Assembly (NCBI GenBank): GCA_963667175.2
Contig: CAXXXF010000015.1
Coordinates: 352,001 to 416,000 of the forward strand
Direction of reading: 5' to 3'
Origin: Candidatus Latescibacterota bacterium
GTDB taxonomy: Bacteria > Latescibacterota > UBA2968 > GCA-2709665
Length of the DNA stretch: 64,000 nucleotides
A model generated the notes under the pieces. It had not been told where the DNA came from. It did not search any database and saw only the letters and a program-made list of their open reading frames with translations. The translations under genes and the position numbers were made by a program. Positions 1 through 64,000 of this stretch are shown in pieces; within the stretch, counting starts at the first letter, position 1; each line of letters starts with the position of its first letter.

Positions 1-425
1 GAAAACGGCACGTGTCGCCGGATCAGGTAGTTCTCGTGGCAGCCGAACGTGGCGCCGGTAAAATGGTCGATATTGTTCTTGAGGAACGAAGCCTCTTTCG
101 CAAGCCCCAGGGAGCGAAGCGAACGCTGCAGAATCCGTTCTCCCGCGCGGTCGGAGGCGACCAGATCGAACAGGCTCTTGCATTCGGGCGTGGTATATTC
201 GATATGCCCCATGTCGATATAGACCCTGCCGGAATTGAACAAAAAACCGCCGTTTCCCGGCGGTTCGTCCCGGCCCCGATAGTGGATATCGACAATCCCC
301 TTGCGCTCGGTGTGGAAGATGTGGTCCTTTACCTTCACCGCAATGGCATCCGGGCTGACGAATCCCTCGTGCTCCGGCGCCATGCACCCGTATTCGGTTT
401 CCAGACCGAAAATGCGACGTTCCAT
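1..425 (-). CDS. pafA: Pup/UBact-protein ligase PafA, 5' part (runs off the window)
   Basis: Not in the ORF track. Reverse-strand translation from ATG at 425 gives MERRIFGLETEYG...EPPGNGGFLFNSGRVYIDMGHIEYTTPEC...TFGCHENYLIRR, typical PafA/Dop family motifs. It lies directly downstream of prcA. Confidence 0.9.
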   Translation of the reverse strand, partial: MERRIFGLETEYGCMAPEHEGFVSPDAIAVKVKDHIFHTERKGIVDIHYRGRDEPPGNGGFLFNSGRVYIDMGHIEYTTPECKSLFDLVASDRAGERILQRSLRSLGLAKEASFLKNNIDHFTGATFGCHENYLIRRHVPF

Positions 426-454
426 TGCGGGTCCTTAGAGATTCAAACACCGGA

Positions 455-545
455 GTTTACAGGCATGGACAGGACGAAGAAGCGTGAGAAGACGAGGAAA
501 CGAGAAAAGCGCGAGAAAACGAGGAAACGAGAAAACGAGAAAGTG
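455..545. repeat. Short-period purine-rich repeat (GAGAAAACGAG/GGACAGGACGAAG type)
   Basis: Iterated GAGAAAA(C/G)GAG units, related to the spacer repeats at 25.8-27.7 kb. Confidence 0.6.
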
Positions 546-624
546 AGTAACGGAAGTAAATCGATTCACCGTGGGCCGGTACGGATACGCGGGATCACGT
601 CAAGATTGCAGGGTCAGCCGCGTC

Positions 625-1404
625 TCAGCGATACGGCTTGATCACGGGTTGTATTTCTCGATTGCCAAGAACGCGGCACCGGCGTTTGTCCGCGCCCGAC
701 CGGTCGAAAACCACGGCCTCAACCGCGGCCGACTCCAACGCGGTCTTCAGGATCGCCTGCAGGTCCGCCTCGCCGGCCAGCCGTTCCAACTCGGACGGCT
801 CCTGCGGGACTTCGTCCAGGGTTCCCACGAACCGCCCGGCCGCCCAGGCCTCCAGCGCGGCCTTCAACGCGTTCCGCAGGTTGAAGCGCCCGGTCTCCGG
901 CAAGTAGCTCCGCATCAGCCCGTCCGCTTCCGGAATCTCGCCCACAACGCCGCGGCCTTCGTACTTCTGAAACGCGCCGTCGTAGTCCACGGTATAAAAG
1001 ACAGCGCCTTTTTCCGATCCATCGAGTTCCAGCATCAGGACCCGCACGATGTACGGCGACCGGAACACCTCGTCGAACGCCGTTTTGACCGCCGGGCCCA
1101 GGCCGAAGTGCACGATCTGCTGCAGGTTCACGTCCTGCTCGGAGTAATTGAACCCGATCACCGACGCCAGGTCCACGGCGGACTGACGCAGCTTCTCGAC
1201 GTCGGCCGGATGTCCGAGCGCGGCCATGCCGATGCGGTCGTACACCTCGAAGACCTTCTGCTGGCCCTGACCCAGCGTGAGGAGCAGCGCGCCGTCGCGG
1301 TAGGCCAGGCCCACGACCGGGCTGCCGCCCCGGAGCTGGTCTTCGATGTATTCGCGCCGGTTGGCGACCGCCTCGGCCCATCGATAGGGTTCGTCCAGCA
1401 TCAT
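625..1404 (-). CDS. prcA: 20S proteasome alpha subunit
   Basis: EPYRW...RREYIEDQLRGGSPVVG, QKVFEVYDRIG and GHPAD motifs; overlaps the prcB stop. Confidence 0.9.
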   Translation of the reverse strand: MMLDEPYRWAEAVANRREYIEDQLRGGSPVVGLAYRDGALLLTLGQGQQKVFEVYDRIGMAALGHPADVEKLRQSAVDLASVIGFNYSEQDVNLQQIVHFGLGPAVKTAFDEVFRSPYIVRVLMLELDGSEKGAVFYTVDYDGAFQKYEGRGVVGEIPEADGLMRSYLPETGRFNLRNALKAALEAWAAGRFVGTLDEVPQEPSELERLAGEADLQAILKTALESAAVEAVVFDRSGADKRRCRVLGNREIQPVIKPYR

Positions 1405-2219
1405 CCCTCAGCGTCTCCCGTTCCGTCCGCCCGGGCGATGTGCCGCTCGTGGGAGGCCCGCAGCTCCTCCTCGGTCACGGTGCGCAATCCATCCGCCGAG
1501 ATGGTTTTCACGGTGGGCGCCACCCCGGCGTCCCGCTCGTACCTTCCCGTGGCCGCGTCGTATTCCGCGGCCGTATGCAGCAGGCGCAACGCCATCCCGA
1601 GGCTCTCGCTCCGGCCCAGCTCGGCAAACGGACGTTCGCCCCACTGGTTGTTGTAGTACATCGCGCCCCGGATGGCGGCCGCGCCCGATCCGGTGGTGGA
1701 AAAATCGGCGCTTTCGAACTGCGCGCCCAGTACGTCGTAGAAGAAGATCTTCCCGCGGCTATCCAGCCGATCGTACGTGGCGAATATGGGGATCACCGGC
1801 CCGATGCCCTGCATGGCCATCGGCAGATTGTCGCGTATCAGAAGGGAGAGACGCCGCAGTTTGGCCGCCAGGCTCATTTCCTGCAACTGCCGGCGCCGGT
1901 GATATTGAAAGGTGTGCTCGAGGATGCGGGCGATTTCGTACGCCATGGCAGGCGATCCGGAGATGGCCATCACCGAGAACGCGTCGATATCGATCACCTT
2001 ATCGGCGCGGTCGTAAAGCACGGTGTGGCCGGCGGTCGCCCGGCGGTCGCCGGCGATGAGGACGCCATCCCGGTAGCGAAGGGCCAGGATGGTCGTGCCC
2101 TCGGTGGGCTGAAACGGAAGGGACGCCGCGCCGCCCTGTGCGCTTTCCCTCAGGTCGGCGCCGGGCAGCCGGTATCCTTCGGCTTTCAACAGATCCAGAA
2201 AATCCCCACCCGCACGCAT
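1401..2219 (-). CDS. prcB: 20S proteasome beta subunit with propeptide
   Basis: EG|TTILALRYRDGVLIAGDRRATAG autocleavage site with catalytic Thr, and TGSG motif. Start moved to ATG 2219 so it does not overlap ubact. Confidence 0.93.
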   Translation of the reverse strand: MRAGGDFLDLLKAEGYRLPGADLRESAQGGAASLPFQPTEGTTILALRYRDGVLIAGDRRATAGHTVLYDRADKVIDIDAFSVMAISGSPAMAYEIARILEHTFQYHRRRQLQEMSLAAKLRRLSLLIRDNLPMAMQGIGPVIPIFATYDRLDSRGKIFFYDVLGAQFESADFSTTGSGAAAIRGAMYYNNQWGERPFAELGRSESLGMALRLLHTAAEYDAATGRYERDAGVAPTVKTISADGLRTVTEEELRASHERHIARADGTGDAEG

Positions 2220-2223
2220 CGGC

Positions 2224-2421
2224 TTACTCGCCCGTGCGCTGGCGGTAGCGTCGCGCCTGATTCGGGTCCACGCGGCGCATTCGGCGCAGCAGGTCGCGGG
2301 TATCGGGGCGGTCAACGTCCGGTCGGGACGGTCCGTCGTTCCCGTCGTTCGGTCCCTCGTCGGGGGGCCCTGGCCGTCGGGTTCGCCGTTCCAAACTGGC
2401 AAGGTCTCTCTTCATAGTCAT
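2224..2421 (-). CDS. ubact: Ubiquitin-like protein UBact
   Basis: 65 aa, low-complexity N-terminus, C-terminus LLRRMRRVDPNQARRYRQRTGE matching the UBact R(T/S)G(E/Q) end rather than Pup GG(E/Q). Sits between dop and prcB. Confidence 0.93.
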   Translation of the reverse strand: MTMKRDLASLERRTRRPGPPDEGPNDGNDGPSRPDVDRPDTRDLLRRMRRVDPNQARRYRQRTGE

Positions 2422-3986
2422 CTCCTCCTGGTGTCCTGTCCCGGCCCGGTTGCGCGACCCGCGGTCAGGCCTAGCAGCCCGTTCAGGAATTCCTCCAGTT
2501 CATCCGAGCGGTCCAACGCTCTATTATAATACGCGACCTTCTCTCCATCAACCAGATCCTTCATATCCACGGCACGCTGTTTCCCGTTCCTTGAAAACAC
2601 GATCCGGTCCCAGTTGACCGACTTGACGTCGTTCCCGAATTTCTCCAGGCATCGCCCGCGGAAATACGCCCGCGTGTCCGCCGGCGGAACGGACATCGCC
2701 TCCACGATCCGCTCGTCGTCGACGAGCCGTACCATCTTTCCCTGTTCTTCCAGCAGAAAGTAGAGCCCGGTCTCCCGGTCCACGTTGTGGTACTCCAGAT
2801 CCTGGCTCTGAAGCCAGGCCAGATCGTTCGGATTGTCCCAGGAAAGTCCTTCCGCCTCGCGAAAACAGTCCAGCAGCCACTTCTTGCTCACCCAGTCGCA
2901 GGCGCCCACCATCGACATGGGATCCCGTTCGAGGCCGTCCAGAGTCTCCTCCCAGGCGTTCAGCACCCAGAGCGTTTCCACGTCTCCGTCTCCGAAACGG
3001 TCTCGCGCCCGCGTCAGGTACATCCGCTGGACCTCGACGGCCGGAACCAGCCGGTTGGTCTTGCGATCCAGCTCCACCATCCACTGGTAGCTCTGGTCGC
3101 GCGACACGTCCTTCAGCGCGTCGATCGGATCCTTCAATTCCACGTCGGGAAGATCATCCTCTTCAACCAGTCCCACCACCAGGGCCGCGGCGCCGACTTT
3201 CAGGGCCGTGACGGTTTCCGACATGTTCGAGTCGCCGAGGATCACGTGGAGCCTGCGGTAGCGGCGGGGGTTGGCGTGAGGCTCGTCCCGCGTGTTGATG
3301 AGCGGCCGCTTGTGCATGGTGTCCACGCTGGCGATCACCTCGAAGAATTCGGACCGCTGCGAGAGCTGATAGACGGCCGCCCTGTCGCCACGCTCCACGC
3401 CCACCTTGCCGGCGCCCGCGTAAATCTGCCGCGTGACGAGAAACGGCAGCAGGCCCTTCACGATTCGCGCGAAAGGGGTCCCGCGGTCCATCAGGTAGTT
3501 CTCGTGGCACCCGTAGCTGTGACCTTCGAAGTCGGTGTTGTTCTTGTAGATCCGGACCGCGCCCTCGCCAAGCATCTCCGTCCGCCGTCGGGCGCAGAGG
3601 TCCACGATCCGCTCGCCGGCGCGGTCCTGCGCCACCAGGTCGAAGAGGCTGAGGCACTCGCCCGTGGCGTATTCCGGATGGGTATGGTCGTTGTAGAAGC
3701 GGGCGCCGTTGCGAATGATCAGATCGCTTTTCAATTCCTCGAGCGGCACCTTTCGCTGACGGTCTTTCTGAAGGTGCGCCTTCTCGTCGGTATCGTTCAG
3801 CAGGGAGCTCACTTCGAACCCCCGCACGTCCCTGCGGGGGTTCTCCAACTGATAGTCCCACAGGGGCGTGAAATCACCTCGGAGATAGCACCGGATCAAC
3901 TGCATCGACTCTTCCACCACGTCGGTCCTGCCCGCCCCGTCGATGGTGATTCCGTACTCGGTTTCCAGGCCGAAGAGTCTATTCAT
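2418..3986 (-). CDS. dop: Depupylase/deamidase Dop (PafA2 family)
   Basis: MNRLFGLETEYG, NGARFYNDHTHPEY, SYGCHENYL, RDEPHA and RLHVILGDSNMSE motifs; located between arc and the modifier gene. Confidence 0.9.
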   Translation of the reverse strand: MNRLFGLETEYGITIDGAGRTDVVEESMQLIRCYLRGDFTPLWDYQLENPRRDVRGFEVSSLLNDTDEKAHLQKDRQRKVPLEELKSDLIIRNGARFYNDHTHPEYATGECLSLFDLVAQDRAGERIVDLCARRRTEMLGEGAVRIYKNNTDFEGHSYGCHENYLMDRGTPFARIVKGLLPFLVTRQIYAGAGKVGVERGDRAAVYQLSQRSEFFEVIASVDTMHKRPLINTRDEPHANPRRYRRLHVILGDSNMSETVTALKVGAAALVVGLVEEDDLPDVELKDPIDALKDVSRDQSYQWMVELDRKTNRLVPAVEVQRMYLTRARDRFGDGDVETLWVLNAWEETLDGLERDPMSMVGACDWVSKKWLLDCFREAEGLSWDNPNDLAWLQSQDLEYHNVDRETGLYFLLEEQGKMVRLVDDERIVEAMSVPPADTRAYFRGRCLEKFGNDVKSVNWDRIVFSRNGKQRAVDMKDLVDGEKVAYYNRALDRSDELEEFLNGLLGLTAGRATGPGQDTRRR

Positions 3987-4104
3987 GAACCCTTCTCGAA
4001 TCAAGATCCAGATGCGGAAGAAGCACGCCGATCAACGGATATACACACTCTGGAACTGCGTTCCGGGCGGTCTCAAACTTCACGTCTCTAATTTACTTTT
4101 TTTT

Positions 4105-4780
4105 CTTCGTCCTTTTTCTTATGCCGCGTAAGAAAAAGGACCAAAAAGAACCGCCGACCTACCCCCTATCCCCCTTCCCGGGGGGAAGGGGGAACTGTCA
4201 TCGCTTGTAGACGTCTCGCTCTGCTCCCCCTCTCCCCACGGGAGAGGGGGCCTGCCTGCCGGCAGGCAGGCCGGGGGGAGAGGTCTGCGTCTATCTGGTC
4301 CTGCCACGTGACGGTGCAGACGTCAACGGGTTTGGCTCTTGACTCAAGCTGACTGCTGATGGCTGACTGCTTTGGTTTTCTTTGTGTCTTCGTGTCTTTG
4401 TGTGAGCGGTTTTCGCTTTTGCTTCAACGGGAATTTGGGGAAAAGGAGATTTTGAAGTTGACGTTCGACTTTGATTCTAGCTGTCTGCTGGCATCTGGTT
4501 TGGTTTCCCTTTGTGTCTTCGTGTCTTTGTGTGAGCTGATCTTCGCTTGTGGCTGATAGCTGACTGCTTTGGTTTTCTTTGTGTCTTCGTGTCTTTGTGT
4601 GAGCGGTTTTCGCTTTTGCTTCAACGGGAATTTGGGGAAAAGGAGATTTTGAAGTTGACGTTCGACTTTGATTCTAGCTGTCTGCTGGCATCTGGTTTGG
4701 TTTCCCTTTGTGTCTTCGTGTCTTTGTGTGAGCTGATCTTCGCTTGTGGCTGATTGCTGACCGCTGATCGCTGCTCTTCA
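4105..4780. repeat. Composite repeat block including a 197-bp tandem duplication
   Basis: TCCTTTTTCTTA/TAAGAAAAAGGA hairpin, a REP-like hairpin doublet at ~4165-4285, and two near-identical units at ~4362-4557 and ~4559-4754. Confidence 0.9.
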
Positions 4781-4781
4781 A

Positions 4782-6503
4782 CTATATGATCCGATGGGCA
4801 CGCCGGTTCGGCTCCCGGCCGGGACGAATCGGTGACGCGCGGACGACGTTTTCCGGATCGTAATCGAGCAGTTTCAGCCAGTCTTCCGTGTTGTCGGTGG
4901 GCGGGAAGATCTCGTTCTCGGTATACTCGGTGTCGACCGCCTGGAGCAGGTCGTCCCCCGAGATGCCCTCCTCCCGTCCGGACGCGATGGACCGCCGGAT
5001 GGCCGTCTCCTTTGCCCGCCTCACAATCGACTCCATGATCGCCCCGCTGGCCAGATCCCCGCGCCGGAGGACGTCCTTTCGGCCGCTTCGCAGGGTCACT
5101 TCGAGAAACCGCGTATGGTCCCGCTTCGAAAAGATCTCTTCCGCCGTGCGCGCGACGAGCGACTCGACGGCCGCGGCGGAATCGCCCCCGTGTTGCGCCA
5201 GCGCTTTCCGGTCGATCGGCAGGTCGGGCGTCAGGTAGATCTTGAGGATATCGAGCGCGCCGTACCGGTCCGGTCGCTTCACCTTGATTTTCCGGTCGAT
5301 TCGGCCCGGCCGCAGAATGGCGGGATCGATCAGATCGGGGCGGTTGGACGCCAGAATGATCACCACGTCCTGGAGCGACTCGATGCCGTCCATTTCCGAA
5401 CAGAACATCGGCACCACGGTATTCGAAATGCTGTGCGACCGCATCGCCCGGCGGGTGCCGAGGACGGACTCCGCCTCGTCGATGAACACCACGGGCAGAT
5501 AGCCCTCGTTCCGCTTCTCCCGCGCCCGGGAGAAAATCTCGCGAATCTGGCGTTCGGACTCGCCCAGCCACATATTGAGGATTTCCGGCCCTTTGACGCT
5601 CATGAAACATTCCTTCAGGTTCAGACCGGCCTCCCGCCGGGCCTGCTTGACGAGGTTGTACGCGGTTGCCTTGCCGATCAGCGTCTTGCCGCAGCCCGGG
5701 GGGCCATACAACAGGAACCCCTTGGGGACGCTGTATTGGAACCTGGAGAACAGGTCCGGATGCAACGTGGGCATCTCGATCGTATCCTTAATCGCCTGGA
5801 TGGCCTCTTCCTGGCCGCCGATCTTTTCCCAGGGCAGATCCGGAATTTCTTCGAGGGTATAGTCCCCGGCCTCTTTTCCGGACATGCGTTCCAGCGCCAC
5901 CCGGAAGTTCGGGTCCACGCGGACCTCGTCGCCCGCCTTCAGGGACGCCTGCGCCAGGTCGCTCGATCGGGAAAGCACCGACGCCTGCCCGCCCGGTTCC
6001 TGGCCGACCCGCAGCCGGCCGTCTTCCAGCACGTCGGATATCTTCACCACCTGACCCGAGGATGAAACGCCCAGCTCGCCAACGATGGCGAACGCGTCGT
6101 TTACCAGCACCCTCGCGCCCACCTTCAGCGCTTCCTGGTCCAGCCGGGTATCGACGTTGGCGTAATATTCCGATCCGCCCACGCTGATGCAGGCCACGCC
6201 GTCGCGGGGACCCTCGAGGAGCGTGCCCACGCGGTTCGCTGGCGCCGTTACCTTCTCGAGCGCGGCCTCCATCTCCACGATGGTGCGCCTCGCCTCCTCG
6301 AACGTGATTTCGTCTTCCTGAAGCTGTCTGCGGAGATGGTAGAGCAGCGGGCGCCGTTTGTCCTTTTCGTCCATCGATATCAATATCTGGTCGATAATGG
6401 ACAGCGAGCGAAACGTGTGCTGCGTATCCACGTAGTCCTGCAGAAAGTCGTCCGGCGACTTTCGCTGTCGCTTTCCGTCGTCGGGGCGGTTAATGGCGCT
6501 CAC
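4782..6503 (-). CDS. arc: Proteasomal AAA+ ATPase ARC/Mpa
   Basis: N-terminal coiled coil, OB-like region, Walker A GPPGCGKT, VKGPEILNMWLGESE, Walker B FIDEAES, SRH ASNRPDLIDPAILRPGRID. Start uncertain (GTG 6503 or ATT 6494); the ORF extension beyond 6503 is repeat DNA. Confidence 0.92.
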   Translation of the reverse strand: MSAINRPDDGKRQRKSPDDFLQDYVDTQHTFRSLSIIDQILISMDEKDKRRPLLYHLRRQLQEDEITFEEARRTIVEMEAALEKVTAPANRVGTLLEGPRDGVACISVGGSEYYANVDTRLDQEALKVGARVLVNDAFAIVGELGVSSSGQVVKISDVLEDGRLRVGQEPGGQASVLSRSSDLAQASLKAGDEVRVDPNFRVALERMSGKEAGDYTLEEIPDLPWEKIGGQEEAIQAIKDTIEMPTLHPDLFSRFQYSVPKGFLLYGPPGCGKTLIGKATAYNLVKQARREAGLNLKECFMSVKGPEILNMWLGESERQIREIFSRAREKRNEGYLPVVFIDEAESVLGTRRAMRSHSISNTVVPMFCSEMDGIESLQDVVIILASNRPDLIDPAILRPGRIDRKIKVKRPDRYGALDILKIYLTPDLPIDRKALAQHGGDSAAAVESLVARTAEEIFSKRDHTRFLEVTLRSGRKDVLRRGDLASGAIMESIVRRAKETAIRRSIASGREEGISGDDLLQAVDTEYTENEIFPPTDNTEDWLKLLDYDPENVVRASPIRPGREPNRRAHRII

Positions 6504-6514
6504 CTCCGGGATCG

Positions 6515-6775
6515 AAGAAGGAAAAAGGAAGAAGGAAGAAGGGGTGGTCCTCGTGTGGTTTATCCATAGCATCCCGGCAGGGCGCCTGACGACGGACAAA
6601 CACCCGTCTGAACTGCGTCCCTATTGTATTCGTAGGGGCAACCCTTGTGGTTGCCCGCCTGACCGGTGTTACGGTTCTTACCCTTTGTTTTTCTTCGTGT
6701 CTTTGTGTCTCCGTGTGAACTGCTTTTCGCTCTTGACTCAAGCTGACCGCTGACGGCTGATCGCTGCTCTTTGCT
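6515..6775. repeat. Composite repeat block: ~90-nt dispersed element, GTAG-type REP hairpin, CTTCGTGTCT and GCTGA modules
   Basis: GTAG-GGGCAACC-CTTGT-GGTTGCCC at 6632-6656; the other modules recur throughout the window. Confidence 0.8.
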
Positions 6776-6783
6776 GCGTTTCG

Positions 6784-7686
6784 CTAATCATCCATCTCCC
6801 GCTTGAAGGTGAGCTTCATCTTGGCGCCGGCGTTCTCCACCTTGACGTTGCCCCTGATCACGGTGACGTCCATCTCTTTGAACGATACCTTGATTTCATG
6901 TCCGATTACGATTCCATGGCCCACGTCGATGGTCCATTTTCCCTTCCCTTCGCCCGTGCCCTCGACCATGATGGACACCGCGTTCGAAAATATCCAGCCG
7001 CGGTACCGCATCCGCCGGGTCTCGTCGATGAGGGCGACCCGGCGGCCCTTCTTCTTCGCCAGTCGCTTCAACACGTAAACGCTGTTGATTTCCACCGTGC
7101 CTGTATCCTGAAGCGCGGGGATGGGGATCTCGTGGCGGCGCGACCCGTTCCACGAATCTCCGGAACCGACCTCCCGTTCGGGCAGAACCGGATGAATCTC
7201 CGGCGCCCAGAGCTGATGCAGATCGCTGATCGCCGCTTCCCGGCGCACTTCGTAGGATTTGAATCCGGGCTTGAACCCGATCACGTCGCCCGCACCGGTT
7301 ACGTTCCACGTAAACGTCCGGTTGTTGAACATATCGAGCAGATACGGGAAGTTGTTCTCGCTGATCTGAACGCGGTCTTCCATAACCGTGCTCTCGGCGT
7401 CCTGAACCGTTGCCGTGACGGTTGCGGCTTCCGCTGAGACTGCGGTGACGGCTTCCCTGCTCTTCCATTTTCCGTAGGTCCGGACGTCGACGGTGCCGGA
7501 CGTCTTGTCATCGTCGATCAGGTCGGCGCGACCGCTGTAATATTCCAGCGTCCAGGAGTTCTTGTACAGATTCGACTGCCCCGACCTGTAGACGAAGTTG
7601 AGCGCCACCTTCTCGGCAAACGCGGATCCTCCCGGAACGAACGGAACAGTCAAAATGAACAGGCAAAGAAGACGATTCCGGCCCAT
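6784..7686 (-). CDS. Secreted hypothetical protein (beta-rich)
   Basis: GGAGGGAG RBS before ATG 7686; signal peptide MGRNRLLCLFILTVPFVPGGSAFA. Confidence 0.75.
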   Translation of the reverse strand: MGRNRLLCLFILTVPFVPGGSAFAEKVALNFVYRSGQSNLYKNSWTLEYYSGRADLIDDDKTSGTVDVRTYGKWKSREAVTAVSAEAATVTATVQDAESTVMEDRVQISENNFPYLLDMFNNRTFTWNVTGAGDVIGFKPGFKSYEVRREAAISDLHQLWAPEIHPVLPEREVGSGDSWNGSRRHEIPIPALQDTGTVEINSVYVLKRLAKKKGRRVALIDETRRMRYRGWIFSNAVSIMVEGTGEGKGKWTIDVGHGIVIGHEIKVSFKEMDVTVIRGNVKVENAGAKMKLTFKREMDD

Positions 7687-8197
7687 GGCTCCCTCCTGCT
7701 GTGATGGACTGCGATTCAATAACGGGGGACTCTGCCTGCGTCAGTCGAACCGGAAGAGGTTCCGATGCGAATCGGCGTCGTTGGTCACGCGAGGAATTAC
7801 GGTATCCCAACCAAAAAAAAGGCCCGTGATGAGCAAAGTAACATCGAAGTACCGTGAAGTCAAGTTGAGCACGGATGGCGGTGTGACGTCCGGGAGGTCC
7901 CCCGGGGCGCGCTGGAGACGTTGACGTCCGGCGGCATCGAGCCGGAAGTTTGTGGATCCCCTCATCCCGTGACGTGAATCTTCTCTTCAGTTCCGGAAAA
8001 GGGCTTGACATGGCCACGCGTATGGCCAATGTTTTAGCATACTACGGTCGGCAGGACGGTCCCTTGCGCCTTCAGGGCGGCGGCGACCCTGCCTGGATCG
8101 TCGGGACCCGTCGCATTGGGAATCGCGAGTCCGCGTCATCGCGGTAACGATGGCCGGTTCTTCGGCACAGCGCGTCACGAAAAGAGGGTGGCTGAAC

Positions 8198-10813
8198 ATG
8201 AGAAATCTTTGCGGATCGTTGCTCCTGCTGTTGACCTTCGTTCAGCCGCTGCCGGCGCAGCGGATCGGCGAACCCCAACCGGTCAGGCTTCTGGGCGCGT
8301 CAACGCCGCTGACCCTCGAGTTTAGCGACCGGGACTATCTGCTGGTCCTCTATTCGCTGAATACGGACGTCCCGCCCGATCTCAAGGACAGTCCCGAGTA
8401 CGGGTTCTCGGTCTTCAGCGTATCCCCCGGCGCCGGTTCCGTCCGCTTTCCCGAACCCGGCGGGACCCCGATCGCCCGATCCGGCGGCGGTCCGCAAGCG
8501 CAGCTTCGAAGGCGGGAACAGGAGCTCGCCCGCCGGGTGCGACAAACCGGCGGATACCGCCCCCCCGCGAATAGAGTCGCGCCGCACCAGGCCAGCGTCC
8601 GCCGGTTCGTGTTTCCGGGGCTCGGCAACGTGCCGGACACGTCCGTTACGGCGGCGCTCTTCGCGGGCAGCTTCCGGGCGAATGCCTACGTGGACGTGGC
8701 CGACACCGGCCGCGTCAGCAAAACGCGGATCCAGGCGGATACCGACCTGTTCAGCTTCAGGGTCCATCCGGTTGTCACGTCCGCGCTCGCGCGCGATCCG
8801 CGCGCGGGGGACGTCGGGAACGTTACCCTGCTCTACACGCGCCTGGTTGACGAAGTCGGCGACGACACCACAGTGGTACGCGGATTCTTCAACGCCGCGT
8901 CGGTCCTCCCTGAGAACCAGGGCGGCAACGGCGACCAGGTCAACCTGCTGTTTATCAATCCGTTCAACGATCCGGATGCGACCGGCGCCGTGCTTGCCCA
9001 TGAATTTCAACACCTCTTCAGCTTCCACCAGCACGTGCTGATTCGCAACGGCCCGCCGGAGGAAGGCTGGCTCAACGAAGGGCTGTCGCACGTCTGTGAA
9101 GACCTGGTCGGCGGACACGCGGTACACAATCGACAGAATATGCGACGTTTCCTTGCCAACCCGCGTCATACGCCGTTGCGAGGATCGGTCGACAATCCGG
9201 GCGTCAGCGGCGCGGCCTATCTGTTTGTCAGGAGCCTCATCGAAGACTTTGGCATGGGAATCCTCCCGCGCCTGGTTCAGACGAACAACGTCGGACTCCG
9301 CAACGTCAGAGAAGCCGCGGGAGACCGCGTCACCTCCATTTACGAGAGATTTCTGTCGCGGCTGGTTCTGAGCGGGTCGGGCATCGACACCGCGCTCGAC
9401 TACACCACGCCCTTCCTGGCGGACACGACCAGCGGCGCCCGCCGCTTCCCCCATCCGGAAGAACTCCTCGTCTCCCCCGAGACCTCCCCCGCAATCGGAA
9501 GCGTACAGCCCCTGTCCGCAGCCTTCATGCGCCTGTCGTACGAGGGGAACCCCACCCTGTGGATTCAGACCGACGTCGAGGGTTCTCCCGGCGTGTTCCT
9601 GATCCCTGTTCCGCGTCGCGGCCGGACCGATGTCACGATTCCCGCCGATTTCTTCACGGAACTCACGCTGGATGCGCCGGTTGCCGGGCCCTTTGTGTCC
9701 TATCAACCGATTCGGATCTCCGGCGCCGTCTCCAATCCTTCCGTAACCGAGATCGAGTTCGTGCTCCTGCTCGAGGATTACAGCGTGAAAAACCGGTACG
9801 TCGTGCCGGTCCGCGGCGGCAGATTCACCCATACGTTCTTCTTCTCGCACGAACAGGCGGGCGAGTACCGGCTGGAGGTCCGAACGAGACGGACCGACCG
9901 GCAGGACAGCGCCACGGCGGGCACGTTCAACGCCTTCACCGTCGAGGAAGGGCCGGCAACCGCTCCGATTCCCGCCGGTTATTTTGCCGACGTCGTCTTC
10001 TCCTCGCCAATTCCCGTCGAGGCGCGCTCCGGAGAGGCGATCCGGCTGTCCGGCGTGGTGTCCGATTCGTCCATGACCGCCATCAAGTTCAGTTTCCGGC
10101 ATGAGGATATCGACAGATCGGCGCATTTCAATGCGCCGGTGATGAACGGTCAGTTCAGGAAAACGATCCTATTCACCCACGGACGGACCGGCGTGTACCA
10201 GTTCGCGATCAACCGGCAGCGGGGAGACACGAGCCATGCCTATCCACAGGATGCGTTCAGCCCCTTTGTGGTCCGGAAAGGAGAAGGGACGGTCCTCATT
10301 CCCGTGGATTTCTTCGAGGAAGTCCGGCTTCTCGCGCCGATGCCCGTCGAATACCGGATCGGCCGTCCGGTGCGGGTTGAGGGCAATGTTTCCGATCCCG
10401 CGGTATCCCAGATCGAGTTCGGATTCTTCACCGTCAGCGGGGACGCGGAAACGCCGTCCGCGACGGCCGACGCGCGTTTTGTCGCGCCGGTCGTCGACGG
10501 CCGGTTCAGCACGGAGCTCGCCTTTTCGCGCGAACAGCAGGTTTCGGATGACTATACGCTGGACGTCTGGCTGTGGAGAAGCGGCGAACGTTCCCGGGGG
10601 TTCCGGAGATTCTCGCCGATTTCCGTCGGGGCGTCGCCGTCTCCCGATTTCGACGGCGACGGCACGGTGGGGTTCGCGGATTTCATCGCGTTTGCGGGGG
10701 CGTTCGGTACTTCGGCGACCGGCGCGGACTTCGATGCCCGGTTTGACCTGGACGGGGACGGGACCGTTGGATTCGGGGACTTTGTGATTTTTGCCAGGGC
10801 ATTCGGACTGTAA
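8198..10813 (+). CDS. Secreted gluzincin metallopeptidase (M30-like) with three Ig-like repeats and a C-terminal paired EF-hand/dockerin-like domain
   Basis: Signal peptide; LAHEFQH...WLNEGLS; repeats starting IPADFF/IPAGYF/IPVDFF; DFDGDGTVGFADF and DLDGDGTVGFGDF. Confidence 0.8.
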   Translation: MRNLCGSLLLLLTFVQPLPAQRIGEPQPVRLLGASTPLTLEFSDRDYLLVLYSLNTDVPPDLKDSPEYGFSVFSVSPGAGSVRFPEPGGTPIARSGGGPQAQLRRREQELARRVRQTGGYRPPANRVAPHQASVRRFVFPGLGNVPDTSVTAALFAGSFRANAYVDVADTGRVSKTRIQADTDLFSFRVHPVVTSALARDPRAGDVGNVTLLYTRLVDEVGDDTTVVRGFFNAASVLPENQGGNGDQVNLLFINPFNDPDATGAVLAHEFQHLFSFHQHVLIRNGPPEEGWLNEGLSHVCEDLVGGHAVHNRQNMRRFLANPRHTPLRGSVDNPGVSGAAYLFVRSLIEDFGMGILPRLVQTNNVGLRNVREAAGDRVTSIYERFLSRLVLSGSGIDTALDYTTPFLADTTSGARRFPHPEELLVSPETSPAIGSVQPLSAAFMRLSYEGNPTLWIQTDVEGSPGVFLIPVPRRGRTDVTIPADFFTELTLDAPVAGPFVSYQPIRISGAVSNPSVTEIEFVLLLEDYSVKNRYVVPVRGGRFTHTFFFSHEQAGEYRLEVRTRRTDRQDSATAGTFNAFTVEEGPATAPIPAGYFADVVFSSPIPVEARSGEAIRLSGVVSDSSMTAIKFSFRHEDIDRSAHFNAPVMNGQFRKTILFTHGRTGVYQFAINRQRGDTSHAYPQDAFSPFVVRKGEGTVLIPVDFFEEVRLLAPMPVEYRIGRPVRVEGNVSDPAVSQIEFGFFTVSGDAETPSATADARFVAPVVDGRFSTELAFSREQQVSDDYTLDVWLWRSGERSRGFRRFSPISVGASPSPDFDGDGTVGFADFIAFAGAFGTSATGADFDARFDLDGDGTVGFGDFVIFARAFGL

Positions 10814-10866
10814 CGAGAGTCGGGGGCCTGCCTGCCGGCAGGCAGGCCGGGAGGAGAGGGCGCTGC

Positions 10867-11634
10867 TTACCTCCCGCAACGGAGCATGGCGTCCGCGTTG
10901 CGCCAGGCGATGGCTTCCCGGACGTCCGCGGGCGCGTCGAGGATCCGCAGCTTCAGCAACGCGGGGGCCGGTGTGTTGAACGGCATGCCGGAGCCGAAGG
11001 CCAGGCGCTCGGCGCCCCACGCCTGGATGAGGCCCTGAATGCTGCGCTCCAGGACCGCCGTCAGGCGGGAGACGTCCATCAGGAACCGGATGCCCGGGGG
11101 CAGCGCGCGCCCGGCGAAGCCGACGCCGTTCAGGATCATCCATCGAACGTGCGGCCGCAAATGAATAAGCCGGCAAATCGTCGCCGGCTTCAGGTCATCC
11201 GCCATATCCCAGGGATGCCGTTGTCGCCGGTCCACAATGCGCATGGGCGCCTGCACGGGCCACCCCGCCTCCGAAACCGCGTCCAGCAATTCAAGGGCCG
11301 CGTCCGACTCCGGATCGTACCCGTGGTATTGCGGGACCAGTCGAATCCCACACAGCTCCAGGTCCTCGACGCAACGGCGCAGGTCCTCCTTCCAGCCCGC
11401 GCAGGTCGGATTCAACGTGGCGAACGGAATCAGGCGGTCGCGGCGCCGCAGCACCTGGCCGGCCAGCTCCTCGTTCGCCGAATGGGCGTCCCTGTAGAAG
11501 ACTCCGTGGATTGACGCCACCACCGCCCGGTCGATGCCGTTGCGGTCCATCAGCCTCAGGAGCCCCTGGACCGTATTGTGGCGCAGCCGCCGGAACGGCC
11601 AGTGTCCCACCCACGCGTTGACGTCAATGATCAT
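10867..11634 (-). CDS. Amidohydrolase family protein (Amidohydro_2-like)
   Basis: MIIDVNAWVGHWPF, MDRNGIDRAVV, GIRLVPQYHGY and RLAFGSGMPF; several metal ligands look degenerate. Confidence 0.75.
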   Translation of the reverse strand: MIIDVNAWVGHWPFRRLRHNTVQGLLRLMDRNGIDRAVVASIHGVFYRDAHSANEELAGQVLRRRDRLIPFATLNPTCAGWKEDLRRCVEDLELCGIRLVPQYHGYDPESDAALELLDAVSEAGWPVQAPMRIVDRRQRHPWDMADDLKPATICRLIHLRPHVRWMILNGVGFAGRALPPGIRFLMDVSRLTAVLERSIQGLIQAWGAERLAFGSGMPFNTPAPALLKLRILDAPADVREAIAWRNADAMLRCGR

Positions 11635-11673
11635 CTCCGTTCCCCGTTCCAGTGGCGCCGCCGAACCGAAAAT

Positions 11674-12324
11674 CTAAAGATCGAAGAGTTTGCGAAACCA
11701 GCTTATGAATGACTGAGTTGCGGGTAACGTCGCGTCTAACGCCCTACTCTCAAGCGCTCTGCCAGGGTTTTGGACGGGCGGATCCTGCCAACTAAGCCAT
11801 GTATACAACTTTGCCTTATTCGTATGGGCATTGCGATATGGCGCGTCCCAGTTTCTTCTTGCCGTTTCTGTACAACCTTCTGCGTAGTTCCACAGGGGTT
11901 GATCAGGCACGAGATCCCGCAAGAAAGTCTCCAGATCACCATTGGACCGATTGTCGGGCATAATCCAGATGCCGAGACGTTTCTGCGACCGGTTGCTTAC
12001 GATCAAACCGTCCGGCGGCAACGTATTCGGCATAGCAGGGAAGGATGCGCCGCAAAGATTATACAGGCTCTGGTAACGGCTTCCGGCGCCTTTGTCATTC
12101 GCATCAATCATTATCCCGAGAGTCCTGATCGTGGACGATTTCAAGAGCACGCCCATGTAATCCTTACTCAGAATCTCGTTAACGCTTCTACCGATATCAA
12201 TGTATACGGGGTACTCGGACTCGCTGGCGTCAGGCCATTTAATCTGGGTGCGCAGAATCTCACGGACAGAATAGAGATCATCATATCCCTCGACAACGAG
12301 CCGCTTTGCCTTGCCGTCACCCAT
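11674..12324 (-). CDS. DUF3226-like TOPRIM-fold protein
   Basis: LVVEGYDD, GIMIDAN, GIWIMPDNRSNGDLETFL and KAKLYTWLSWQDPP; coupled to the upstream ATPase; AT-richer DNA. Confidence 0.8.
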   Translation of the reverse strand: MGDGKAKRLVVEGYDDLYSVREILRTQIKWPDASESEYPVYIDIGRSVNEILSKDYMGVLLKSSTIRTLGIMIDANDKGAGSRYQSLYNLCGASFPAMPNTLPPDGLIVSNRSQKRLGIWIMPDNRSNGDLETFLRDLVPDQPLWNYAEGCTETARRNWDAPYRNAHTNKAKLYTWLSWQDPPVQNPGRALESRALDATLPATQSFISWFRKLFDL

Positions 12325-13448
12325 CAGCGAATCTCCACGAAGTGCTGAATCGCTTTCTTTATTTCCTCCTCGGTGTATGAAACCGCACGATTCTTGTCGC
12401 GCTCTATGCGTTGTACGGATATGGCAGGCCCAGGATATTCGTCACGCGAAGACGCACTGGCGTTTGAGGCCAAACTGTTCAGGCAGTCGTAATTGTGCGT
12501 CGTCGCGAACACCTGAACTTCGAAGATTCGCGCAGTCTTAACGATCAGTTTCCACATGTCCGACATTGCGGAGAAGTGAAGGCCCGTGTCGATTTCATCG
12601 ACCAGCAGTACTCCCCCGCGACATTGCGTAATCGCGATGGCAAGGGAGAATAAGCGCCAAATGCCGTCACCCATACTCCCTATCGGTACAGGATTCTCGA
12701 AGCGGCTGTGTTTGACGATAAATCCGGTCCGGCCAGCGCTCCCGGCCCAATCGCGTCGATACGGGGTACTGAGCGCAACAATTCGTTCGATGCCCGGGTC
12801 GATACACGCCAATGCGGTGAGCACGAGTTCTTCATCAGCCGTAAGGGCGATCACGTTCCACATTTCGACAAGCTCTTCCGCATCCATCGCATCCGTGGTA
12901 ATGTAACGTACACGCGATACGTGGTCACGCGCGCCGCCCCTGCGCAATCGCCGCGGCGTATCCAGTGATTCTGCAGACAGGGCGCCGGTAGAGCTCAGCG
13001 GGATCAAGTCCGCTATCGGCGAAGGGGCGCCCTTCAAGCGAAGGCCCAATTGTGGGATGTTCTCTCCGGGCGAGCTGAACAGGTCTGACTCCTTATCCGT
13101 TAAATCCGCCACTTCGACTTTCAAATGTTGTCGTGGCGTCTGATTCATCGCTGACAATGTAAATGCCGTCTCAACGTGAAGTTGGTGGCCCGTAAACAGG
13201 TGTGACGTATCCACTTCGGGATAGACCCGCCCTGACGGCCGGGTTCTTTCAATTCCATTCTCACCCCTGCGCCAGAGTATCTGCCACAGCGCCCGGGGAT
13301 CGGCCCTGCTGGTCAGCAGGTGGAGCGCCTCCAACAAAGACGTCTTTCCACTATTGTTCGCCCCGACCAGAAGATTGACAGGCGCCAGTTCGTCCATGTC
13401 GAAACGCTCAAAGCCTCTGAACCCTTCAATGTGGATAGAGGAAATCAC
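12324..13448 (-). CDS. ABC-type ATPase (AAA_15/AAA_21 family)
   Basis: GANNSGKT, SMGDG signature, VLLVDEIDTGLH and VFATTHN; AGGAG RBS before GTG. Confidence 0.85.
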   Translation of the reverse strand: MISSIHIEGFRGFERFDMDELAPVNLLVGANNSGKTSLLEALHLLTSRADPRALWQILWRRGENGIERTRPSGRVYPEVDTSHLFTGHQLHVETAFTLSAMNQTPRQHLKVEVADLTDKESDLFSSPGENIPQLGLRLKGAPSPIADLIPLSSTGALSAESLDTPRRLRRGGARDHVSRVRYITTDAMDAEELVEMWNVIALTADEELVLTALACIDPGIERIVALSTPYRRDWAGSAGRTGFIVKHSRFENPVPIGSMGDGIWRLFSLAIAITQCRGGVLLVDEIDTGLHFSAMSDMWKLIVKTARIFEVQVFATTHNYDCLNSLASNASASSRDEYPGPAISVQRIERDKNRAVSYTEEEIKKAIQHFVEIR

Positions 13449-13652
13449 CACGAGACTCCTGACAGCGGCTATTCTTCGCAACGTTAAACGGCGTAGACGG
13501 TATGATCACGATTCAAGCGGTTTGTTTTTGCAGACATCCGTTACGCACACACGCGGACACTGACTCAATGGAATGGGAAAGAATATAGCATAGAAATTCG
13601 TCGGCACAAACCTGAATCCACCGCGAAACTCCTTCACGTATGGCCCGTCGTC

Positions 13653-14675
13653 CTACCCGTACAGCTGCCGCACGAATTCCTGGTACCCGTTATACAGTAG
13701 CGTGGGCCGAATGAGCGGCTTCGACGCGTCGGTTGTGATGAACCGTTCCGTGGCCTGCGACCAGCGCGGATGCGGAACCTGCGGCTCCACGTTGGCCAGG
13801 AATCCGTATTCCGTGGGCGCGAGCTCGTTCCAGAACGTGGCCGGCTGCTCAGCCACGAACTCGATGGATACGATCGATTTCGCGCTCTTGAACCCGTACT
13901 TCCACGGGACAACGAGCCGTATGGGCGCGCCGTGCTGCTTCGGCAGTTCGTGGCCGTAGACGCCCGTGGCGACGAACGTGAGTTCGTTCATCGCTTCATC
14001 GATCCTGAGCCCCTCCTGGTAGGGCCACGGCCACTGCGGGTTGTCGAACTGACCGGGCGCCTGGTCCGGGTTGATGAACGTGTTGAACCTGACGTGGGTG
14101 GCGCCGGACTGCGGCGCCACGGCGTCGATCAACGCGCTCATCGGGAATCCCGTCCACGGGATGGCCATGGACCACGCCTCGACGCAGCGCAGGCGGTAGA
14201 GCCGCTCTTCGAGCGGGAACCTGCGGTGCAGCCCGTCGTAATCCAGCGTGAGCGGATTGCGGACCAACCCCTTGACCTCCAGCGTCCAGGGATTGATTAC
14301 GAACTTTTCGGCCTTCTCCAGGACCGCGGTCTTGCCCCGGCTGAACTCGTAAAAGTTGTTGTAGCCCCCGGCGATCTCCTCATTCGTCAGGTCGCGGTCC
14401 AGTTCCGAGAATTTCGGATTCGTCTGCGCCGGGTACGCCGGCTTGACCTCTTCTTCCTTCTCTTCCTCCTCTTCCCTGTCCTCATCCTCGGCGGCGGCGG
14501 GGGGTTCCGGCTCGAACGGCTCGAACACCCGCTCGCTCCCGCACCCTGCCAGCATGCCCGCCGCGCCCACCGCGCCGGCCGTCTTCAGGAACTTCCGCCG
14601 GTTGAGGTACACGTCTTCCGACGTGGCCTCGCTCTCGGGCATTTCCCATCCCTTTGGAATGACGATATTCGGCAT
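13653..14675 (-). CDS. msrP: Protein-methionine-sulfoxide reductase catalytic subunit MsrP
   Basis: Tat motif NRRKFLK; YNNFYEF, RLRCVEAWSMAIPW, GAPIRLVVPWKYGFKSAKSI and HPRWSQA. Confidence 0.93.
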   Translation of the reverse strand: MPNIVIPKGWEMPESEATSEDVYLNRRKFLKTAGAVGAAGMLAGCGSERVFEPFEPEPPAAAEDEDREEEEEKEEEVKPAYPAQTNPKFSELDRDLTNEEIAGGYNNFYEFSRGKTAVLEKAEKFVINPWTLEVKGLVRNPLTLDYDGLHRRFPLEERLYRLRCVEAWSMAIPWTGFPMSALIDAVAPQSGATHVRFNTFINPDQAPGQFDNPQWPWPYQEGLRIDEAMNELTFVATGVYGHELPKQHGAPIRLVVPWKYGFKSAKSIVSIEFVAEQPATFWNELAPTEYGFLANVEPQVPHPRWSQATERFITTDASKPLIRPTLLYNGYQEFVRQLYG

Positions 14676-14705
14676 GAAATTTCACCTCAGCTGTGACTGC
14701 CCTCT

Positions 14706-15533
14706 TCAACGTTTCAGGGCGACGCCGACGAAGAAGGTATTCCCCGCCGTGGTGTTGCATCCCGATGCGATATGGATCAGGTCCGCACTCAGTTCCACCC
14801 TCGCGGTCAATTTGTAGATGATTCCCGGGGAGATCTTCAATATGTTCTGATCGCCGATGAGACCCACGTCATCCCCCGGATCGCAGTTTCCGAACGTGCG
14901 GATCCCGGAAATGAATCCCTTGATCAGAATCCGATCGTAGGTCATCCCCGCTTCCAGCGTGTAGAACCATTCGTTGCTGAACGTCCCCCCGCGCAGCCGA
15001 TACCCCGCCTCTCCCGTGACGTACCCCGGCAGCGGGTACAGGGACTTCCCCAACAGCAGGCGCGCGTCTCCGTCGATCTTCTTCGTGCTCAACGGCACGC
15101 GGGTGCTCTCATCGTCTTCGTACCACGTCGGGATCTTCCCGCCCGCGGCCACGGAGGCCACCAAGTTCCCGTTCCACAGGAGGAGGCGCATCCGCACCTC
15201 CACGTCCCCGAACCCCCACCGCCGCTCCAGCGCCGTACCGCTCTGAAAGGTTCGGGTATCCTTCATGTTCTTGTAAGGCGCCGTCGCCACGAGCGTGAGG
15301 TCGTCCGAAATTCCGTACTCCAGATAGGCCGTCCAATTGACGTCCCGCAACTTCCCCTCGCCGTCCTTGTCCACCTTATTACCCGACGCGTCCATGTCCT
15401 TTGTGGAATTCAGATAGCCGCCCGACAGCTTCGCGTAGTAGCCGCCCTTCTGCTGCGTCCACGCCCCCGCAAAGGCCTGTGAGACCAGGAGCAGCGACGT
15501 CACGGCCGTAACGTATGGGATTCGTCCGCTCAT
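14706..15533 (-). CDS. Exported protein, probable outer-membrane beta-barrel
   Basis: Signal peptide then AWTQQKGGYY; YLEYGISDDLT, GFGDVE and alternating beta-strand pattern. Confidence 0.65.
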   Translation of the reverse strand: MSGRIPYVTAVTSLLLVSQAFAGAWTQQKGGYYAKLSGGYLNSTKDMDASGNKVDKDGEGKLRDVNWTAYLEYGISDDLTLVATAPYKNMKDTRTFQSGTALERRWGFGDVEVRMRLLLWNGNLVASVAAGGKIPTWYEDDESTRVPLSTKKIDGDARLLLGKSLYPLPGYVTGEAGYRLRGGTFSNEWFYTLEAGMTYDRILIKGFISGIRTFGNCDPGDDVGLIGDQNILKISPGIIYKLTARVELSADLIHIASGCNTTAGNTFFVGVALKR

Positions 15534-15742
15534 TTCCTTCTCCCTCCTCGCCCCGTCCCTCGCTGATTATCCGGGATCCGCGACCGGTACCTCTCTTTAA
15601 CGAACGTGCGGGCGTTCCGTTCCGATGTACGGGTCGCGTTCTCCCTGGTGTTTCGCGCTCTTGCCTCGAATCGGCGACCCAAGAACAAAACCGGGGCGGC
15701 GGCGGTCCCGGTTTTGGCGGCTACGTTGGAAAGCGACTCCAT

Positions 15743-15997
15743 TCAATCCTGATTTCCGTTGTTGAGGAACGGCGGATCTTCTCTGAATCCCTGATTGCCC
15801 TTTGCTTTCTCTTCCGAAAGCCACTTCCTGAACAACGCGTCCCGTTCCCTCCGTCCTTCTTCCCGTCCCCGCTCCAGACCTCTTTGCAGGTTCCACCGCT
15901 TAACGGCTTCGTGAATGGCGCCCATAATGTCCATGACCTCCAGAATGACGAATGAAGACGTGACCGTGAAAATCCCAAGCGCCCCCACGTCCGCCAC
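15743..15997 (-). CDS. Small membrane-anchored hypothetical protein, possibly 5'-truncated by a repeat
   Basis: Hydrophobic N-terminus followed by GLERGREEGRRE; begins right after a repeat element. Confidence 0.45.
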   Translation of the reverse strand: MADVGALGIFTVTSSFVILEVMDIMGAIHEAVKRWNLQRGLERGREEGRRERDALFRKWLSEEKAKGNQGFREDPPFLNNGNQD

Positions 15998-16045
15998 AAT
16001 GGTAAGGAAGAAGGAAGAAGGAAAACCGGTTGGTGCTCGTGCGGT

Positions 16046-16645
16046 TTATCCATCGTGTCCTGACAGGGCGCCTGACGGCAGACACTGAGAAGCTACCTGA
16101 AATACCTCGTCGATGTTCAACTTAAATCCCTGCAAAGTAGCCGAAGTCAACGTCTCTCCTTTACCGTAGACGTCCGCAACCACCAATCCTCTTTTCCCAG
16201 GCAGCAGGACTGTGATTGTTTTTTCTTCAGTGTCCACCATCCAGTACTCTCCCACGCCGTGCCTGGCATACAGTACCCGCTTGAATGTCCTGTCGCGTGT
16301 GGCCGTGGACGCAGAGAGGATTTCGACGATCAGATCCGGCGCTCCCTGCACGTTTTCGGGGGTGATGATACTGCCGCGTTCGTTGGAGACAAAAAGCAAA
16401 TCGGGTTGCACCACGTCCAGATCCGACAACACCACGTCGAAGGGAGCGTGATAGACACGACCCAGGTTGTTCTCAGACGCAAACTGAAACAGTTTAGAAC
16501 CCAGCAGGATGGAAACGCTCTGGTGAAGTTCTCCAGGCGCAGGCGTCATGGCCAACTCTCCGTCAAGCAGTTCATACCGCGTGTCTTCCGGTGTGTTCAG
16601 GTAGTCTTCGTAGGTAAACTTCACCGTTGGATCCGGGATCGCCAT
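16046..16645 (-). CDS. Uma2 family (DUF820) PD-(D/E)XK endonuclease
   Basis: FTYEDY...RYELLDGEL, VVQPDLLFV, GAPDLIVEILS and GVGEYWMVD. Confidence 0.9.
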   Translation of the reverse strand: MAIPDPTVKFTYEDYLNTPEDTRYELLDGELAMTPAPGELHQSVSILLGSKLFQFASENNLGRVYHAPFDVVLSDLDVVQPDLLFVSNERGSIITPENVQGAPDLIVEILSASTATRDRTFKRVLYARHGVGEYWMVDTEEKTITVLLPGKRGLVVADVYGKGETLTSATLQGFKLNIDEVFQVASQCLPSGALSGHDG

Positions 16646-16972
16646 GGTTGCCGCCCTCTCTCCGGAGACGGTTTTCGTGCGTGACACTGGAATCAGCAAT
16701 GCGGGACCTCACGTGGTCCGCACAGGTTCCCTGCCGGCTATGGAGCCGCAACCGCGGCAACCGACGCCGGCTAACGCGTCCTCCTCTTGCCGATGACTCT
16801 ATACAAAATATCCATCGCATTGCATTTCGTCAAGCCTGAACCGTCGAAGAAGGAAGAAGGAAGAACCTGAAAGCGGTAAGACGTTAGATGACGTCCTTGC
16901 CCGATCGATTCTTCCCTTATGCCTGCGGCAAGAGATGATACCGAACAGGCACTCATTTCTTCTCCCGTCTCA

Positions 16973-18912
16973 CGTCTACCCTTCTCCCCGCCAACCTACC
17001 CCCTATCCCCCTTCCCGGGGGGAAGGGGGGACTGTCATCGCCTGAAGACGTCTCGCTCTGCTCCCCCTCTCCCTCCGGGAGAGGGGGCCCGCCTGCCGGC
17101 AGGCAGGCCGGGGGGAGAGGTCTGCGTATTGTTTGCCTTTTGCTTCAAGCTGATTGCCGACTGCTGATTGCTTTTCCTCGTGTCTTCGTGTCTCCGTGTG
17201 AGCTGAATGTCGTTCTCTTTCCGTCTCTACCCTTCTCCCCGCCGACCTACCCCCTATCCCCCTTCCCGGGGGGAAGGGGGGACTGTCATCGCTTGTAGAC
17301 GTCTCGCTCTGCTCCCCCTCTCCCCACGGGAGAGGGGGCCCGCCTGCCGGCAGGCAGGCCGGGGGGAGAGGTCTGCGTATTGTTTGCCTTTTGCTTCAAG
17401 CTGACTGCCGACTGCTGATTGCTGGTTTGCTTTTCCTTGTGTCTTCGTGTCTCCGTGTGAGCTGAATATCGTCCTCATTCCGTCTCTACCCTTCTCCCCG
17501 CCAACCTACCCCCTATCCCCCTTCCCGGGGGGAAGGGGGGACTGTCATCGCCTGACGACGTATCGCTCTGCTTCCCCTCTCCCGGGGGGAGAGGTCTGCG
17601 TATTGTTTGCCTTTTGCTTCAAGCTGACCACCGACTGCTGATTGCTGGTTTGCTTTTCTTTGTGTCTTCGTGTCTCCGTGTGAGCTGAATATCGTCCTCA
17701 TTCCGTCTCTACCCTTCTCCCCGCCAACCTACCCCCTATCCCCCTTCCCGGGGGGAAGGGGGGACTGTCATCGCCTGTAGACGTCTCGCTCTGCTCCCCC
17801 TCTCCCCCCGAGAGAGGTCTGCGTATTGTTTGTCTTTTGCTTCAAGCTGATTGCTGACTGCTGATTGCTGGTTTGCTTTTCTTTGTGTCTTCGTGTCTCC
17901 GTGTGAGCTGAATATCGTCCTCATTCCGTCTCTACCCTTCTCCCCGCCAACCTACCCCCTATCCCCCTTCCCGGGGGGAAGGGGGGACTGTCATCGCCTG
18001 AAGACGTCTCGCTCTGCTCCCCCTCTCCCTCCGGGAGAGGGGGTTGGGGGGAGAGGTCTGCGTATTGTTTGCCTTTTGCTTCAAGCTGATTGCTGACTGC
18101 TGATTGCTGGTTTGCTTTTCTTTGTGTCTTCGTGTCTCCGTGTGAGCTGAATATCGTCCTCATTCCGTCTCTACCCTTCTCCCCGCCAACCTACCCCCTA
18201 TCCCCCTTCCCGGGGGGAAGGGGGGACTGTCATCGCTTGTAGACGTCTCGCTCTGCTCCCCCTCTCCCCCCGGGAGAGGGGGCCTGCCTGCCGGCAGGCA
18301 GGGGGGAGAGGTCTGCGTATTGTTTGCCTTTTGCTTCAAGCTGACCACCGACTGCCGACTGCTGGTTTGCTTTTCTTTGTGTCTTCGTGTCTCCGTGTGA
18401 GCTGAATATCGTCCTCATTCCGTCTCTACCCTTCTCCCCGCCAACCTACCCCCTATCCCCCTTCCCGGGGGGAAGGGGGGACTGTCATCGCTTGTAGACG
18501 TCTCGCTCTGCTCCCCCTCTCCCCCCGGGAGAGGGGGCCTGCCTGCCGGCAGGCAGGCCGGGGAAAGAGGTCTGCGTATTGTTTGCCTTTTGCTTCAAGC
18601 TGACTGCTGACTGCTGGTTTGCTTTTCTTTGTGTCTTCGTGTCTCCGTGTGAGCTGAATATCGTCCTCATTCCGTCTCTACCCTTCTACCCGCCGACCTA
18701 CCCCCTATCCTCCTTCCCGGGGGGAAGGGGGGACTGTCATCGCTTGTAGACGTCTCGCTCTGCTCCCCCTCTCCCCCCGGGAGAGTGGGGCCCGCCTGCC
18801 GGCAGGCAGGCAGGGGGGAGAGGTCTGCGTATTGTTTGCCTTTTGCTTCAAGCTGACCACCGACTGCCGACTGCTGACTGCTTTTCCTTGTGTCTTCGTG
18901 TCTCCGTGTGAG
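16973..18912. repeat. Tandem array of 8 composite palindromic units of ~220-260 bp
   Basis: The CTTCCCGGGGGGAAGGG hairpin core recurs near 17011, 17261, 17521, 17744, 17967, 18206, 18461 and 18713, each followed by the same modules. Confidence 0.95.
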
Positions 18913-18929
18913 CCGATTCTCTTTCCACT

Positions 18930-18967
18930 AAAAAAACCGCCGGACCCGAGGCCCGGCGGTTTTTTTT
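18930..18967. terminator. Bidirectional intrinsic terminator
   Basis: AAAAAACCGCCGG-loop-CCGGCGGTTTTTTT just downstream of the 18988 CDS. Confidence 0.85.
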
Positions 18968-18987
18968 CGATACCTGTGCGACTGCGT

Positions 18988-20451
18988 CTACTTGAGCAGC
19001 AGCATCTTCTGGGACAGCGTGGAGGCGCCGGCGTCCACCTTGGCGATGTAGACACCGCTCGCAACGCCGCGTCCCTGGTTGTCCCTGGCGTCCCACTGGA
19101 TCGAGTAGCGGCCCGCGGAGGCGACCTGAGAAACGAGGCGCCGCACCTGCTGGCCCAGGACGTCATAGATGACGACCGTAACGGCGCCCGCCTCGGGCAG
19201 GTCGTAGGAAATCGTGGTGCTGGGGTTGAAGGGGTTCGGATAGACGTTGACCGCAAACTCCGTGGGCAACGGCATCCGGGCGCCCAACAGCACCTCGATC
19301 ACGTTCGACTGCGAGATCGAGCCGTCCAGGTCCACCTGCTCGAGCCGGTAGTACACCCTGTCCGCGCCCGGCAGGTCCTTGTCTTCAAACGTGTAGTTCA
19401 TCAGCGCGTCCGACGTTCCCGCGCCCTGTACGAAGTTGCCGACCGCCTCGAAGGTCTCGCCGTCGACGCTGCGCATGATCCGCCAGCCCGCGTTGTTCGT
19501 CTGCGAGACCGTGGACCAGTTCAGGACCACCCGGTCCGTCTGCAGCGCGCCGTCGAAGGAGGCCAGTTCGGCCGGGTTCAGCTGGGTGAACGTGAACGTC
19601 ACCGGCGCCGTATCCTCGTCGTTCACGGTGGCCTTGACGGTCACCTGAAGGCTGCCGCCGGTCACGCTGAGGACGATCTTGTCCGCCGACACCATCATAT
19701 GGTCGTCGAGATCGAGCGTCCCCCCGTCCTCGTCCATGACGGTCAGCGCGCCCTCGCCCGTCGTGGTCACGGTGTAGGAAATGGTCGGCTCATCTGGCAG
19801 GTTGTCGACGCTGACCGTGACCGAGGCGCTGCCGCCCATGGCGGGAATCTGAATCATATTCCCGCGCATCAGACCGGCGCTCGATCCCACGACGGTGGGG
19901 CCCGTCGGAACCGCGAACGTCACGATGGCTTCCGAGACGTCAAGACTATCCTGCACCTGTGCCGTCAACGCCTCGCCGATACCGATGACCGCGCCCTTCG
20001 CGTGAAAGGAAGCCCCGTCGCCGATAGCAGTCTTCGCAACAAAACTCACGGTGGCCAGATAACCGCTCTCCGGGATGTCGGCCGGCGCCAAAGCCAGCAC
20101 AGCGAACCCATCCTTGGAAATCTGCGGGGAAATTCCCGGGGCCGCCGGGATGATCGCGTCCACGCCGCCGATACTCCAACTGTCCTCAAACATCCCTGCG
20201 TCGGCGAAATTGACTTGAAATCCGGCCGTCTTTTTGCCATCGAAGCCTTCCGCGAACAACTCGACCCTCACCGTATCGCCTGCAGCCGCGGGCGGGTGGG
20301 TATTGCTCTCCTCGTTCACCTTGTCGGCGGACGCGACCGGATTGTAGACGGTATCGACCAGCAGCTTCTTCGCGTCGACGTCACCGACGCCAAAAGCGAC
20401 CAGACAAGCGGCAATCGCAACGATGCCCAGAATCGGTTTAACTCTATACAT
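18988..20451 (-). CDS. Secreted protein with C-terminal FlgD-Ig (T9SS-type sorting-like) domain
   Basis: Signal peptide; VLNWSTVSQTNNAGW, YYRLEQVDLDG and YPNPFNPSTTISYDLP...VASGVY...KMLLLK. Confidence 0.85.
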   Translation of the reverse strand: MYRVKPILGIVAIAACLVAFGVGDVDAKKLLVDTVYNPVASADKVNEESNTHPPAAAGDTVRVELFAEGFDGKKTAGFQVNFADAGMFEDSWSIGGVDAIIPAAPGISPQISKDGFAVLALAPADIPESGYLATVSFVAKTAIGDGASFHAKGAVIGIGEALTAQVQDSLDVSEAIVTFAVPTGPTVVGSSAGLMRGNMIQIPAMGGSASVTVSVDNLPDEPTISYTVTTTGEGALTVMDEDGGTLDLDDHMMVSADKIVLSVTGGSLQVTVKATVNDEDTAPVTFTFTQLNPAELASFDGALQTDRVVLNWSTVSQTNNAGWRIMRSVDGETFEAVGNFVQGAGTSDALMNYTFEDKDLPGADRVYYRLEQVDLDGSISQSNVIEVLLGARMPLPTEFAVNVYPNPFNPSTTISYDLPEAGAVTVVIYDVLGQQVRRLVSQVASAGRYSIQWDARDNQGRGVASGVYIAKVDAGASTLSQKMLLLK

Positions 20452-20567
20452 CTCGCCTCTCCTTCTCGGTGTGTGGTGTGTATCGCTCCAGAATTCAATG
20501 CTCGCTCCAGTAACGAAAACAGAAGTATGGGAGGCGCCCGAAGGAACCTCCCATACCCTTCACCGCA

Positions 20568-21347
20568 TTACTTGAGCAACATCAACCGCTTGGCATCCTG
20601 GAACTTACCGGCAACCGAGACCTGGTAGAAGTAAATTCCACTCGAAACCGATACGCCGCGGTCGTCCATCCCGCTCCACTGCACCGTGTACCGTCCGGGC
20701 GCCTGGCGCTCGCGCACCAGCGTCCGAACCTCCTGGCCCAGCAGGTTGTAGATGCGAAGCACCACGTCCCCGCCTTCAGCCAGGTCGTACGGAATGTTGG
20801 TTTGCGGGTTGAACGGGTTCGGATAGTTCTGATGCAGCGCGAACTCCGTGGGCGTGCTCTGCACGTCCAGCGCGCCCAGCGATACCACCGGGTTCTGCAG
20901 CCGGTCCGCGTCGAACACCACGCCCTGGGCGATCTCGAAGCGGGCGTTGTCGTCGAACTCCCTCAGCACCTTGAACGTGAAGGTCACCAGGGCGCCTTCG
21001 CCGCTCACGGAACCCGACTCCGTAATGACGTTGACAACCGAAATCCGGCCTTCTTCCGGCCAGTTCTTGAACAGCGGCGTCTCGCCGCCTTCGGCCTTCA
21101 GCAGGTCGTTCTCGGCCGGCGCAACGCTGACGAATTCGAACTTGTCCGCGTCATACGCCAGTTCCAGACCGTAGCCGTTCAACGCCCTGGCGTTGGCCAT
21201 GGAAACCGTCAACGAAATCGTCTCGCCGACCAGCACCTTTTCGCTGGTCAGTTCGAGCCTCATCTCCGTATCGGCGTTCACGCCCGGTCGCTGCGGAACC
21301 ACCGCCAGCTTGCTGCCTGCCGGTACCACCGCCGTCTTACCGAACGA
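20568..21347 (-). CDS. C-terminal part (cohesin-like + FlgD-Ig domains) of the frameshifted giant surface protein
   Basis: Frame continues SFGKTAVVPAGSKL straight after the G6 run; GYGLELAYDADKFEF and LHQNYPNPFNPQT; no own signal peptide. Confidence 0.8.
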   Translation of the reverse strand, partial: SFGKTAVVPAGSKLAVVPQRPGVNADTEMRLELTSEKVLVGETISLTVSMANARALNGYGLELAYDADKFEFVSVAPAENDLLKAEGGETPLFKNWPEEGRISVVNVITESGSVSGEGALVTFTFKVLREFDDNARFEIAQGVVFDADRLQNPVVSLGALDVQSTPTEFALHQNYPNPFNPQTNIPYDLAEGGDVVLRIYNLLGQEVRTLVRERQAPGRYTVQWSGMDDRGVSVSSGIYFYQVSVAGKFQDAKRLMLLK

Positions 21348-24300
21348 CCCCCCGCCGCCAATACGAAGTCGGCAAAGTCCACCGTGCCGTCGTCGTCGAC
21401 GTCGGCCTGCGGATTGTAGTTGGCGTCGCCCTTCTGGCTGTTGAAAGCGGCCGCGAAGGCGACGAAGTCTTCAAAGTTCACCTCCAGGTCACCGCCCTGC
21501 GACGGCAGCACGATGAGGTAAACCGGATCGCCGCCGGCGTCCACGAACTTCACGCGGACCGAGATGTCCGCAACCGTGATCGGCTGGGCCCACGCCACGT
21601 TATCGTCGTCGAACGCGCCGATCTGATAGACCAGCGACGTTACGCCGTCCGGCAGGTTGTCGTCGGTGAACTGGGTGGATCCGGGCGACAGCGTGGCGAC
21701 CATCTCGAGGTCGTCGGCAGACGCGCCTCTGTGCACCATGTAGCCCTTCACACCCATGATTGGAACGTTGTAGCCGCGATACGGAATGGAACCCACAACG
21801 CGGTCGTCGGACGAAGCCGTCCAGCGAAGCACCACGCCGCCGGCGCCTTCGCCGGAAGCGTCTGTGACCGCGGCGGGACCGATGTTGTCAACGGCTGCGA
21901 CCGGCTCTTCCGTGACCGTGCGGAGGGACGACAGCACATCGCCCGCGCCGTGGCTCGTCCGGATGTTGGCCGGAACCGCCGCGCTGCCCATCAGCGCGCT
22001 CAGGTCGGGATTCACCGGCGCAAAGATCACGTTCTTCTGATCGCCGATGAGGGCCTTGACGTAGTCTTCCGGCGCGTTGAACTGATTGTTCAGCTCCTCG
22101 TCCGTCAGAAGCTCCGCCTCGGGCATACCCATCAACTGCAGCATCTGCTGGATGCTCTCCTTCGTGAACACGCGCTTGCTGGCCGTGGACGTGGTCGGTC
22201 CGGATTCACCGGCTTCGCTGACCGACGTCACGCCCCAGTTGGTGGCCACGTTGTTGATGGCGGGAACGATCACGGTCTGCATGTCGCCTTCCGGATCGCC
22301 CATCTCGTCGCCGGCGTCGCTAGCGAAGCTGACGCTCGTCCACGCGACCCACTTCTTCACGGGCTCATCGAGTTCAACCACGTTGCCTTCGTCATCCATT
22401 CCCGTGGTCGAGTCGATTTCCCTGAAAATCTGGTAGGCCGTCACGGCGTCGTGCTGCGACGAATTCGGGAAGCTGATGACGACAACGCCGCCTTGGTCGC
22501 CCTTGCCGTCCGCGCCCATGTAGTCCTGCACCACCACGTTCGCTACCGCGGCAGGCGCGCCCGGATCCGGGCCGTCGCCGTCTTCGCTCACGAAGTTCAC
22601 CGTCACGCTGCCCGTGAAGGCGCCCGTCTCATCTTTACCATCTTTACCGACGTTTACGTAGTCTTCCTTAACCGTCGTCACGGTGATCAACGCGCTGCCG
22701 TCGATATCGGCCGCCACCGCGCCGAAATCGGTCCCGCCGGCCTTGACGTTCTGCGTCCCGGAGGGCACGGTCACCGCGGCGTTGGCGGTGCTGAATTCAA
22801 CGGCCAATTCGTCGTACGTCTTCGAATCGACGGTATTGTCGATCTTCATACTCGGGTTGCCGAATGCATCGGTGGGCAACACGTTGAGCGTGAAGGCGCC
22901 GGCCACGTTGGTGTCGGAAACCTGACCCTCGCTGGCCGTCACCACGAACTTGGATACCTCAGCGACGTCCACGGCCACCGGAGACAGCGTGGCGCTGGTG
23001 CGAATCGTATACGCGCCGGTGGCGGGATCAATGCTGCCTTCGGCCACCATCACCTTGACGTTTTTAAGCGGCTTTTCCGACTTGAACTTCACGTCGCGCT
23101 GACCCGCCGCCCAGTCGTCCGCGCTCAGGATGGCGCCCTTCGCAACCATGCCCGCCGCCGCAAGGTCCGCGGGAAGCGCGAACGCCGGCGCGTCGGACAC
23201 GCCCGTGCCGCCGAAGGACACGCCCGCGAGCGCGTCGGCCTGGTCCGCGGATACGATCACGCCCAGAGCCACCGCCTGGCGATAGGTCACCGCGCGCACG
23301 TCCTTCCCCTCGGTGCGCGTCAGCGTGGTGTCGATCACCGAGACGTTCATGGTGAAGTCCACGCCGGCAACGACCTTGCCTTTCTGGTCCGGACTGTCCG
23401 CAATCTTGAACTTGTCGGCGTCCGGGTTCATGAAGCCCTTCCGGAACGTCAGCCGGCCGCCGTCGTGCGCCACGGCGTTGCCCGCGAGGTCGATCGCCAG
23501 AATCTGCAGATCATACCCCTGCTTCTCCAAAAACGTGGTGTCGTTCACCGGCCAGGACATCAGTTCGCCCGTGGTCTCCAGGCGCACGTTGCCCTTACCC
23601 CACGCCTGCACCATGGCCTTGCCGCCGCCGACCTCTACATAGCGAACCGAGAGCGAATCCAACTCCTCGTCGATGCTGAAGACCGGATCCTTCGAATCCA
23701 GCGTAATCGTCGGCTTATCCTGGTTGGTGGCGTCCTTCGGCGCGTCATCGGCACTCGGGAACAGACTCCCGATCACCGGCGCCTTCTCGTCGTACCAGAT
23801 GTCCTTGAGGGTCATCGTGGATTTGTTCCCGAGGCTGTCCCAGACCTCGATCTTCAGGTCTTTCTTCACGCCGCCCGCTTTGGCGTACACCCACGGGAGC
23901 TCGAGCGTGGCAACGCTATCGTTCCCGGTAGGAGTCGTAGGCACGTCATCACTAGGATCTGCGGGGGTGTTGGCAGTGTCGACCAAATGATCGCCGAAAC
24001 CCGCCGTGCTGTCGCCGTGCGTGATCATGATCGAATCCGGTTCTTCACTCAGCCCGAAATTGAGCGGGTTCAACTTCCGCTTCAACTGTACGCCGCTCGC
24101 GTCACCCGGTATCAACTTGTACTTTGCAAGTGTCTGCGTGAGATCCGCCGAGATCCGATCCTCCATGCTGTCCGGAATCGGATATTTCATCGTGATCTTC
24201 GGCAGGTTCCCATCCACGATCTGGAACAAGTTGGGGCTGGTTCCGATTGTTACGGGAGCGTCGACCCATTTTCCGGTCTCGCCGTCAGGATCGCCCGCCG

Positions 24301-25273
24301 GGGCTTCGATATCGGACGCAGCCGCTTCATTGGCGGTCGTGCCACCCCGATTACCGGCGGCGTCCACCAGATTCGCGAGAATCCGAACCCGCTCGTTATC
24401 CGCGAAAACGCCCGCCTCGAGTTTCCGGGAAACGCTGTTGTTCGGGGTGGTTAACGCGTCGCCCGTAAGATCGAAACTGATGGGCGCCGTGGAGAACGCC
24501 GAGTCCGTTTCCACAACCGCGATTTCGATTTTATTTGCCCTGGCGGTCAATACGTTCGTGACGGAATGCACCATGTCGATTTTGATTACGTCGCCGTTCA
24601 CGATCCTCACCTCATTGATCATTCCCTCCGAGGTCGTATCGGTGGCCAGTGCTTTCGTATCGAGCAGAAGACTCGTAAAGACCTCACCATTAACAGGACG
24701 ATTGGTATCGATGCCGAATAATTTGCCGTCGCCCACGCGGCTGGCGCCGAATCCCGAGGATGCCGGAGCGATCTTCTTGTTCGTCATCAGGTTGTTCAAC
24801 GGGGTGTCGGTAGTGACACCAGGATTCTTATCGACCACAACCTTGACCGAATGATTGGTGAGCGACTCGAAATTATCGTCGGCGGCAAGATTTAACGTGA
24901 TCTTGAACGTATCGATTCCTGACGTGGAAGCTCCGTTTCCAAAAGAGGATCGATCTGGAGATTGTGTGTCGCTACCGTCGGCATCTACTTCGTATAGTTT
25001 GTACCGATCCGTAGCGTTAGCGATCGCGTCGGCGTCAGTTTCGGAAGAATCGGCAAGTATTACGCTAAAATTGGTTGTGCCGAAAGTACCCGAATAGCAC
25101 AGGATCGTGATCTCGATCGAATCGCCAATTGCCGCCCAGGTGTTGGCGGCCGGTTTATCGACGCGAATGAGAATTCCCTGCGTGGCGGCCACGTCCTGGG
25201 CCGAGGCCACGCCAACCACTCCAACCACCAGCAGAAACGCCAAACCAATGCTTGAAACCGTTTTTAACTGCAT
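21278..25273 (-). CDS. Giant acidic secreted surface (S-layer-like) protein with paired EF-hand domain; frameshift at 21348-21353
   Basis: AAGGAGG RBS, signal peptide MQLKTVSSIGLAFLLVVGVVGVASA, D/T/A/G-rich beta domains, VNFEDFVAFAAAF...DVDDDGTVDFADF. Confidence 0.8.
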   Translation of the reverse strand: MQLKTVSSIGLAFLLVVGVVGVASAQDVAATQGILIRVDKPAANTWAAIGDSIEITILCYSGTFGTTNFSVILADSSETDADAIANATDRYKLYEVDADGSDTQSPDRSSFGNGASTSGIDTFKITLNLAADDNFESLTNHSVKVVVDKNPGVTTDTPLNNLMTNKKIAPASSGFGASRVGDGKLFGIDTNRPVNGEVFTSLLLDTKALATDTTSEGMINEVRIVNGDVIKIDMVHSVTNVLTARANKIEIAVVETDSAFSTAPISFDLTGDALTTPNNSVSRKLEAGVFADNERVRILANLVDAAGNRGGTTANEAAASDIEAPAGDPDGETGKWVDAPVTIGTSPNLFQIVDGNLPKITMKYPIPDSMEDRISADLTQTLAKYKLIPGDASGVQLKRKLNPLNFGLSEEPDSIMITHGDSTAGFGDHLVDTANTPADPSDDVPTTPTGNDSVATLELPWVYAKAGGVKKDLKIEVWDSLGNKSTMTLKDIWYDEKAPVIGSLFPSADDAPKDATNQDKPTITLDSKDPVFSIDEELDSLSVRYVEVGGGKAMVQAWGKGNVRLETTGELMSWPVNDTTFLEKQGYDLQILAIDLAGNAVAHDGGRLTFRKGFMNPDADKFKIADSPDQKGKVVAGVDFTMNVSVIDTTLTRTEGKDVRAVTYRQAVALGVIVSADQADALAGVSFGGTGVSDAPAFALPADLAAAGMVAKGAILSADDWAAGQRDVKFKSEKPLKNVKVMVAEGSIDPATGAYTIRTSATLSPVAVDVAEVSKFVVTASEGQVSDTNVAGAFTLNVLPTDAFGNPSMKIDNTVDSKTYDELAVEFSTANAAVTVPSGTQNVKAGGTDFGAVAADIDGSALITVTTVKEDYVNVGKDGKDETGAFTGSVTVNFVSEDGDGPDPGAPAAVANVVVQDYMGADGKGDQGGVVVISFPNSSQHDAVTAYQIFREIDSTTGMDDEGNVVELDEPVKKWVAWTSVSFASDAGDEMGDPEGDMQTVIVPAINNVATNWGVTSVSEAGESGPTTSTASKRVFTKESIQQMLQLMGMPEAELLTDEELNNQFNAPEDYVKALIGDQKNVIFAPVNPDLSALMGSAAVPANIRTSHGAGDVLSSLRTVTEEPVAAVDNIGPAAVTDASGEGAGGVVLRWTASSDDRVVGSIPYRGYNVPIMGVKGYMVHRGASADDLEMVATLSPGSTQFTDDNLPDGVTSLVYQIGAFDDDNVAWAQPITVADISVRVKFVDAGGDPVYLIVLPSQGGDLEVNFEDFVAFAAAFNSQKGDANYNPQADVDDDGTVDFADFVLAAGGRSVRRRWYRQAASWRWFRSDRA

Positions 25274-25703
25274 TACCAACCTCCTTGTGAAACAGGACGC
25301 TTCGAAAAACCTGCGGTAAACCTGCCTTGCTGCGCCTTGAAGCCACTTCTTGAACCCCCGATGAACCCCCGGCGGGGGGTGCCGGTAGTCGGAAGCAATG
25401 TGGAATTTGGCTGAAATGGCGTTCCTCCCTTCGTTTGGAAAATGTCTGAAATGCCTGGCCTGCAACCGCTTATTGTGACTATCGATATTGGTTGAACCTT
25501 TGTTGGCGCTCGGTCCAGTTACACCTCCTTTTACATGCACAAAAGCCACCCCCTCGTCTCCCGCCTTCAAGAGATAGCACGATCGATTCGTCATTATGGT
25601 GTTTTGAGGTTCCAACAACCCGGTTCCGATAGTCGATGAAAACAGCCGTGAATTGGGCCGATTTCGCTGTTTACACGCACATTATGCGGCAAACAGGTCC
25701 CTA

Positions 25704-25732
25704 AGTATACGCAACACGAAACAGGCTGTCAA
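25704..25732 (-). promoter_or_regulatory. Sigma70-type promoter of the giant surface protein gene
   Basis: TTGACA-17 nt-TATACT on the minus strand. Confidence 0.75.
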
Positions 25733-25833
25733 GTGTTTTTTGTACTTTATTCTTCGTGTAAAATCCAGAGTGCCGAATGGCCCCAAACCCCTGTAAATTA
25801 CGGCGCTTTCGCGCCTCGCGCAACCACAAACGA

Positions 25834-25965
25834 TCAGGATTCTCAGGATGGAACAGGATAGATCAGGGTGAAAAGCGGATCAGGATTCTCAGGATGAAAA
25901 GATGAACGGGATGAAAACCTGAAAGGCGAGACCTGCATGGATGAACGGGATGAACAGGATGAAAA
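25834..25965. repeat. ATCAGGATTCTCAGGATG / GGATGAACA 9-mer repeat cluster
   Basis: The same module occurs in every spacer of the 26.1-27.7 kb gene array. Confidence 0.8.
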
Positions 25966-26149
25966 ATCAAGCAAGCAGGTCAAAAGCCCCCATTCGCAGG
26001 ATCAGGTCGATGAGTCCGTATCCCTGTCGTCCGCCCATCGTCACGCTGAACAATCCGATCCAGAAACCGCAACTTACTATGGATGGATACACGGGATGAG
26101 AACCGAAAAGCGCGAGAAAAGGTCGAGAGAACGAACGACGGCATCGAGG

Positions 26150-26422
26150 TTAGAGTTTGACGAGAATGAGCGTGCCGAGCGCAACCAGCGTGGTAAACTG
26201 GATGCCGATCATCCAGCGGAACACGCTATCGACGCGCGCGTTCACGTCCCGGAATCCGGTATCCATGCGCGCGTTGATTTCGCGGAAACCCTGATCGACG
26301 CGGGTTTCCAGGTTGCCCATACGGGTTTCCAGGCTTGCCATGCGCTGGCTCAGTTGTTCGACGGTTCCCTCGACGCGAGAAAGCCGGGCGTCGAAATCGT
26401 CGGCGGGCGTTGCGATCTGCAC
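26150..26422 (-). CDS. Small coiled-coil protein with C-terminal TM helix (DUF1640/CCDC90-like), copy A
   Basis: GGATAGGAG RBS then GTG; coiled coil followed by WMIGIQFTTLVALGTLILVKL. Confidence 0.75.
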   Translation of the reverse strand: MQIATPADDFDARLSRVEGTVEQLSQRMASLETRMGNLETRVDQGFREINARMDTGFRDVNARVDSVFRWMIGIQFTTLVALGTLILVKL

Positions 26423-26533
26423 TGCGGGGCTCCTATCCCCTTCAATTCGCAAACCGGATCAGGATTCTCAGGATGAAGGGATGAACAGGATGAAAACCGA
26501 AAAGGCGCGAGAGAACGAACGACGGCGCCGGTG

Positions 26534-26872
26534 TTAGAGTCTGGCGAGAATGAGCGTGCCGAGCGCAACCAGCGTGGTGATCTGGATGCCGATAATCCAG
26601 CGGAACACGCTATCGACGCGCGCGTTCACGTCCCGGAATCCGGTATCCATGCGCGCGTTCACGTCCCGGAATCCGGCATCCATGCGCGCATTCACGTCCC
26701 GGAATCCGGCATCCATACGCGCGTTCACGGCCCGGAATCCGGCATCCACGCGGACTTCCAGGTTGCTCATGCGGATTTCCAGGCTGCTCATCCGCTGGCC
26801 AAGCTGCTCAACGGCGCCATCGAGGCGAGAAAGCCGGGCGTCGAAATCGTCGGCGGGCGTTGCGATCTGCAC
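26534..26872 (-). CDS. Small coiled-coil TM protein, copy B
   Basis: Paralog with four 11-aa DAGFRDVNARM-type repeats. Confidence 0.75.
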   Translation of the reverse strand: MQIATPADDFDARLSRLDGAVEQLGQRMSSLEIRMSNLEVRVDAGFRAVNARMDAGFRDVNARMDAGFRDVNARMDTGFRDVNARVDSVFRWIIGIQITTLVALGTLILARL

Positions 26873-26965
26873 TGCGGGGCTCCTATCCCCTTCAATTCGC
26901 AAACCGGATCAGGATTCTCAGGATGAAAACCGAAAAGGCCGAGAGAACGAACGACGGCGCCGGTG

Positions 26966-27205
26966 TTAGAGTCTGGCGAGAATGAGCGTGCCAAGCGCAA
27001 CCAGCGTGGTGATCTGGATACCGATCATCCAGCGGAATACGCTATCGACGCGCGCGTTCACGTCCCGGAATCCGGCATCCATGCGGACTTCCAGGTTGCT
27101 CATGCGGATTTCCAGGCTGCTCATCCGCTGGCCAAGCTGCTCAACGGCGCCATCGAGGCGAGAAAGCCTGGCGTCGAAATCGTCGGCGGGTGTTCCGGTC
27201 TGCAC
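26966..27205 (-). CDS. Small coiled-coil TM protein, copy C
   Basis: Paralog with one 11-aa repeat. Confidence 0.75.
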   Translation of the reverse strand: MQTGTPADDFDARLSRLDGAVEQLGQRMSSLEIRMSNLEVRMDAGFRDVNARVDSVFRWMIGIQITTLVALGTLILARL

Positions 27206-27320
27206 TGCGGCGCTCCTATCCCCTCAATTCGCAAACCGGATCAGGATTCTCAGGATGAAGGGATGAACAGGATGAAAACCGAAAAGCGCGAGAAAACGAA
27301 CGACGGCGCCCAGTGGGGGC

Positions 27321-27560
27321 TTAGAGTTTGACGAGAATGAGCGTGCCAAGCGCAACCAGCGTGGTAAACTGGATTCCGATAAGCCAGTATATTCGCGTGT
27401 GCAGGTCTCGTAATCCTGCATCCATGCGGGCGTTGATTTCGCGGAAACCTTGATCCATACGAGTTTCCAGGCTTGCCATGCGCTGGCTCAGTTGTTCGAC
27501 GGTTCCCTCGACGCGCGAAAGCCTGGCATCGAAATCATTGGCGGGTGTTCCAGTCTGCAC
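27321..27560 (-). CDS. Small coiled-coil TM protein, copy D
   Basis: Paralog with the same RBS/GTG start and TM tail. Confidence 0.75.
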   Translation of the reverse strand: MQTGTPANDFDARLSRVEGTVEQLSQRMASLETRMDQGFREINARMDAGLRDLHTRIYWLIGIQFTTLVALGTLILVKL

Positions 27561-27681
27561 TGCGGCGCTCCTATCCCCTTCAATTCGCAAACCGGATCAG
27601 GATTCTCAGGATGAAGGGTTGAACAGGATGAAAACCGAAAAGCGCGAGAAAAGGCCGAGAAAACGAACGACGGCGTTCCGG

Positions 27682-28239
27682 TCACTTCATTTCGCGCTCG
27701 AGGCGCCTGATTTCGTCGCGCAGGCTGGCGGCCTCTTCGTACTGCTCCCGGGCCGCGGCCTCCTTCAATTCCGCCCTGAGGGCCGTCAGCCGATCGGAGA
27801 TCCCGCCTTCGACCTTCTCGACCTCCACGTCCAAAGACGCATTGATGGGCAGCCCGGCCTCCTGGATGACCCTGTCTTCCACGTACACCGGGGCGCCCGT
27901 GCGGAGCGCCAGGGCGAGGGCGTCGCTGGGCCGGGAGTCCACGCCGATGGTTTTGCCGTCCGCGTCCAGGCTGACTTCGGCGAAGAAGACGTCTTCCTTG
28001 AGCGCGTTGATGAGCACCCGCGTGACCTTGACGCCCATGCCGTCCAATATGGACCGTAGCAACTCGCAGGTGGGCGGCCGCGGGGGTTCTTCGTCGTACA
28101 GCGCCATGTAAATGGCCGTGGCTTCGAAATTCCCGATGGAGATGGGCAGGAAGATCTGCTGCTCCCTGTCTTTCAGCCACACGAGCGGCCGGTTGGTGTT
28201 GGGTTCCACCGCCACGCCGATCACGTTCATTTCGATCAT
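27682..28239 (-). CDS. Bifunctional nuclease family (DUF151) protein with C-terminal UVR domain
   Basis: LPISIGNFEATAI, PPRPPT, DSRPSDALALALR and AAAREQYEEAASLRDEI. Confidence 0.9.
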   Translation of the reverse strand: MIEMNVIGVAVEPNTNRPLVWLKDREQQIFLPISIGNFEATAIYMALYDEEPPRPPTCELLRSILDGMGVKVTRVLINALKEDVFFAEVSLDADGKTIGVDSRPSDALALALRTGAPVYVEDRVIQEAGLPINASLDVEVEKVEGGISDRLTALRAELKEAAAREQYEEAASLRDEIRRLEREMK

Positions 28240-28389
28240 AGGAGTGTGCATCCTTCCCGGCGCGCACAGGGGAGGATGAGTTGCGCCGCTGGGTGATGGC
28301 CTTTTTCGCAAATACGCTTACTAAACAAGAATATAGGGCGAACGCCTCGGAAAAATCAAGGGAAAAAAGGCGGGGAGAGGGGAGAGAAG

Positions 28390-29385
28390 CAGCGGTCAGG
28401 GGTCAGTGGTCAGTGGTCAGCTTGAGACAAAATCGAACATCAGCTCACACGGAGACACGAAGACACAAAGAAAACCAAAACCAGTGGTCAGTGGTCAGTG
28501 GTCAGTGGTCAGCTTGAGTCAAAATCGAACATCAGCTCACACGGAGACACGAAGACACAAAGAAAACCAAACCAGCGGTCAGCCGTCAGCTTGAGTCAAA
28601 ATCGAAAATCAGCTCACACGGAGACACGAAGGCACAAAGAAAACCAAACCAGCGGTCAGCCGTCAGCTTGAGACAAAATCGAACATCAGCTCACACGGAG
28701 ACACGAAGACACAAAGAAAACCAAACCAGCGGTCAGCGGTCAGCGGTCAGCCGTCAGCTTGAGTCAAAATCGAAAATCAACTCACACGGAGACACGAAGA
28801 CACAAAGAAAAGCAAAGGCAACCAGCAACGGCGAACCCGTAGACGACCCCTCCCGGCCCCGCAGACCTCTCCCCCCTGCCTGCAGGCAGGCAGGCCCCCT
28901 CTCCCGGGGGGAGAGGGGGAGGAAAACCGGTCACCGAACGAGGATCACCGTTCCCCCTTCCCCCCGGGAAGGGGGTTAGGGGGTAGGTCGGCGGTGGAAG
29001 GGGGGAGATAGGAAATGAGAACGAAAATCAACTCACACGGAGACACGAAGGCACAAAGAAAACCAAACCAGCGGTCAGCTTTCAGCGGTCAGCCGTCAGC
29101 TTGAGTCAAAATCGAACATCAGCTCACACGGAGACACGAAGACACAAAGAAAACCAAAGGCAACCGGCAACGGCGAACCCGTAGACGACCACCCCCAACC
29201 CCGCAGACCTCTCCCCCCGGCCGGCCTGCCTGCCGGCAGGCCGGCCGGGGGGAGAGGGGGAGCAAACCGGTCACCGAACGAGGATCACCGTTGCCCCCTT
29301 CCCCCCGGGAAGGGGGTTAGGGGGTAGGTCGGCGGTGGAAGGGGGATAGGGGTAGGTCGGCCGGGAGAGGGGGGCCCAAGGCCGG
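28390..29385. repeat. Composite repeat array left of the DUF559 gene
   Basis: Repeated CAGCTCACACGGAGACACGAAGACACAAAG and GTCAG(C/T)G heptamers, plus two REP-like hairpin doublets. Confidence 0.9.
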
Positions 29386-29386
29386 T

Positions 29387-29767
29387 CTATCGCTTCATGG
29401 TGTATTTTCTGATTGATTGGAGCACGCCATCAAGATTCGTACGTATTTCGTCATTTGTAATTCGTAATACCTGTAATCCACGCGCTATCAGAATGGCATC
29501 CCGTTTTGCGTCATAAGCTGCCTGATCCTGGTGAATCTCGCCGTCGACTTCGATTACCAGGCCGACGGAGTGACAATAGAAATCGACAACGAAGCCGTCG
29601 ATGATCTGCTGCCGTCGAAAGTGAATGCCGTCAAGCCGATTCGCACGCAAGTGCTGCCATAGCTGTTTTTCTTCTTCTGTCATCTGTGATCGTAAACTGT
29701 GCGCCAACTTTACTTTCTCAATGTCAACGCGCTGGCCCCTGACAAGATATCGCCTGGATCTATTCAT
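29387..29767 (-). CDS. DUF559 (Vsr-like) endonuclease domain protein
   Basis: LRSQMTEEEKQLWQHLR, FRRQQIIDGFVVDFYC, IEVDGEIH, YDAKRD and VLRITN; AT-richer than flanks. Confidence 0.92.
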   Translation of the reverse strand: MNRSRRYLVRGQRVDIEKVKLAHSLRSQMTEEEKQLWQHLRANRLDGIHFRRQQIIDGFVVDFYCHSVGLVIEVDGEIHQDQAAYDAKRDAILIARGLQVLRITNDEIRTNLDGVLQSIRKYTMKR

Positions 29768-29769
29768 TA

Positions 29770-30176
29770 GCCTCTCCCCCTGGCGCAGACCTCTCCCCCC
29801 GGCCTGCCTGCCTGCCGGCAGGCCCCCTCTCCCGGGGGAGAGGGGGAGGAAAACCGGTCACCGAACGAGGATCACCGTTCCCCCTTCCCCCCGGGAAGGG
29901 GGTCAGGGGGTCAGGGCGGCGGCGGGAGAAGGGGGAGAGAGGAAATGAGAACGAAATTCAGCTCACACGGAGACACAAAGACACAAAGAAAACCAAAGCG
30001 TAAGATCCGAGACTTCGGCCCGGAAGGGAGATGCAGCGTTCAGCCGTCAGTCAAGAGCGAACCACCCCCAACCCCGCAGACCTCTCCCCCCGGCCTGCCG
30101 GCAGGCCGGGGGGAGAGGGGGAGCAAACCGGTCACCGAACGAGGATCACCGTTCCCCCTTCCCCCCGGAAAGGAGG
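29770..30176. repeat. Composite repeat array right of the DUF559 gene
   Basis: Two further hairpin doublets with the ACCGGTCACCGAACGAGGATCACCGTT linker. Confidence 0.9.
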
Positions 30177-33100
30177 TCAGGGCGGCGGCGGGACCGCCGT
30201 GCGGCCGAAGGAAGCGGCGAGGGCGACGAAGTCGGCGAAGTTCACGGCGCCGTCGTCGTTCACGTCGGCCTGGGGGTTGTACGCGGCGTCGCCCTTTCGG
30301 GCGCCGAAGGCGGCGGCGAAGGCGATGAAGTCTTCGAAGTTGACCTCGAGGTCGCCGCCCTGCGACGGGAGGACGATGAGGTGGACCGGGTCGCCGGCGG
30401 GGTCCGCGAACTTCACGCGGATGGAGACGTTCGCGATCTCGACCAGGTCGCCCGCGGTCGCGTTGTTGTCGTCAACCGCGTCGATCCGGTAGACCAGCGA
30501 GGCGACGCCCTCGGGCAGGGCGTCGTCGACGAACCGGGTGGACCCCGGAGGCAGGACGGCGATTTCCTCGAGGCGGTCGGCAGACGCGCCGCGCATCACC
30601 CGGTACCCCGTCACCCCCGGGATCGGGATGCTGTACCCGCGATAGGGAATGACCCCCACCACGCCGTCGTCCGCGGACGCCGTCCACCGCAGCAACACGC
30701 CGCCTGCGCCGTCGCCGGACGCGCCGGTCACCGCGGCGGGCGGGACATCGTCCACGGCGGCGACCGGTCCGTCGGTTTCCATCCGCGCGGACACCCGCAG
30801 TTCGCCCGCCGCGCGGTCGGCGCCGACGCCGGCCGGAACGGCGGCGGCAACCGGCGCGCTCACGCCGGGGTCCAGCGACGCGAAGACCAGGTCTTCCCGA
30901 TCGCCGATGAGGGACGCGGCGAAATCCACCGGCGCGCGGAACCGGTCCGGCAGCTCCTCATCCGCCAGGACCGGCGACGGAATGCCCATCCGCGCGAGGG
31001 TTTGCCGCGCGCGCGCCTTCGCGACCACGCGTTTTCCGGCCGAGGCCGCGTCCACGCCCGCGACGGCCCGGACGCCCCAGCGGGTGGCCTCGTTGTCCAG
31101 CGCGGGGACCACGGCGCGCACCATGCCGCCGTCCGGACCGCCCGTCCCTCCGCCGTCCCCGGCGCCGACGCGCGCCCACTGCGTCCACGTCTTCACGGGC
31201 ACTTCCCCGTGTATCTCGCGGCCGCGCTCATCGTACCCCGCCAGCGTCGTTTCCACTTCCCGCTCGATCAGGTAGTGAATCACGGCGTCGCCCCGGGCGG
31301 AACGCGGGAAGCCGATCAGCACCATGCCGCCCTGGTCGCCGGTCCCGTCCGCGCCCTTGTAGTCCTCCACCGTGATGGAGGCGGGGGGGTCCGGGGGACC
31401 TCTTTCAGGCCTGAAACGCACGGTCACGCCGCCCGTAAACGCGCCGGTCACGGCGTTGTCGCCCGTGCCGGTGACGTAATCCGCGGCAATCGTGCGCACG
31501 GTGATCAGAGCCGTTCCGTCCAGGCCGGCGGCCACGGCGCCAAACTCGGCGCCGCCCGGCGGGACCGTCTGGGCGCCCGTGGGGACCTTCACCGCGGCGT
31601 GGCTGGAACCGAAGGCGACGGCCACCGACGCGTACGTTTCCGATCCCACGGTATTGTCGATCTTCATGCTCGCGTTGCCGAACGCGTCGGCCGGCGTCAC
31701 CCGCACCGCAAACGCGCCGGACACGCTGCCGTCCGGGACCGCGCCGTCCCCGGCGGACACCGCGAATTGCGACAGTTCCGCGGCCTCGACGTTCACCGCC
31801 GCGTCCAGCCGGCCGCTGATGCGAATCGACCGGGTCCCGTCAACCGGGTCGATCAGGCCTTCGACCGCCATCACGGTGGCGCCGGCGAGCGGCCGGGCGG
31901 ACCTGAAGCTCACGTCGCGCCGGCCCGCGCGCCATCCGTCGCCGTCCAGAGTCGCGGCGCGGGCGACCATGCCGGCGGCGGCCATCTCCGCGGGAAGCGC
32001 GAAGGACGACGCGGGCCTCACGCCGATGCCGCCGAAGCTCACGCCCTCCAGCGCGTCGGCCTGATCGCCGGAAACGATCACGGCCAGCGCCGCCGGCGTG
32101 CGATAGGTCAACGCGAGGACGCCGGCGCCCTCGGCGCGCGAGAGCGTGGTGTCCAGGACCGACAGGCGCAGGGCGAAGTCCGCGCCGGCGACCACCCTGC
32201 CGCCCTGGTCCGGCGCGTTGACGATCCTGAACGCGTCGGCGTTCGGGTTCAGGAAGCCCCTGGCGAACGTGAGCGCCCCGCCGCCGGTCACGCTGGCGTT
32301 GCCGGCGAGGTCCACCGCCAGAATCTGCAGCTCGTACCGGCTTCCGTTCCAGAAGCCCGCGCTTTCCACGGGCCAGGTCATCGGGGCGCCGACGGTCTCG
32401 AGCCGGCGGTTTCCCCGGTGGAAGCGCTGCACAACCGCCGGGGCGCCGACGGCGAGGTCGATATAGCGGACGGACAGCGATTCCAGCGCCTCGTCGATGG
32501 CGAAGACCGGGTCCTTGCTGGCCAGGTTGATGGTGGGCGCGTCGTCGTTGTCCGCGTCCACGGGAGCGGTGGCGGCGGTGGGGAACAGATCGGCGATCAC
32601 CGGCGCCTTTTCGTCGTACCAGACGCCCGCGAGGTCCATGGCGGCCCGGTTCCCGAGGCTGTCCCAGACCTCGATCCTCAGGTCTTTGCGCACCCCGCCC
32701 GCGCTGTCGTATTTCCAGGGAAGCGCGAGCGTGGCCGTGGAATCGTCGCCCGTGGGCGGCAGGCCTTCGTCGACGCCGCCGCCGCCGCCGAACCCGTGCG
32801 CGCTGTCGCCGTGGGTGATCCGGATGGAGTCCGGGACTTCGCTGAGTCTGAACGTGAGCGGGTTCAACCCGCGGTTGGCATGGACGCCCTCGGGCTCTCC
32901 GGGCAGAGGTCGAATTCCCGACAGCGTCTGCGTGACGGCCGCCGAGATCCGGTCTTCCTTGCGGTCCGGATCGGGGTGGATGACCGTGATCGCCGGCGGC
33001 GTCGCGTCCGCGATCCACTCCACGCCGCCGGGATCGAAGACGTCCGGCAGTCCATGCCCCGCCCGGACTGCCGAAGGCGTCCCGGCGTCCATGGCGGCGG

Positions 33101-34037
33101 CGCCGAGGTTGCCCGCGGCGTCCGCGATCCAGGCCTCGACGCGAACCCGCCGGTTATCGCCGAAATCGCCCGCCTCAACCCACCCGGAGGCCCGCAGACT
33201 CGGGTTGTACAACCGGTCCCCGGCAAACTCGAAGGAAACCGGCGCCGAGGAAAACGCCGAGTCCGCCTCAACGACGCCCACGCGGATGCGGCTGGCGCCG
33301 GCGTTCAGCACGCCCGCGACGTTCAGACCCAGACGGATCGCGATTTTGTCTCCGCTCCTGAACCGCACGCGCTCGATCAGCCCCGCCGACGTCGTGTCGA
33401 CGCCCAGGTTGTCCGTTTCAACGGCGAAGGACCCGAACGCGCCGGTATGCACGGGTCGATTGGCATCGATGCCGAATCGCACCCCGTCGCCCACCCGGTT
33501 GGCGCCGAAGCCCGTGGACGCGGGGGCGATCTTCGTCCTCGTCATCAGGTTGTTCAGTTCGTTGCCGGCCTCGTCCGCGTCCAGGTCCACGACAACCTTG
33601 GCCGCGCGGTTGTTCTCTGTCTCGAAGGCCGCGTCCTTCGGGGAGACGGTTATGGATACCCTGAACGTGTCCACGCCCGACGCCTCGTCGTTCCCAAACG
33701 CGACGCCGGACGGGAGATTGTCCGGACCGGGTATATATATATTGTAATAGACGAATCCGCGGGCGGCGGCGGACCCGCCCGCCGTGACGCCGACGTCCCG
33801 GTCTCGGACCGTCGCGTCCACGACCGACACGCGGAACCCCTCATCGAGGGCGCCCTCGAACGACAGGATGCGGATCTCGATCCCGTCGCCGATGCCCGCC
33901 CACGCGTTGGCGGCGGGCCTGTCCACGCGGATCATGATGCCCGGCGGGTCCGCGACGTCCACGGCGCCGGCGACCCCGACGACGCCAACGATCAGGAAAA
34001 TAGACAGACCCGTGCCTGCAGACGTCCACAACCGCAT
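30177..34037 (-). CDS. Paralog of the giant surface protein, ending after the EF-hand domain
   Basis: Colinear similarity to 21278-25273 (IRVDRPAANAWAGIGD, NNLMTRTKIAPAS, WYDEKAPVI, LPSQGGDLEVNFEDF); GGGGAGG RBS before ATG 34037. Confidence 0.85.
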   Translation of the reverse strand: MRLWTSAGTGLSIFLIVGVVGVAGAVDVADPPGIMIRVDRPAANAWAGIGDGIEIRILSFEGALDEGFRVSVVDATVRDRDVGVTAGGSAAARGFVYYNIYIPGPDNLPSGVAFGNDEASGVDTFRVSITVSPKDAAFETENNRAAKVVVDLDADEAGNELNNLMTRTKIAPASTGFGANRVGDGVRFGIDANRPVHTGAFGSFAVETDNLGVDTTSAGLIERVRFRSGDKIAIRLGLNVAGVLNAGASRIRVGVVEADSAFSSAPVSFEFAGDRLYNPSLRASGWVEAGDFGDNRRVRVEAWIADAAGNLGAAAMDAGTPSAVRAGHGLPDVFDPGGVEWIADATPPAITVIHPDPDRKEDRISAAVTQTLSGIRPLPGEPEGVHANRGLNPLTFRLSEVPDSIRITHGDSAHGFGGGGGVDEGLPPTGDDSTATLALPWKYDSAGGVRKDLRIEVWDSLGNRAAMDLAGVWYDEKAPVIADLFPTAATAPVDADNDDAPTINLASKDPVFAIDEALESLSVRYIDLAVGAPAVVQRFHRGNRRLETVGAPMTWPVESAGFWNGSRYELQILAVDLAGNASVTGGGALTFARGFLNPNADAFRIVNAPDQGGRVVAGADFALRLSVLDTTLSRAEGAGVLALTYRTPAALAVIVSGDQADALEGVSFGGIGVRPASSFALPAEMAAAGMVARAATLDGDGWRAGRRDVSFRSARPLAGATVMAVEGLIDPVDGTRSIRISGRLDAAVNVEAAELSQFAVSAGDGAVPDGSVSGAFAVRVTPADAFGNASMKIDNTVGSETYASVAVAFGSSHAAVKVPTGAQTVPPGGAEFGAVAAGLDGTALITVRTIAADYVTGTGDNAVTGAFTGGVTVRFRPERGPPDPPASITVEDYKGADGTGDQGGMVLIGFPRSARGDAVIHYLIEREVETTLAGYDERGREIHGEVPVKTWTQWARVGAGDGGGTGGPDGGMVRAVVPALDNEATRWGVRAVAGVDAASAGKRVVAKARARQTLARMGIPSPVLADEELPDRFRAPVDFAASLIGDREDLVFASLDPGVSAPVAAAVPAGVGADRAAGELRVSARMETDGPVAAVDDVPPAAVTGASGDGAGGVLLRWTASADDGVVGVIPYRGYSIPIPGVTGYRVMRGASADRLEEIAVLPPGSTRFVDDALPEGVASLVYRIDAVDDNNATAGDLVEIANVSIRVKFADPAGDPVHLIVLPSQGGDLEVNFEDFIAFAAAFGARKGDAAYNPQADVNDDGAVNFADFVALAASFGRTAVPPPP

Positions 34038-34539
34038 GACCGGCCTCCCCTCGAATATCACCACGCGCCGATGATGAACCCGCGCGCGCACCGCCTCTCG
34101 ATCGCGTACCGCAGACGCGCAATACGCGTCGCCGGCGGGCAGGGCGGCAAAAAGCATGCCAGCAGGACGCCGAACGCGCCGCGCGGCATCGCGGGCACGG
34201 ACGCGATTCGGGACGCGGGAAGCCGGACAGCGGGCCGGGGGCTGGCGCCGGGGACGCGGAAACGGTTGAAGAAACGGCTCAGGAGGGCGTTCGGGCGCGG
34301 ACTGCGGAGGGAGGCGCCGCGAGAGGCGCGGACGACGGTTCAGGCCGTCGAGGGAACCGGGGCGCGAGGAATGGGGCGGAGAACGGTTCGGAGGGATTGA
34401 AAAAAACGTTCACATATGGAAAGAAGCTTTCAGGCAAAGGCGGACCGCCCCCGGCCCCGCAGACCTCTCCCCCCTGCCTGCCTGCCGGCAGGCAGGCCCC
34501 CTCTCCCGGGGGGAGAGGGGGAGCAGAGCGGGAGACCCT

Positions 34540-34631
34540 GCAGTTGTTACCTCACCCGGCCGAAAATGTCGATCGTCGGACAAGAAATAGAGTAGACGCA
34601 CAGTGCGTGGTTCCCCCACCTCTAAATTCAT
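34540..34631 (-). pseudogene. Gene fragment GEPRTVRLLYFLSDDRHFR, truncated by a repeat
   Basis: Protein-like stretch in AT-richer DNA running straight into a REP-like hairpin; reminiscent of N-terminal domains of secreted peptidase/LRR proteins (from memory, unverified). Confidence 0.35.
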
Positions 34632-35094
34632 CGGACGTTTGAAAGCTGAGGGAAAATATCGCTCGTGACGAGTTCAGCTGAATCGTGTACCGTCGCTCAC
34701 TGACTGCCGCATTCGCGCTGAAGCTCGCCTCTTTCTTTAATTTTATGTTTTCTCTTATGTAAATTATTCTTGACATAGACGTGGAACACGGGTAAATTCA
34801 GACAGGACGCATCAGAAGTACCCACAAGTACTTCATCGCCAGTACGTACGAAAACAGGTACCTCTGATCGGAGAATTCCGGTACCGATCCTTGGGGGATC
34901 ACAAACAGGGGACTGTCAGGCGGGGGCGCGGTTAACGGACCGTACCTCCGCCAATTTTTAAGGTAACCAGGTCGTTTGGAGACCGCAATAAAAATCTTCA
35001 AAACAGGACAGGATCGTATACCCTTCAAAAACCCGGGAACGAGGAAGAAGAGGTCTTGGAGGAGAAGCGAAACGGTTTCTCGAAAAACAAGGCG

Positions 35095-35255
35095 TAGCAG
35101 TCCGTTGAAAAAGTCGCTCTGCAGGCGAGGCCGAGTCATTGTGGCCGAAGACAAGGCGCGCCTGTCTGCGTGCCTGCCTGCGCCGAGACGTGCTCGGCAG
35201 GCAGGCGGACACGCACAGGCAGGCAGACCGGATGGACTTTTTCAACGGGCTGGTA
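35095..35255. mobile_element. MITE-like element with ~21-bp terminal inverted repeats
   Basis: TAGCAGTCCGTTGAAAAAGTC ... GACTTTTTCAACGGGCTGGTA (2 mismatches); no transposase; carries nested mini-hairpins. Confidence 0.75.
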
Positions 35256-35387
35256 GTCTGATAGAGTGGTAGGGAACGGTCAGAAAGGTTTTTGGGCTGC
35301 TTTTTTGTAGGTTGTAATATTATTGTCATTACAGTATCTTCTCTGTCTGTGGGGCAAAATAGAGCATGCAGGATCTGGGAGTATGGG

Positions 35388-36101
35388 ATGACTGTCTGTA
35401 TCGCTGCACTTTATAGTGAAGGCGAAGGAGCGGTTCTGGCCTCTGATAAGATGATTACAGCCCACTTTCCCATTGGCTATGAATTTGAACATGGGGAGCA
35501 TTCCAAGATTATAAGTGTCTCCGGTTCGTCCTCAACTTTTGCTCTCGTATCCGGTGATGTGTTGCGTGGCCAAGAAATCCTTAATGCAGCACAAGAGATG
35601 ATAAGACAACGAGGCGAGGATATTTCTGCTGCCGCTACTGCTGAAACGATCCGTAGTGCGTATCAACAAATCCGTCTCAAGAATATCTCCCATAGAGAAC
35701 TCGAGCCCAGAGGATTAGACCTGGCGAAATTCTATGCCAATCACCAACAGTTAGCTCCACATATCGTACAGATTGTCGACCAAGCTCTGATTACATTTGA
35801 TTTGGGTGTAGAATTGCTGGTGGTGGGTTTGAGTGAAACTACTCATACGATTCACACAATAGTGAATCCAGGAGATATCTATGATAATAGCATCATTGGA
35901 TACGGTACAATAGGTTCGGGATCACCACACGCATTATACTCTCTGATTGAAAATCAGTATACGGTAAAACAGCAGAAGGAGGAGGTAATTTCGTTAGTAA
36001 AAGGAGCAAAAGAAAGAAGTGAAGTAGCTCCCGGGGTTGGAAAACAGACGAGTATTGTGGTTCTTCCAGAAAAGGAGTCAATAAATGAACAACCAGAGTA
36101 A
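35388..36101 (+). CDS. Orphan proteasome-beta-like Ntn hydrolase
   Basis: M-T-VCIAA start (Thr nucleophile, no propeptide), LASDKMIT, SKII and TIGSGS motifs; GGGAG RBS; AT-rich. Confidence 0.75.
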   Translation: MTVCIAALYSEGEGAVLASDKMITAHFPIGYEFEHGEHSKIISVSGSSSTFALVSGDVLRGQEILNAAQEMIRQRGEDISAAATAETIRSAYQQIRLKNISHRELEPRGLDLAKFYANHQQLAPHIVQIVDQALITFDLGVELLVVGLSETTHTIHTIVNPGDIYDNSIIGYGTIGSGSPHALYSLIENQYTVKQQKEEVISLVKGAKERSEVAPGVGKQTSIVVLPEKESINEQPE

Positions 36102-36264
36102 TACAGAGTCGCATACCATGAAGTGGATGAAGGCAGAACGAGAACTGGCCGTGCGCCGTGTCGTTGTCCCGATCTACCCAAATCCAAAACACGTTCTAAC
36201 AAAAACAGATGAAAATCTCATTCCATTAATTCCAGATAAGCCTCCCAAAAAAGTTCAAACTTAG
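36085..36264 (+). CDS. 59-aa hypothetical protein coupled to the Ntn hydrolase
   Basis: Below the ORF-track cutoff; AAGGAG RBS 7 nt before ATG; MNNQSNTESHTMKWMKAERELAVRRVVVPIYPNPKH...KKVQT. Confidence 0.5.
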   Translation: MNNQSNTESHTMKWMKAERELAVRRVVVPIYPNPKHVLTKTDENLIPLIPDKPPKKVQT

Positions 36265-36324
36265 ATCCGCTCAAGCATGAACTGGTGTTCTGTCGGGGCA
36301 TGACCCCGGATCACATGAAACCAG

Positions 36325-36356
36325 AAAAACAGGGAGAGGCAATTCGCCTCTCCCTG
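36325..36356. terminator. Hairpin terminator between the convergent island and rplI
   Basis: CAGGGAGAGGC-AATTC-GCCTCTCCCTG with a T-run on the minus strand. Confidence 0.7.
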
Positions 36357-36468
36357 CTGCATTTTAGATCAGAGTTTCCTTTAATCGATTCGGGCAAAAA
36401 AAGATGGGCATGCCTGTAGCAAGACCCATCTCTCGACGGTTTTCTTTTTCATTTGCGCCTGCGGCAGG

Positions 36469-36912
36469 TTACTCCTTGACCACCCACACCTTGACGGTCG
36501 CCCGGACTTCGGCGTGGAGGCGGATCGAGACGTCGTAGACTCCGAGCGCGCGGATGGGTTCCTCGAGTTCGATCCAGCGGCGGTCGATTTCGAAGCCCTG
36601 CTCGGCGAGGTGTTCGGAAATGTGCTGCCCCGTGACGGAGCCGAAGATCTGGTCTTCCTTGCCCACGGCAACCGGAATCGTGCAGGATGCCTTCTCCACT
36701 TTTTTCGAGAGGGCCACGGCCTCGCGCTGGTCGCGGGTGTTCCGGGCTTCCTTCTGGCGCTCGAGTTCCTCGTAGACCTTCATGTTCCCCTTGCTGGCCA
36801 CCAGGGCCAGGTTCCGGGGAATGAGGTAATTCCTGGCGTACCCGTCCTTGACGTCAACAACGGTTCCGGCCTGGCCCAGGTTGTCGACACCTTCGGTTAA
36901 GATCACCTTCAT
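36469..36912 (-). CDS. rplI: 50S ribosomal protein L9
   Basis: MKVIL...VKDGYARNYLIP and IFGSVT. Confidence 0.97.
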   Translation of the reverse strand: MKVILTEGVDNLGQAGTVVDVKDGYARNYLIPRNLALVASKGNMKVYEELERQKEARNTRDQREAVALSKKVEKASCTIPVAVGKEDQIFGSVTGQHISEHLAEQGFEIDRRWIELEEPIRALGVYDVSIRLHAEVRATVKVWVVKE

Positions 36913-37102
36913 GGGGGTTCCCTTTCGATAGAGAACAGCTTTCAGCGGTCAGTTTTCAGCAATCAGCTTGAATCAACATCGAAAATCAGCTCACACGAAG
37001 ACACAGAGGCACAAAGAAAAAGGCAGAAAATGGCCGAAGGCGATGAGGGGGGAGCGGGGGTGAAAAACAGGCTTCCTTCTTCCTTCTCACGTCTCCCCGC
37101 CT

Positions 37103-37327
37103 TTACGACATACTGTCCGTTGCAAAAGGCAACAGCGCGATCTGGCGGGCGCGTTTGAGGTGCCGGGTGACCCTTCGCTGGTGCCTGGCGCACGTCCCGG
37201 AAACGCGTCGGGGGATGATCTTTCCCCTGTCCGTGACGAACCGCTGCATCAGCCGCACGTCCTTATAGTCGATGATCAATGCCTTGTCTTCGCAGAACCT
37301 GCATACCTTGATGCTTGGCCGGTTCAT
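37103..37327 (-). CDS. rpsR: 30S ribosomal protein S18
   Basis: CRFC...IDYKD...[17 protein letters not shown]. Confidence 0.97.
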
Positions 37328-37701
37328 TCGCCCTCCTCGCTGTTGTCGCCTGCGTCGGCGTTCTCCTGCTCGTCCTCTCCGCCTGCGTCCGCTTCCGGCT
37401 CTTCCTCCACCGGACTCTCATCCACGACGACCAGATGCCGCAGCACGGACTCGTCGAGTTTGAACATCCGGTCCACCTCGGACAGGATTTCCGGCGGCGC
37501 CTCGAAGCGGATGAACGTGTAGTCGCCGCGCTGCTGCTTGCCAACGTCGTAGGCCAGCTTGCGCGCGCCCCAGCGGTCGACCTCCACCGAGCGGCCGCCG
37601 CCTTCGGAAACGAGGCGATCGAAACGCGCGACGAGGTCGTCCACCGCGTTATCGGGCGCCTGCACGTTGACGATGAGTGCGAGTTCGTAACGATTCGACA
37701 T
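37324..37701 (-). CDS. rpsF: 30S ribosomal protein S6
   Basis: [12 protein letters not shown] and DESVLRHL; GGGGGAGG RBS. Confidence 0.96.
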
Positions 37702-37799
37702 GGAACCTCCCCCTGGACTGGTGGCCCGCGAGCCGCCCGACCGGGCCTGTCCGCCGTGCTGCGGCACAGGCAGGCGTTCACGAGCGGGAAAGAAAAAGG

Positions 37800-37985
37800 C
37801 AGCGGTCAGCATTCAGCTTGAAGCAAAGAGCGAACCACCCCCGGCCCCGCAAACCTCTCCCCCCGGCCTGCCTGCCGGCAGGCAGGCCCCCTCTCCCAGG
37901 GGGAAAGGGGGAGCAGAGCGAGATGTCTTCTAGCGATGACAGTTCCCCCCTTCCCCCCGGGAAGGGGGACAGGGGGTAGGTTGGC
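37800..37985. repeat. Composite REP-like doublet between hppA and rpsF
   Basis: Reverse-orientation copy of the 17-19 kb unit core. Confidence 0.85.
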
Positions 37986-38045
37986 GGGTGTGTTGGGCGC
38001 TTCGCGGAACCCAGAATAAAACGCTGAAAGTATTCTCTGAAGGAT

Positions 38046-40058
38046 TCAATCAATCAACAACGGCGCCAGAACCAGCGAAACGACCGACATGAGCTTGATC
38101 AGTATGTTCAGCGAGGGACCGGAGGTGTCCTTCAGCGGATCGCCCACGGTGTCGCCAACGACCGCGGCCTTGTGCGCGTCGGACCCCTTCCCGCCGAAAT
38201 GCCCCTCTTCGATATGCTTCTTGCCGTTGTCCAGCACGCCGCCGCTGTTGGCCATCATCAGCGCCATGAGCATGCCGCTCAGCAGGGCGCCGGCGAGCAT
38301 GCCGCCGAGCGCTTCCTTGCCGAGGATGAACCCGACCAGCACGGGCGTGAGCACGGCAACCACCCCCGGCGGCGCCATTTCCCGCAGCGCCGCAACGGTG
38401 CTGATGTCCACGCAGCGCCGGGTGTCGGGCTTGCCGACGCCTTCCATCAGTCCCGGAATCTCCCGGAACTGCCGCCGGACCTCTTCCACCATCCTGAACG
38501 CCGCCCGGCCTACCGACGTCATCGTCTGCGCGGCCACGAGGAAGGGGATGGAACCCCCGATGAACAGGCCGATCACCACCATGGGCGAGGTCAGGTTGAT
38601 CATCTCCAGCTTCACGGTCGACGCGTAGGCCGAAAACAGAGCCAGGGCCGTGAGCGCGGCCGAACCGATGGCGAAGCCCTTGCCGATGGCCGCCGTGGTG
38701 TTGCCCAGCGCGTCCAGCCCGTCCGTGATCTTCCTCGTCTCCGGCCCGAGTTCCGCCATTTCCGATATGCCGCCAGCATTGTCGGCGATGGGACCGTACG
38801 CGTCCACCGCCATGGTGATGCCCACGGTTGCCAGCATCCCCACGGCCGCGATGCCGATGCCGTAGAGCCCGGCAAAATGATAGGCGAACCCGATGGCGGC
38901 GCAGATGCACAGCACGGGAAGGAAGGTGCTCTGCATGCCGATCGCCAAACCCGAGATGATGTTGGTGGCGGGCCCGGTTTCAGAGGACCTGGCCACCCTG
39001 CGCACCGGCGCGCCGCCGGTGTAGTATTCGGTAAGCAGGCCGATCAGAATGCCGGTGAAACCGCCCAGCAGGATCGCCCAGAACACGCCTTCGGAAAGCC
39101 CCAGTCCCTCAACCGCGAAATAGCTCCCGGCGAACATGATCCCGGCGGCCACGAAAGAAGCGTAGCGGAGGGCGGCCGCGGGGCTGAAACGCTGCAGGAC
39201 GGGCATGGCGAGCATGCCGATGAGGGACGCCACGAGGCCGATGGTGGCGACGAAGAGCGGAAGCTGCATGGCCGCCGTCTTCACGTCGGCGTCGGCGTAC
39301 ACGGAGCTGCCGGCCAGCGTGGCGATCAGCGCGGAGCCGGCCGTGGCCGCGATGGCGATGGTGGCCACGATGGAGCCCACGTAGGACTCGAAGATATCGG
39401 CGCCCATCCCGGCCACGTCGCCCACGTTGTCTCCCACGAAGTCGGCGAGCGCCGCGGGGTTGCGCGGGTCGTCCTCGGGAATGCCCGCCTCCACCTTGCC
39501 GACGAGATCGGCGCCCACGTCGGCCGTTTTGGTATAGATGCCGCCGCCCACGCGCGCGAACAGGGCGATGGAGCTGGCGCCCATGGCGAACCCGTTGATG
39601 ATCACCGCCTGATTCGCGTTGCCGTACAGGAGAAAGAGCGTGCCCACCCCCAGCAGGCCCAGGCTGGCCACCGAGAGGCCCATGACCGTGCCGCCCGAAA
39701 ACGCGACGCTCAGCGCCGTCGACTGGCCCTCCTGGTTGGCGGCGTACGCGGTGCGCACGTTGGCCTTGGTGGCCGCCTTCATCCCGAAAAAACCGGCGCC
39801 GATCGAACAGATCGCGCCGGCCAGAAAGGCGAAGGCCGTGCTGAACGGCCGGATGCCGATCGAAAGCAGGATGAATACCGCGACGATGAAAATCACGAGC
39901 ACCAGGTATTCGCGTTTCAAAAACGCCATGGCGCCTTCGTGGATGGCATCCGAAATCTCCCGCATCCGGTCCGTACCGGCCGGTTTACGGGCAATCCGGA
40001 AATATACCAGCCCGGCGACGAGCAACCCGGCGATCCCGAATATTGGCGTCCAGAACAT
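38046..40058 (-). CDS. hppA: Membrane-bound K+-dependent (probably Na+-translocating) pyrophosphatase
   Basis: [38 protein letters not shown] (Ala = K+-dependent type) and [10 protein letters not shown]. Confidence 0.95.
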
Positions 40059-40074
40059 AAGCAAACCTCCGGAA

Positions 40075-40750
40075 AAGCAGCGATCAGCAGTCAGCAAAAA
40101 TCAACTCACACAAAGACGCGAAGACACAAAGGAAAACAACTGCAATCAGCGATCAACTAGAATCAAAAGCGAAAATCGAGAGCGAGAATCAAATTCAACG
40201 TCCACGTCTCCCCAAATTCCCTGCCTCCGGCGGGTTCCTTTTGAAGCGACCAAAAGGAACCAAAAGTCGCCGCTGGGCGCCTGCCTGCGCCAAGCCCCGC
40301 GCGGCAGGCAGGCGGGGCCTGCCATATGCAAAGCGCGAACACACTCACTGGATGCACTTAACCTTGATTCGTAGTTCTTCGGGAACGTTCATTCGAATAA
40401 ACGCAGGTGAATCAAGGCGATTTGACGTCGGAATTTCAGGAACCTTCAGGTCACTGGACGTGAGCGGAGAAAACATCCATTTGGACGACCTCTACACGCC
40501 GTTTCGCAGCCCTGCCCTTTGTGTCTTTTGTGCTTTTTGTGGCTGATTTTACGGTTATCTTTTTTCGAATTGAGGTTAGCGCTCAGCCAGGAGGGAACCA
40601 CCGCAAACCCTTCCCCCGGAACCCGGTTCCAACGGGTGTTTGTCCGCCGACAGACTACCCTTCAGGATACTACGGATAAACCACGGGAGGACCCAACCCT
40701 TCTTCATTCTTCCTTCTTCGTTCTTCCTTTTACCCTTTACCGTCTCACCG
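40075..40750. repeat. Repeat-rich spacer between pth and hppA
   Basis: CACAAAGACGCGAAGACACAAAG module, GGTTCCTTTT/AAAAGGAACC hairpin, 33-nt mini-hairpin and ~90-nt dispersed element. Confidence 0.75.
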
Positions 40751-40753
40751 ATT

Positions 40754-41311
40754 TTATGAATTATACCGATTCATCGCCTCGTCGACGCCGGATTCCATCC
40801 AGCATGCCGCCCCGGAGGCGGCCGTGCGGACCGCCGCGTCGACGGCGTCGCGCTCATCGTCTTCGAACGGGTTCAGGACGTGCTCGATCCGGTCCGCGCC
40901 TTCCGGCGGCGCGCCGATACCGACTCTCAGCCGCGGAAACGCCCCGGATCCCACGCAAGCGATGATCGACGCCAGCCCGTTGTGCCCCCCGTCGCTGCCG
41001 CCGCGCCGCAGCCGGATCCGCCCCAGATCCAGGTGGACGTCGTCCACGACCACAAGCAACTCCTCGATGCCGACCTCGAAACCGTCCAGGACCCGCGCCA
41101 CCGCAACGCCGCTGCGATTCATGAACGTGGTCGGCTTCACCAGCAACGGCGCCCCGTCGCCCGTCGCGATCCGGCAAAAAAAATACCAGGCGCTCTCCGA
41201 CCAGGTCCCCTCCATCCTTGCCGCCAGCAGGTCCACCACCCGATAGCCCAGGTTGTGGCGGGTGTGAGCGTAATCGGAACCCGGGTTGCCCAGACCCACG
41301 ACAACCTTCAC
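40754..41311 (-). CDS. pth: Peptidyl-tRNA hydrolase
   Basis: VGLGNPG, TRHNLG, KPTTFMNRSG and GGHNGL. Confidence 0.96.
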   Translation of the reverse strand: MKVVVGLGNPGSDYAHTRHNLGYRVVDLLAARMEGTWSESAWYFFCRIATGDGAPLLVKPTTFMNRSGVAVARVLDGFEVGIEELLVVVDDVHLDLGRIRLRRGGSDGGHNGLASIIACVGSGAFPRLRVGIGAPPEGADRIEHVLNPFEDDERDAVDAAVRTAASGAACWMESGVDEAMNRYNS

Positions 41312-41575
41312 GAGAACCCCCAAAAGGCAGCCATCAGCGTTCAGCTCTCAGCAATCAGCAAAGATCAAAAGCGACAATCGGCTCACACGAAGGCACGAAG
41401 ACACAAAGGAAAACAACTGCAATCAGCCGAGAGCGAACCACCCCCAGCCCCGCAGACCTCTCCCCCCTGCCTGCCGAAAAACCGCCGGCAGGCGACCTGT
41501 CAGGATGCTATGGGCAAAACACAGGAGGACCACCCCGTTTTCATTCTTCCTTCTTCCTTTCCCGTCTCCCCGCTC

Positions 41576-42262
41576 TTACTCTTCGTCGTCCTCGTCGCCG
41601 TCCTTCTTGCCGCGTTCGATGACCTCGGGCTCCTGCATCTCTTCCTCTTCCTCGATCGCCTCTTCCTCTTCCTCCTCGACCTGCGAGATTGACGGCGGAA
41701 CCACCACGAACACGGACCGGTCGCTCTCGGTAACGATCTCCACGGCGCCGGACACGCTCAAATCGGAAACGTGCACCGAATCCCCGATATCCAGATGCGT
41801 CACGTCGAATCCGATGCGATCCGGGATCTCGGCGGGCAGGCACGATACTTCCACCTGGTGCAGCAGCTGCTCCAGAATACCGCCCTCCGTGCGGACGCCG
41901 GCCGGAATGCCTTCGGCCTCGACGCGGACGTCCACGACGATTTTCTGGGTGAGCGAGATCCTGTAGAAGTCCGCGTGGAGGAGATGACCGCCAACGGGGT
42001 GGTGCTGCAGCTCTTTGACGATGGCGGTGTCTTCCGATTGCTCCTCGCCGTTGCCCACAACCAGGGACAGAAGCGTATTCCGACCGTGTTCGTGCAAGAC
42101 CGTCGACAACGCCTTCGCATCGACCGAACAGGCGACGGACGCGCCACCGTCGCCATAGACGACCGCCGGAATCCTCCCGGTACGGCGGATGCGCCTGGCC
42201 TCGCCCTTTCCGGTTCCGGAGCGTGCGTCGGCCCGTAAACTCACGCCGAGATTGTCAGCCAT
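41576..42262 (-). CDS. rplY: 50S ribosomal protein L25 (long Ctc form)
   Basis: GKGEARRIRRTGRIPAVVYG, HADF, GGILEQ and acidic tail. Confidence 0.95.
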   Translation of the reverse strand: MADNLGVSLRADARSGTGKGEARRIRRTGRIPAVVYGDGGASVACSVDAKALSTVLHEHGRNTLLSLVVGNGEEQSEDTAIVKELQHHPVGGHLLHADFYRISLTQKIVVDVRVEAEGIPAGVRTEGGILEQLLHQVEVSCLPAEIPDRIGFDVTHLDIGDSVHVSDLSVSGAVEIVTESDRSVFVVVPPSISQVEEEEEEAIEEEEEMQEPEVIERGKKDGDEDDEE

Positions 42263-42305
42263 TGACCGATCCTCCACAATTGTCCACCAGCACTACGGTT
42301 TTGCA

Positions 42306-42376
42306 CTGCCGGGCAGGGATTCGAACCCCGATAAACGGCTCCAAAGGCCGCTGTCTTACCCTTAGACGACCCGGCA
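42306..42376 (-). tRNA. tRNA-Gln (UUG)
   Basis: TGCCGGG acceptor stem, GCGGC-CT-TTG-GA-GCCGT anticodon arm, GGTTCGAATCC T-arm; CCA not encoded; usual position after ispE. Confidence 0.95.
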
Positions 42377-42505
42377 TCAATAACCGGAACCCGGATGCTG
42401 CGTGCGATCAATACCGCGAGCCATCGTTGAGGCGGCAATCGACCGGGGTCGTACGTTGCGTGACTGTATTTTATGGTATTAGGGACCGCAAACGGTCCGG
42501 TCCGG

Positions 42506-43378
42506 TTACGGTTCGCGCGGCCGGCAGCGACACAGATAGACCCGACGCCCACGGCCCTGCGCAAGGGCTGCCGCAACCGAAGCCTGCCGGGCCTCACGAA
42601 AAACGCCGAAGAGCGTGGACCCGCTGCCCGAAACCGAACAGGCAACCGCGCCCCCGGCGGCCAGCGCCGCGAGGATCCGCGCCACGTCGCCGCTCTCGCC
42701 TTCCACGAGCGGCTGAAAGTCGTTTTCCAGACAGGCGAACAATCGGCCCGCACAGATCCGGCCGGACTTTTCCGCAGAGTCCAGAAATGTACCATACGCC
42801 GCTGCTTCTGTCAAGCCAATTCTCACGTTTCGGTAGGCCCAGGCGGTGGACACCGGGAACCCCGGATACACCAGCACGTACCAGAAATCGCCGTCCCAGT
42901 CCACGGGTCGGATCCGCTCTCCACGCCCCGTCACCACGGCCGTGCCGCCGGTGAGGAAGAACGGGACGTCGGACCCGAGCTCCGCCGCGAGCGCGGCCAG
43001 TCGCTCCGGCCCCAGATGCGATCCCCACAGCCGGTCCAGCGCGCGCAGCGTTGTTGCCGCGTTGGAACTCCCGCCGCCCAGGCCCGCGCCCGCTGGTATC
43101 CGTTTGACCAGGTCCACGCGCACCCCGTTGCCGGCGCCCGTGGCGCGGCGGAGGAGTTCCACGGCGCGGTACACGAGGTTCTCCGGCCCCCCGGGAACGT
43201 CCGGACGGTCGGCGCGGACGAGGGTTTCTCCGGGCGGGGCGGGCGTGAACACCAGGCGGTCGCACAGGTCCACCGTCTGAAGCACGGAGACGATCTCGTG
43301 ATAGCCGTCCGGGCGGCGGCGCAGGATCTTCAGGCCCAGATTCAGCTTCGCCGGCGCGATTTCAACGACGCGATACAA
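42506..43378 (-). CDS. ispE: 4-diphosphocytidyl-2-C-methyl-D-erythritol kinase
   Basis: APAKLNLGL, DGYHE, KRIPAGAGLGGGSSNAA, LGSDVPFF and SGSGST. Confidence 0.96.
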   Translation of the reverse strand: MYRVVEIAPAKLNLGLKILRRRPDGYHEIVSVLQTVDLCDRLVFTPAPPGETLVRADRPDVPGGPENLVYRAVELLRRATGAGNGVRVDLVKRIPAGAGLGGGSSNAATTLRALDRLWGSHLGPERLAALAAELGSDVPFFLTGGTAVVTGRGERIRPVDWDGDFWYVLVYPGFPVSTAWAYRNVRIGLTEAAAYGTFLDSAEKSGRICAGRLFACLENDFQPLVEGESGDVARILAALAAGGAVACSVSGSGSTLFGVFREARQASVAAALAQGRGRRVYLCRCRPREP

Positions 43379-43660
43379 TGGGAAAACCCTTATCCTGCAA
43401 GGAGCTGTCAGCTTTCAGCGTTCAGCAATCAGCTTGAATCAAGAGCGAACGTCAAATTCACCATCCACGTCTCCCCAAATTCCCTGCCGTCGAAAAGCAG
43501 CTTTCAGCAGTCAGCCAAGAGCGAACCTCCCCCAGCCCCGCAAACCTCTCCCCCCGGCCTGCCTGCGCCGAGTTCTGCTCGGCAGGCAGGCCCCGTCTCC
43601 CGTCTCACCGCTTTTAGATTTTCATTCTTCATTCTTCATTCTTGCCGCCTTTTGGCGCTC

Positions 43661-43688
43661 ATGATAACCTCGGTGGTCGTTGTGTCAA
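43661..43688 (-). promoter_or_regulatory. Putative sigma70 promoter of the ispE operon
   Basis: TTGACA-16 nt-TATCAT on the minus strand. Confidence 0.55.
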
Positions 43689-43843
43689 GCGCCAAACGGG
43701 CGCGGGGCGGGGAGCGCGACGGGCTCATGAGGCGGCGGCGTCTGCCAAACTTGCAGTCCTTCGAACCGCCGGACGCCCATCCGAACCTGCCGCATGGCGA
43801 CCCCGCGTCAAGGCGCGCGCACACGGGAAATCCAGGTTAGGGA

Positions 43844-43872
43844 TTGACGCCCGCGCGCAAATGTGATACATT
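43844..43872 (+). promoter_or_regulatory. Putative sigma70 promoter of the TPR gene
   Basis: TTGACG-17 nt-TACATT with extended -10 TG. Confidence 0.6.
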
Positions 43873-43921
43873 GAATGACGCTGCCGTACCGCGCCGCAAA
43901 TACCCATAACCCCCACGTTAT

Positions 43922-46900
43922 ATGCATATTTCTCGCATGTCACTCCCAACGCTTTCATCGCCGCGGCTGCTCCCGGGCGCGGTCGTCGGGCTGTGTGTTC
44001 TGCTGGCCTGTTCGACGCCCGTCGCGGGGCAGGCCGCCGAGGGTGAGCGCGAGAGCATCGAGCTCGCGCAACGGCTCTTCGACAACCGGGATTATGCCAA
44101 TGCGGCGCACGAATTCCGGCGCTTCATCGCCTCCTATCCCACGAGCGCGCGGCTTCCCTCGGCGCTCTTTCAACGGGGCGAGGCCCTCTTTCTGGGCGAA
44201 CGGTTCAGCGAAGCCGTCGTTGCGTACGACGACTTCCTCGTACGGTATCCCGGACGCCTGGAAGCGGACCCGGCCCTGCGGCGAAAGGCGGAATCCCTGG
44301 AGCGCCTCTCCCAATACGCCAGGGCCGGAGCGGCCTTCCGGGAAGCGCACGACCGGTTCGCCGCCGGCAAACACGCCGCCCGAAACCTCCTCGCGGCGGG
44401 GATCAACTTCCACAAGGGAAAGGACCTGGACGCCGCGGGAAAGGCGTTCGGCGCGCTGGTGGCGAATTTCCCCCAATCCGCGCTCGCCGCGGAAGCCGGC
44501 TACCGGTGGGGGCTCGCGCTGCTGGACGCGGGACGCCCCGAAGAGGCGCTGGAACGGTTCAAGACGATATCCGATCCCGGCGCGGGTTCCAGGTGGACGC
44601 CGGACGCCCTGCTCGAAATCGGCAAGACCGCCCTCGGCATGAAGGACGTGAAGGAGGCGGAGGCGGCTTTCGGCACGCTGCGAAGGGCGTATCCCGGTCA
44701 TGCCGCGGCCGGCGCCTCCTACCTGGAACTGGCCGCCTGGTATGAAGGCCGGGAGAACTGGCCGAAGGCCGCTGACGTCTACGGCCTCGCCCGCGGCAAT
44801 CTCCCGCAAAGCGAAGGCCGCCGGCAGGCCGTGCTGGGCCTGGGCAACGCCTGGCTCGAACTGGGCCGAACGGCCGAAGCGCTCGCGCTATTCACCGAGT
44901 TCATCAACGTCTATGCCGCCAGCCCTCGCCTGGACCGCGCCTGGCTGGGCCTGGGGCGCGCCCACGCCGACCTGAATCAGTACCGCGAGGCCCAGAACGC
45001 GTTCCGCCGCCTCCGGGAGCTCTTCCCGGAATCGGAGGCCGGCATCCGGGCGCACGCGGAGATGGGCGACGCCTGGCGGGCCGCGGGCGCGCCGCACAGG
45101 GCATTGAGGGCGTACCGGGCCTACGCCGGGCGGGCGGAGGCGCCCGGCGCCAAAGATTCGGCCCGGCTGCGGATCGCGCGAACGTACGAACAGGACCTGG
45201 GGTGGCACGACCTGGCCCTGGCGGTCTACCGGGACCTGGCGGAAACGGCGCCGGCCGACGTTGCCGGCGAAGCGCAGTTCGGCATCGCCCGTATTCTGGA
45301 TCGAACCGGGCGGGCGGACCGGGCCATTCGCGAATACCGGGCCTACCTGCGGCAATACGGCAGCCGCGCCGGCGAGGCCGAGAACCGCATCCGCTACCTG
45401 CGGGAGTTCGGCCGCGACGCCGCGGGCGTACCGCCGGCCGACCTGGCCGCGCTGCTCTCGAGTCTCCCTGCAATCGCCGGCGATCCGCATGCCCGGTTCG
45501 CACTCGGAAAGTTCCTTCACGACCGGCGGCAATACGCCCAGGCCGCCGAAACGCTCGCCGCCGGGCCGTCGGGGGATCCCCCGCCGCCGTTTGCCGCCGA
45601 GGCCGCCTGGCTTCTGGGCCGGAGCGCCCTGAAAGCGGCGCGGAAAGCGGAACTGGACGGCGGGCGGGAACAGGCATCGTCCTGGCGGCAGAAGGGCCTG
45701 GCGGCGCTCGGGGAGGTTGAAGACGGGTATCCGGAAAGCGAGTTCGCGGACGACGCCGGCCTGTTGCGAATCGAAACGGAAACCCGCCTGCCTGCCAGTC
45801 CAGCCAGCAAAGACAGGCGGGCCGAGCGGATCCCGGCCAGTCTGCCGTTCCAACGGGACAGGCAGGCGCAGGCGGGCGAAGCCGGCGTGGACGCGGCGAG
45901 GGCGAGACGGCAACTCGCGGCGTACCGCGAATTCGCGAAGACCTACCCCGGATCCGACCGGATGGACCGGGCGCTCCTGGGGATGGCCGACGCGATGCGC
46001 ACGCTCAGCCGGGTCGAACCCGCGTGGATCGACACCGCCCTGACAACCTACCGGGAGATCAGGGACGCGTATCCGAAAAGCCCGGCGGCGGAACGGGCAA
46101 CCTACGGCATCGGACTGTGCCAGGCCCTGAAGAAGGACTACGCGGCCGCCGAGGAAACGCTGCGCGATTTCCTCTTCGCGTATCCACGGAGCGACCTGGA
46201 GAGCCACGCCAGGCACGAGCTCGGCCGCATCCTCCTGGAGCGGGGGTTTCCGAGGAGCGCGGCGGACGACCTGGCCGAACTTCTCGCGGGGCCGGCGTCG
46301 CCCGGACTGGCGCGGTCCGCGCGTAACCTGCTGGCCGAGAGCTACTTCAGGGCGGATAACTACCGGCGCGCCATCGAAATTGACGTCGAACTGCTTTCCA
46401 TTGGACCCGACGGGCCCGCGCTCCGCCGGCTCGCGCGGTCCTACGAGGCGAACGGACAGGCGGCCGAAGCCATCGAAACCTGCCAGGCCCTGTTGAGCGC
46501 GTATCCGAACGCGGCCGACGCCGACAGCTTCGCGTACGCCCGGGCGCGGCTTCTGGCTCGCCTGAACCGGGAGTCCGAAGCCGTCGCGGCCTTCAAGGCG
46601 TTCCCGAAACAATATCCCGAAAGCCCGCTCAGGGCAACCGCGGGCAAGGCCCTGGCAACCCTCCTGTTCGACGCCGGAGAATACCGGAACGCGCTGGCGG
46701 CCATTGCGCACGTCCCCGTGCACGCGAGGGACGCGCAGGTCGCCGGAAGCGAAGTCCTCAGCCTGTTCCGGCTGAAACGCGCGCAGGAGGCGAAGAAAGC
46801 CGCGGGCAGGTTCAAGAAGACCTACCCGAACAGCCGCGAGTGGCTCGGCAGGTTCAAGAACGAGGAGGGCAGGTTCTATCTGAACGCCGGCAATTTCAAG

Positions 46901-47704
46901 AAAGCCCGTCAGATTTTCGAAGGCGTGGTCAAAAACCATCCCGGCGGCGAAACCGCGGCCGAAGCCGCCTGGTATCGCGTCAGAACACTGAAACGAGAAG
47001 GTCCGAAGGAAGCATACCGGGAGGCGCTCGCGGGCTTCGTGAAGACCCGTTCAGGCAGCAGCCGCTGGTCCGCCGCGGCCCTGGAGCTGGCCGATATCCT
47101 CTACGACGGCGGGGATTTCGAACGGGCGTCCAGAGCCTACCGGAACGTGCTCGAGGCCGGCCCGTCGCCCGAAGAAACGCCGAAGGTGCTGTCCAGACTG
47201 ATGAAGGTCCACAGACGTCTGAAGCTGCTGGATACGGCGATCGCCTACGCCAACCGGCTCGTCCGGGAATTTCCCGGGCATTCCCTCGCGTCGGACGTGC
47301 GCATCGAAATCGGGACCATGTTGCACGACAACAAGCAATACCGGCTGGCAATCGCCCGGCTGACGCCCCTGCTGAAAGACGCCGAGGGGAACGACTGGTC
47401 GACCATCCAGTATTGGCTCGCAAAGAGCCACTTCGGACTGCGAGACTACGAAAGCGCGAAACGGGAATACCTGAAACTTCAGTACCAGTTTCAGGGCGCC
47501 ACGCAATGGGTGGCCAGCGCCCAGGACGGACTCGCCAGCTGCTATGAAGCCCAGGGGAACTACCGGGAGGCGATCCGGGAACTCGAGGCCATCCGGCGAC
47601 GGGAGGGGGCGACCAGCGACTTCGGCCTCCAGGCGGGACAACGCATCGAAATGCTGAAGGCGCTCCTGAACAGCAGCCAGGAATCCGCGCCGCGCGCGCC
47701 CTGA
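43922..47704 (+). CDS. Large exported tetratricopeptide-repeat protein
   Basis: Signal-like hydrophobic segment and many TPR units ending in YP(x)S. Confidence 0.88.
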   Translation: MHISRMSLPTLSSPRLLPGAVVGLCVLLACSTPVAGQAAEGERESIELAQRLFDNRDYANAAHEFRRFIASYPTSARLPSALFQRGEALFLGERFSEAVVAYDDFLVRYPGRLEADPALRRKAESLERLSQYARAGAAFREAHDRFAAGKHAARNLLAAGINFHKGKDLDAAGKAFGALVANFPQSALAAEAGYRWGLALLDAGRPEEALERFKTISDPGAGSRWTPDALLEIGKTALGMKDVKEAEAAFGTLRRAYPGHAAAGASYLELAAWYEGRENWPKAADVYGLARGNLPQSEGRRQAVLGLGNAWLELGRTAEALALFTEFINVYAASPRLDRAWLGLGRAHADLNQYREAQNAFRRLRELFPESEAGIRAHAEMGDAWRAAGAPHRALRAYRAYAGRAEAPGAKDSARLRIARTYEQDLGWHDLALAVYRDLAETAPADVAGEAQFGIARILDRTGRADRAIREYRAYLRQYGSRAGEAENRIRYLREFGRDAAGVPPADLAALLSSLPAIAGDPHARFALGKFLHDRRQYAQAAETLAAGPSGDPPPPFAAEAAWLLGRSALKAARKAELDGGREQASSWRQKGLAALGEVEDGYPESEFADDAGLLRIETETRLPASPASKDRRAERIPASLPFQRDRQAQAGEAGVDAARARRQLAAYREFAKTYPGSDRMDRALLGMADAMRTLSRVEPAWIDTALTTYREIRDAYPKSPAAERATYGIGLCQALKKDYAAAEETLRDFLFAYPRSDLESHARHELGRILLERGFPRSAADDLAELLAGPASPGLARSARNLLAESYFRADNYRRAIEIDVELLSIGPDGPALRRLARSYEANGQAAEAIETCQALLSAYPNAADADSFAYARARLLARLNRESEAVAAFKAFPKQYPESPLRATAGKALATLLFDAGEYRNALAAIAHVPVHARDAQVAGSEVLSLFRLKRAQEAKKAAGRFKKTYPNSREWLGRFKNEEGRFYLNAGNFKKARQIFEGVVKNHPGGETAAEAAWYRVRTLKREGPKEAYREALAGFVKTRSGSSRWSAAALELADILYDGGDFERASRAYRNVLEAGPSPEETPKVLSRLMKVHRRLKLLDTAIAYANRLVREFPGHSLASDVRIEIGTMLHDNKQYRLAIARLTPLLKDAEGNDWSTIQYWLAKSHFGLRDYESAKREYLKLQYQFQGATQWVASAQDGLASCYEAQGNYREAIRELEAIRRREGATSDFGLQAGQRIEMLKALLNSSQESAPRAP
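45787..45876. mobile_element. Three nested mini-hairpin elements (33+27+30 nt) inserted in frame in the TPR gene
   Basis: Outer CCTGCCTG|CCGAGCGGATCCCGG|CGCAGGCGGG resembles the reverse complement of the 33-mer at 35173-35205; inner elements at 45795-45821 and 45837-45866. Confidence 0.75.
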
Positions 47705-47782
47705 CAGCCCGTTGCTGAAGTCCATCCGGGCTGCCAAACCGCCGTCACCGGAACCTGAACCCGATTCAAGCGAACGACCGCC

Positions 47783-49330
<1,548 letters not shown>

Positions 49331-49334
49331 AAGA

Positions 49335-49890
49335 GCGGGACCTCTCCCCCCGACCCCTTAAAAGCGGGGAGAGGGGAGACGGGAGATGATGAGCTGCCTC
49401 TATGGGATATCGATACGGACTGGCGAGATCTTCCGGCGACAGCCGCAGACCTCTCCCCCCAACCCCCTCTCCCGGGGGGAGAGGGGGAGCAGAGCGAGAT
49501 GTCTTCAAGCGATGACCGTTCCCCCCTTCCCCCCGGGAAGGGGGATAGGGGGTAGGTCGGCGAGGGGTGTGGGGGATTGTAAGCGTTGCATCGCGCAAGA
49601 AGTTCATCGCAGGTAGGTTCGCGAAGTCCAGTCGAGCGCACGGAACCCAGTTCCAACGAGTGTTTGTCCGCCGACAGGCACCCTGTTGGGATGCTATGGA
49701 TAAACTGTACGAGGACCAACCCGTTTTCGTTCTTCCTTCTTCCTTCTTCCTTCCTCCTTCCTCCCGTCTACCGTCTCACCGCTTTCAGGTTTTCCTTCTT
49801 CCTTCTCCCTTCTTCCTTTTTCCTTTTCCCTTTTCCCTTCTCCCTTCTTCCTTCTTCCTTTTCCCTTCTTCCTTCTTCCTTCTTCCTTGT
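49335..49890. repeat. Composite repeat plus polypyrimidine heptamer tract
   Basis: REP-like doublet, ~90-nt element and TTCCTTC iterations; unit shared with 52155-52420 and 53945-54150. Confidence 0.85.
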
Positions 49891-49999
49891 TTTTTCGGAA
49901 CCTTTGCCCCTGCTACCGGGTCTAACACCCGTGACCACGAAAAAACAGCCGAACGCATCTTCGAGCCACCCAGGAGACCTGAGAAAGGGGATTTTCCCG

Positions 50000-51454
50000 A
50001 TGTCGATCCAACCCGTCCGCTACCGGCAACTGACGCTTATTCTGGGCCTGCTCTTCGCCGGCGGCGCATTCACGTCCTCCGCGTACGCGTCCGAGGACCA
50101 GGCCATCGAGCAGCTTCGGAACCTCAACAAGGCCTTTACGACGATCGCCGGGCGGGTGACGCCCACGGTTGTCACCATCAGGACAAGGGAGACCGTTTCA
50201 CTGGCCGACCAGCAATTCGACCCCCGATTTTACTTCCGTCCCTATTCCAGGAGGCCGCGAAACCGGGAACAGGAACGCCCGGGTCTCGGCTCCGGTATCA
50301 TCATGACCAAAGACGGATACATACTCACCAACCACCACGTGGTGGGCACGGCGGACGAAATCTCGGTGATCCTCAACGACAATAAGGAATTCGAAGCCCG
50401 GCTGGTGGGCACCGACTCCCTCACGGACGTGGCCGTCATCAAGATCGATGCCGAAGGGCTCCCAGCGGCGAACGTGGGCGACTCCGACAAGATCCGGATC
50501 GGGGAGTGGGTGATGGCGGTGGGCGCGCCGCTCCATCTGCGTTCTACGGTCACGTCCGGAATTGTGAGCGCTATCGGACGCAATCTGGACATCATTTCCG
50601 ATAATTTCGGCATCGAAGATTTTATCCAGACGGACGCTGCCATCAACCCGGGCAACTCCGGCGGCGCGCTTGTCAACCTCGATGGCGAAGTTATCGGGAT
50701 GAACACAGCCATCGCGACGGAAACGGGGCGGTTGTTTGTCGGCTATGGATTCGCCATACCCATAACCCTCGCAAGAAAAGTAATGGATGATATCGTAACC
50801 CACGGCAGCGTGCGCCGTGGCTTTCTCGGTATAGGTCTCAGATCGGTCGACGCGGCCCTTGCGGACGCGTTCGGGCTGGATCGTCCGCACGGCGTATTCG
50901 TCTCCAGGGTGTACGCGGATACCCCGGCGGAGGTCGCCGGGCTCATAGACGGCGACATCATCCTGAGTTTGGACGGCGAACCCGTCAACCGGCCGAACCA
51001 CGTTCAGAGCCTGATTGCGCGAAAACACCCCGATGATCGCGTGACGTTGAAAATCAGACGGAAGAACAAGACGATCGACCTCCAGGCCAGGCTGGGTGAA
51101 AAACCCGCTCAGATGGGCCAGATTGCCTCCGCCAGGCCGGCGTCCGGCGAGGCCGAGCTCCATGGCCTGAGCCTGAGCGACGTCACCCCGGACGTCGCCG
51201 GAAGATGGGGGCTGGAAGGAGAGACCGAAGGTATCCTCGTGACGGAGGTGGCTCCCCGAAGCCGGGCCGCGAGGGCCCGCTTCGAACGGGGAGACGTCAT
51301 CTTCAAGATCCGCCAGGGGAATTTCGAGCGCGAAGTGCGGTCCGTCGCCGAATTCAAAACGACCCTGACCAAACTCGAAAAGGGCCGCAACGCCGCCTTT
51401 TACGTGCGGCGGGGAACGTACCACCTGTTCCTGACCATGAAGATTCCCGAATAG
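50000..51454 (+). CDS. degP: DegP/HtrA (Do family) serine protease with two PDZ domains
   Basis: GLGSGII, ILTNHHVV, TDVAVIK and IQTDAAINPGNSGG. Confidence 0.93.
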   Translation: MSIQPVRYRQLTLILGLLFAGGAFTSSAYASEDQAIEQLRNLNKAFTTIAGRVTPTVVTIRTRETVSLADQQFDPRFYFRPYSRRPRNREQERPGLGSGIIMTKDGYILTNHHVVGTADEISVILNDNKEFEARLVGTDSLTDVAVIKIDAEGLPAANVGDSDKIRIGEWVMAVGAPLHLRSTVTSGIVSAIGRNLDIISDNFGIEDFIQTDAAINPGNSGGALVNLDGEVIGMNTAIATETGRLFVGYGFAIPITLARKVMDDIVTHGSVRRGFLGIGLRSVDAALADAFGLDRPHGVFVSRVYADTPAEVAGLIDGDIILSLDGEPVNRPNHVQSLIARKHPDDRVTLKIRRKNKTIDLQARLGEKPAQMGQIASARPASGEAELHGLSLSDVTPDVAGRWGLEGETEGILVTEVAPRSRAARARFERGDVIFKIRQGNFEREVRSVAEFKTTLTKLEKGRNAAFYVRRGTYHLFLTMKIPE

Positions 51455-51509
51455 GCGGCGCGCCTCGGCGCACGGCGGCACAAGCCGCCAAAACGACACT
51501 CACGAACGA

Positions 51510-51543
51510 AGAAGCCCGGTGGGCATTCCCGCCGGGCTTCTTT
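51510..51543 (+). terminator. Intrinsic terminator after degP
   Basis: GAAGCCCGG-loop-CCGGGCTTC followed by TTT. Confidence 0.75.
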
Positions 51544-51924
51544 GGATATGGAAAGTATTTGTTGATCGAGAAACTCGGACAACTCTTCAATCTCAATCGA
51601 GGAAGTCAGATGGAGGTCGGCGAACTTATCCAGGTCTATTTGAATCGCATCGACCGGGATGAGATTGGCCCTGTGCGCCTTCATCCGTTCACCGTAGACC
51701 CGCGGCTGAACCGGCAACGGGCAAACAGGCGTCACGTTTTCATCAGCCCATACGTTTCGTTCGGACGCCCGTCAATCACTGGCATCGGTGTGGCCACCGA
51801 AGTAGTTTATGATAGATTCATTGGAGGAGACACCTTCAGCGAAATGTGTAAGGACTATCGCCTCACACCCGTTCAGTTTGAGGAAGTCTTAAGGTATGAG
51901 TCCGCGATCAGGCGGGCCGCCTGA
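51544..51924 (+). pseudogene. 5'-truncated DUF433 (VapB45-like) antitoxin
   Basis: YLNRIDRD...RLHPF...ISPYVSFGRPSITGIGVATEVVYDRFIGGD...EEVLRYE; the N-terminal half is missing at the degP terminator. Confidence 0.7.
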
Positions 51925-52027
51925 ATCCCCGATTCACATATTTGTTGACCGCAACCTGTCCAGCGGGATATTATCACGAGAATTGCGCGAGGCCCGGGTC
52001 ACCAGCGACCTGGGCCTCGAAAGTTGA
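51896..52027 (+). pseudogene. 3'-truncated PIN-like (VapC45-like) toxin
   Basis: MSPRSGGPPESPIHIFVDRNLSSGILSRELREAR, overlapping the DUF433 stop; ends after 43 aa. Confidence 0.5.
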
Positions 52028-52154
52028 GGAAACGGTGTGATGGTGGGGCCTGCCTGCAGCGCCTGTCTGCGTGCGCACACGCACAGGCAGGCAGTTCGCT
52101 GCGCAGGCGGGCAGACATTCCTGTCTGCCCGCTTTTTTATTTCCGCAGGAATGC

Positions 52155-52420
52155 AGACCTCTCCCCCCGGGCCCTTAAAAGCGGGGAGAGGTGAGACGGG
52201 AGATGGTAGATGATGAGCTGCGTCTATGGGATATCGATACGGACTGGCGATATCTTTCAGCGATAGCCGCAGACCTCTCCCCCCGGCCTGCCTGCCGGCA
52301 GGCAGGCCCCCTCTCCCAGGGGGAGAGGGGGAGCAGAGCGGGACGTCTTCAAGCGATGACAGTCCCCCCTTCCCCCCGGGAAGGGGGATAGGGGGTAGGT
52401 CGGCGGGGAGACGGGAGATG
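52155..52420. repeat. Composite repeat, left flank of the ATPase cassette
   Basis: GATGAGCTGCGTCTATGGGATATCGATACGGACTGGCGA plus hairpin doublet. Confidence 0.85.
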
Positions 52421-52618
52421 ATATGAGTGCCCGATCGTTTTATCTGCCGTAACAACAATGGCTTTCAATTTACTCACCAAACGCCGAAAATCCCTTGAGA
52501 TATCGTCCGTTTGGCGATATATTTTCGTTGACTGCACGTCGAGCAATAGACAGGTCGGAATTGTCAGACGTTTTAAAGACCTGTGCGATTACCGAAAATT
52601 CATGAAGGGTTGGCCGCC

Positions 52619-53806
52619 ATGTCCATTCAGAGCGCTTTTCTGGACGAAGTACACGTCACGAACTTCCTCAGCTTGCGCGACGTCCAGCTTCCGCTAAAGC
52701 CACTGACGGTTCTTGTGGGACCCAATGCGAGTGGAAAATCCAATATCCTCAGCGCGTTGAGTCTTCTCAATACGGTGATGACCGCCGAAGAATTGCCGCC
52801 TGTTGAAACTATCCTGAATCACCTTTGGGCAGGTGAAGCAAACCAGGTCACGTTCCAATTGCAAGCGAACGTGGCAGGAGTTCCAACGCTATATGAACTG
52901 AAGCTTACGGCCGAAGCAAACAATCCGGTTGTTGCTGAAGAACTCTCGGTTGACTCTGTAAACGTCATCTCAATTCAAAAGGGAACGGGCGAAGTCTGGG
53001 ATGAAGATGGCAAAAATAAGACGCCGTACAGGTCCAATAAACTCGCATTGAAGTCAGCCGGCGACTATGGGAACAAGCCGGTGACAAGCGTCTTGACAGA
53101 GTTTATTAAAGGTTGGGAATTTTACGACTTTCGACCAGAATACATGCGCGGGCATTTATTGGGATTCCCATTCATAAAAACACGCTCGAATGAGTTGCGC
53201 GAATCCCCAAAACTCGACGATGATGGTTCGACCTTATCGACGCTACTTTCACATTGGCACGAGAATTCACGAGAGCGTTTCCAGAGTATCAGTGATTCCC
53301 TTGCAGCTTCTACGAATATCAGAATGGATCAACGTTCAATAAACGGTGAAAGCCAACTCTGTCTCCTGGAGGGCTACAAGCAGCCGATACCCCTTACGAG
53401 GGCATCGGACGGCACACTTCGGCTCGTAGCATATTACATCCTGCTCAACGAGCCTGAATTGCCGCCGTTTATTGCCATCGAAGAACCTGAGCGAAATCTG
53501 CATCCGGGCGCTTTGAAGGACATCGCGAATGTCCTTGAGCAGATCTCCGAGCACTCCCAGGTGATGATCACGACCCATAGCTCGCAACTATTGGATGCCT
53601 TCAGTCCTGAGAACTTATCAGAATCACTCGGTGTCGTGCTCTTACGAAACGTCCCCGGACGTGGCACGGAAGTCATCAACCTCGAAGACATTCGCGGCGA
53701 CCGAGCAGCAATTGACGGATGGATTACCGATTTCGGAATCGGCAGCGCCATTTTTGATAGCGAACTGCTCCCGGACCTGATGAAGGAGCCTGCGTGCCAA
53801 GCATAA
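52619..53806 (+). CDS. ABC-type ATPase (AAA_21 family)
   Basis: NFLSLRD, GPNASGKSN, ASDGTLR, IEEPERNLHP and MITTHS; AT-richer. Confidence 0.88.
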   Translation: MSIQSAFLDEVHVTNFLSLRDVQLPLKPLTVLVGPNASGKSNILSALSLLNTVMTAEELPPVETILNHLWAGEANQVTFQLQANVAGVPTLYELKLTAEANNPVVAEELSVDSVNVISIQKGTGEVWDEDGKNKTPYRSNKLALKSAGDYGNKPVTSVLTEFIKGWEFYDFRPEYMRGHLLGFPFIKTRSNELRESPKLDDDGSTLSTLLSHWHENSRERFQSISDSLAASTNIRMDQRSINGESQLCLLEGYKQPIPLTRASDGTLRLVAYYILLNEPELPPFIAIEEPERNLHPGALKDIANVLEQISEHSQVMITTHSSQLLDAFSPENLSESLGVVLLRNVPGRGTEVINLEDIRGDRAAIDGWITDFGIGSAIFDSELLPDLMKEPACQA

Positions 53807-53871
53807 GAATCTGGGCTCTGGAATCAGACAATGATGCCAAAGCCGTGAAATGTCTCGCTCGATTCCAATAG
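53794..53871 (+). pseudogene. Truncated partner gene of the ATPase
   Basis: AAGGAG RBS and GTG overlapping the ATPase end; MPSIRIWALESDNDAKAVKCLA resembles a TOPRIM-like start; stop after 25 aa. Confidence 0.45.
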
Positions 53872-53944
53872 CAAACAGCCCGCCGGATCACAAAGGACCT
53901 GGGCCTCGAAATTCGTTCTCACCCGGACGAGGCACGTTTGAAGG

Positions 53945-54446
53945 CGGGGAGACGGTAGACGTTAGACGGGAGATGATGAGCTGCGTCTATGGGATATCGA
54001 TACGGACTGGCGATATCTTTCAGCGATAGCCGCAGACCTCTCCCCCCAACCCCCTCTCCCGGGGGGAGAGGGGGAGCAGAGCGGGACGTCTTCAAGCGAT
54101 CACAGTTCCCCCCTTCCCCCCGGGAAGGGGATAGGGGGTAGGTCGGCGGGGACGTGGAGGAGAGATTACCTGCCGTGTGAGGTCTCGATCCAGGCCGGAG
54201 GCATTCAGGAAGAGCATATTGGGCAAGCGTCTTCTACCGTCTCACGTCTCACCGCTTTCAGGTCTTCCTTCTTCCTTCTTCCTTCTTCCTTCTCCCTTCT
54301 TCCTTCTCCCTTCTTCCTTCTTCCTTCTCCCTTCTCCCTTCTTCCTTCCTCCTTCTCCCTTCTCCCTTCTTCCTTCCTCCTTCTCCCTTCTTCCTTCCTC
54401 CTTCTCCCTTCTTCCTTCCTCCTTCTCCCTTCTTCCTTCTTCCTTC
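53945..54446. repeat. Composite repeat and ~190-bp TTC(C/T)(C/T)(T/C)C heptamer microsatellite
   Basis: Direct copy of the 52155 unit, then a pure C/T tract from ~54262 to 54446. Confidence 0.9.
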
Positions 54447-56204
54447 TCACCGCTCTTTCCTGATCTCGATGACGTAGGTCTCGGGAGATTCGGTTTTGTG
54501 TATCACCTCGAAGCGTTCGGGATAGGCTTTTACGGCCGGGACGATGTACTTCATTTTCTCTTTGAAAAACGGGACGTTGTCCAGAAGGACGTAGTCGAAC
54601 GCTTCCAGGGCCCGCAGGGCCCGGGCGGGATCCTCCACGCGGGGATAGCCACCGGTTTCCCGCTCCGACCAGAACCAGACCAGACCCGGTTTTCGGGTGG
54701 AGACGCGGCTCTGAGGCGGCGTGTTGTCCCGTATCCAGACGCTGGCCTCGTAGTACGTCTTCCAGTGCCGATGATAGCCCGGCGCCATCCTCTTTTCCCG
54801 TACGATTCCGAAATCCACGAACAACGATGGCAGCAGAAACAGACAGGCCAGGAACACGGGCGCATGCCTGTTCAGAACGGGACGTGTAAACACGGGCGCG
54901 ATCTTTCTCAGTGCCGGAAAGCGGGCGTAGCGCCGGGCCGGACCCGTCGATTCCGGGAAACATGCGCAGATCTTTTCTGCAGCCTTGAAAACGTAGAGCA
55001 TGATGAACGGCAGGATGGGGAGAAGATATCGATGCGGGGAACCGGGAAGGGTGAAGAGGGTCGCGACGTATCCCATGAAAAACCAGTCGTGGACCTCCAG
55101 GCTTCGCAGAAGCGAGAGGGGCTTTCTGTCAGGCGACGTTCTCCCGAACACGAACCCGATGCCGATCAGAATCAGAAGGAACCAGCCGATGGGCCGCCAT
55201 TTTGCGGAAATCGGCAACGGGTACATATACTCGACAGGCAGCAGGAGGTATTCCAGGTTCTTCAGATAGCCTGCCGGGTTTTTGTTGAAGATATAATAGA
55301 AAAAATTCTGCCAGAAGGAACCCGCTTCACCTTCCGGAATATAGGCTCCTCTCGCGATCTGATGGATCATTCCCAGGTATCCCTGGGACTCGGGAAAGTT
55401 GACCTTCAGGTACATTGCCCAGGGCAGCACCCAGACGGAGGCGCATGCAACGAGAAGCAGCGGTTTCCTGACCTCCTTTCGAAGCGCGAGGTAAATGGTT
55501 GCCGCAATCACCAGGTATATGGACGGGGACTTCACATGGTAGGCCCAGCCGGCGGCGCAGGCGGCGGCGATCAGCCATTTCCGCGAAATCCCGGGTCGCC
55601 TGATATATCGAAGAATAACCCACAGCGCCAACAGCGAAAAGGCCGGGAAGGGCACGTCCGCCGTGACGACGGCGGCGTATTCCACCGCAATCCAGAACGC
55701 GCCGCAAATCATCGCAATCAGCAGCGCCCGGTTGGCGTTCATGAATTCCCGAAAGACCAGAAACGCGCAGAACGGCAACAGGAAGCCCGAAATCGCGATC
55801 GTGACCTTGAGCGCGGGCACGCTGCCACGAAACAGGACGACCGCCGGCGTCAGCAGGGTCTTCACGCCCAGGCCGTACTGGCTGTCGAGAACGCGCTTTC
55901 CCTGAACCAGGCGCCTGGCGTCCCTGATATACGCGATATTGTCGCCGATCACGTGGACCCACTCGTTGCAGGTGAGCAGGTACAGACCGGTGACGGCGAC
56001 GCAGCCCGTGACGGCCGCGGTCACAATCCGGCGTTCCGGAATCCGCCCGAAAGCCGCCAGGCCGGCGACGCAGAGAATCACCACCATACAGGCCATCGTG
56101 GGCGCCAGCGTCGCAACGTTGAGACGGTGCGCGCAGTGATAGGCCAGCAGGACGACCAGGGAATACGGGAAAACGTAGCTGAGATATCGGGCGGTCGCGT
56201 TCAC
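54447..56204 (-). CDS. Polytopic GT-C fold glycosyltransferase (GT39/ArnT-like)
   Basis: Many TM helices, GDNIAYIRDARRL loop, RYLLPILPF and ASVWIRDNTPP; coupled to the GT2 gene. Confidence 0.7.
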   Translation of the reverse strand: MNATARYLSYVFPYSLVVLLAYHCAHRLNVATLAPTMACMVVILCVAGLAAFGRIPERRIVTAAVTGCVAVTGLYLLTCNEWVHVIGDNIAYIRDARRLVQGKRVLDSQYGLGVKTLLTPAVVLFRGSVPALKVTIAISGFLLPFCAFLVFREFMNANRALLIAMICGAFWIAVEYAAVVTADVPFPAFSLLALWVILRYIRRPGISRKWLIAAACAAGWAYHVKSPSIYLVIAATIYLALRKEVRKPLLLVACASVWVLPWAMYLKVNFPESQGYLGMIHQIARGAYIPEGEAGSFWQNFFYYIFNKNPAGYLKNLEYLLLPVEYMYPLPISAKWRPIGWFLLILIGIGFVFGRTSPDRKPLSLLRSLEVHDWFFMGYVATLFTLPGSPHRYLLPILPFIMLYVFKAAEKICACFPESTGPARRYARFPALRKIAPVFTRPVLNRHAPVFLACLFLLPSLFVDFGIVREKRMAPGYHRHWKTYYEASVWIRDNTPPQSRVSTRKPGLVWFWSERETGGYPRVEDPARALRALEAFDYVLLDNVPFFKEKMKYIVPAVKAYPERFEVIHKTESPETYVIEIRKER

Positions 56205-56923
56205 GAGAAGCGGGTTTTGAGGAGGGTTTTGACGTTGATGAAAAAGTCCGTCCAGCGCACCTTCTTGCCGGCGCGCGCGTCACGTCCCTGGTAGGTGATC
56301 GGAACGTCCACGATCCGGCAACCCCTCTTCAGGAGCTTGGCCGTGAGTTCGTGTTCCAGGTCGAAGCCGTCCCGAACCAGGGGTATCCCGCGCACGACGT
56401 CGGTCCGGTAGAGCTTGTACCCGGTGCACAGATCGCTGATGCGGGAGTTGAAGAGGAGATTCGTAAACCACGTGAGCAGCTTGTTCGCAATGAAGTTCGG
56501 CAGTTTCATGCCTTCGATCCGGCCCTGGAAACGCGAACCGAAGACCACATCGATCGACGGGTCCCGCAGAAAGGGCGCGATCAGGTCGGGGTAGTCTTCA
56601 GGCGCGTATTCCAGGTCGGCGTCCTGGATGAGGGCCCAGTCGCCGGTGATATGCTCCAGGGCCGTGCGGACGGCCGCGCCCTTTCCCCTGTTTTGGGGAT
56701 GGCGGGCCACGCGGATGCCGCGGGCCTTCAGGTCCTCACATATCGTCCCGGTCCCGTCGGTGGACCCGTCATCCACGACGACGATCTCTTTTCCCACGCC
56801 TTCCTGGACGGGTACGGCCCTCACGCGGTCGATTACCGCGCCAAGCGTGCTCGCCTCGTTGAACACGGGAATCATGACGGACAGCAGGTGTTCTCGCGAG
56901 GCCCTGTTCGAGCGCGCGCTCAC
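56201..56923 (-). CDS. Glycosyltransferase family 2 (polyprenol-phosphate sugar synthase-like)
   Basis: LSVMIPVFNE, VDDGSTDGT, NRGKGAA, QDADLEY and VFGSRF. Confidence 0.9.
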   Translation of the reverse strand: MSARSNRASREHLLSVMIPVFNEASTLGAVIDRVRAVPVQEGVGKEIVVVDDGSTDGTGTICEDLKARGIRVARHPQNRGKGAAVRTALEHITGDWALIQDADLEYAPEDYPDLIAPFLRDPSIDVVFGSRFQGRIEGMKLPNFIANKLLTWFTNLLFNSRISDLCTGYKLYRTDVVRGIPLVRDGFDLEHELTAKLLKRGCRIVDVPITYQGRDARAGKKVRWTDFFINVKTLLKTRFS

Positions 56924-57999
56924 GTGGCGCCTCCCGGCGCAACCTGCGCGACCTCGAGGCCCGCGGGATCGACGGTTGCCGCAAGGAGCCGTGCGGTGGG
57001 TACCGAGGCCAGTATCTCCCGCCATGCGGCCGCGAGTTCGGACGTGGCTTCGGGGCGCGGCGCAAGCGCCCAGACGCAACCTCCGTTGCCGCTGCCCGCC
57101 GTGGCAAAGCCCGCCCCAATACTGGCGCATACGGCCTGCAGCTTCTCTCCGAGCACGGTCATCCGGGCGGGCACGATCGCGCATCGAATCCCGGTTTCCT
57201 CGTCCAGCAGCCTTCCGGCGGCCTCCCAGTCCGCGCGTTTCAGGGCGCCCGCGAATTCTGTGGCGATTTCATTGACACGGAACCACAGGTCGCGGCGCCG
57301 TCCCGCGAGGAAATCCTCCACCTGCCGGCTGTTGACGTCGTTGGAGTCGTGCGGCTTGCCAATGTAGGCGACCAGCAGCCGGTCGCCCAGGGCGCCGTAC
57401 CGGTCCCGCGAGAGAACCGCCTCCCTGCGGAACTTTCCCGTCGGTTCGCCATAGGTCCAGCGCCACGTGTTGACCCCGCCGTACGCGGCGGCGCACTGGT
57501 CCTGCAGACCGGTATAGGAGAATCGGAGACCGTCTTCAATATTGTAGACGACCTCGATGATTTCCTCCGGCGACAGACCGGGGCCCCCATTCAGCGCCCT
57601 CGCGCGGGAAAGCGCCCCTGCCAGGGCGACCGAGAGCGTGCCGGACCCGCCCACGCCGCTGCGCGGCGGGCAGCCGTAGGAGATCTCGATTTCGACGCCG
57701 CCCAGCGCGAAATGAGCCGCAATCGCGAACAGAAGTCCGAAATGGCCCGTCATGTCCGGCGCGTCCGCGGGAAACGTCTCGTGATGAAATTCGTCCGCAA
57801 TGCGCACGTATCCCGGCCGGTAGGCTTTGAGGCGGACGCGGGTGCGCGCGGAGATGGCGATATTGGTGGTGGCGGGATTCAGACTGGCGTAGGGCAGCGC
57901 GAAACACTTGAGGTCCCACGTGCCGCCAACGTCCAGGCGGCAGGGCGCCGAAGACAGGATTTCGACGGTCTGAAGGCGGGCGCTGAGGTCCGTGGTCAT
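56920..57999 (-). CDS. GHMP-family sugar kinase (HddA/heptose-7-phosphate kinase-like)
   Basis: APCRLDVGGTWD, PPRSGVGGSG, GLQDQCAAAYGG and GSGNGGC. Confidence 0.8.
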   Translation of the reverse strand: MTTDLSARLQTVEILSSAPCRLDVGGTWDLKCFALPYASLNPATTNIAISARTRVRLKAYRPGYVRIADEFHHETFPADAPDMTGHFGLLFAIAAHFALGGVEIEISYGCPPRSGVGGSGTLSVALAGALSRARALNGGPGLSPEEIIEVVYNIEDGLRFSYTGLQDQCAAAYGGVNTWRWTYGEPTGKFRREAVLSRDRYGALGDRLLVAYIGKPHDSNDVNSRQVEDFLAGRRRDLWFRVNEIATEFAGALKRADWEAAGRLLDEETGIRCAIVPARMTVLGEKLQAVCASIGAGFATAGSGNGGCVWALAPRPEATSELAAAWREILASVPTARLLAATVDPAGLEVAQVAPGGAT

Positions 58000-58022
58000 G
58001 TGCTTTCTCGAAGCGCGCGAGC

Positions 58023-58961
58023 TCACGCGCGCGGATGAAAGGTGCGGTGGACCTCTTTCAGGTATTCCCGATCGACGTGGGTGTAGATCTGCGTGGTGGA
58101 AATATCCACGTGCCCCAGCATCTCCTGCACGGCGCGGAGGTCGGCGCCGCCCTCCAGCAGATGGGTCGCGAACGAATGACGCATGGTGTGCGGGCTGACC
58201 GCCTTGTCGATACCGGAACTCCGGACGTACCCCTTCAGGATCTTCCACACGCCCATGCGCGACATGGCCCCGCCCCGGAAATTCAGGAAAATCGTGTCTC
58301 CCGACGCATGCCCGCTCAGGTCGACGCGCGCGCCCGTCAGATAGCGATTGACCCAATCCACGGCTTCCGTTCCGATGGGCACGATCCGCTCCCGGCTGCC
58401 CTTGCCGATCACGCGCACCACCTCCAGGTCGAAGAGGAGGTGCAACCGCTCCAGCCCGATCAGTTCCGACACCCGGAGACCGGCGCCGTACAACATTTCC
58501 AGCAATGCGCGGTCGCGCAGCCCCAGCGGCGTCTCCACGTCCGGCGCCATCATCAGGCGTTCCACTTCGTAGACGTTCAGGACGGCGGGCAGTTTACGGC
58601 CCAGTTTGGGCGACTTCATATGCTCGGTGGGGTCGTTTTCGATGACGCCTTCGGCCTGCAGGAACCGATGAAACATCCGGACGGCAGTCAGATTTCGCGC
58701 CACGCTGGAAGCTTCCAGGCCGAGGTCCCCCAGCAACTGCAATAACGCGGACACGTCGGCCTGCGACACGTCGACGGGGGTCCTTACCCCGCGCGCGTCC
58801 AGCACGTCGGCGTACCGGTCCAGGTCCCGGGCATAGGCCGATACGGTATTTTCGGCCAACCCCTGCTCCAGGCGCACGTAGTCCAGGAACCCGCGCAACG
58901 CGTCCCGCCATTCCGCCGACGCGCCCCGCTCGCCCGCGTCCGTATCCATCACGACCGCCAT
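58023..58961 (-). CDS. xerD: Tyrosine recombinase XerD
   Basis: GLAENTVSAYARDL, RDRALLEMLYGAGLRVSEL, HTMRHSFATHLLEGGADLR and TTQIYTHV...HPRA. Confidence 0.93.
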   Translation of the reverse strand: MAVVMDTDAGERGASAEWRDALRGFLDYVRLEQGLAENTVSAYARDLDRYADVLDARGVRTPVDVSQADVSALLQLLGDLGLEASSVARNLTAVRMFHRFLQAEGVIENDPTEHMKSPKLGRKLPAVLNVYEVERLMMAPDVETPLGLRDRALLEMLYGAGLRVSELIGLERLHLLFDLEVVRVIGKGSRERIVPIGTEAVDWVNRYLTGARVDLSGHASGDTIFLNFRGGAMSRMGVWKILKGYVRSSGIDKAVSPHTMRHSFATHLLEGGADLRAVQEMLGHVDISTTQIYTHVDREYLKEVHRTFHPRA

Positions 58962-59491
58962 TCCCGCGAACTCCCCCTGCCGCCGTTCCCTTCCAGCGCC
59001 AGCAGGGCGCCCTTCCATTCCCCGCCGTAGGCGAACCCCGTCAGCGCCCCGGACGCGCCCACAACCCGGTGACAAGGCACAACGATCACGCAGGGGTTCT
59101 TTGCGAGCGCGGCGCCCACCGCGCGGGCGGCCTTCGGGCGTCCGATGGCATTTGCGACGTCGCCGTAAGACCGCCGCCCGCCGTACGGAATCTCCCGGGT
59201 CGCCCGCCAGACCATCCCCTGGAACGCCGTATGGCCGGAGAGGTCGGGCACGTCGTGAAACCGCACGGGTTCGCCGGAAAAATAGCCGGCCAGCGCGTCG
59301 ATGAGGCGCTGCCCCTGCTCGTTGGGGGGAGCGCCCTCCACCAGCTCGGGACCGGCGATCTCGACCCGCTCGAAACGCCCCAGCCGGATCGACGACAGCC
59401 TGCCATCGTCCCAGGTTGCCTCGACCCGACCCAGTCCCGTCTTCAGAACGGCGGACTGCAGGGTCGACGCGGTGTGATTTCCGTTTTTCAT
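58949..59491 (-). CDS. ogt: Methylated-DNA--protein-cysteine methyltransferase
   Basis: IPYG, ARAVGAA and VPCHRVV. Confidence 0.93.
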   Translation of the reverse strand: MKNGNHTASTLQSAVLKTGLGRVEATWDDGRLSSIRLGRFERVEIAGPELVEGAPPNEQGQRLIDALAGYFSGEPVRFHDVPDLSGHTAFQGMVWRATREIPYGGRRSYGDVANAIGRPKAARAVGAALAKNPCVIVVPCHRVVGASGALTGFAYGGEWKGALLALEGNGGRGSSREWRS

Positions 59492-61371
59492 TGTCCTTTC
59501 TCCGATTCCAACTGTTCTGCGATCTGTTCCGCGAGCCGATCTCCGATGCCCTCCACCGCCGCGAGTTCCGATGCGCCCGCCACCAGGATCTTCTTCATCG
59601 ACCCGAAGTGCGTCAGCAGCGCCTTTCGCCGGGCCGGACCCACGCCATCGAGCTCATCCAGCCGGGAAGCCAGGGTTCGTTTCTGCCTCAGCTTCCGGTG
59701 ATAGGCGACCGCGAACCGGTGCGATTCATCCCGGACGGCCTGCAGCAGCTTGAGCGCCGCCGAGACCTTCGGGATATTCTGCGGCGCCGGGCAGCCGGGC
59801 AGGAAGACGTCTTCCAGGCGCTTCGCCAGGCCGATGACGGGCTGATTCTGTACGCCCGCCTCATGCAACGCCGCAACGGCGCTGGAAAGCTGCCCCTTCC
59901 CTCCGTCGATCAGCAGCAGATCGGGAAACGCCCGCCCCTCCTCCATCAGGCGCTTGAAGCGCCGCGTCACCACCTGCCGCATCATCGCGAAGTCGTCGGG
60001 CCCTTCGACGCCCGTAATCCTGAAGTGCCTGTATTCGGACTTCCGCGGCCGGCCATCCACGAAGCACACCAGCGACGCCACGGGATCCGAACCCTGGAAA
60101 TTCGAGACGTCCATGGCCTCGATCCGCTTCGGGGGACGCTCGAGGCGCAGGTCGCGCTGGAGCGCGGCGACGGCGGCCGGCGCCTGGGACCGCCTGTTTT
60201 CCCGCCGCAACCGGCGCTCGCTGAGCAACAGCGCGGCGTTGTTCTCGGCCATCTTCACCAGCCGCGCCTTGTCGCCCCGCTGCGGCACGCGGATTTCCAC
60301 AAGACCGCCGGCCCGCCCGCGCAACCAATCGAGGACGGTCTCGCGGGACTCGACGTCGCACGGCAGGCAGATCTCCTCCGGCACGAACGAGGCGGTCAGA
60401 TAGAGCAACTGCACGAAGGCGCCGACCACCTCGGCCATGGGCGCGTCGAGTACGCCGCCGAGGAAATAGTGCTGACGTCCGATCAGCCGTCCTTCCCGGA
60501 CCTCCATCACCACGCAGCAGGCTTCGTCGTCTTCCCTGGCAACCGCGATCGTGTCCCAGTCCTTCTGTTCCGGGGACACCACCTTCTGGCGGTTGGTCGT
60601 CTGCTCCAGGTCCCTCAGACGGTCCCGGTACACCGCGGCCTCTTCGAAATGCCGCCCGGCCGCCGCCTGCCGCATGCGTTCCTTCAGCGCGGCCACGACC
60701 TGGGTGTGGCGTCCGGTCAGAAACAGCACCGCCTCCCGTACGATCTTGCGGTACTCCGCGGCCGCAATCAGCCCCTCGCAGGGGCCGTCGCATCGTTTGA
60801 TCTCGTAGTCCAGGCACAGACGGACGTTGTCCGCCGGCAGCGCATAGTCGCAACTGCGGACCCGGAACAGCCGGTGCATCGTTTCCAGGGTCCGGCGCAG
60901 GGCCTTCACGTCCGTATAGGGGCCCAGATAACGCGACCCGTCCTTGACCACGTCGCGCGTGAACGTGATCCGGGGAAACGGCTCATCGCTAATCCTGATA
61001 AAGGGGTATTTCTTGTCGTCTTTCAGATTGATATTGTACCGGGGCTTGTGCTCCTTGACCAGATTGGCCTCCAGAATCAGGGCCTCCACCTCGGTATCCG
61101 CGACAATGTATTCCAGGTCTCTCACGTTGCGCACGAGCGCCCGGAACTGCCGCCGGCCGTCGTCGGCGTTGGACCGGATGTACGACTGCGCGCGGCTTCG
61201 GAGGCACTTGGCCTTTCCGATGTAGATGATCCGCCCCTGTTCGTCCTTCAACAGATAGACGCCGGGTTCCCGGGGCATATGCGCCACAATCTCGTTCAGG
61301 CGCCGGCGCACGGCCTTGCGGGTCATCTTCACCGGCGCGGCGCCGCGATGATCGGATCCCGAATTCATCAT
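59488..61371 (-). CDS. uvrC: Excinuclease ABC subunit C
   Basis: GIY-YIG PGVY...IYIGKA, KPRYNINLKDDKKYP, DGGKGQL and HhH tail; start approximate. Confidence 0.96.
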   Translation of the reverse strand: MMNSGSDHRGAAPVKMTRKAVRRRLNEIVAHMPREPGVYLLKDEQGRIIYIGKAKCLRSRAQSYIRSNADDGRRQFRALVRNVRDLEYIVADTEVEALILEANLVKEHKPRYNINLKDDKKYPFIRISDEPFPRITFTRDVVKDGSRYLGPYTDVKALRRTLETMHRLFRVRSCDYALPADNVRLCLDYEIKRCDGPCEGLIAAAEYRKIVREAVLFLTGRHTQVVAALKERMRQAAAGRHFEEAAVYRDRLRDLEQTTNRQKVVSPEQKDWDTIAVAREDDEACCVVMEVREGRLIGRQHYFLGGVLDAPMAEVVGAFVQLLYLTASFVPEEICLPCDVESRETVLDWLRGRAGGLVEIRVPQRGDKARLVKMAENNAALLLSERRLRRENRRSQAPAAVAALQRDLRLERPPKRIEAMDVSNFQGSDPVASLVCFVDGRPRKSEYRHFRITGVEGPDDFAMMRQVVTRRFKRLMEEGRAFPDLLLIDGGKGQLSSAVAALHEAGVQNQPVIGLAKRLEDVFLPGCPAPQNIPKVSAALKLLQAVRDESHRFAVAYHRKLRQKRTLASRLDELDGVGPARRKALLTHFGSMKKILVAGASELAAVEGIGDRLAEQIAEQLESEKGQ

Positions 61372-61405
61372 CCATGCCCTCTGCGCGGCCACTCCGCAAC
61401 TTCCA

Positions 61406-61900
61406 TCATAAGTCCAGAATCTCGACCTGCAGGCGCTGCAGATCCAGCAACCCGACCGTGGACCGGCCGGTGACCCAGCCGCCCGCCTCTCCGGGATTCA
61501 CCACCAGGGTTTCGCCGTGACGAACGTCGATCTCATGGGTATGGCCGTATACGATCACGTCGTAGGCGCCGCTTGCGGCCAGCGCGTCCACTTCATCGGG
61601 CTCGTGCATCAGCAGCAGCCGCCTGCCCTGGCAGTCGAACGCATGGGGCGCCCGGTGGATGGGCCCCAGCGGCTCGAACTGGGCGCGAAGACCGAACCTC
61701 TCGCCGTCGTTATTGCCGAAAACGCCCACCATGGGCGCGTTCAGGCCCGCCATCCACCTGGCGTTGAAGGGCGCGATGAAATCCCCGGCGTGCGCCACGA
61801 GCCCCACTTCGTTCTCATTGAACAGGGTCACCGACTTCTCCACCGAAATCCGGTTGTCGTGCGTGTCGGCGATCAGTCCCACCAGATGCGCGTGTGCCAT
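61406..61900 (-). CDS. Metallophosphoesterase (YfcE/MJ0936 family)
   Basis: ADTHDN, HAGD, GNND, GHTH and NPGE. Confidence 0.9.
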   Translation of the reverse strand: MAHAHLVGLIADTHDNRISVEKSVTLFNENEVGLVAHAGDFIAPFNARWMAGLNAPMVGVFGNNDGERFGLRAQFEPLGPIHRAPHAFDCQGRRLLLMHEPDEVDALAASGAYDVIVYGHTHEIDVRHGETLVVNPGEAGGWVTGRSTVGLLDLQRLQVEILDL

Positions 61901-61992
61901 GGAAACCGTCCGTCGGTTTGCGGGTTGCGATGATTGTCGACTCGAAGCGGGCGCGGCGCCGGGGGCCGCGGGTGCATCCTGGAATCTAGACA

Positions 61993-62021
61993 AACTTACG
62001 TCCCTCCCGCGGTTTTGTCAA
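61993..62021 (-). promoter_or_regulatory. Putative sigma70 promoter of the phosphoesterase-uvrC operon
   Basis: TTGACA-17 nt-TAAGTT on the minus strand. Confidence 0.55.
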
Positions 62022-62094
62022 CCGATGGGCGCGCGTTACGGAGACGCCCGGCAGTTGACCATCGGCACTCATGTCGTAACTGAGCGCAGTGAGT

Positions 62095-62192
62095 GACACC
62101 CCCCACCGCATCAGCCTTCGCCTGACGGCTCGGCTTCTGCCTGCCTGTCCTGCGGACGCAGGCAGGCGACTCCCCCTCGAGGGGGGAGTGAT
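62095..62192. repeat. REP-like element (ACTCCCCCTCGAGGGGGGAGT) carrying a 27-nt mini-hairpin
   Basis: Palindrome at ~62169-62189; CCTGCCTG...CAGGCAGG at 62140-62166. Confidence 0.65.
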
Positions 62193-62351
62193 GCGTACGT
62201 CGCAACATGACTGCTAATCGCGTGGCGCCTTTGGGACAGGTTTATGTTGACAAGGTCGATAGATTATGTGAATTTTGGGACCGTCCATAACGTGGGCGGG
62301 AGTCGGGGCGGCACGGTAGTCGTCCCGACCGCCGTTAAAGAGGAACATTCG

Positions 62352-63281
62352 ATGCCGGTTTTGAAAATCGCGCTGCCGTCCGGCAGCCTCCGGGATGCCA
62401 CCCTCGATCTGTTCGCGAACGCCGGCTATCGCATTCTCGCCAACCACAGGTCCTACACGCCGTCGATCGACGATCCGGACCTGGAGGGCCTGTTCCTGCG
62501 CGCGCAGGAAATCGCCCATTACGTGGAGCGGGGCGTGCTCGACGTCGGCCTGACCGGCAAAGACTGGATCCTGGAGAACGACGCAGACGTTGTCGAGGTT
62601 GCGGAACTCCCGTACAGCAAATCCACCGCGCGGTCTGCGCGCTGGGTCATCGCCGTGCCGGAGGAATCTCCGGTTCGCGCGGTGAACGACCTCCAGGGGA
62701 AGCGCATTGCGACCGAACTGGTCAACGTGACCCGGAGATTTCTCCGGGAACGGGGCGTACAGGCCGAGGTGGAGTTCTCCTGGGGGTCCACGGAAGCCAA
62801 GGTCCGCACGGCGGGCGTGCCGCACGGCAGGGAAAACGCGGAGGACGACAGGCCCTACGAGCCGGGGCTGGTGGACGCCATTGTGGAACTCACCGAAACC
62901 GGCTCTTCGATCCGGGCCAACAAGCTTCGGGTCGTGGACGACCTGCTGGAAACCACCCCCCGCTTCATTGCCAACAAGAGCGCGTGGGACGACCCCTGGA
63001 AACGGGAAAAAGCGCAGAACGTCGCCACGCTGCTGGTGGGCGCCTTCCAGGCGGAAGACAAGGTGGGCCTCAAGATGAACGTCCGCCGCAAAGACCTGGA
63101 TGCGGTTGTCGGGCTGCTTCCGGCGCTGAACAACCCCACCGTCTCGAATCTGCTGGACGGCGACTGGGTGGCCGTGGAGGTCGTCGTTGACGAACGCGTC
63201 GTGCGCGACACGGTGCCGCTGCTGAAGAACAAGGGCGCCGAAGGCATTATCGAATACCCTTTGAACAAAGTGATCTACTGA
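62352..63281 (+). CDS. hisG: ATP phosphoribosyltransferase (long form)
   Basis: LKIALPSGSL, RAQEI, DVGLTGKDW, DAIVELTETGSS and C-terminal regulatory domain. Confidence 0.95.
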   Translation: MPVLKIALPSGSLRDATLDLFANAGYRILANHRSYTPSIDDPDLEGLFLRAQEIAHYVERGVLDVGLTGKDWILENDADVVEVAELPYSKSTARSARWVIAVPEESPVRAVNDLQGKRIATELVNVTRRFLRERGVQAEVEFSWGSTEAKVRTAGVPHGRENAEDDRPYEPGLVDAIVELTETGSSIRANKLRVVDDLLETTPRFIANKSAWDDPWKREKAQNVATLLVGAFQAEDKVGLKMNVRRKDLDAVVGLLPALNNPTVSNLLDGDWVAVEVVVDERVVRDTVPLLKNKGAEGIIEYPLNKVIY

Positions 63282-64000
63282 TGATCGACCTTGTCGTTCA
63301 CGATGCGAAGAATCCGCCCCCGAGACTCCAGGCCATCCTCTCCCGGACCACCGATTTCGAGCCCGATTTGCTGGCCTCGGCGCAGGAGGTCGTCCGGGAC
63401 GTGAGAGAACGCGGGGACGACGCGGTCCTGGAATATACCCGGCAATTCGACGGCGTGGAACTCGACGCGGGCCGGATGCGGGTGACCGGGGCGGAAATCG
63501 AAGCCGCTTACCGCGGCACGGACCCGGACCTGATCAGGACCATCACCGCCGCGGCGGACAACATCCGGCGGTTTCACGAGGCGCAAAGGCAGACGTCCTG
63601 GTTCATCGAAGACGGCGACGGCGTGGTGCTCGGCAGACGCGTGCTCCCCATCGAGCAGGTCGGCATTCTCATCCCCGGCGCCAGCGCTCCGCTTTTCTCC
63701 ACGCTTTTGATGGCCGCCATTCCCGCCGGAATCGCGGGCGTGACGCGAATCTGCATGGCCACGCCCCCGCGGCCGGACGGGTCCGTGCATCCCGCCGTAC
63801 TCGCGGCCGCGCAACTCGTGGGCGTCAAAGAAATCTACCGGGTTTTCGGCGCCCAGGCCGTTGCCGCCATGGCCTACGGCACCGCCTCCATCCCCAGGGT
63901 GGACAAACTCGTGGGCCCCGGCCACCCCTCCGTCCAGATCGCCAAAAAGCTGGTCTTCGGGACGGTCGACGTCGACATGGTTGCCGGCCCCAGCGAGATC
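63281..64000 (+). CDS. hisD: Histidinol dehydrogenase, 5' part (runs off the window)
   Basis: TGATG coupling to hisG; VRERGDDAVLEYTRQFD, GAQAVAAMAYGT, VGPG and DMVAGPSEI. Confidence 0.95.
   Translation, partial: MIDLVVHDAKNPPPRLQAILSRTTDFEPDLLASAQEVVRDVRERGDDAVLEYTRQFDGVELDAGRMRVTGAEIEAAYRGTDPDLIRTITAAADNIRRFHEAQRQTSWFIEDGDGVVLGRRVLPIEQVGILIPGASAPLFSTLLMAAIPAGIAGVTRICMATPPRPDGSVHPAVLAAAQLVGVKEIYRVFGAQAVAAMAYGTASIPRVDKLVGPGHPSVQIAKKLVFGTVDVDMVAGPSEI

Follow-up and report, generated by a model that had tools for sequence, protein, structure and literature searches.

Within the 64,000-nt stretch of Candidatus Latescibacterota DNA analysed here (the window), a plus-strand open reading frame at 43922..47704 encodes a 1260-residue TPR-repeat protein (Pfam TPR_6, TPR_16, YfiO-like and others) that is probably a lipoprotein. 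The gene contains, at 45787..45876, an in-frame composite of 90 nt in which three hairpin elements are nested; the insert splits an Arg codon between its second and third bases and is translated as the 30 residues LPASPASKDRRAERIPASLPFQRDRQAQAG, and direct reading of the sequence bears out that its excision leaves IETETR-EAGVD. A first, sequence-only reading had described this block as a 33-nt element into which elements of 27 and 30 nt had entered, each at G|C, and both the parse and the two G|C positions are confirmed, with all three parts family-like. The outer element lies on the plus strand in three pieces, namely (i) the 5' outer stem with the conserved 8-nt family end (45787..45794), (ii) inner stem, loop and inner stem (45822..45836), partly common to the relative G009, and (iii) a CG bulge with the 3' outer stem (45867..45876). 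Rejoined, these 33 nt comprise an 8-bp outer stem, a 5-bp inner stem, a 5-nt loop and the CG bulge, which is the commonest layout of 33-nt elements. The nested 27-mer (45795..45821) is degenerate and forms a weak hairpin (z −1.5); its three other genomic copies, with 4–5 substitutions each, are all likewise nested directly 3' of the initial 8 nt of a different element. The nested 30-mer (45837..45866; hairpin z −2.5) differs by one mismatch from a 30-mer found three times elsewhere in the genome. Judged by its DNA fold z-score of −1.2, the composite is decayed when compared with intact intergenic copies. In the structural model of the protein the insert is a loop (pLDDT 42–48) flanked by two helices with pLDDT >90, and may be tolerated in that form.

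The same kind of element recurs across the window, where the pattern CCTGYCNG-N(4-30)-CAGGCRGG yields 39 matches on both strands (0.03 expected from shuffles), including every recurrence listed by the sequence-only reading and others besides. Two intergenic composites of 63 nt are nested at G|C in opposite order: at 35161..35223 a 33-mer (35173-35205) sits within a 30-mer (DNA fold z −4.2), and at 52049..52111 a 30-mer (52062-52091) sits within a 33-mer (z −3.4). The former recurs elsewhere in the genome, and composites seem to move onward as units. A canonical 33-mer at 43558..43590 (fold z −4.35; 0/200 shuffles as stable) lies within a copy of a host repeat of ∼250 nt, as does a 27-nt variant with an A-rich loop at 41466..41492; this host repeat also forms a tandem array at 16975..18913, each unit of which carries a 20-nt family palindrome (17088, 17339, 18283, 18538, 18791), and a second cluster at 28875..30105 with family palindromes of 12–24 nt (28875, 29225, 29803, 30094). 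Further copies are an intergenic 33-mer (40280..40312), a 29-nt element (37746..37774), a 27-mer at 62140..62166 that lies in a different dispersed repeat, at its recurrent target ...GGCTTCTG|CGACTCC..., and a 20-nt palindrome (4251..4270) found again at 10827, 34473, 37867 and 52287. Rfam 15 at gathering score matched none of the elements, its sole match in the window being a tRNA (42306-42376).

Genome-wide, 282 strict copies represent 98 distinct sequences of 16–36 nt (main lengths 33, 19, 30 and 28 nt) with the conserved ends CCTGCCTG...CAGGCAGG, written CCTG(C/T)CTG...CAG(G/A)CAGG; the reversed pattern, serving as a control, gives 0–1 matches per genome. Intergenic copies number 243 (86%) in a genome that is 83% coding according to a home-made gene caller, and ∼5% of the copies are intragenic. 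Intact copies fold as stable DNA hairpins (z −2.9 to −4.4, with −3.4 to −4.4 for intergenic 33-mers and nested 63-mers). The proposal that the inner stems vary while their pairing is kept holds for the 34 distinct 33-mers, in which 80% of the inner-stem pairs are Watson-Crick, with A-T, C-G, G-C and T-A as alternatives, against 63% in shuffles (0/1000 reach the observed value) and 17–32% for slid partners. Self-nesting accounts for 27 level-1 parses and one level-2 parse among 353 loose-pattern parses. Neighbouring copies are mostly far apart (175/237 gaps >2 kb), and recurrent spacings of 32, 36 and 54 nt correspond to two target sites in one host repeat; many copies reside in other dispersed repeats, and part of the copy number reflects duplication of such hosts and not movement of the elements.

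Across genomes the distribution is burst-like. Five genomes contain 180 (G000), 150 (G009), 127 (G015), 118 (G016) and 74 (G011) copies and many congeners contain 0–3, so that congeners span the range from 0 to 180; G009, G015 and G016 are complete single-contig genomes. Contrasting counts are 20 in G012, 10 in G019 and 2 in G020. Of 168 genomes of the phylum, 12 reach 10 copies or more, and family f1 accounts for 11 of them. The element family is largely confined to one family-level clade of Candidatus Latescibacterota. A search of the literature on Latescibacteria and sponge symbionts for such a hairpin family returned nothing relevant.

How the elements enter a site can be read from 24 clean filled/empty paralogous pairs within the genome, which match at 26 or more of 30 flanking bases and are otherwise unchanged, a comparison that by itself cannot separate insertion from precise deletion. 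The boundaries are base-exact and a target-site duplication is absent in 24/24 pairs, of which 22 are at G|C, one at A|G and one at A|C. Over all copies, G occupies position −1 in 243/282 (86%) and C position +1 in 249/282 (88%), the genomic frequency of either base being ∼30%, so that the G|C targeting noted from the window alone proves to be strong. The sequence-only reading had left open whether the junctions are blunt or include a 2-bp GC duplication; blunt insertion is favoured, since elements that entered at A|G, A|T or A|C keep the full CCTG...CAGG ends and show no duplicated GC. The claimed mobile dispersal is likewise supported by identical elements in unrelated contexts, with 144 element-context combinations for the 98 sequences, one 19-mer occupying nine contexts and single 33-mers four to six. 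Intergenic synteny with G009, G012, G007, G013 and G014 revealed a clean empty site for the element at 37746 alone (in G012, reading GACCGGG|CGTTCACG), most sites being scrambled by other repeats; together with the paralogous pairs this establishes that empty sites exist. Taken together, the element inserts as a discrete unit, precisely and without target-site duplication, usually at G|C and in a looser description at purine|pyrimidine, often YG|CR. It lands by preference in other repeats, in hairpin loops and in older members of its own family, and it is this last preference that gives rise to the nesting.

Orthologs of the TPR protein, present in 41/41 relatives searched, allow the history of the composite to be followed. 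Eleven were compared at the insert site. Seven lack the 30-residue segment and are empty there, as the sequence-only reading had anticipated, and four (those of G009, G012, G007 and G013) are filled with simpler or different combinations of elements which share the same 8-nt end and enter at the same codon. The insert of G009 is otherwise similar to that of G000, the genome of the window, but without the 30-mer; G012, the sister of G000, has a simpler insert; and the gene of G007 carries a nested 36-mer that is the same as one in a heparinase II/III-like gene. The filled orthologs form one side of a gene-tree branch (support 97/93) and the seven empty ones the other. One 33-mer entered the TPR gene in the common ancestor of five species, and the 27-mer and the 30-mer were later inserted inside it in the G000 lineage. 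In four public runs (Logan contigs) no filled/empty variant was found at the TPR site, where the contigs end inside the insert (45844-45869) and none spans it. Contig joints from public runs skip 33 nt at 35171-35205 (X3, X19, X20) and at 40278-40312 (X1), with short sides of 20–45 nt; these joints may derive from paralogous copies.

Two further genes bear comparable inserts. An HsdM/S-like methylase gene has a 33-nt in-frame insert absent from 3/3 orthologs aligned, and the heparinase II/III-like gene has a 69-nt in-frame insert, a 33-mer with the nested 36-mer, absent from 5/5 orthologs; two of the latter are 92–93% identical, which points to recent activity of the elements. The expected bias towards multiples of three within coding sequences is not seen per element (8/13 in coding sequences versus 142/243 intergenic, with crude home-made gene calls) and emerges solely from the net lengths of the inserts (90, 33 and 69 nt) in the three ortholog-checked genes. 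The rare insertions into genes survive when they fall in a tolerant loop and their overall length is divisible by three, and they add new peptide to the protein. The 19-mers scored as lying in coding sequences fall in short or IS-transposase-like ORFs.

These orthologs also bear on the view that the filled/empty pattern arose without insertion, either because an ancestral segment was precisely deleted or because a motif with a structural or regulatory role was selected. Palindromes are prone to deletion, and the simpler insert in the sister genome G012 would fit with loss. The seven empty TPR orthologs, however, occupy the other side of the tree, the protein of distant genera aligns only on both sides of residues ∼620–655, the methylase and heparinase-like inserts are unique to G000 among the orthologs aligned, and identical elements reside in unrelated unique contexts. 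Hence, we consider deletion or motif selection very improbable.

Based on the evidence collected so far, the family is best explained as miniature, non-autonomous, REP-like hairpin mobile elements, with the TPR block representing three generations of them, and we assign this reading a probability of roughly 0.7. Mobility, as claimed by the sequence-only reading, is upheld by the empty sites and the diversity of contexts; mobilisation in trans is what we infer, no enzyme having been found. In such a scheme, a host-encoded enzyme would recognise the flush hairpin and move it in trans, cutting at G|C at both ends of the element and in the target, and its substrate would most likely be single-stranded DNA handled in the manner of HUH enzymes (IS200/IS605, RAYT, IS91/Helitron-like).

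One candidate for such an enzyme is offered by the classical REP/RAYT system, in which the elements would be REPs moved by one of the RAYT-like Y1 (HUH) transposases of the genome. The genome does encode several RAYT-like proteins in which an HUH motif is combined with a Tyr region at the C terminus, and the small size, hairpin shape, extragenic bias and duplication-free insertion fit HUH chemistry. One RAYT-like copy (G000:C7:62893-63492) lies between two family elements, at distances of ∼240 nt and 430 nt, but its paralog is without nearby family elements. At E <=1e-10 this C7 type was not found in G009 (150 elements) or G012, but it is present in G008, G014 and G004, which have 0–1 elements. 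Close orthologs of a second gene, the C3 type (77–91% identity), occur in G009, G007, G011, G013 and G016, with 150, 26, 74, 15 and 118 elements, respectively, and the carriers include a genus whose TPR protein is just 49% identical. The C3 gene, however, is embedded among arrayed GTAG-tagged hairpins that are its own (GAGGGCA..TGCCCTC) and that flank it on both sides in G016 as well, and a close C3-type ortholog was not found in G015 (127 elements), G006 or G012. A third RAYT-like gene (C12) has yet another GTAG REP on its flanks. Among the family elements themselves, GTAG occurs within 8 nt in only 3/282, versus 8 in control windows placed at a distance of 40 nt, and CGTC in 38/282 versus 25, the CGTC occurrences being traceable to host repeats. 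Considered as mobilisers, the three RAYT-like lineages thus either have GTAG REPs of their own or do not track copy number, and none is convincing. We therefore regard movement by a resident RAYT as rather unlikely.

An autonomous parent of the REP-like elements was sought among orphan CCTGCCTG/CAGGCAGG pairs 0.1–6 kb apart and among multi-copy repeats 600 bp or more in length, and none with these ends was found; in a few cases the orphan ends belong to a 33-mer that another insertion has split. The 43 ORFs bracketed by two elements within 3.5 kb appear by eye to be ordinary genes, except for the RAYT-like gene on C7. It is tempting to speculate, tentatively, that the flush 16–36-nt hairpin is itself the whole transposon and defines a self-contained class, served by a non-RAYT enzyme from no recognised transposase family of the genome. 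A similarly tentative part of this proposal is that the hairpin is cut out and pasted at purine|pyrimidine, landing preferentially in hairpins including those of its own kind. If true, this would reveal a new cut-and-join mechanism, acting on transposable units smaller than any known so far, and a way for proteins to acquire loops.

Movement without any transposase may also be envisaged if templated repair or gene conversion copies ectopic hairpins into hairpin-induced breaks by way of 1–2 nt of YG...CR identity. The location of many targets within palindromes or other repeats, the G and C common to donor flanks and target, and the lack of an identified transposase would all agree with repair copying. 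Yet no donor flank is carried along past the base-exact boundaries of the 24 clean pairs, the A|G, A|T and A|C insertions are without such microhomology, and the 100-fold differences in copy number among congeners are not predicted by general repair, so that repair copying appears improbable, and insertion of mobile hairpins remains the reading that we prefer.

Comparison with known systems places the family close to REPs, which PMC3733652 describes as palindromic repeats of 20–40 bp, present in tens to hundreds of copies, mostly extragenic, and sometimes located inside genes (20–30 extra residues) or inside other small palindromes. In the generic sense the present elements are REPs, that is, short multi-copy imperfect palindromes, mostly extragenic. 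They differ from the GTAG and CGTC REPs (Di Nocera 2013) in that an unpaired tag is absent and both ends are paired and flush; a dedicated transposase is likewise lacking for CGTC REPs (PMC3733652). In contrast to REP/RAYT systems, a cognate RAYT was not found, self-nesting is frequent and insertion is base-exact (at G|C, free of duplication), and the doublet of inverted REPs at fixed spacing which makes a REPIN is absent. In-frame REP insertions in genes having been published already, the gene insertion seen here is not new in kind; the unusual features of the family are its self-nesting and the cleanness of its insertion signature.

MITEs are portrayed in PMC3733652 as 70–300+ bp long, derived from IS with matching terminal repeats and making target-site duplications. 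The present elements resemble them in being non-autonomous, short and dispersed with inverted-repeat ends, and differ in their smaller size, the absence of target-site duplication and the absence of a parent IS with the same ends. The sequence-only reading was thus correct that they are far smaller than typical MITEs, while any suggestion that this is unprecedented falls with the REPs. Elhai et al. reportedly described in 2008 (Genome Res 18:1484) the SDRs of Nostocaceae (SDR1-8), hairpin-forming repeats of 21–27 nt regarded as mobile, for which no mobilising enzyme is known; SDRs can nest in each other. One of them, SDR5, is reported in PMC5861425 to insert at the palindrome HIP1. The likeness, drawn by description, is one of behaviour only (very small, hairpin-forming), whereas the phylum is different, the sequences are probably unrelated, and here the ends are conserved while the middle varies with compensatory changes. 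Rickettsia palindromic elements of the RPE-1 type are ∼100–150 bp long. Palindromic repeats of Rickettsia occur in frame inside genes whose proteins probably still function (PMC3733652). In contrast, the present elements measure 16–36 nt, reach a comparable insert size only by nesting, and have only the small intragenic fraction given above.

In outline, the hairpin-defined ends, the fixed short target and the absence of target-site duplication recall IS200/IS605 and IS91/Helitron; for Helitrons this target is the junction of a host A and T, for IS608 the position 3' of TTAC. The present family differs from both in having no transposase gene within or beside the element, one flush hairpin without distinct left and right ends, and a target constrained symmetrically on both flanks. 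IS200/IS605-derived (PATE-like) elements would be expected 3' of a fixed tetra- or pentanucleotide, constrained on one flank alone and oriented with the lagging strand. Transposition of single-stranded DNA of the IS200/IS605 type would predict a replication-strand bias; for asymmetric 33-mers none was detected (32/29 versus 21/12, by a crude local GC-skew proxy on contigs). The 33-mers show a 38:18 excess along the direction of co-directional flanking genes, the copies being non-independent owing to host repeats.

On the question of how tiny palindromic repeats such as RAYT-less REPs, CGTC REPs and cyanobacterial SDRs move, the present family provides an unusually clean data set, with base-exact filled/empty pairs, a G|C target without duplication, nesting that records the order of events, compensatory subfamilies, and 100-fold copy-number differences across complete genomes of one genus. 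These merits make a hunt for the enzyme by comparative genomics and oligonucleotide biochemistry feasible, with tests that must be heterologous since Candidatus Latescibacterota are uncultured. For protein evolution, the TPR gene documents the growth of a loop by nested insertion, stepwise across sister species, from 0 to 11–12 and then to 23–30 residues.

The 90-nt block at 45787-45876 lies within a 1260-aa ORF (43922..47704, + strand), identified by Pfam as a long TPR-repeat protein with a YfiO-like region at the N-terminus, and encodes 30 residues while the reading frame continues uninterrupted throughout. Comparison with the remaining genome resolves the block into an outer 33-nt element with the layout most common among the 33-mers of the family, split into three pieces (45787-45794, 45822-45836 and 45867-45876), a nested 27-nt element (45795-45821) and a nested 30-nt element (45837-45866). 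This three-part parse, along with the open frame running through it, bears out the sequence-only reading of nested, frame-preserving elements that add 30 aa. The 30-mer differs by a single base from a 30-mer having three copies elsewhere in the genome, and the 27-mer has three more copies (4-5 substitutions each), all of them nested directly behind the initial 8 nt of a further element of the family. Both nested elements have G on one side of their insertion point and C on the other. When folded as single-stranded DNA the composite is no better than shuffles (z -1.2), whereas intact copies between genes form good hairpins: z is -4.35 at 43558-43590, -4.2 for the nested 63-mer at 35161 and -3.4 for that at 52049. 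Hence, the copy in the TPR gene is old and decaying. In an AlphaFold model of residues 500-800 (12-sequence alignment, mean pLDDT 85.8), the 30 inserted residues link two confident helices as a loop with pLDDT 42-48.

That this composite belongs to a large family is evident from the genome-wide scan. The pattern CCTGYCNG-N(4-30)-CAGGCRGG matches 39 times over the two strands of the window, where 0.03 matches are expected, and a loose pattern has 314 plus-strand matches in the 5.52-Mb genome (18 contigs), with length peaks at 33 nt (81), 19 nt (53) and 30 nt (23). Iterative parsing of nested copies followed by a strict end filter yields 282 elements with 98 distinct sequences. The 33-mers comprise an outer stem of 8 bp, a CG bulge (two bases, on one side), an inner stem of 5 bp and a loop of 5 nt, and the inner stem distinguishes subfamilies, each represented by several identical copies. 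Watson-Crick pairs make up 80% of the inner stem in 34 distinct oriented 33-mers, and four of its five positions show alternative pair types; the corresponding values are 63% for shuffled partners (0/1000 reach 80%) and 17-32% for slid partners; sequence relatedness inflates this test of covariation, but the compensatory pairs are nonetheless plainly visible. No Rfam family covers the elements, the sole Rfam match in the window being a tRNA gene (42306-42376, - strand).

Comparison of loci indicates that the copies are insertions. Identical elements occur in unrelated surroundings (144 element-context combinations), and a syntenic empty site for the copy at 37746 was found in the relative G012. 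Each element with 150-nt flanks was also compared with the whole genome, a filled/empty pair being defined by matches at 26/30 or more of the 15+15 flanking bases and absence of exactly the element. For 24 elements a second locus is missing exactly the element (four of these pairs repeat an element-context already listed), with junctions at G|C in 22 cases and at A|G and A|C in one case each. Three independent subfamilies have inserted at ...GAGGGCAGGA|TGCCCTC..., and complete CCTG...CAGG ends are found there as well as in the A|G case and in genic A|C cases. Hence, blunt pasting suffices: of the two junction readings proposed earlier, blunt insertion stands and the 2-bp GC duplication is unneeded. 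The proposed G|C bias is pronounced, with G at position -1 in 243/282 copies and C at +1 in 249/282; since position -2 is biased to C/T and +2 to G/A, the usual target is a short self-complementary YG|CR. Many elements have landed in dispersed repeats of other kinds, in hairpin loops or in members of the family, which explains the nesting (of 353 loose-pattern parses, 27 are nested at the first level and one at the second) and means that host-repeat duplication contributes to the copy number.

Orthologs of the TPR gene contain the anticipated empty sites: seven of 11 relatives (G014, G010, G008, G005, G006, G003 and G001) lack an element and read IETETR followed by four or five residues and DS.... 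At the identical codon the remaining four carry elements: a single 33-mer in G013, a 36-nt version in G012, a 33-mer carrying a nested 36-mer in G007, and a different 45-nt composite, without the 30-mer of the window, in G009. A midpoint-rooted tree built from 265 flanking columns places all five filled sequences on one side of a branch (support 97/93), with G012 as sister of the source genome. For more distant genera the TPR protein is alignable only to the left and right of residues ∼620-655. The simplest history has a single insertion in a common ancestor of the five filled genes, with later nesting specific to each lineage.

With genes called by a self-trained ORF finder (4199 in all, 83% coding), 243 of the 282 strict copies are intergenic, 26 are at or near gene ends and 13 are deep inside called genes, several 'genic' 19-mers being located in short or transposase-like ORFs. 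The frame bias suggested for copies within genes is not seen element by element, since lengths divisible by three are found for 8/13 in-gene and 142/243 intergenic copies with these gene calls. In three genes compared with orthologs, the net insert is a multiple of three each time. In a type I HsdM/S-like methylase (contig C17), a 33-nt element at ...ATGGATGGA|CAGGATGG... is missing, exact to the base, from G012, G007 and G013; G009 has no match, and the partial match of G014 was left unaligned. The point ATGGATGGA| recurs as an insertion site for several subfamilies (G000:C17:85140-85230 and several other loci) and resembles the end of a ∼800-bp repeat with ∼15 occurrences, from which the methylase linker MDGQDGQDK may derive. 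In a heparinase II/III-like gene (contig C14), a 69-nt insert consisting of a 33-mer and a nested 36-mer is absent from five of five relatives, and is thus recent, as even G009 and G012 (92-93% protein identity) lack it. Its 36-mer is identical to the one nested in the TPR gene of G007, which suggests that composites move as units. An IS256/Mutator-family transposase gene (G000:C15:605726-607042, L052) likewise carries an in-frame 30-nt family element within a conserved stretch, and elements occur in further IS-like ORFs at G000:C2:117637-118236 and G000:C4:188390-190099.

Exact-end copies number 180 in the source genome, 150 in G009, 127 in G015, 118 in G016 and 74 in G011, then 30, 26, 20, 18, 15, 11 and 10 in seven further genomes; the other 29 of the 41 relatives have 0-8, and the reversed-pattern control matches 0-1 times. 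At least 10 copies are present in 12 of 168 genomes of the phylum, 11 of them in family f1, and the dominant inner-stem subfamily varies from genome to genome. Such subfamily turnover, like hundred-fold differences between congeners, is the expected outcome of mobile-element bursts.

As to the enzyme, no long element with family ends was found in the genome, which does encode several RAYT-like (Y1, HUH) genes. One on contig C3 (G000:C3:192505-193107; L001 1201..1806) lies within an array of hairpin doublets that are its own and bear a GTAG tag (GAGGGCA..TGCCCTC, 30 genomic copies), forming a textbook REPtron, here in a candidate phylum; identical hairpins flank its close orthologs in G009 and G016. 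Close orthologs occur in five element-rich genomes, one other genus included. As mobiliser of the family this gene is unconvincing: G015, G006 and G012 have no close ortholog, and it resembles an independent mobile unit; we read the co-occurrence as common exposure to mobile DNA, not as causal. A second RAYT-like gene, on C12, is accompanied by a different GTAG REP. The C7-type gene has family elements near one of its two copies and is matched in neither G009 nor G012, yet it occurs in genomes that have 0-1 elements. Judged from the junctions, a flush hairpin would be cut at G/C at both element ends and at the target, without duplication, a chemistry that would be most like HUH single-strand transposition (IS200/IS605, RAYT, and also IS91 and Helitrons, whose insertions fall between fixed bases of the host). 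Neither the symmetric constraint on the flanks nor the lack of a skew-linked bias in orientation especially favours HUH chemistry. A RAYT-like domain with intact HUH motif also occurs in frame within ORFs of 1200-1440 aa in G009 (L046 3478..7185), G007, G011 (two) and G016; by eye, the flanking parts resemble a DUF1156-type DNA methyltransferase, and an ATPase gene adjoins. The open frame in G016 contains, in addition, another RAYT-like gene flanked by hairpins of its own.

According to one account (PMC3733652), REPs are palindromes of 20-40 bp, some without a dedicated transposase, and are reported within genes, where they encode 20-30 residues, and within other small palindromes, the rickettsial RPEs being the classic in-frame example. 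The sequence-only reading is confirmed as an observation and holds in substance as an interpretation, but neither the smallness nor RPE-like in-frame insertion is new. Elhai's small dispersed repeats (SDRs), as portrayed in a citing account (PMC5861425), are the nearest behavioural precedent. Because the elements lack the GTAG/CGTC tag of the REP super-families, the doublet arrangement of REPINs and the characteristics of MITEs, we assign the family to the REP/SDR kind but to no named family. No earlier description was found in the main texts of the literature on Latescibacter REPs, sponge-symbiont extragenic palindromes and nested REP/RAYT systems. What distinguishes the family is base-exact, duplication-free G|C insertion combined with habitual self-nesting and no recognisable partner enzyme found.

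The window also harbors a complex GC-rich repeat of ∼250 nt, in tandem arrays (16975-18913, 28390-30200) and as single intergenic copies near 4251, 34473, 37867, 43558 and 52287. It contains several perfect hairpins (CCCCCTCTCCC...GGGAGAGGGGG, CCCCCTTCCCCCC...GGGAAGGGGG) and AGTCAGC-type short repeats; a 20-nt family palindrome is located in one hairpin, and in G009 and G012 the equivalent position is taken by a 31-mer whose loop is A-rich. At 26234-27085 a 33-nt tandem repeat of four units, within a 450-nt duplicated segment, overlaps small called ORFs (- strand), and intergenic heptanucleotide microsatellites, (TTCCTTC)n and (TCTTCCT)n, extend over 23-26 units at 49726-49888 and 54263-54447.
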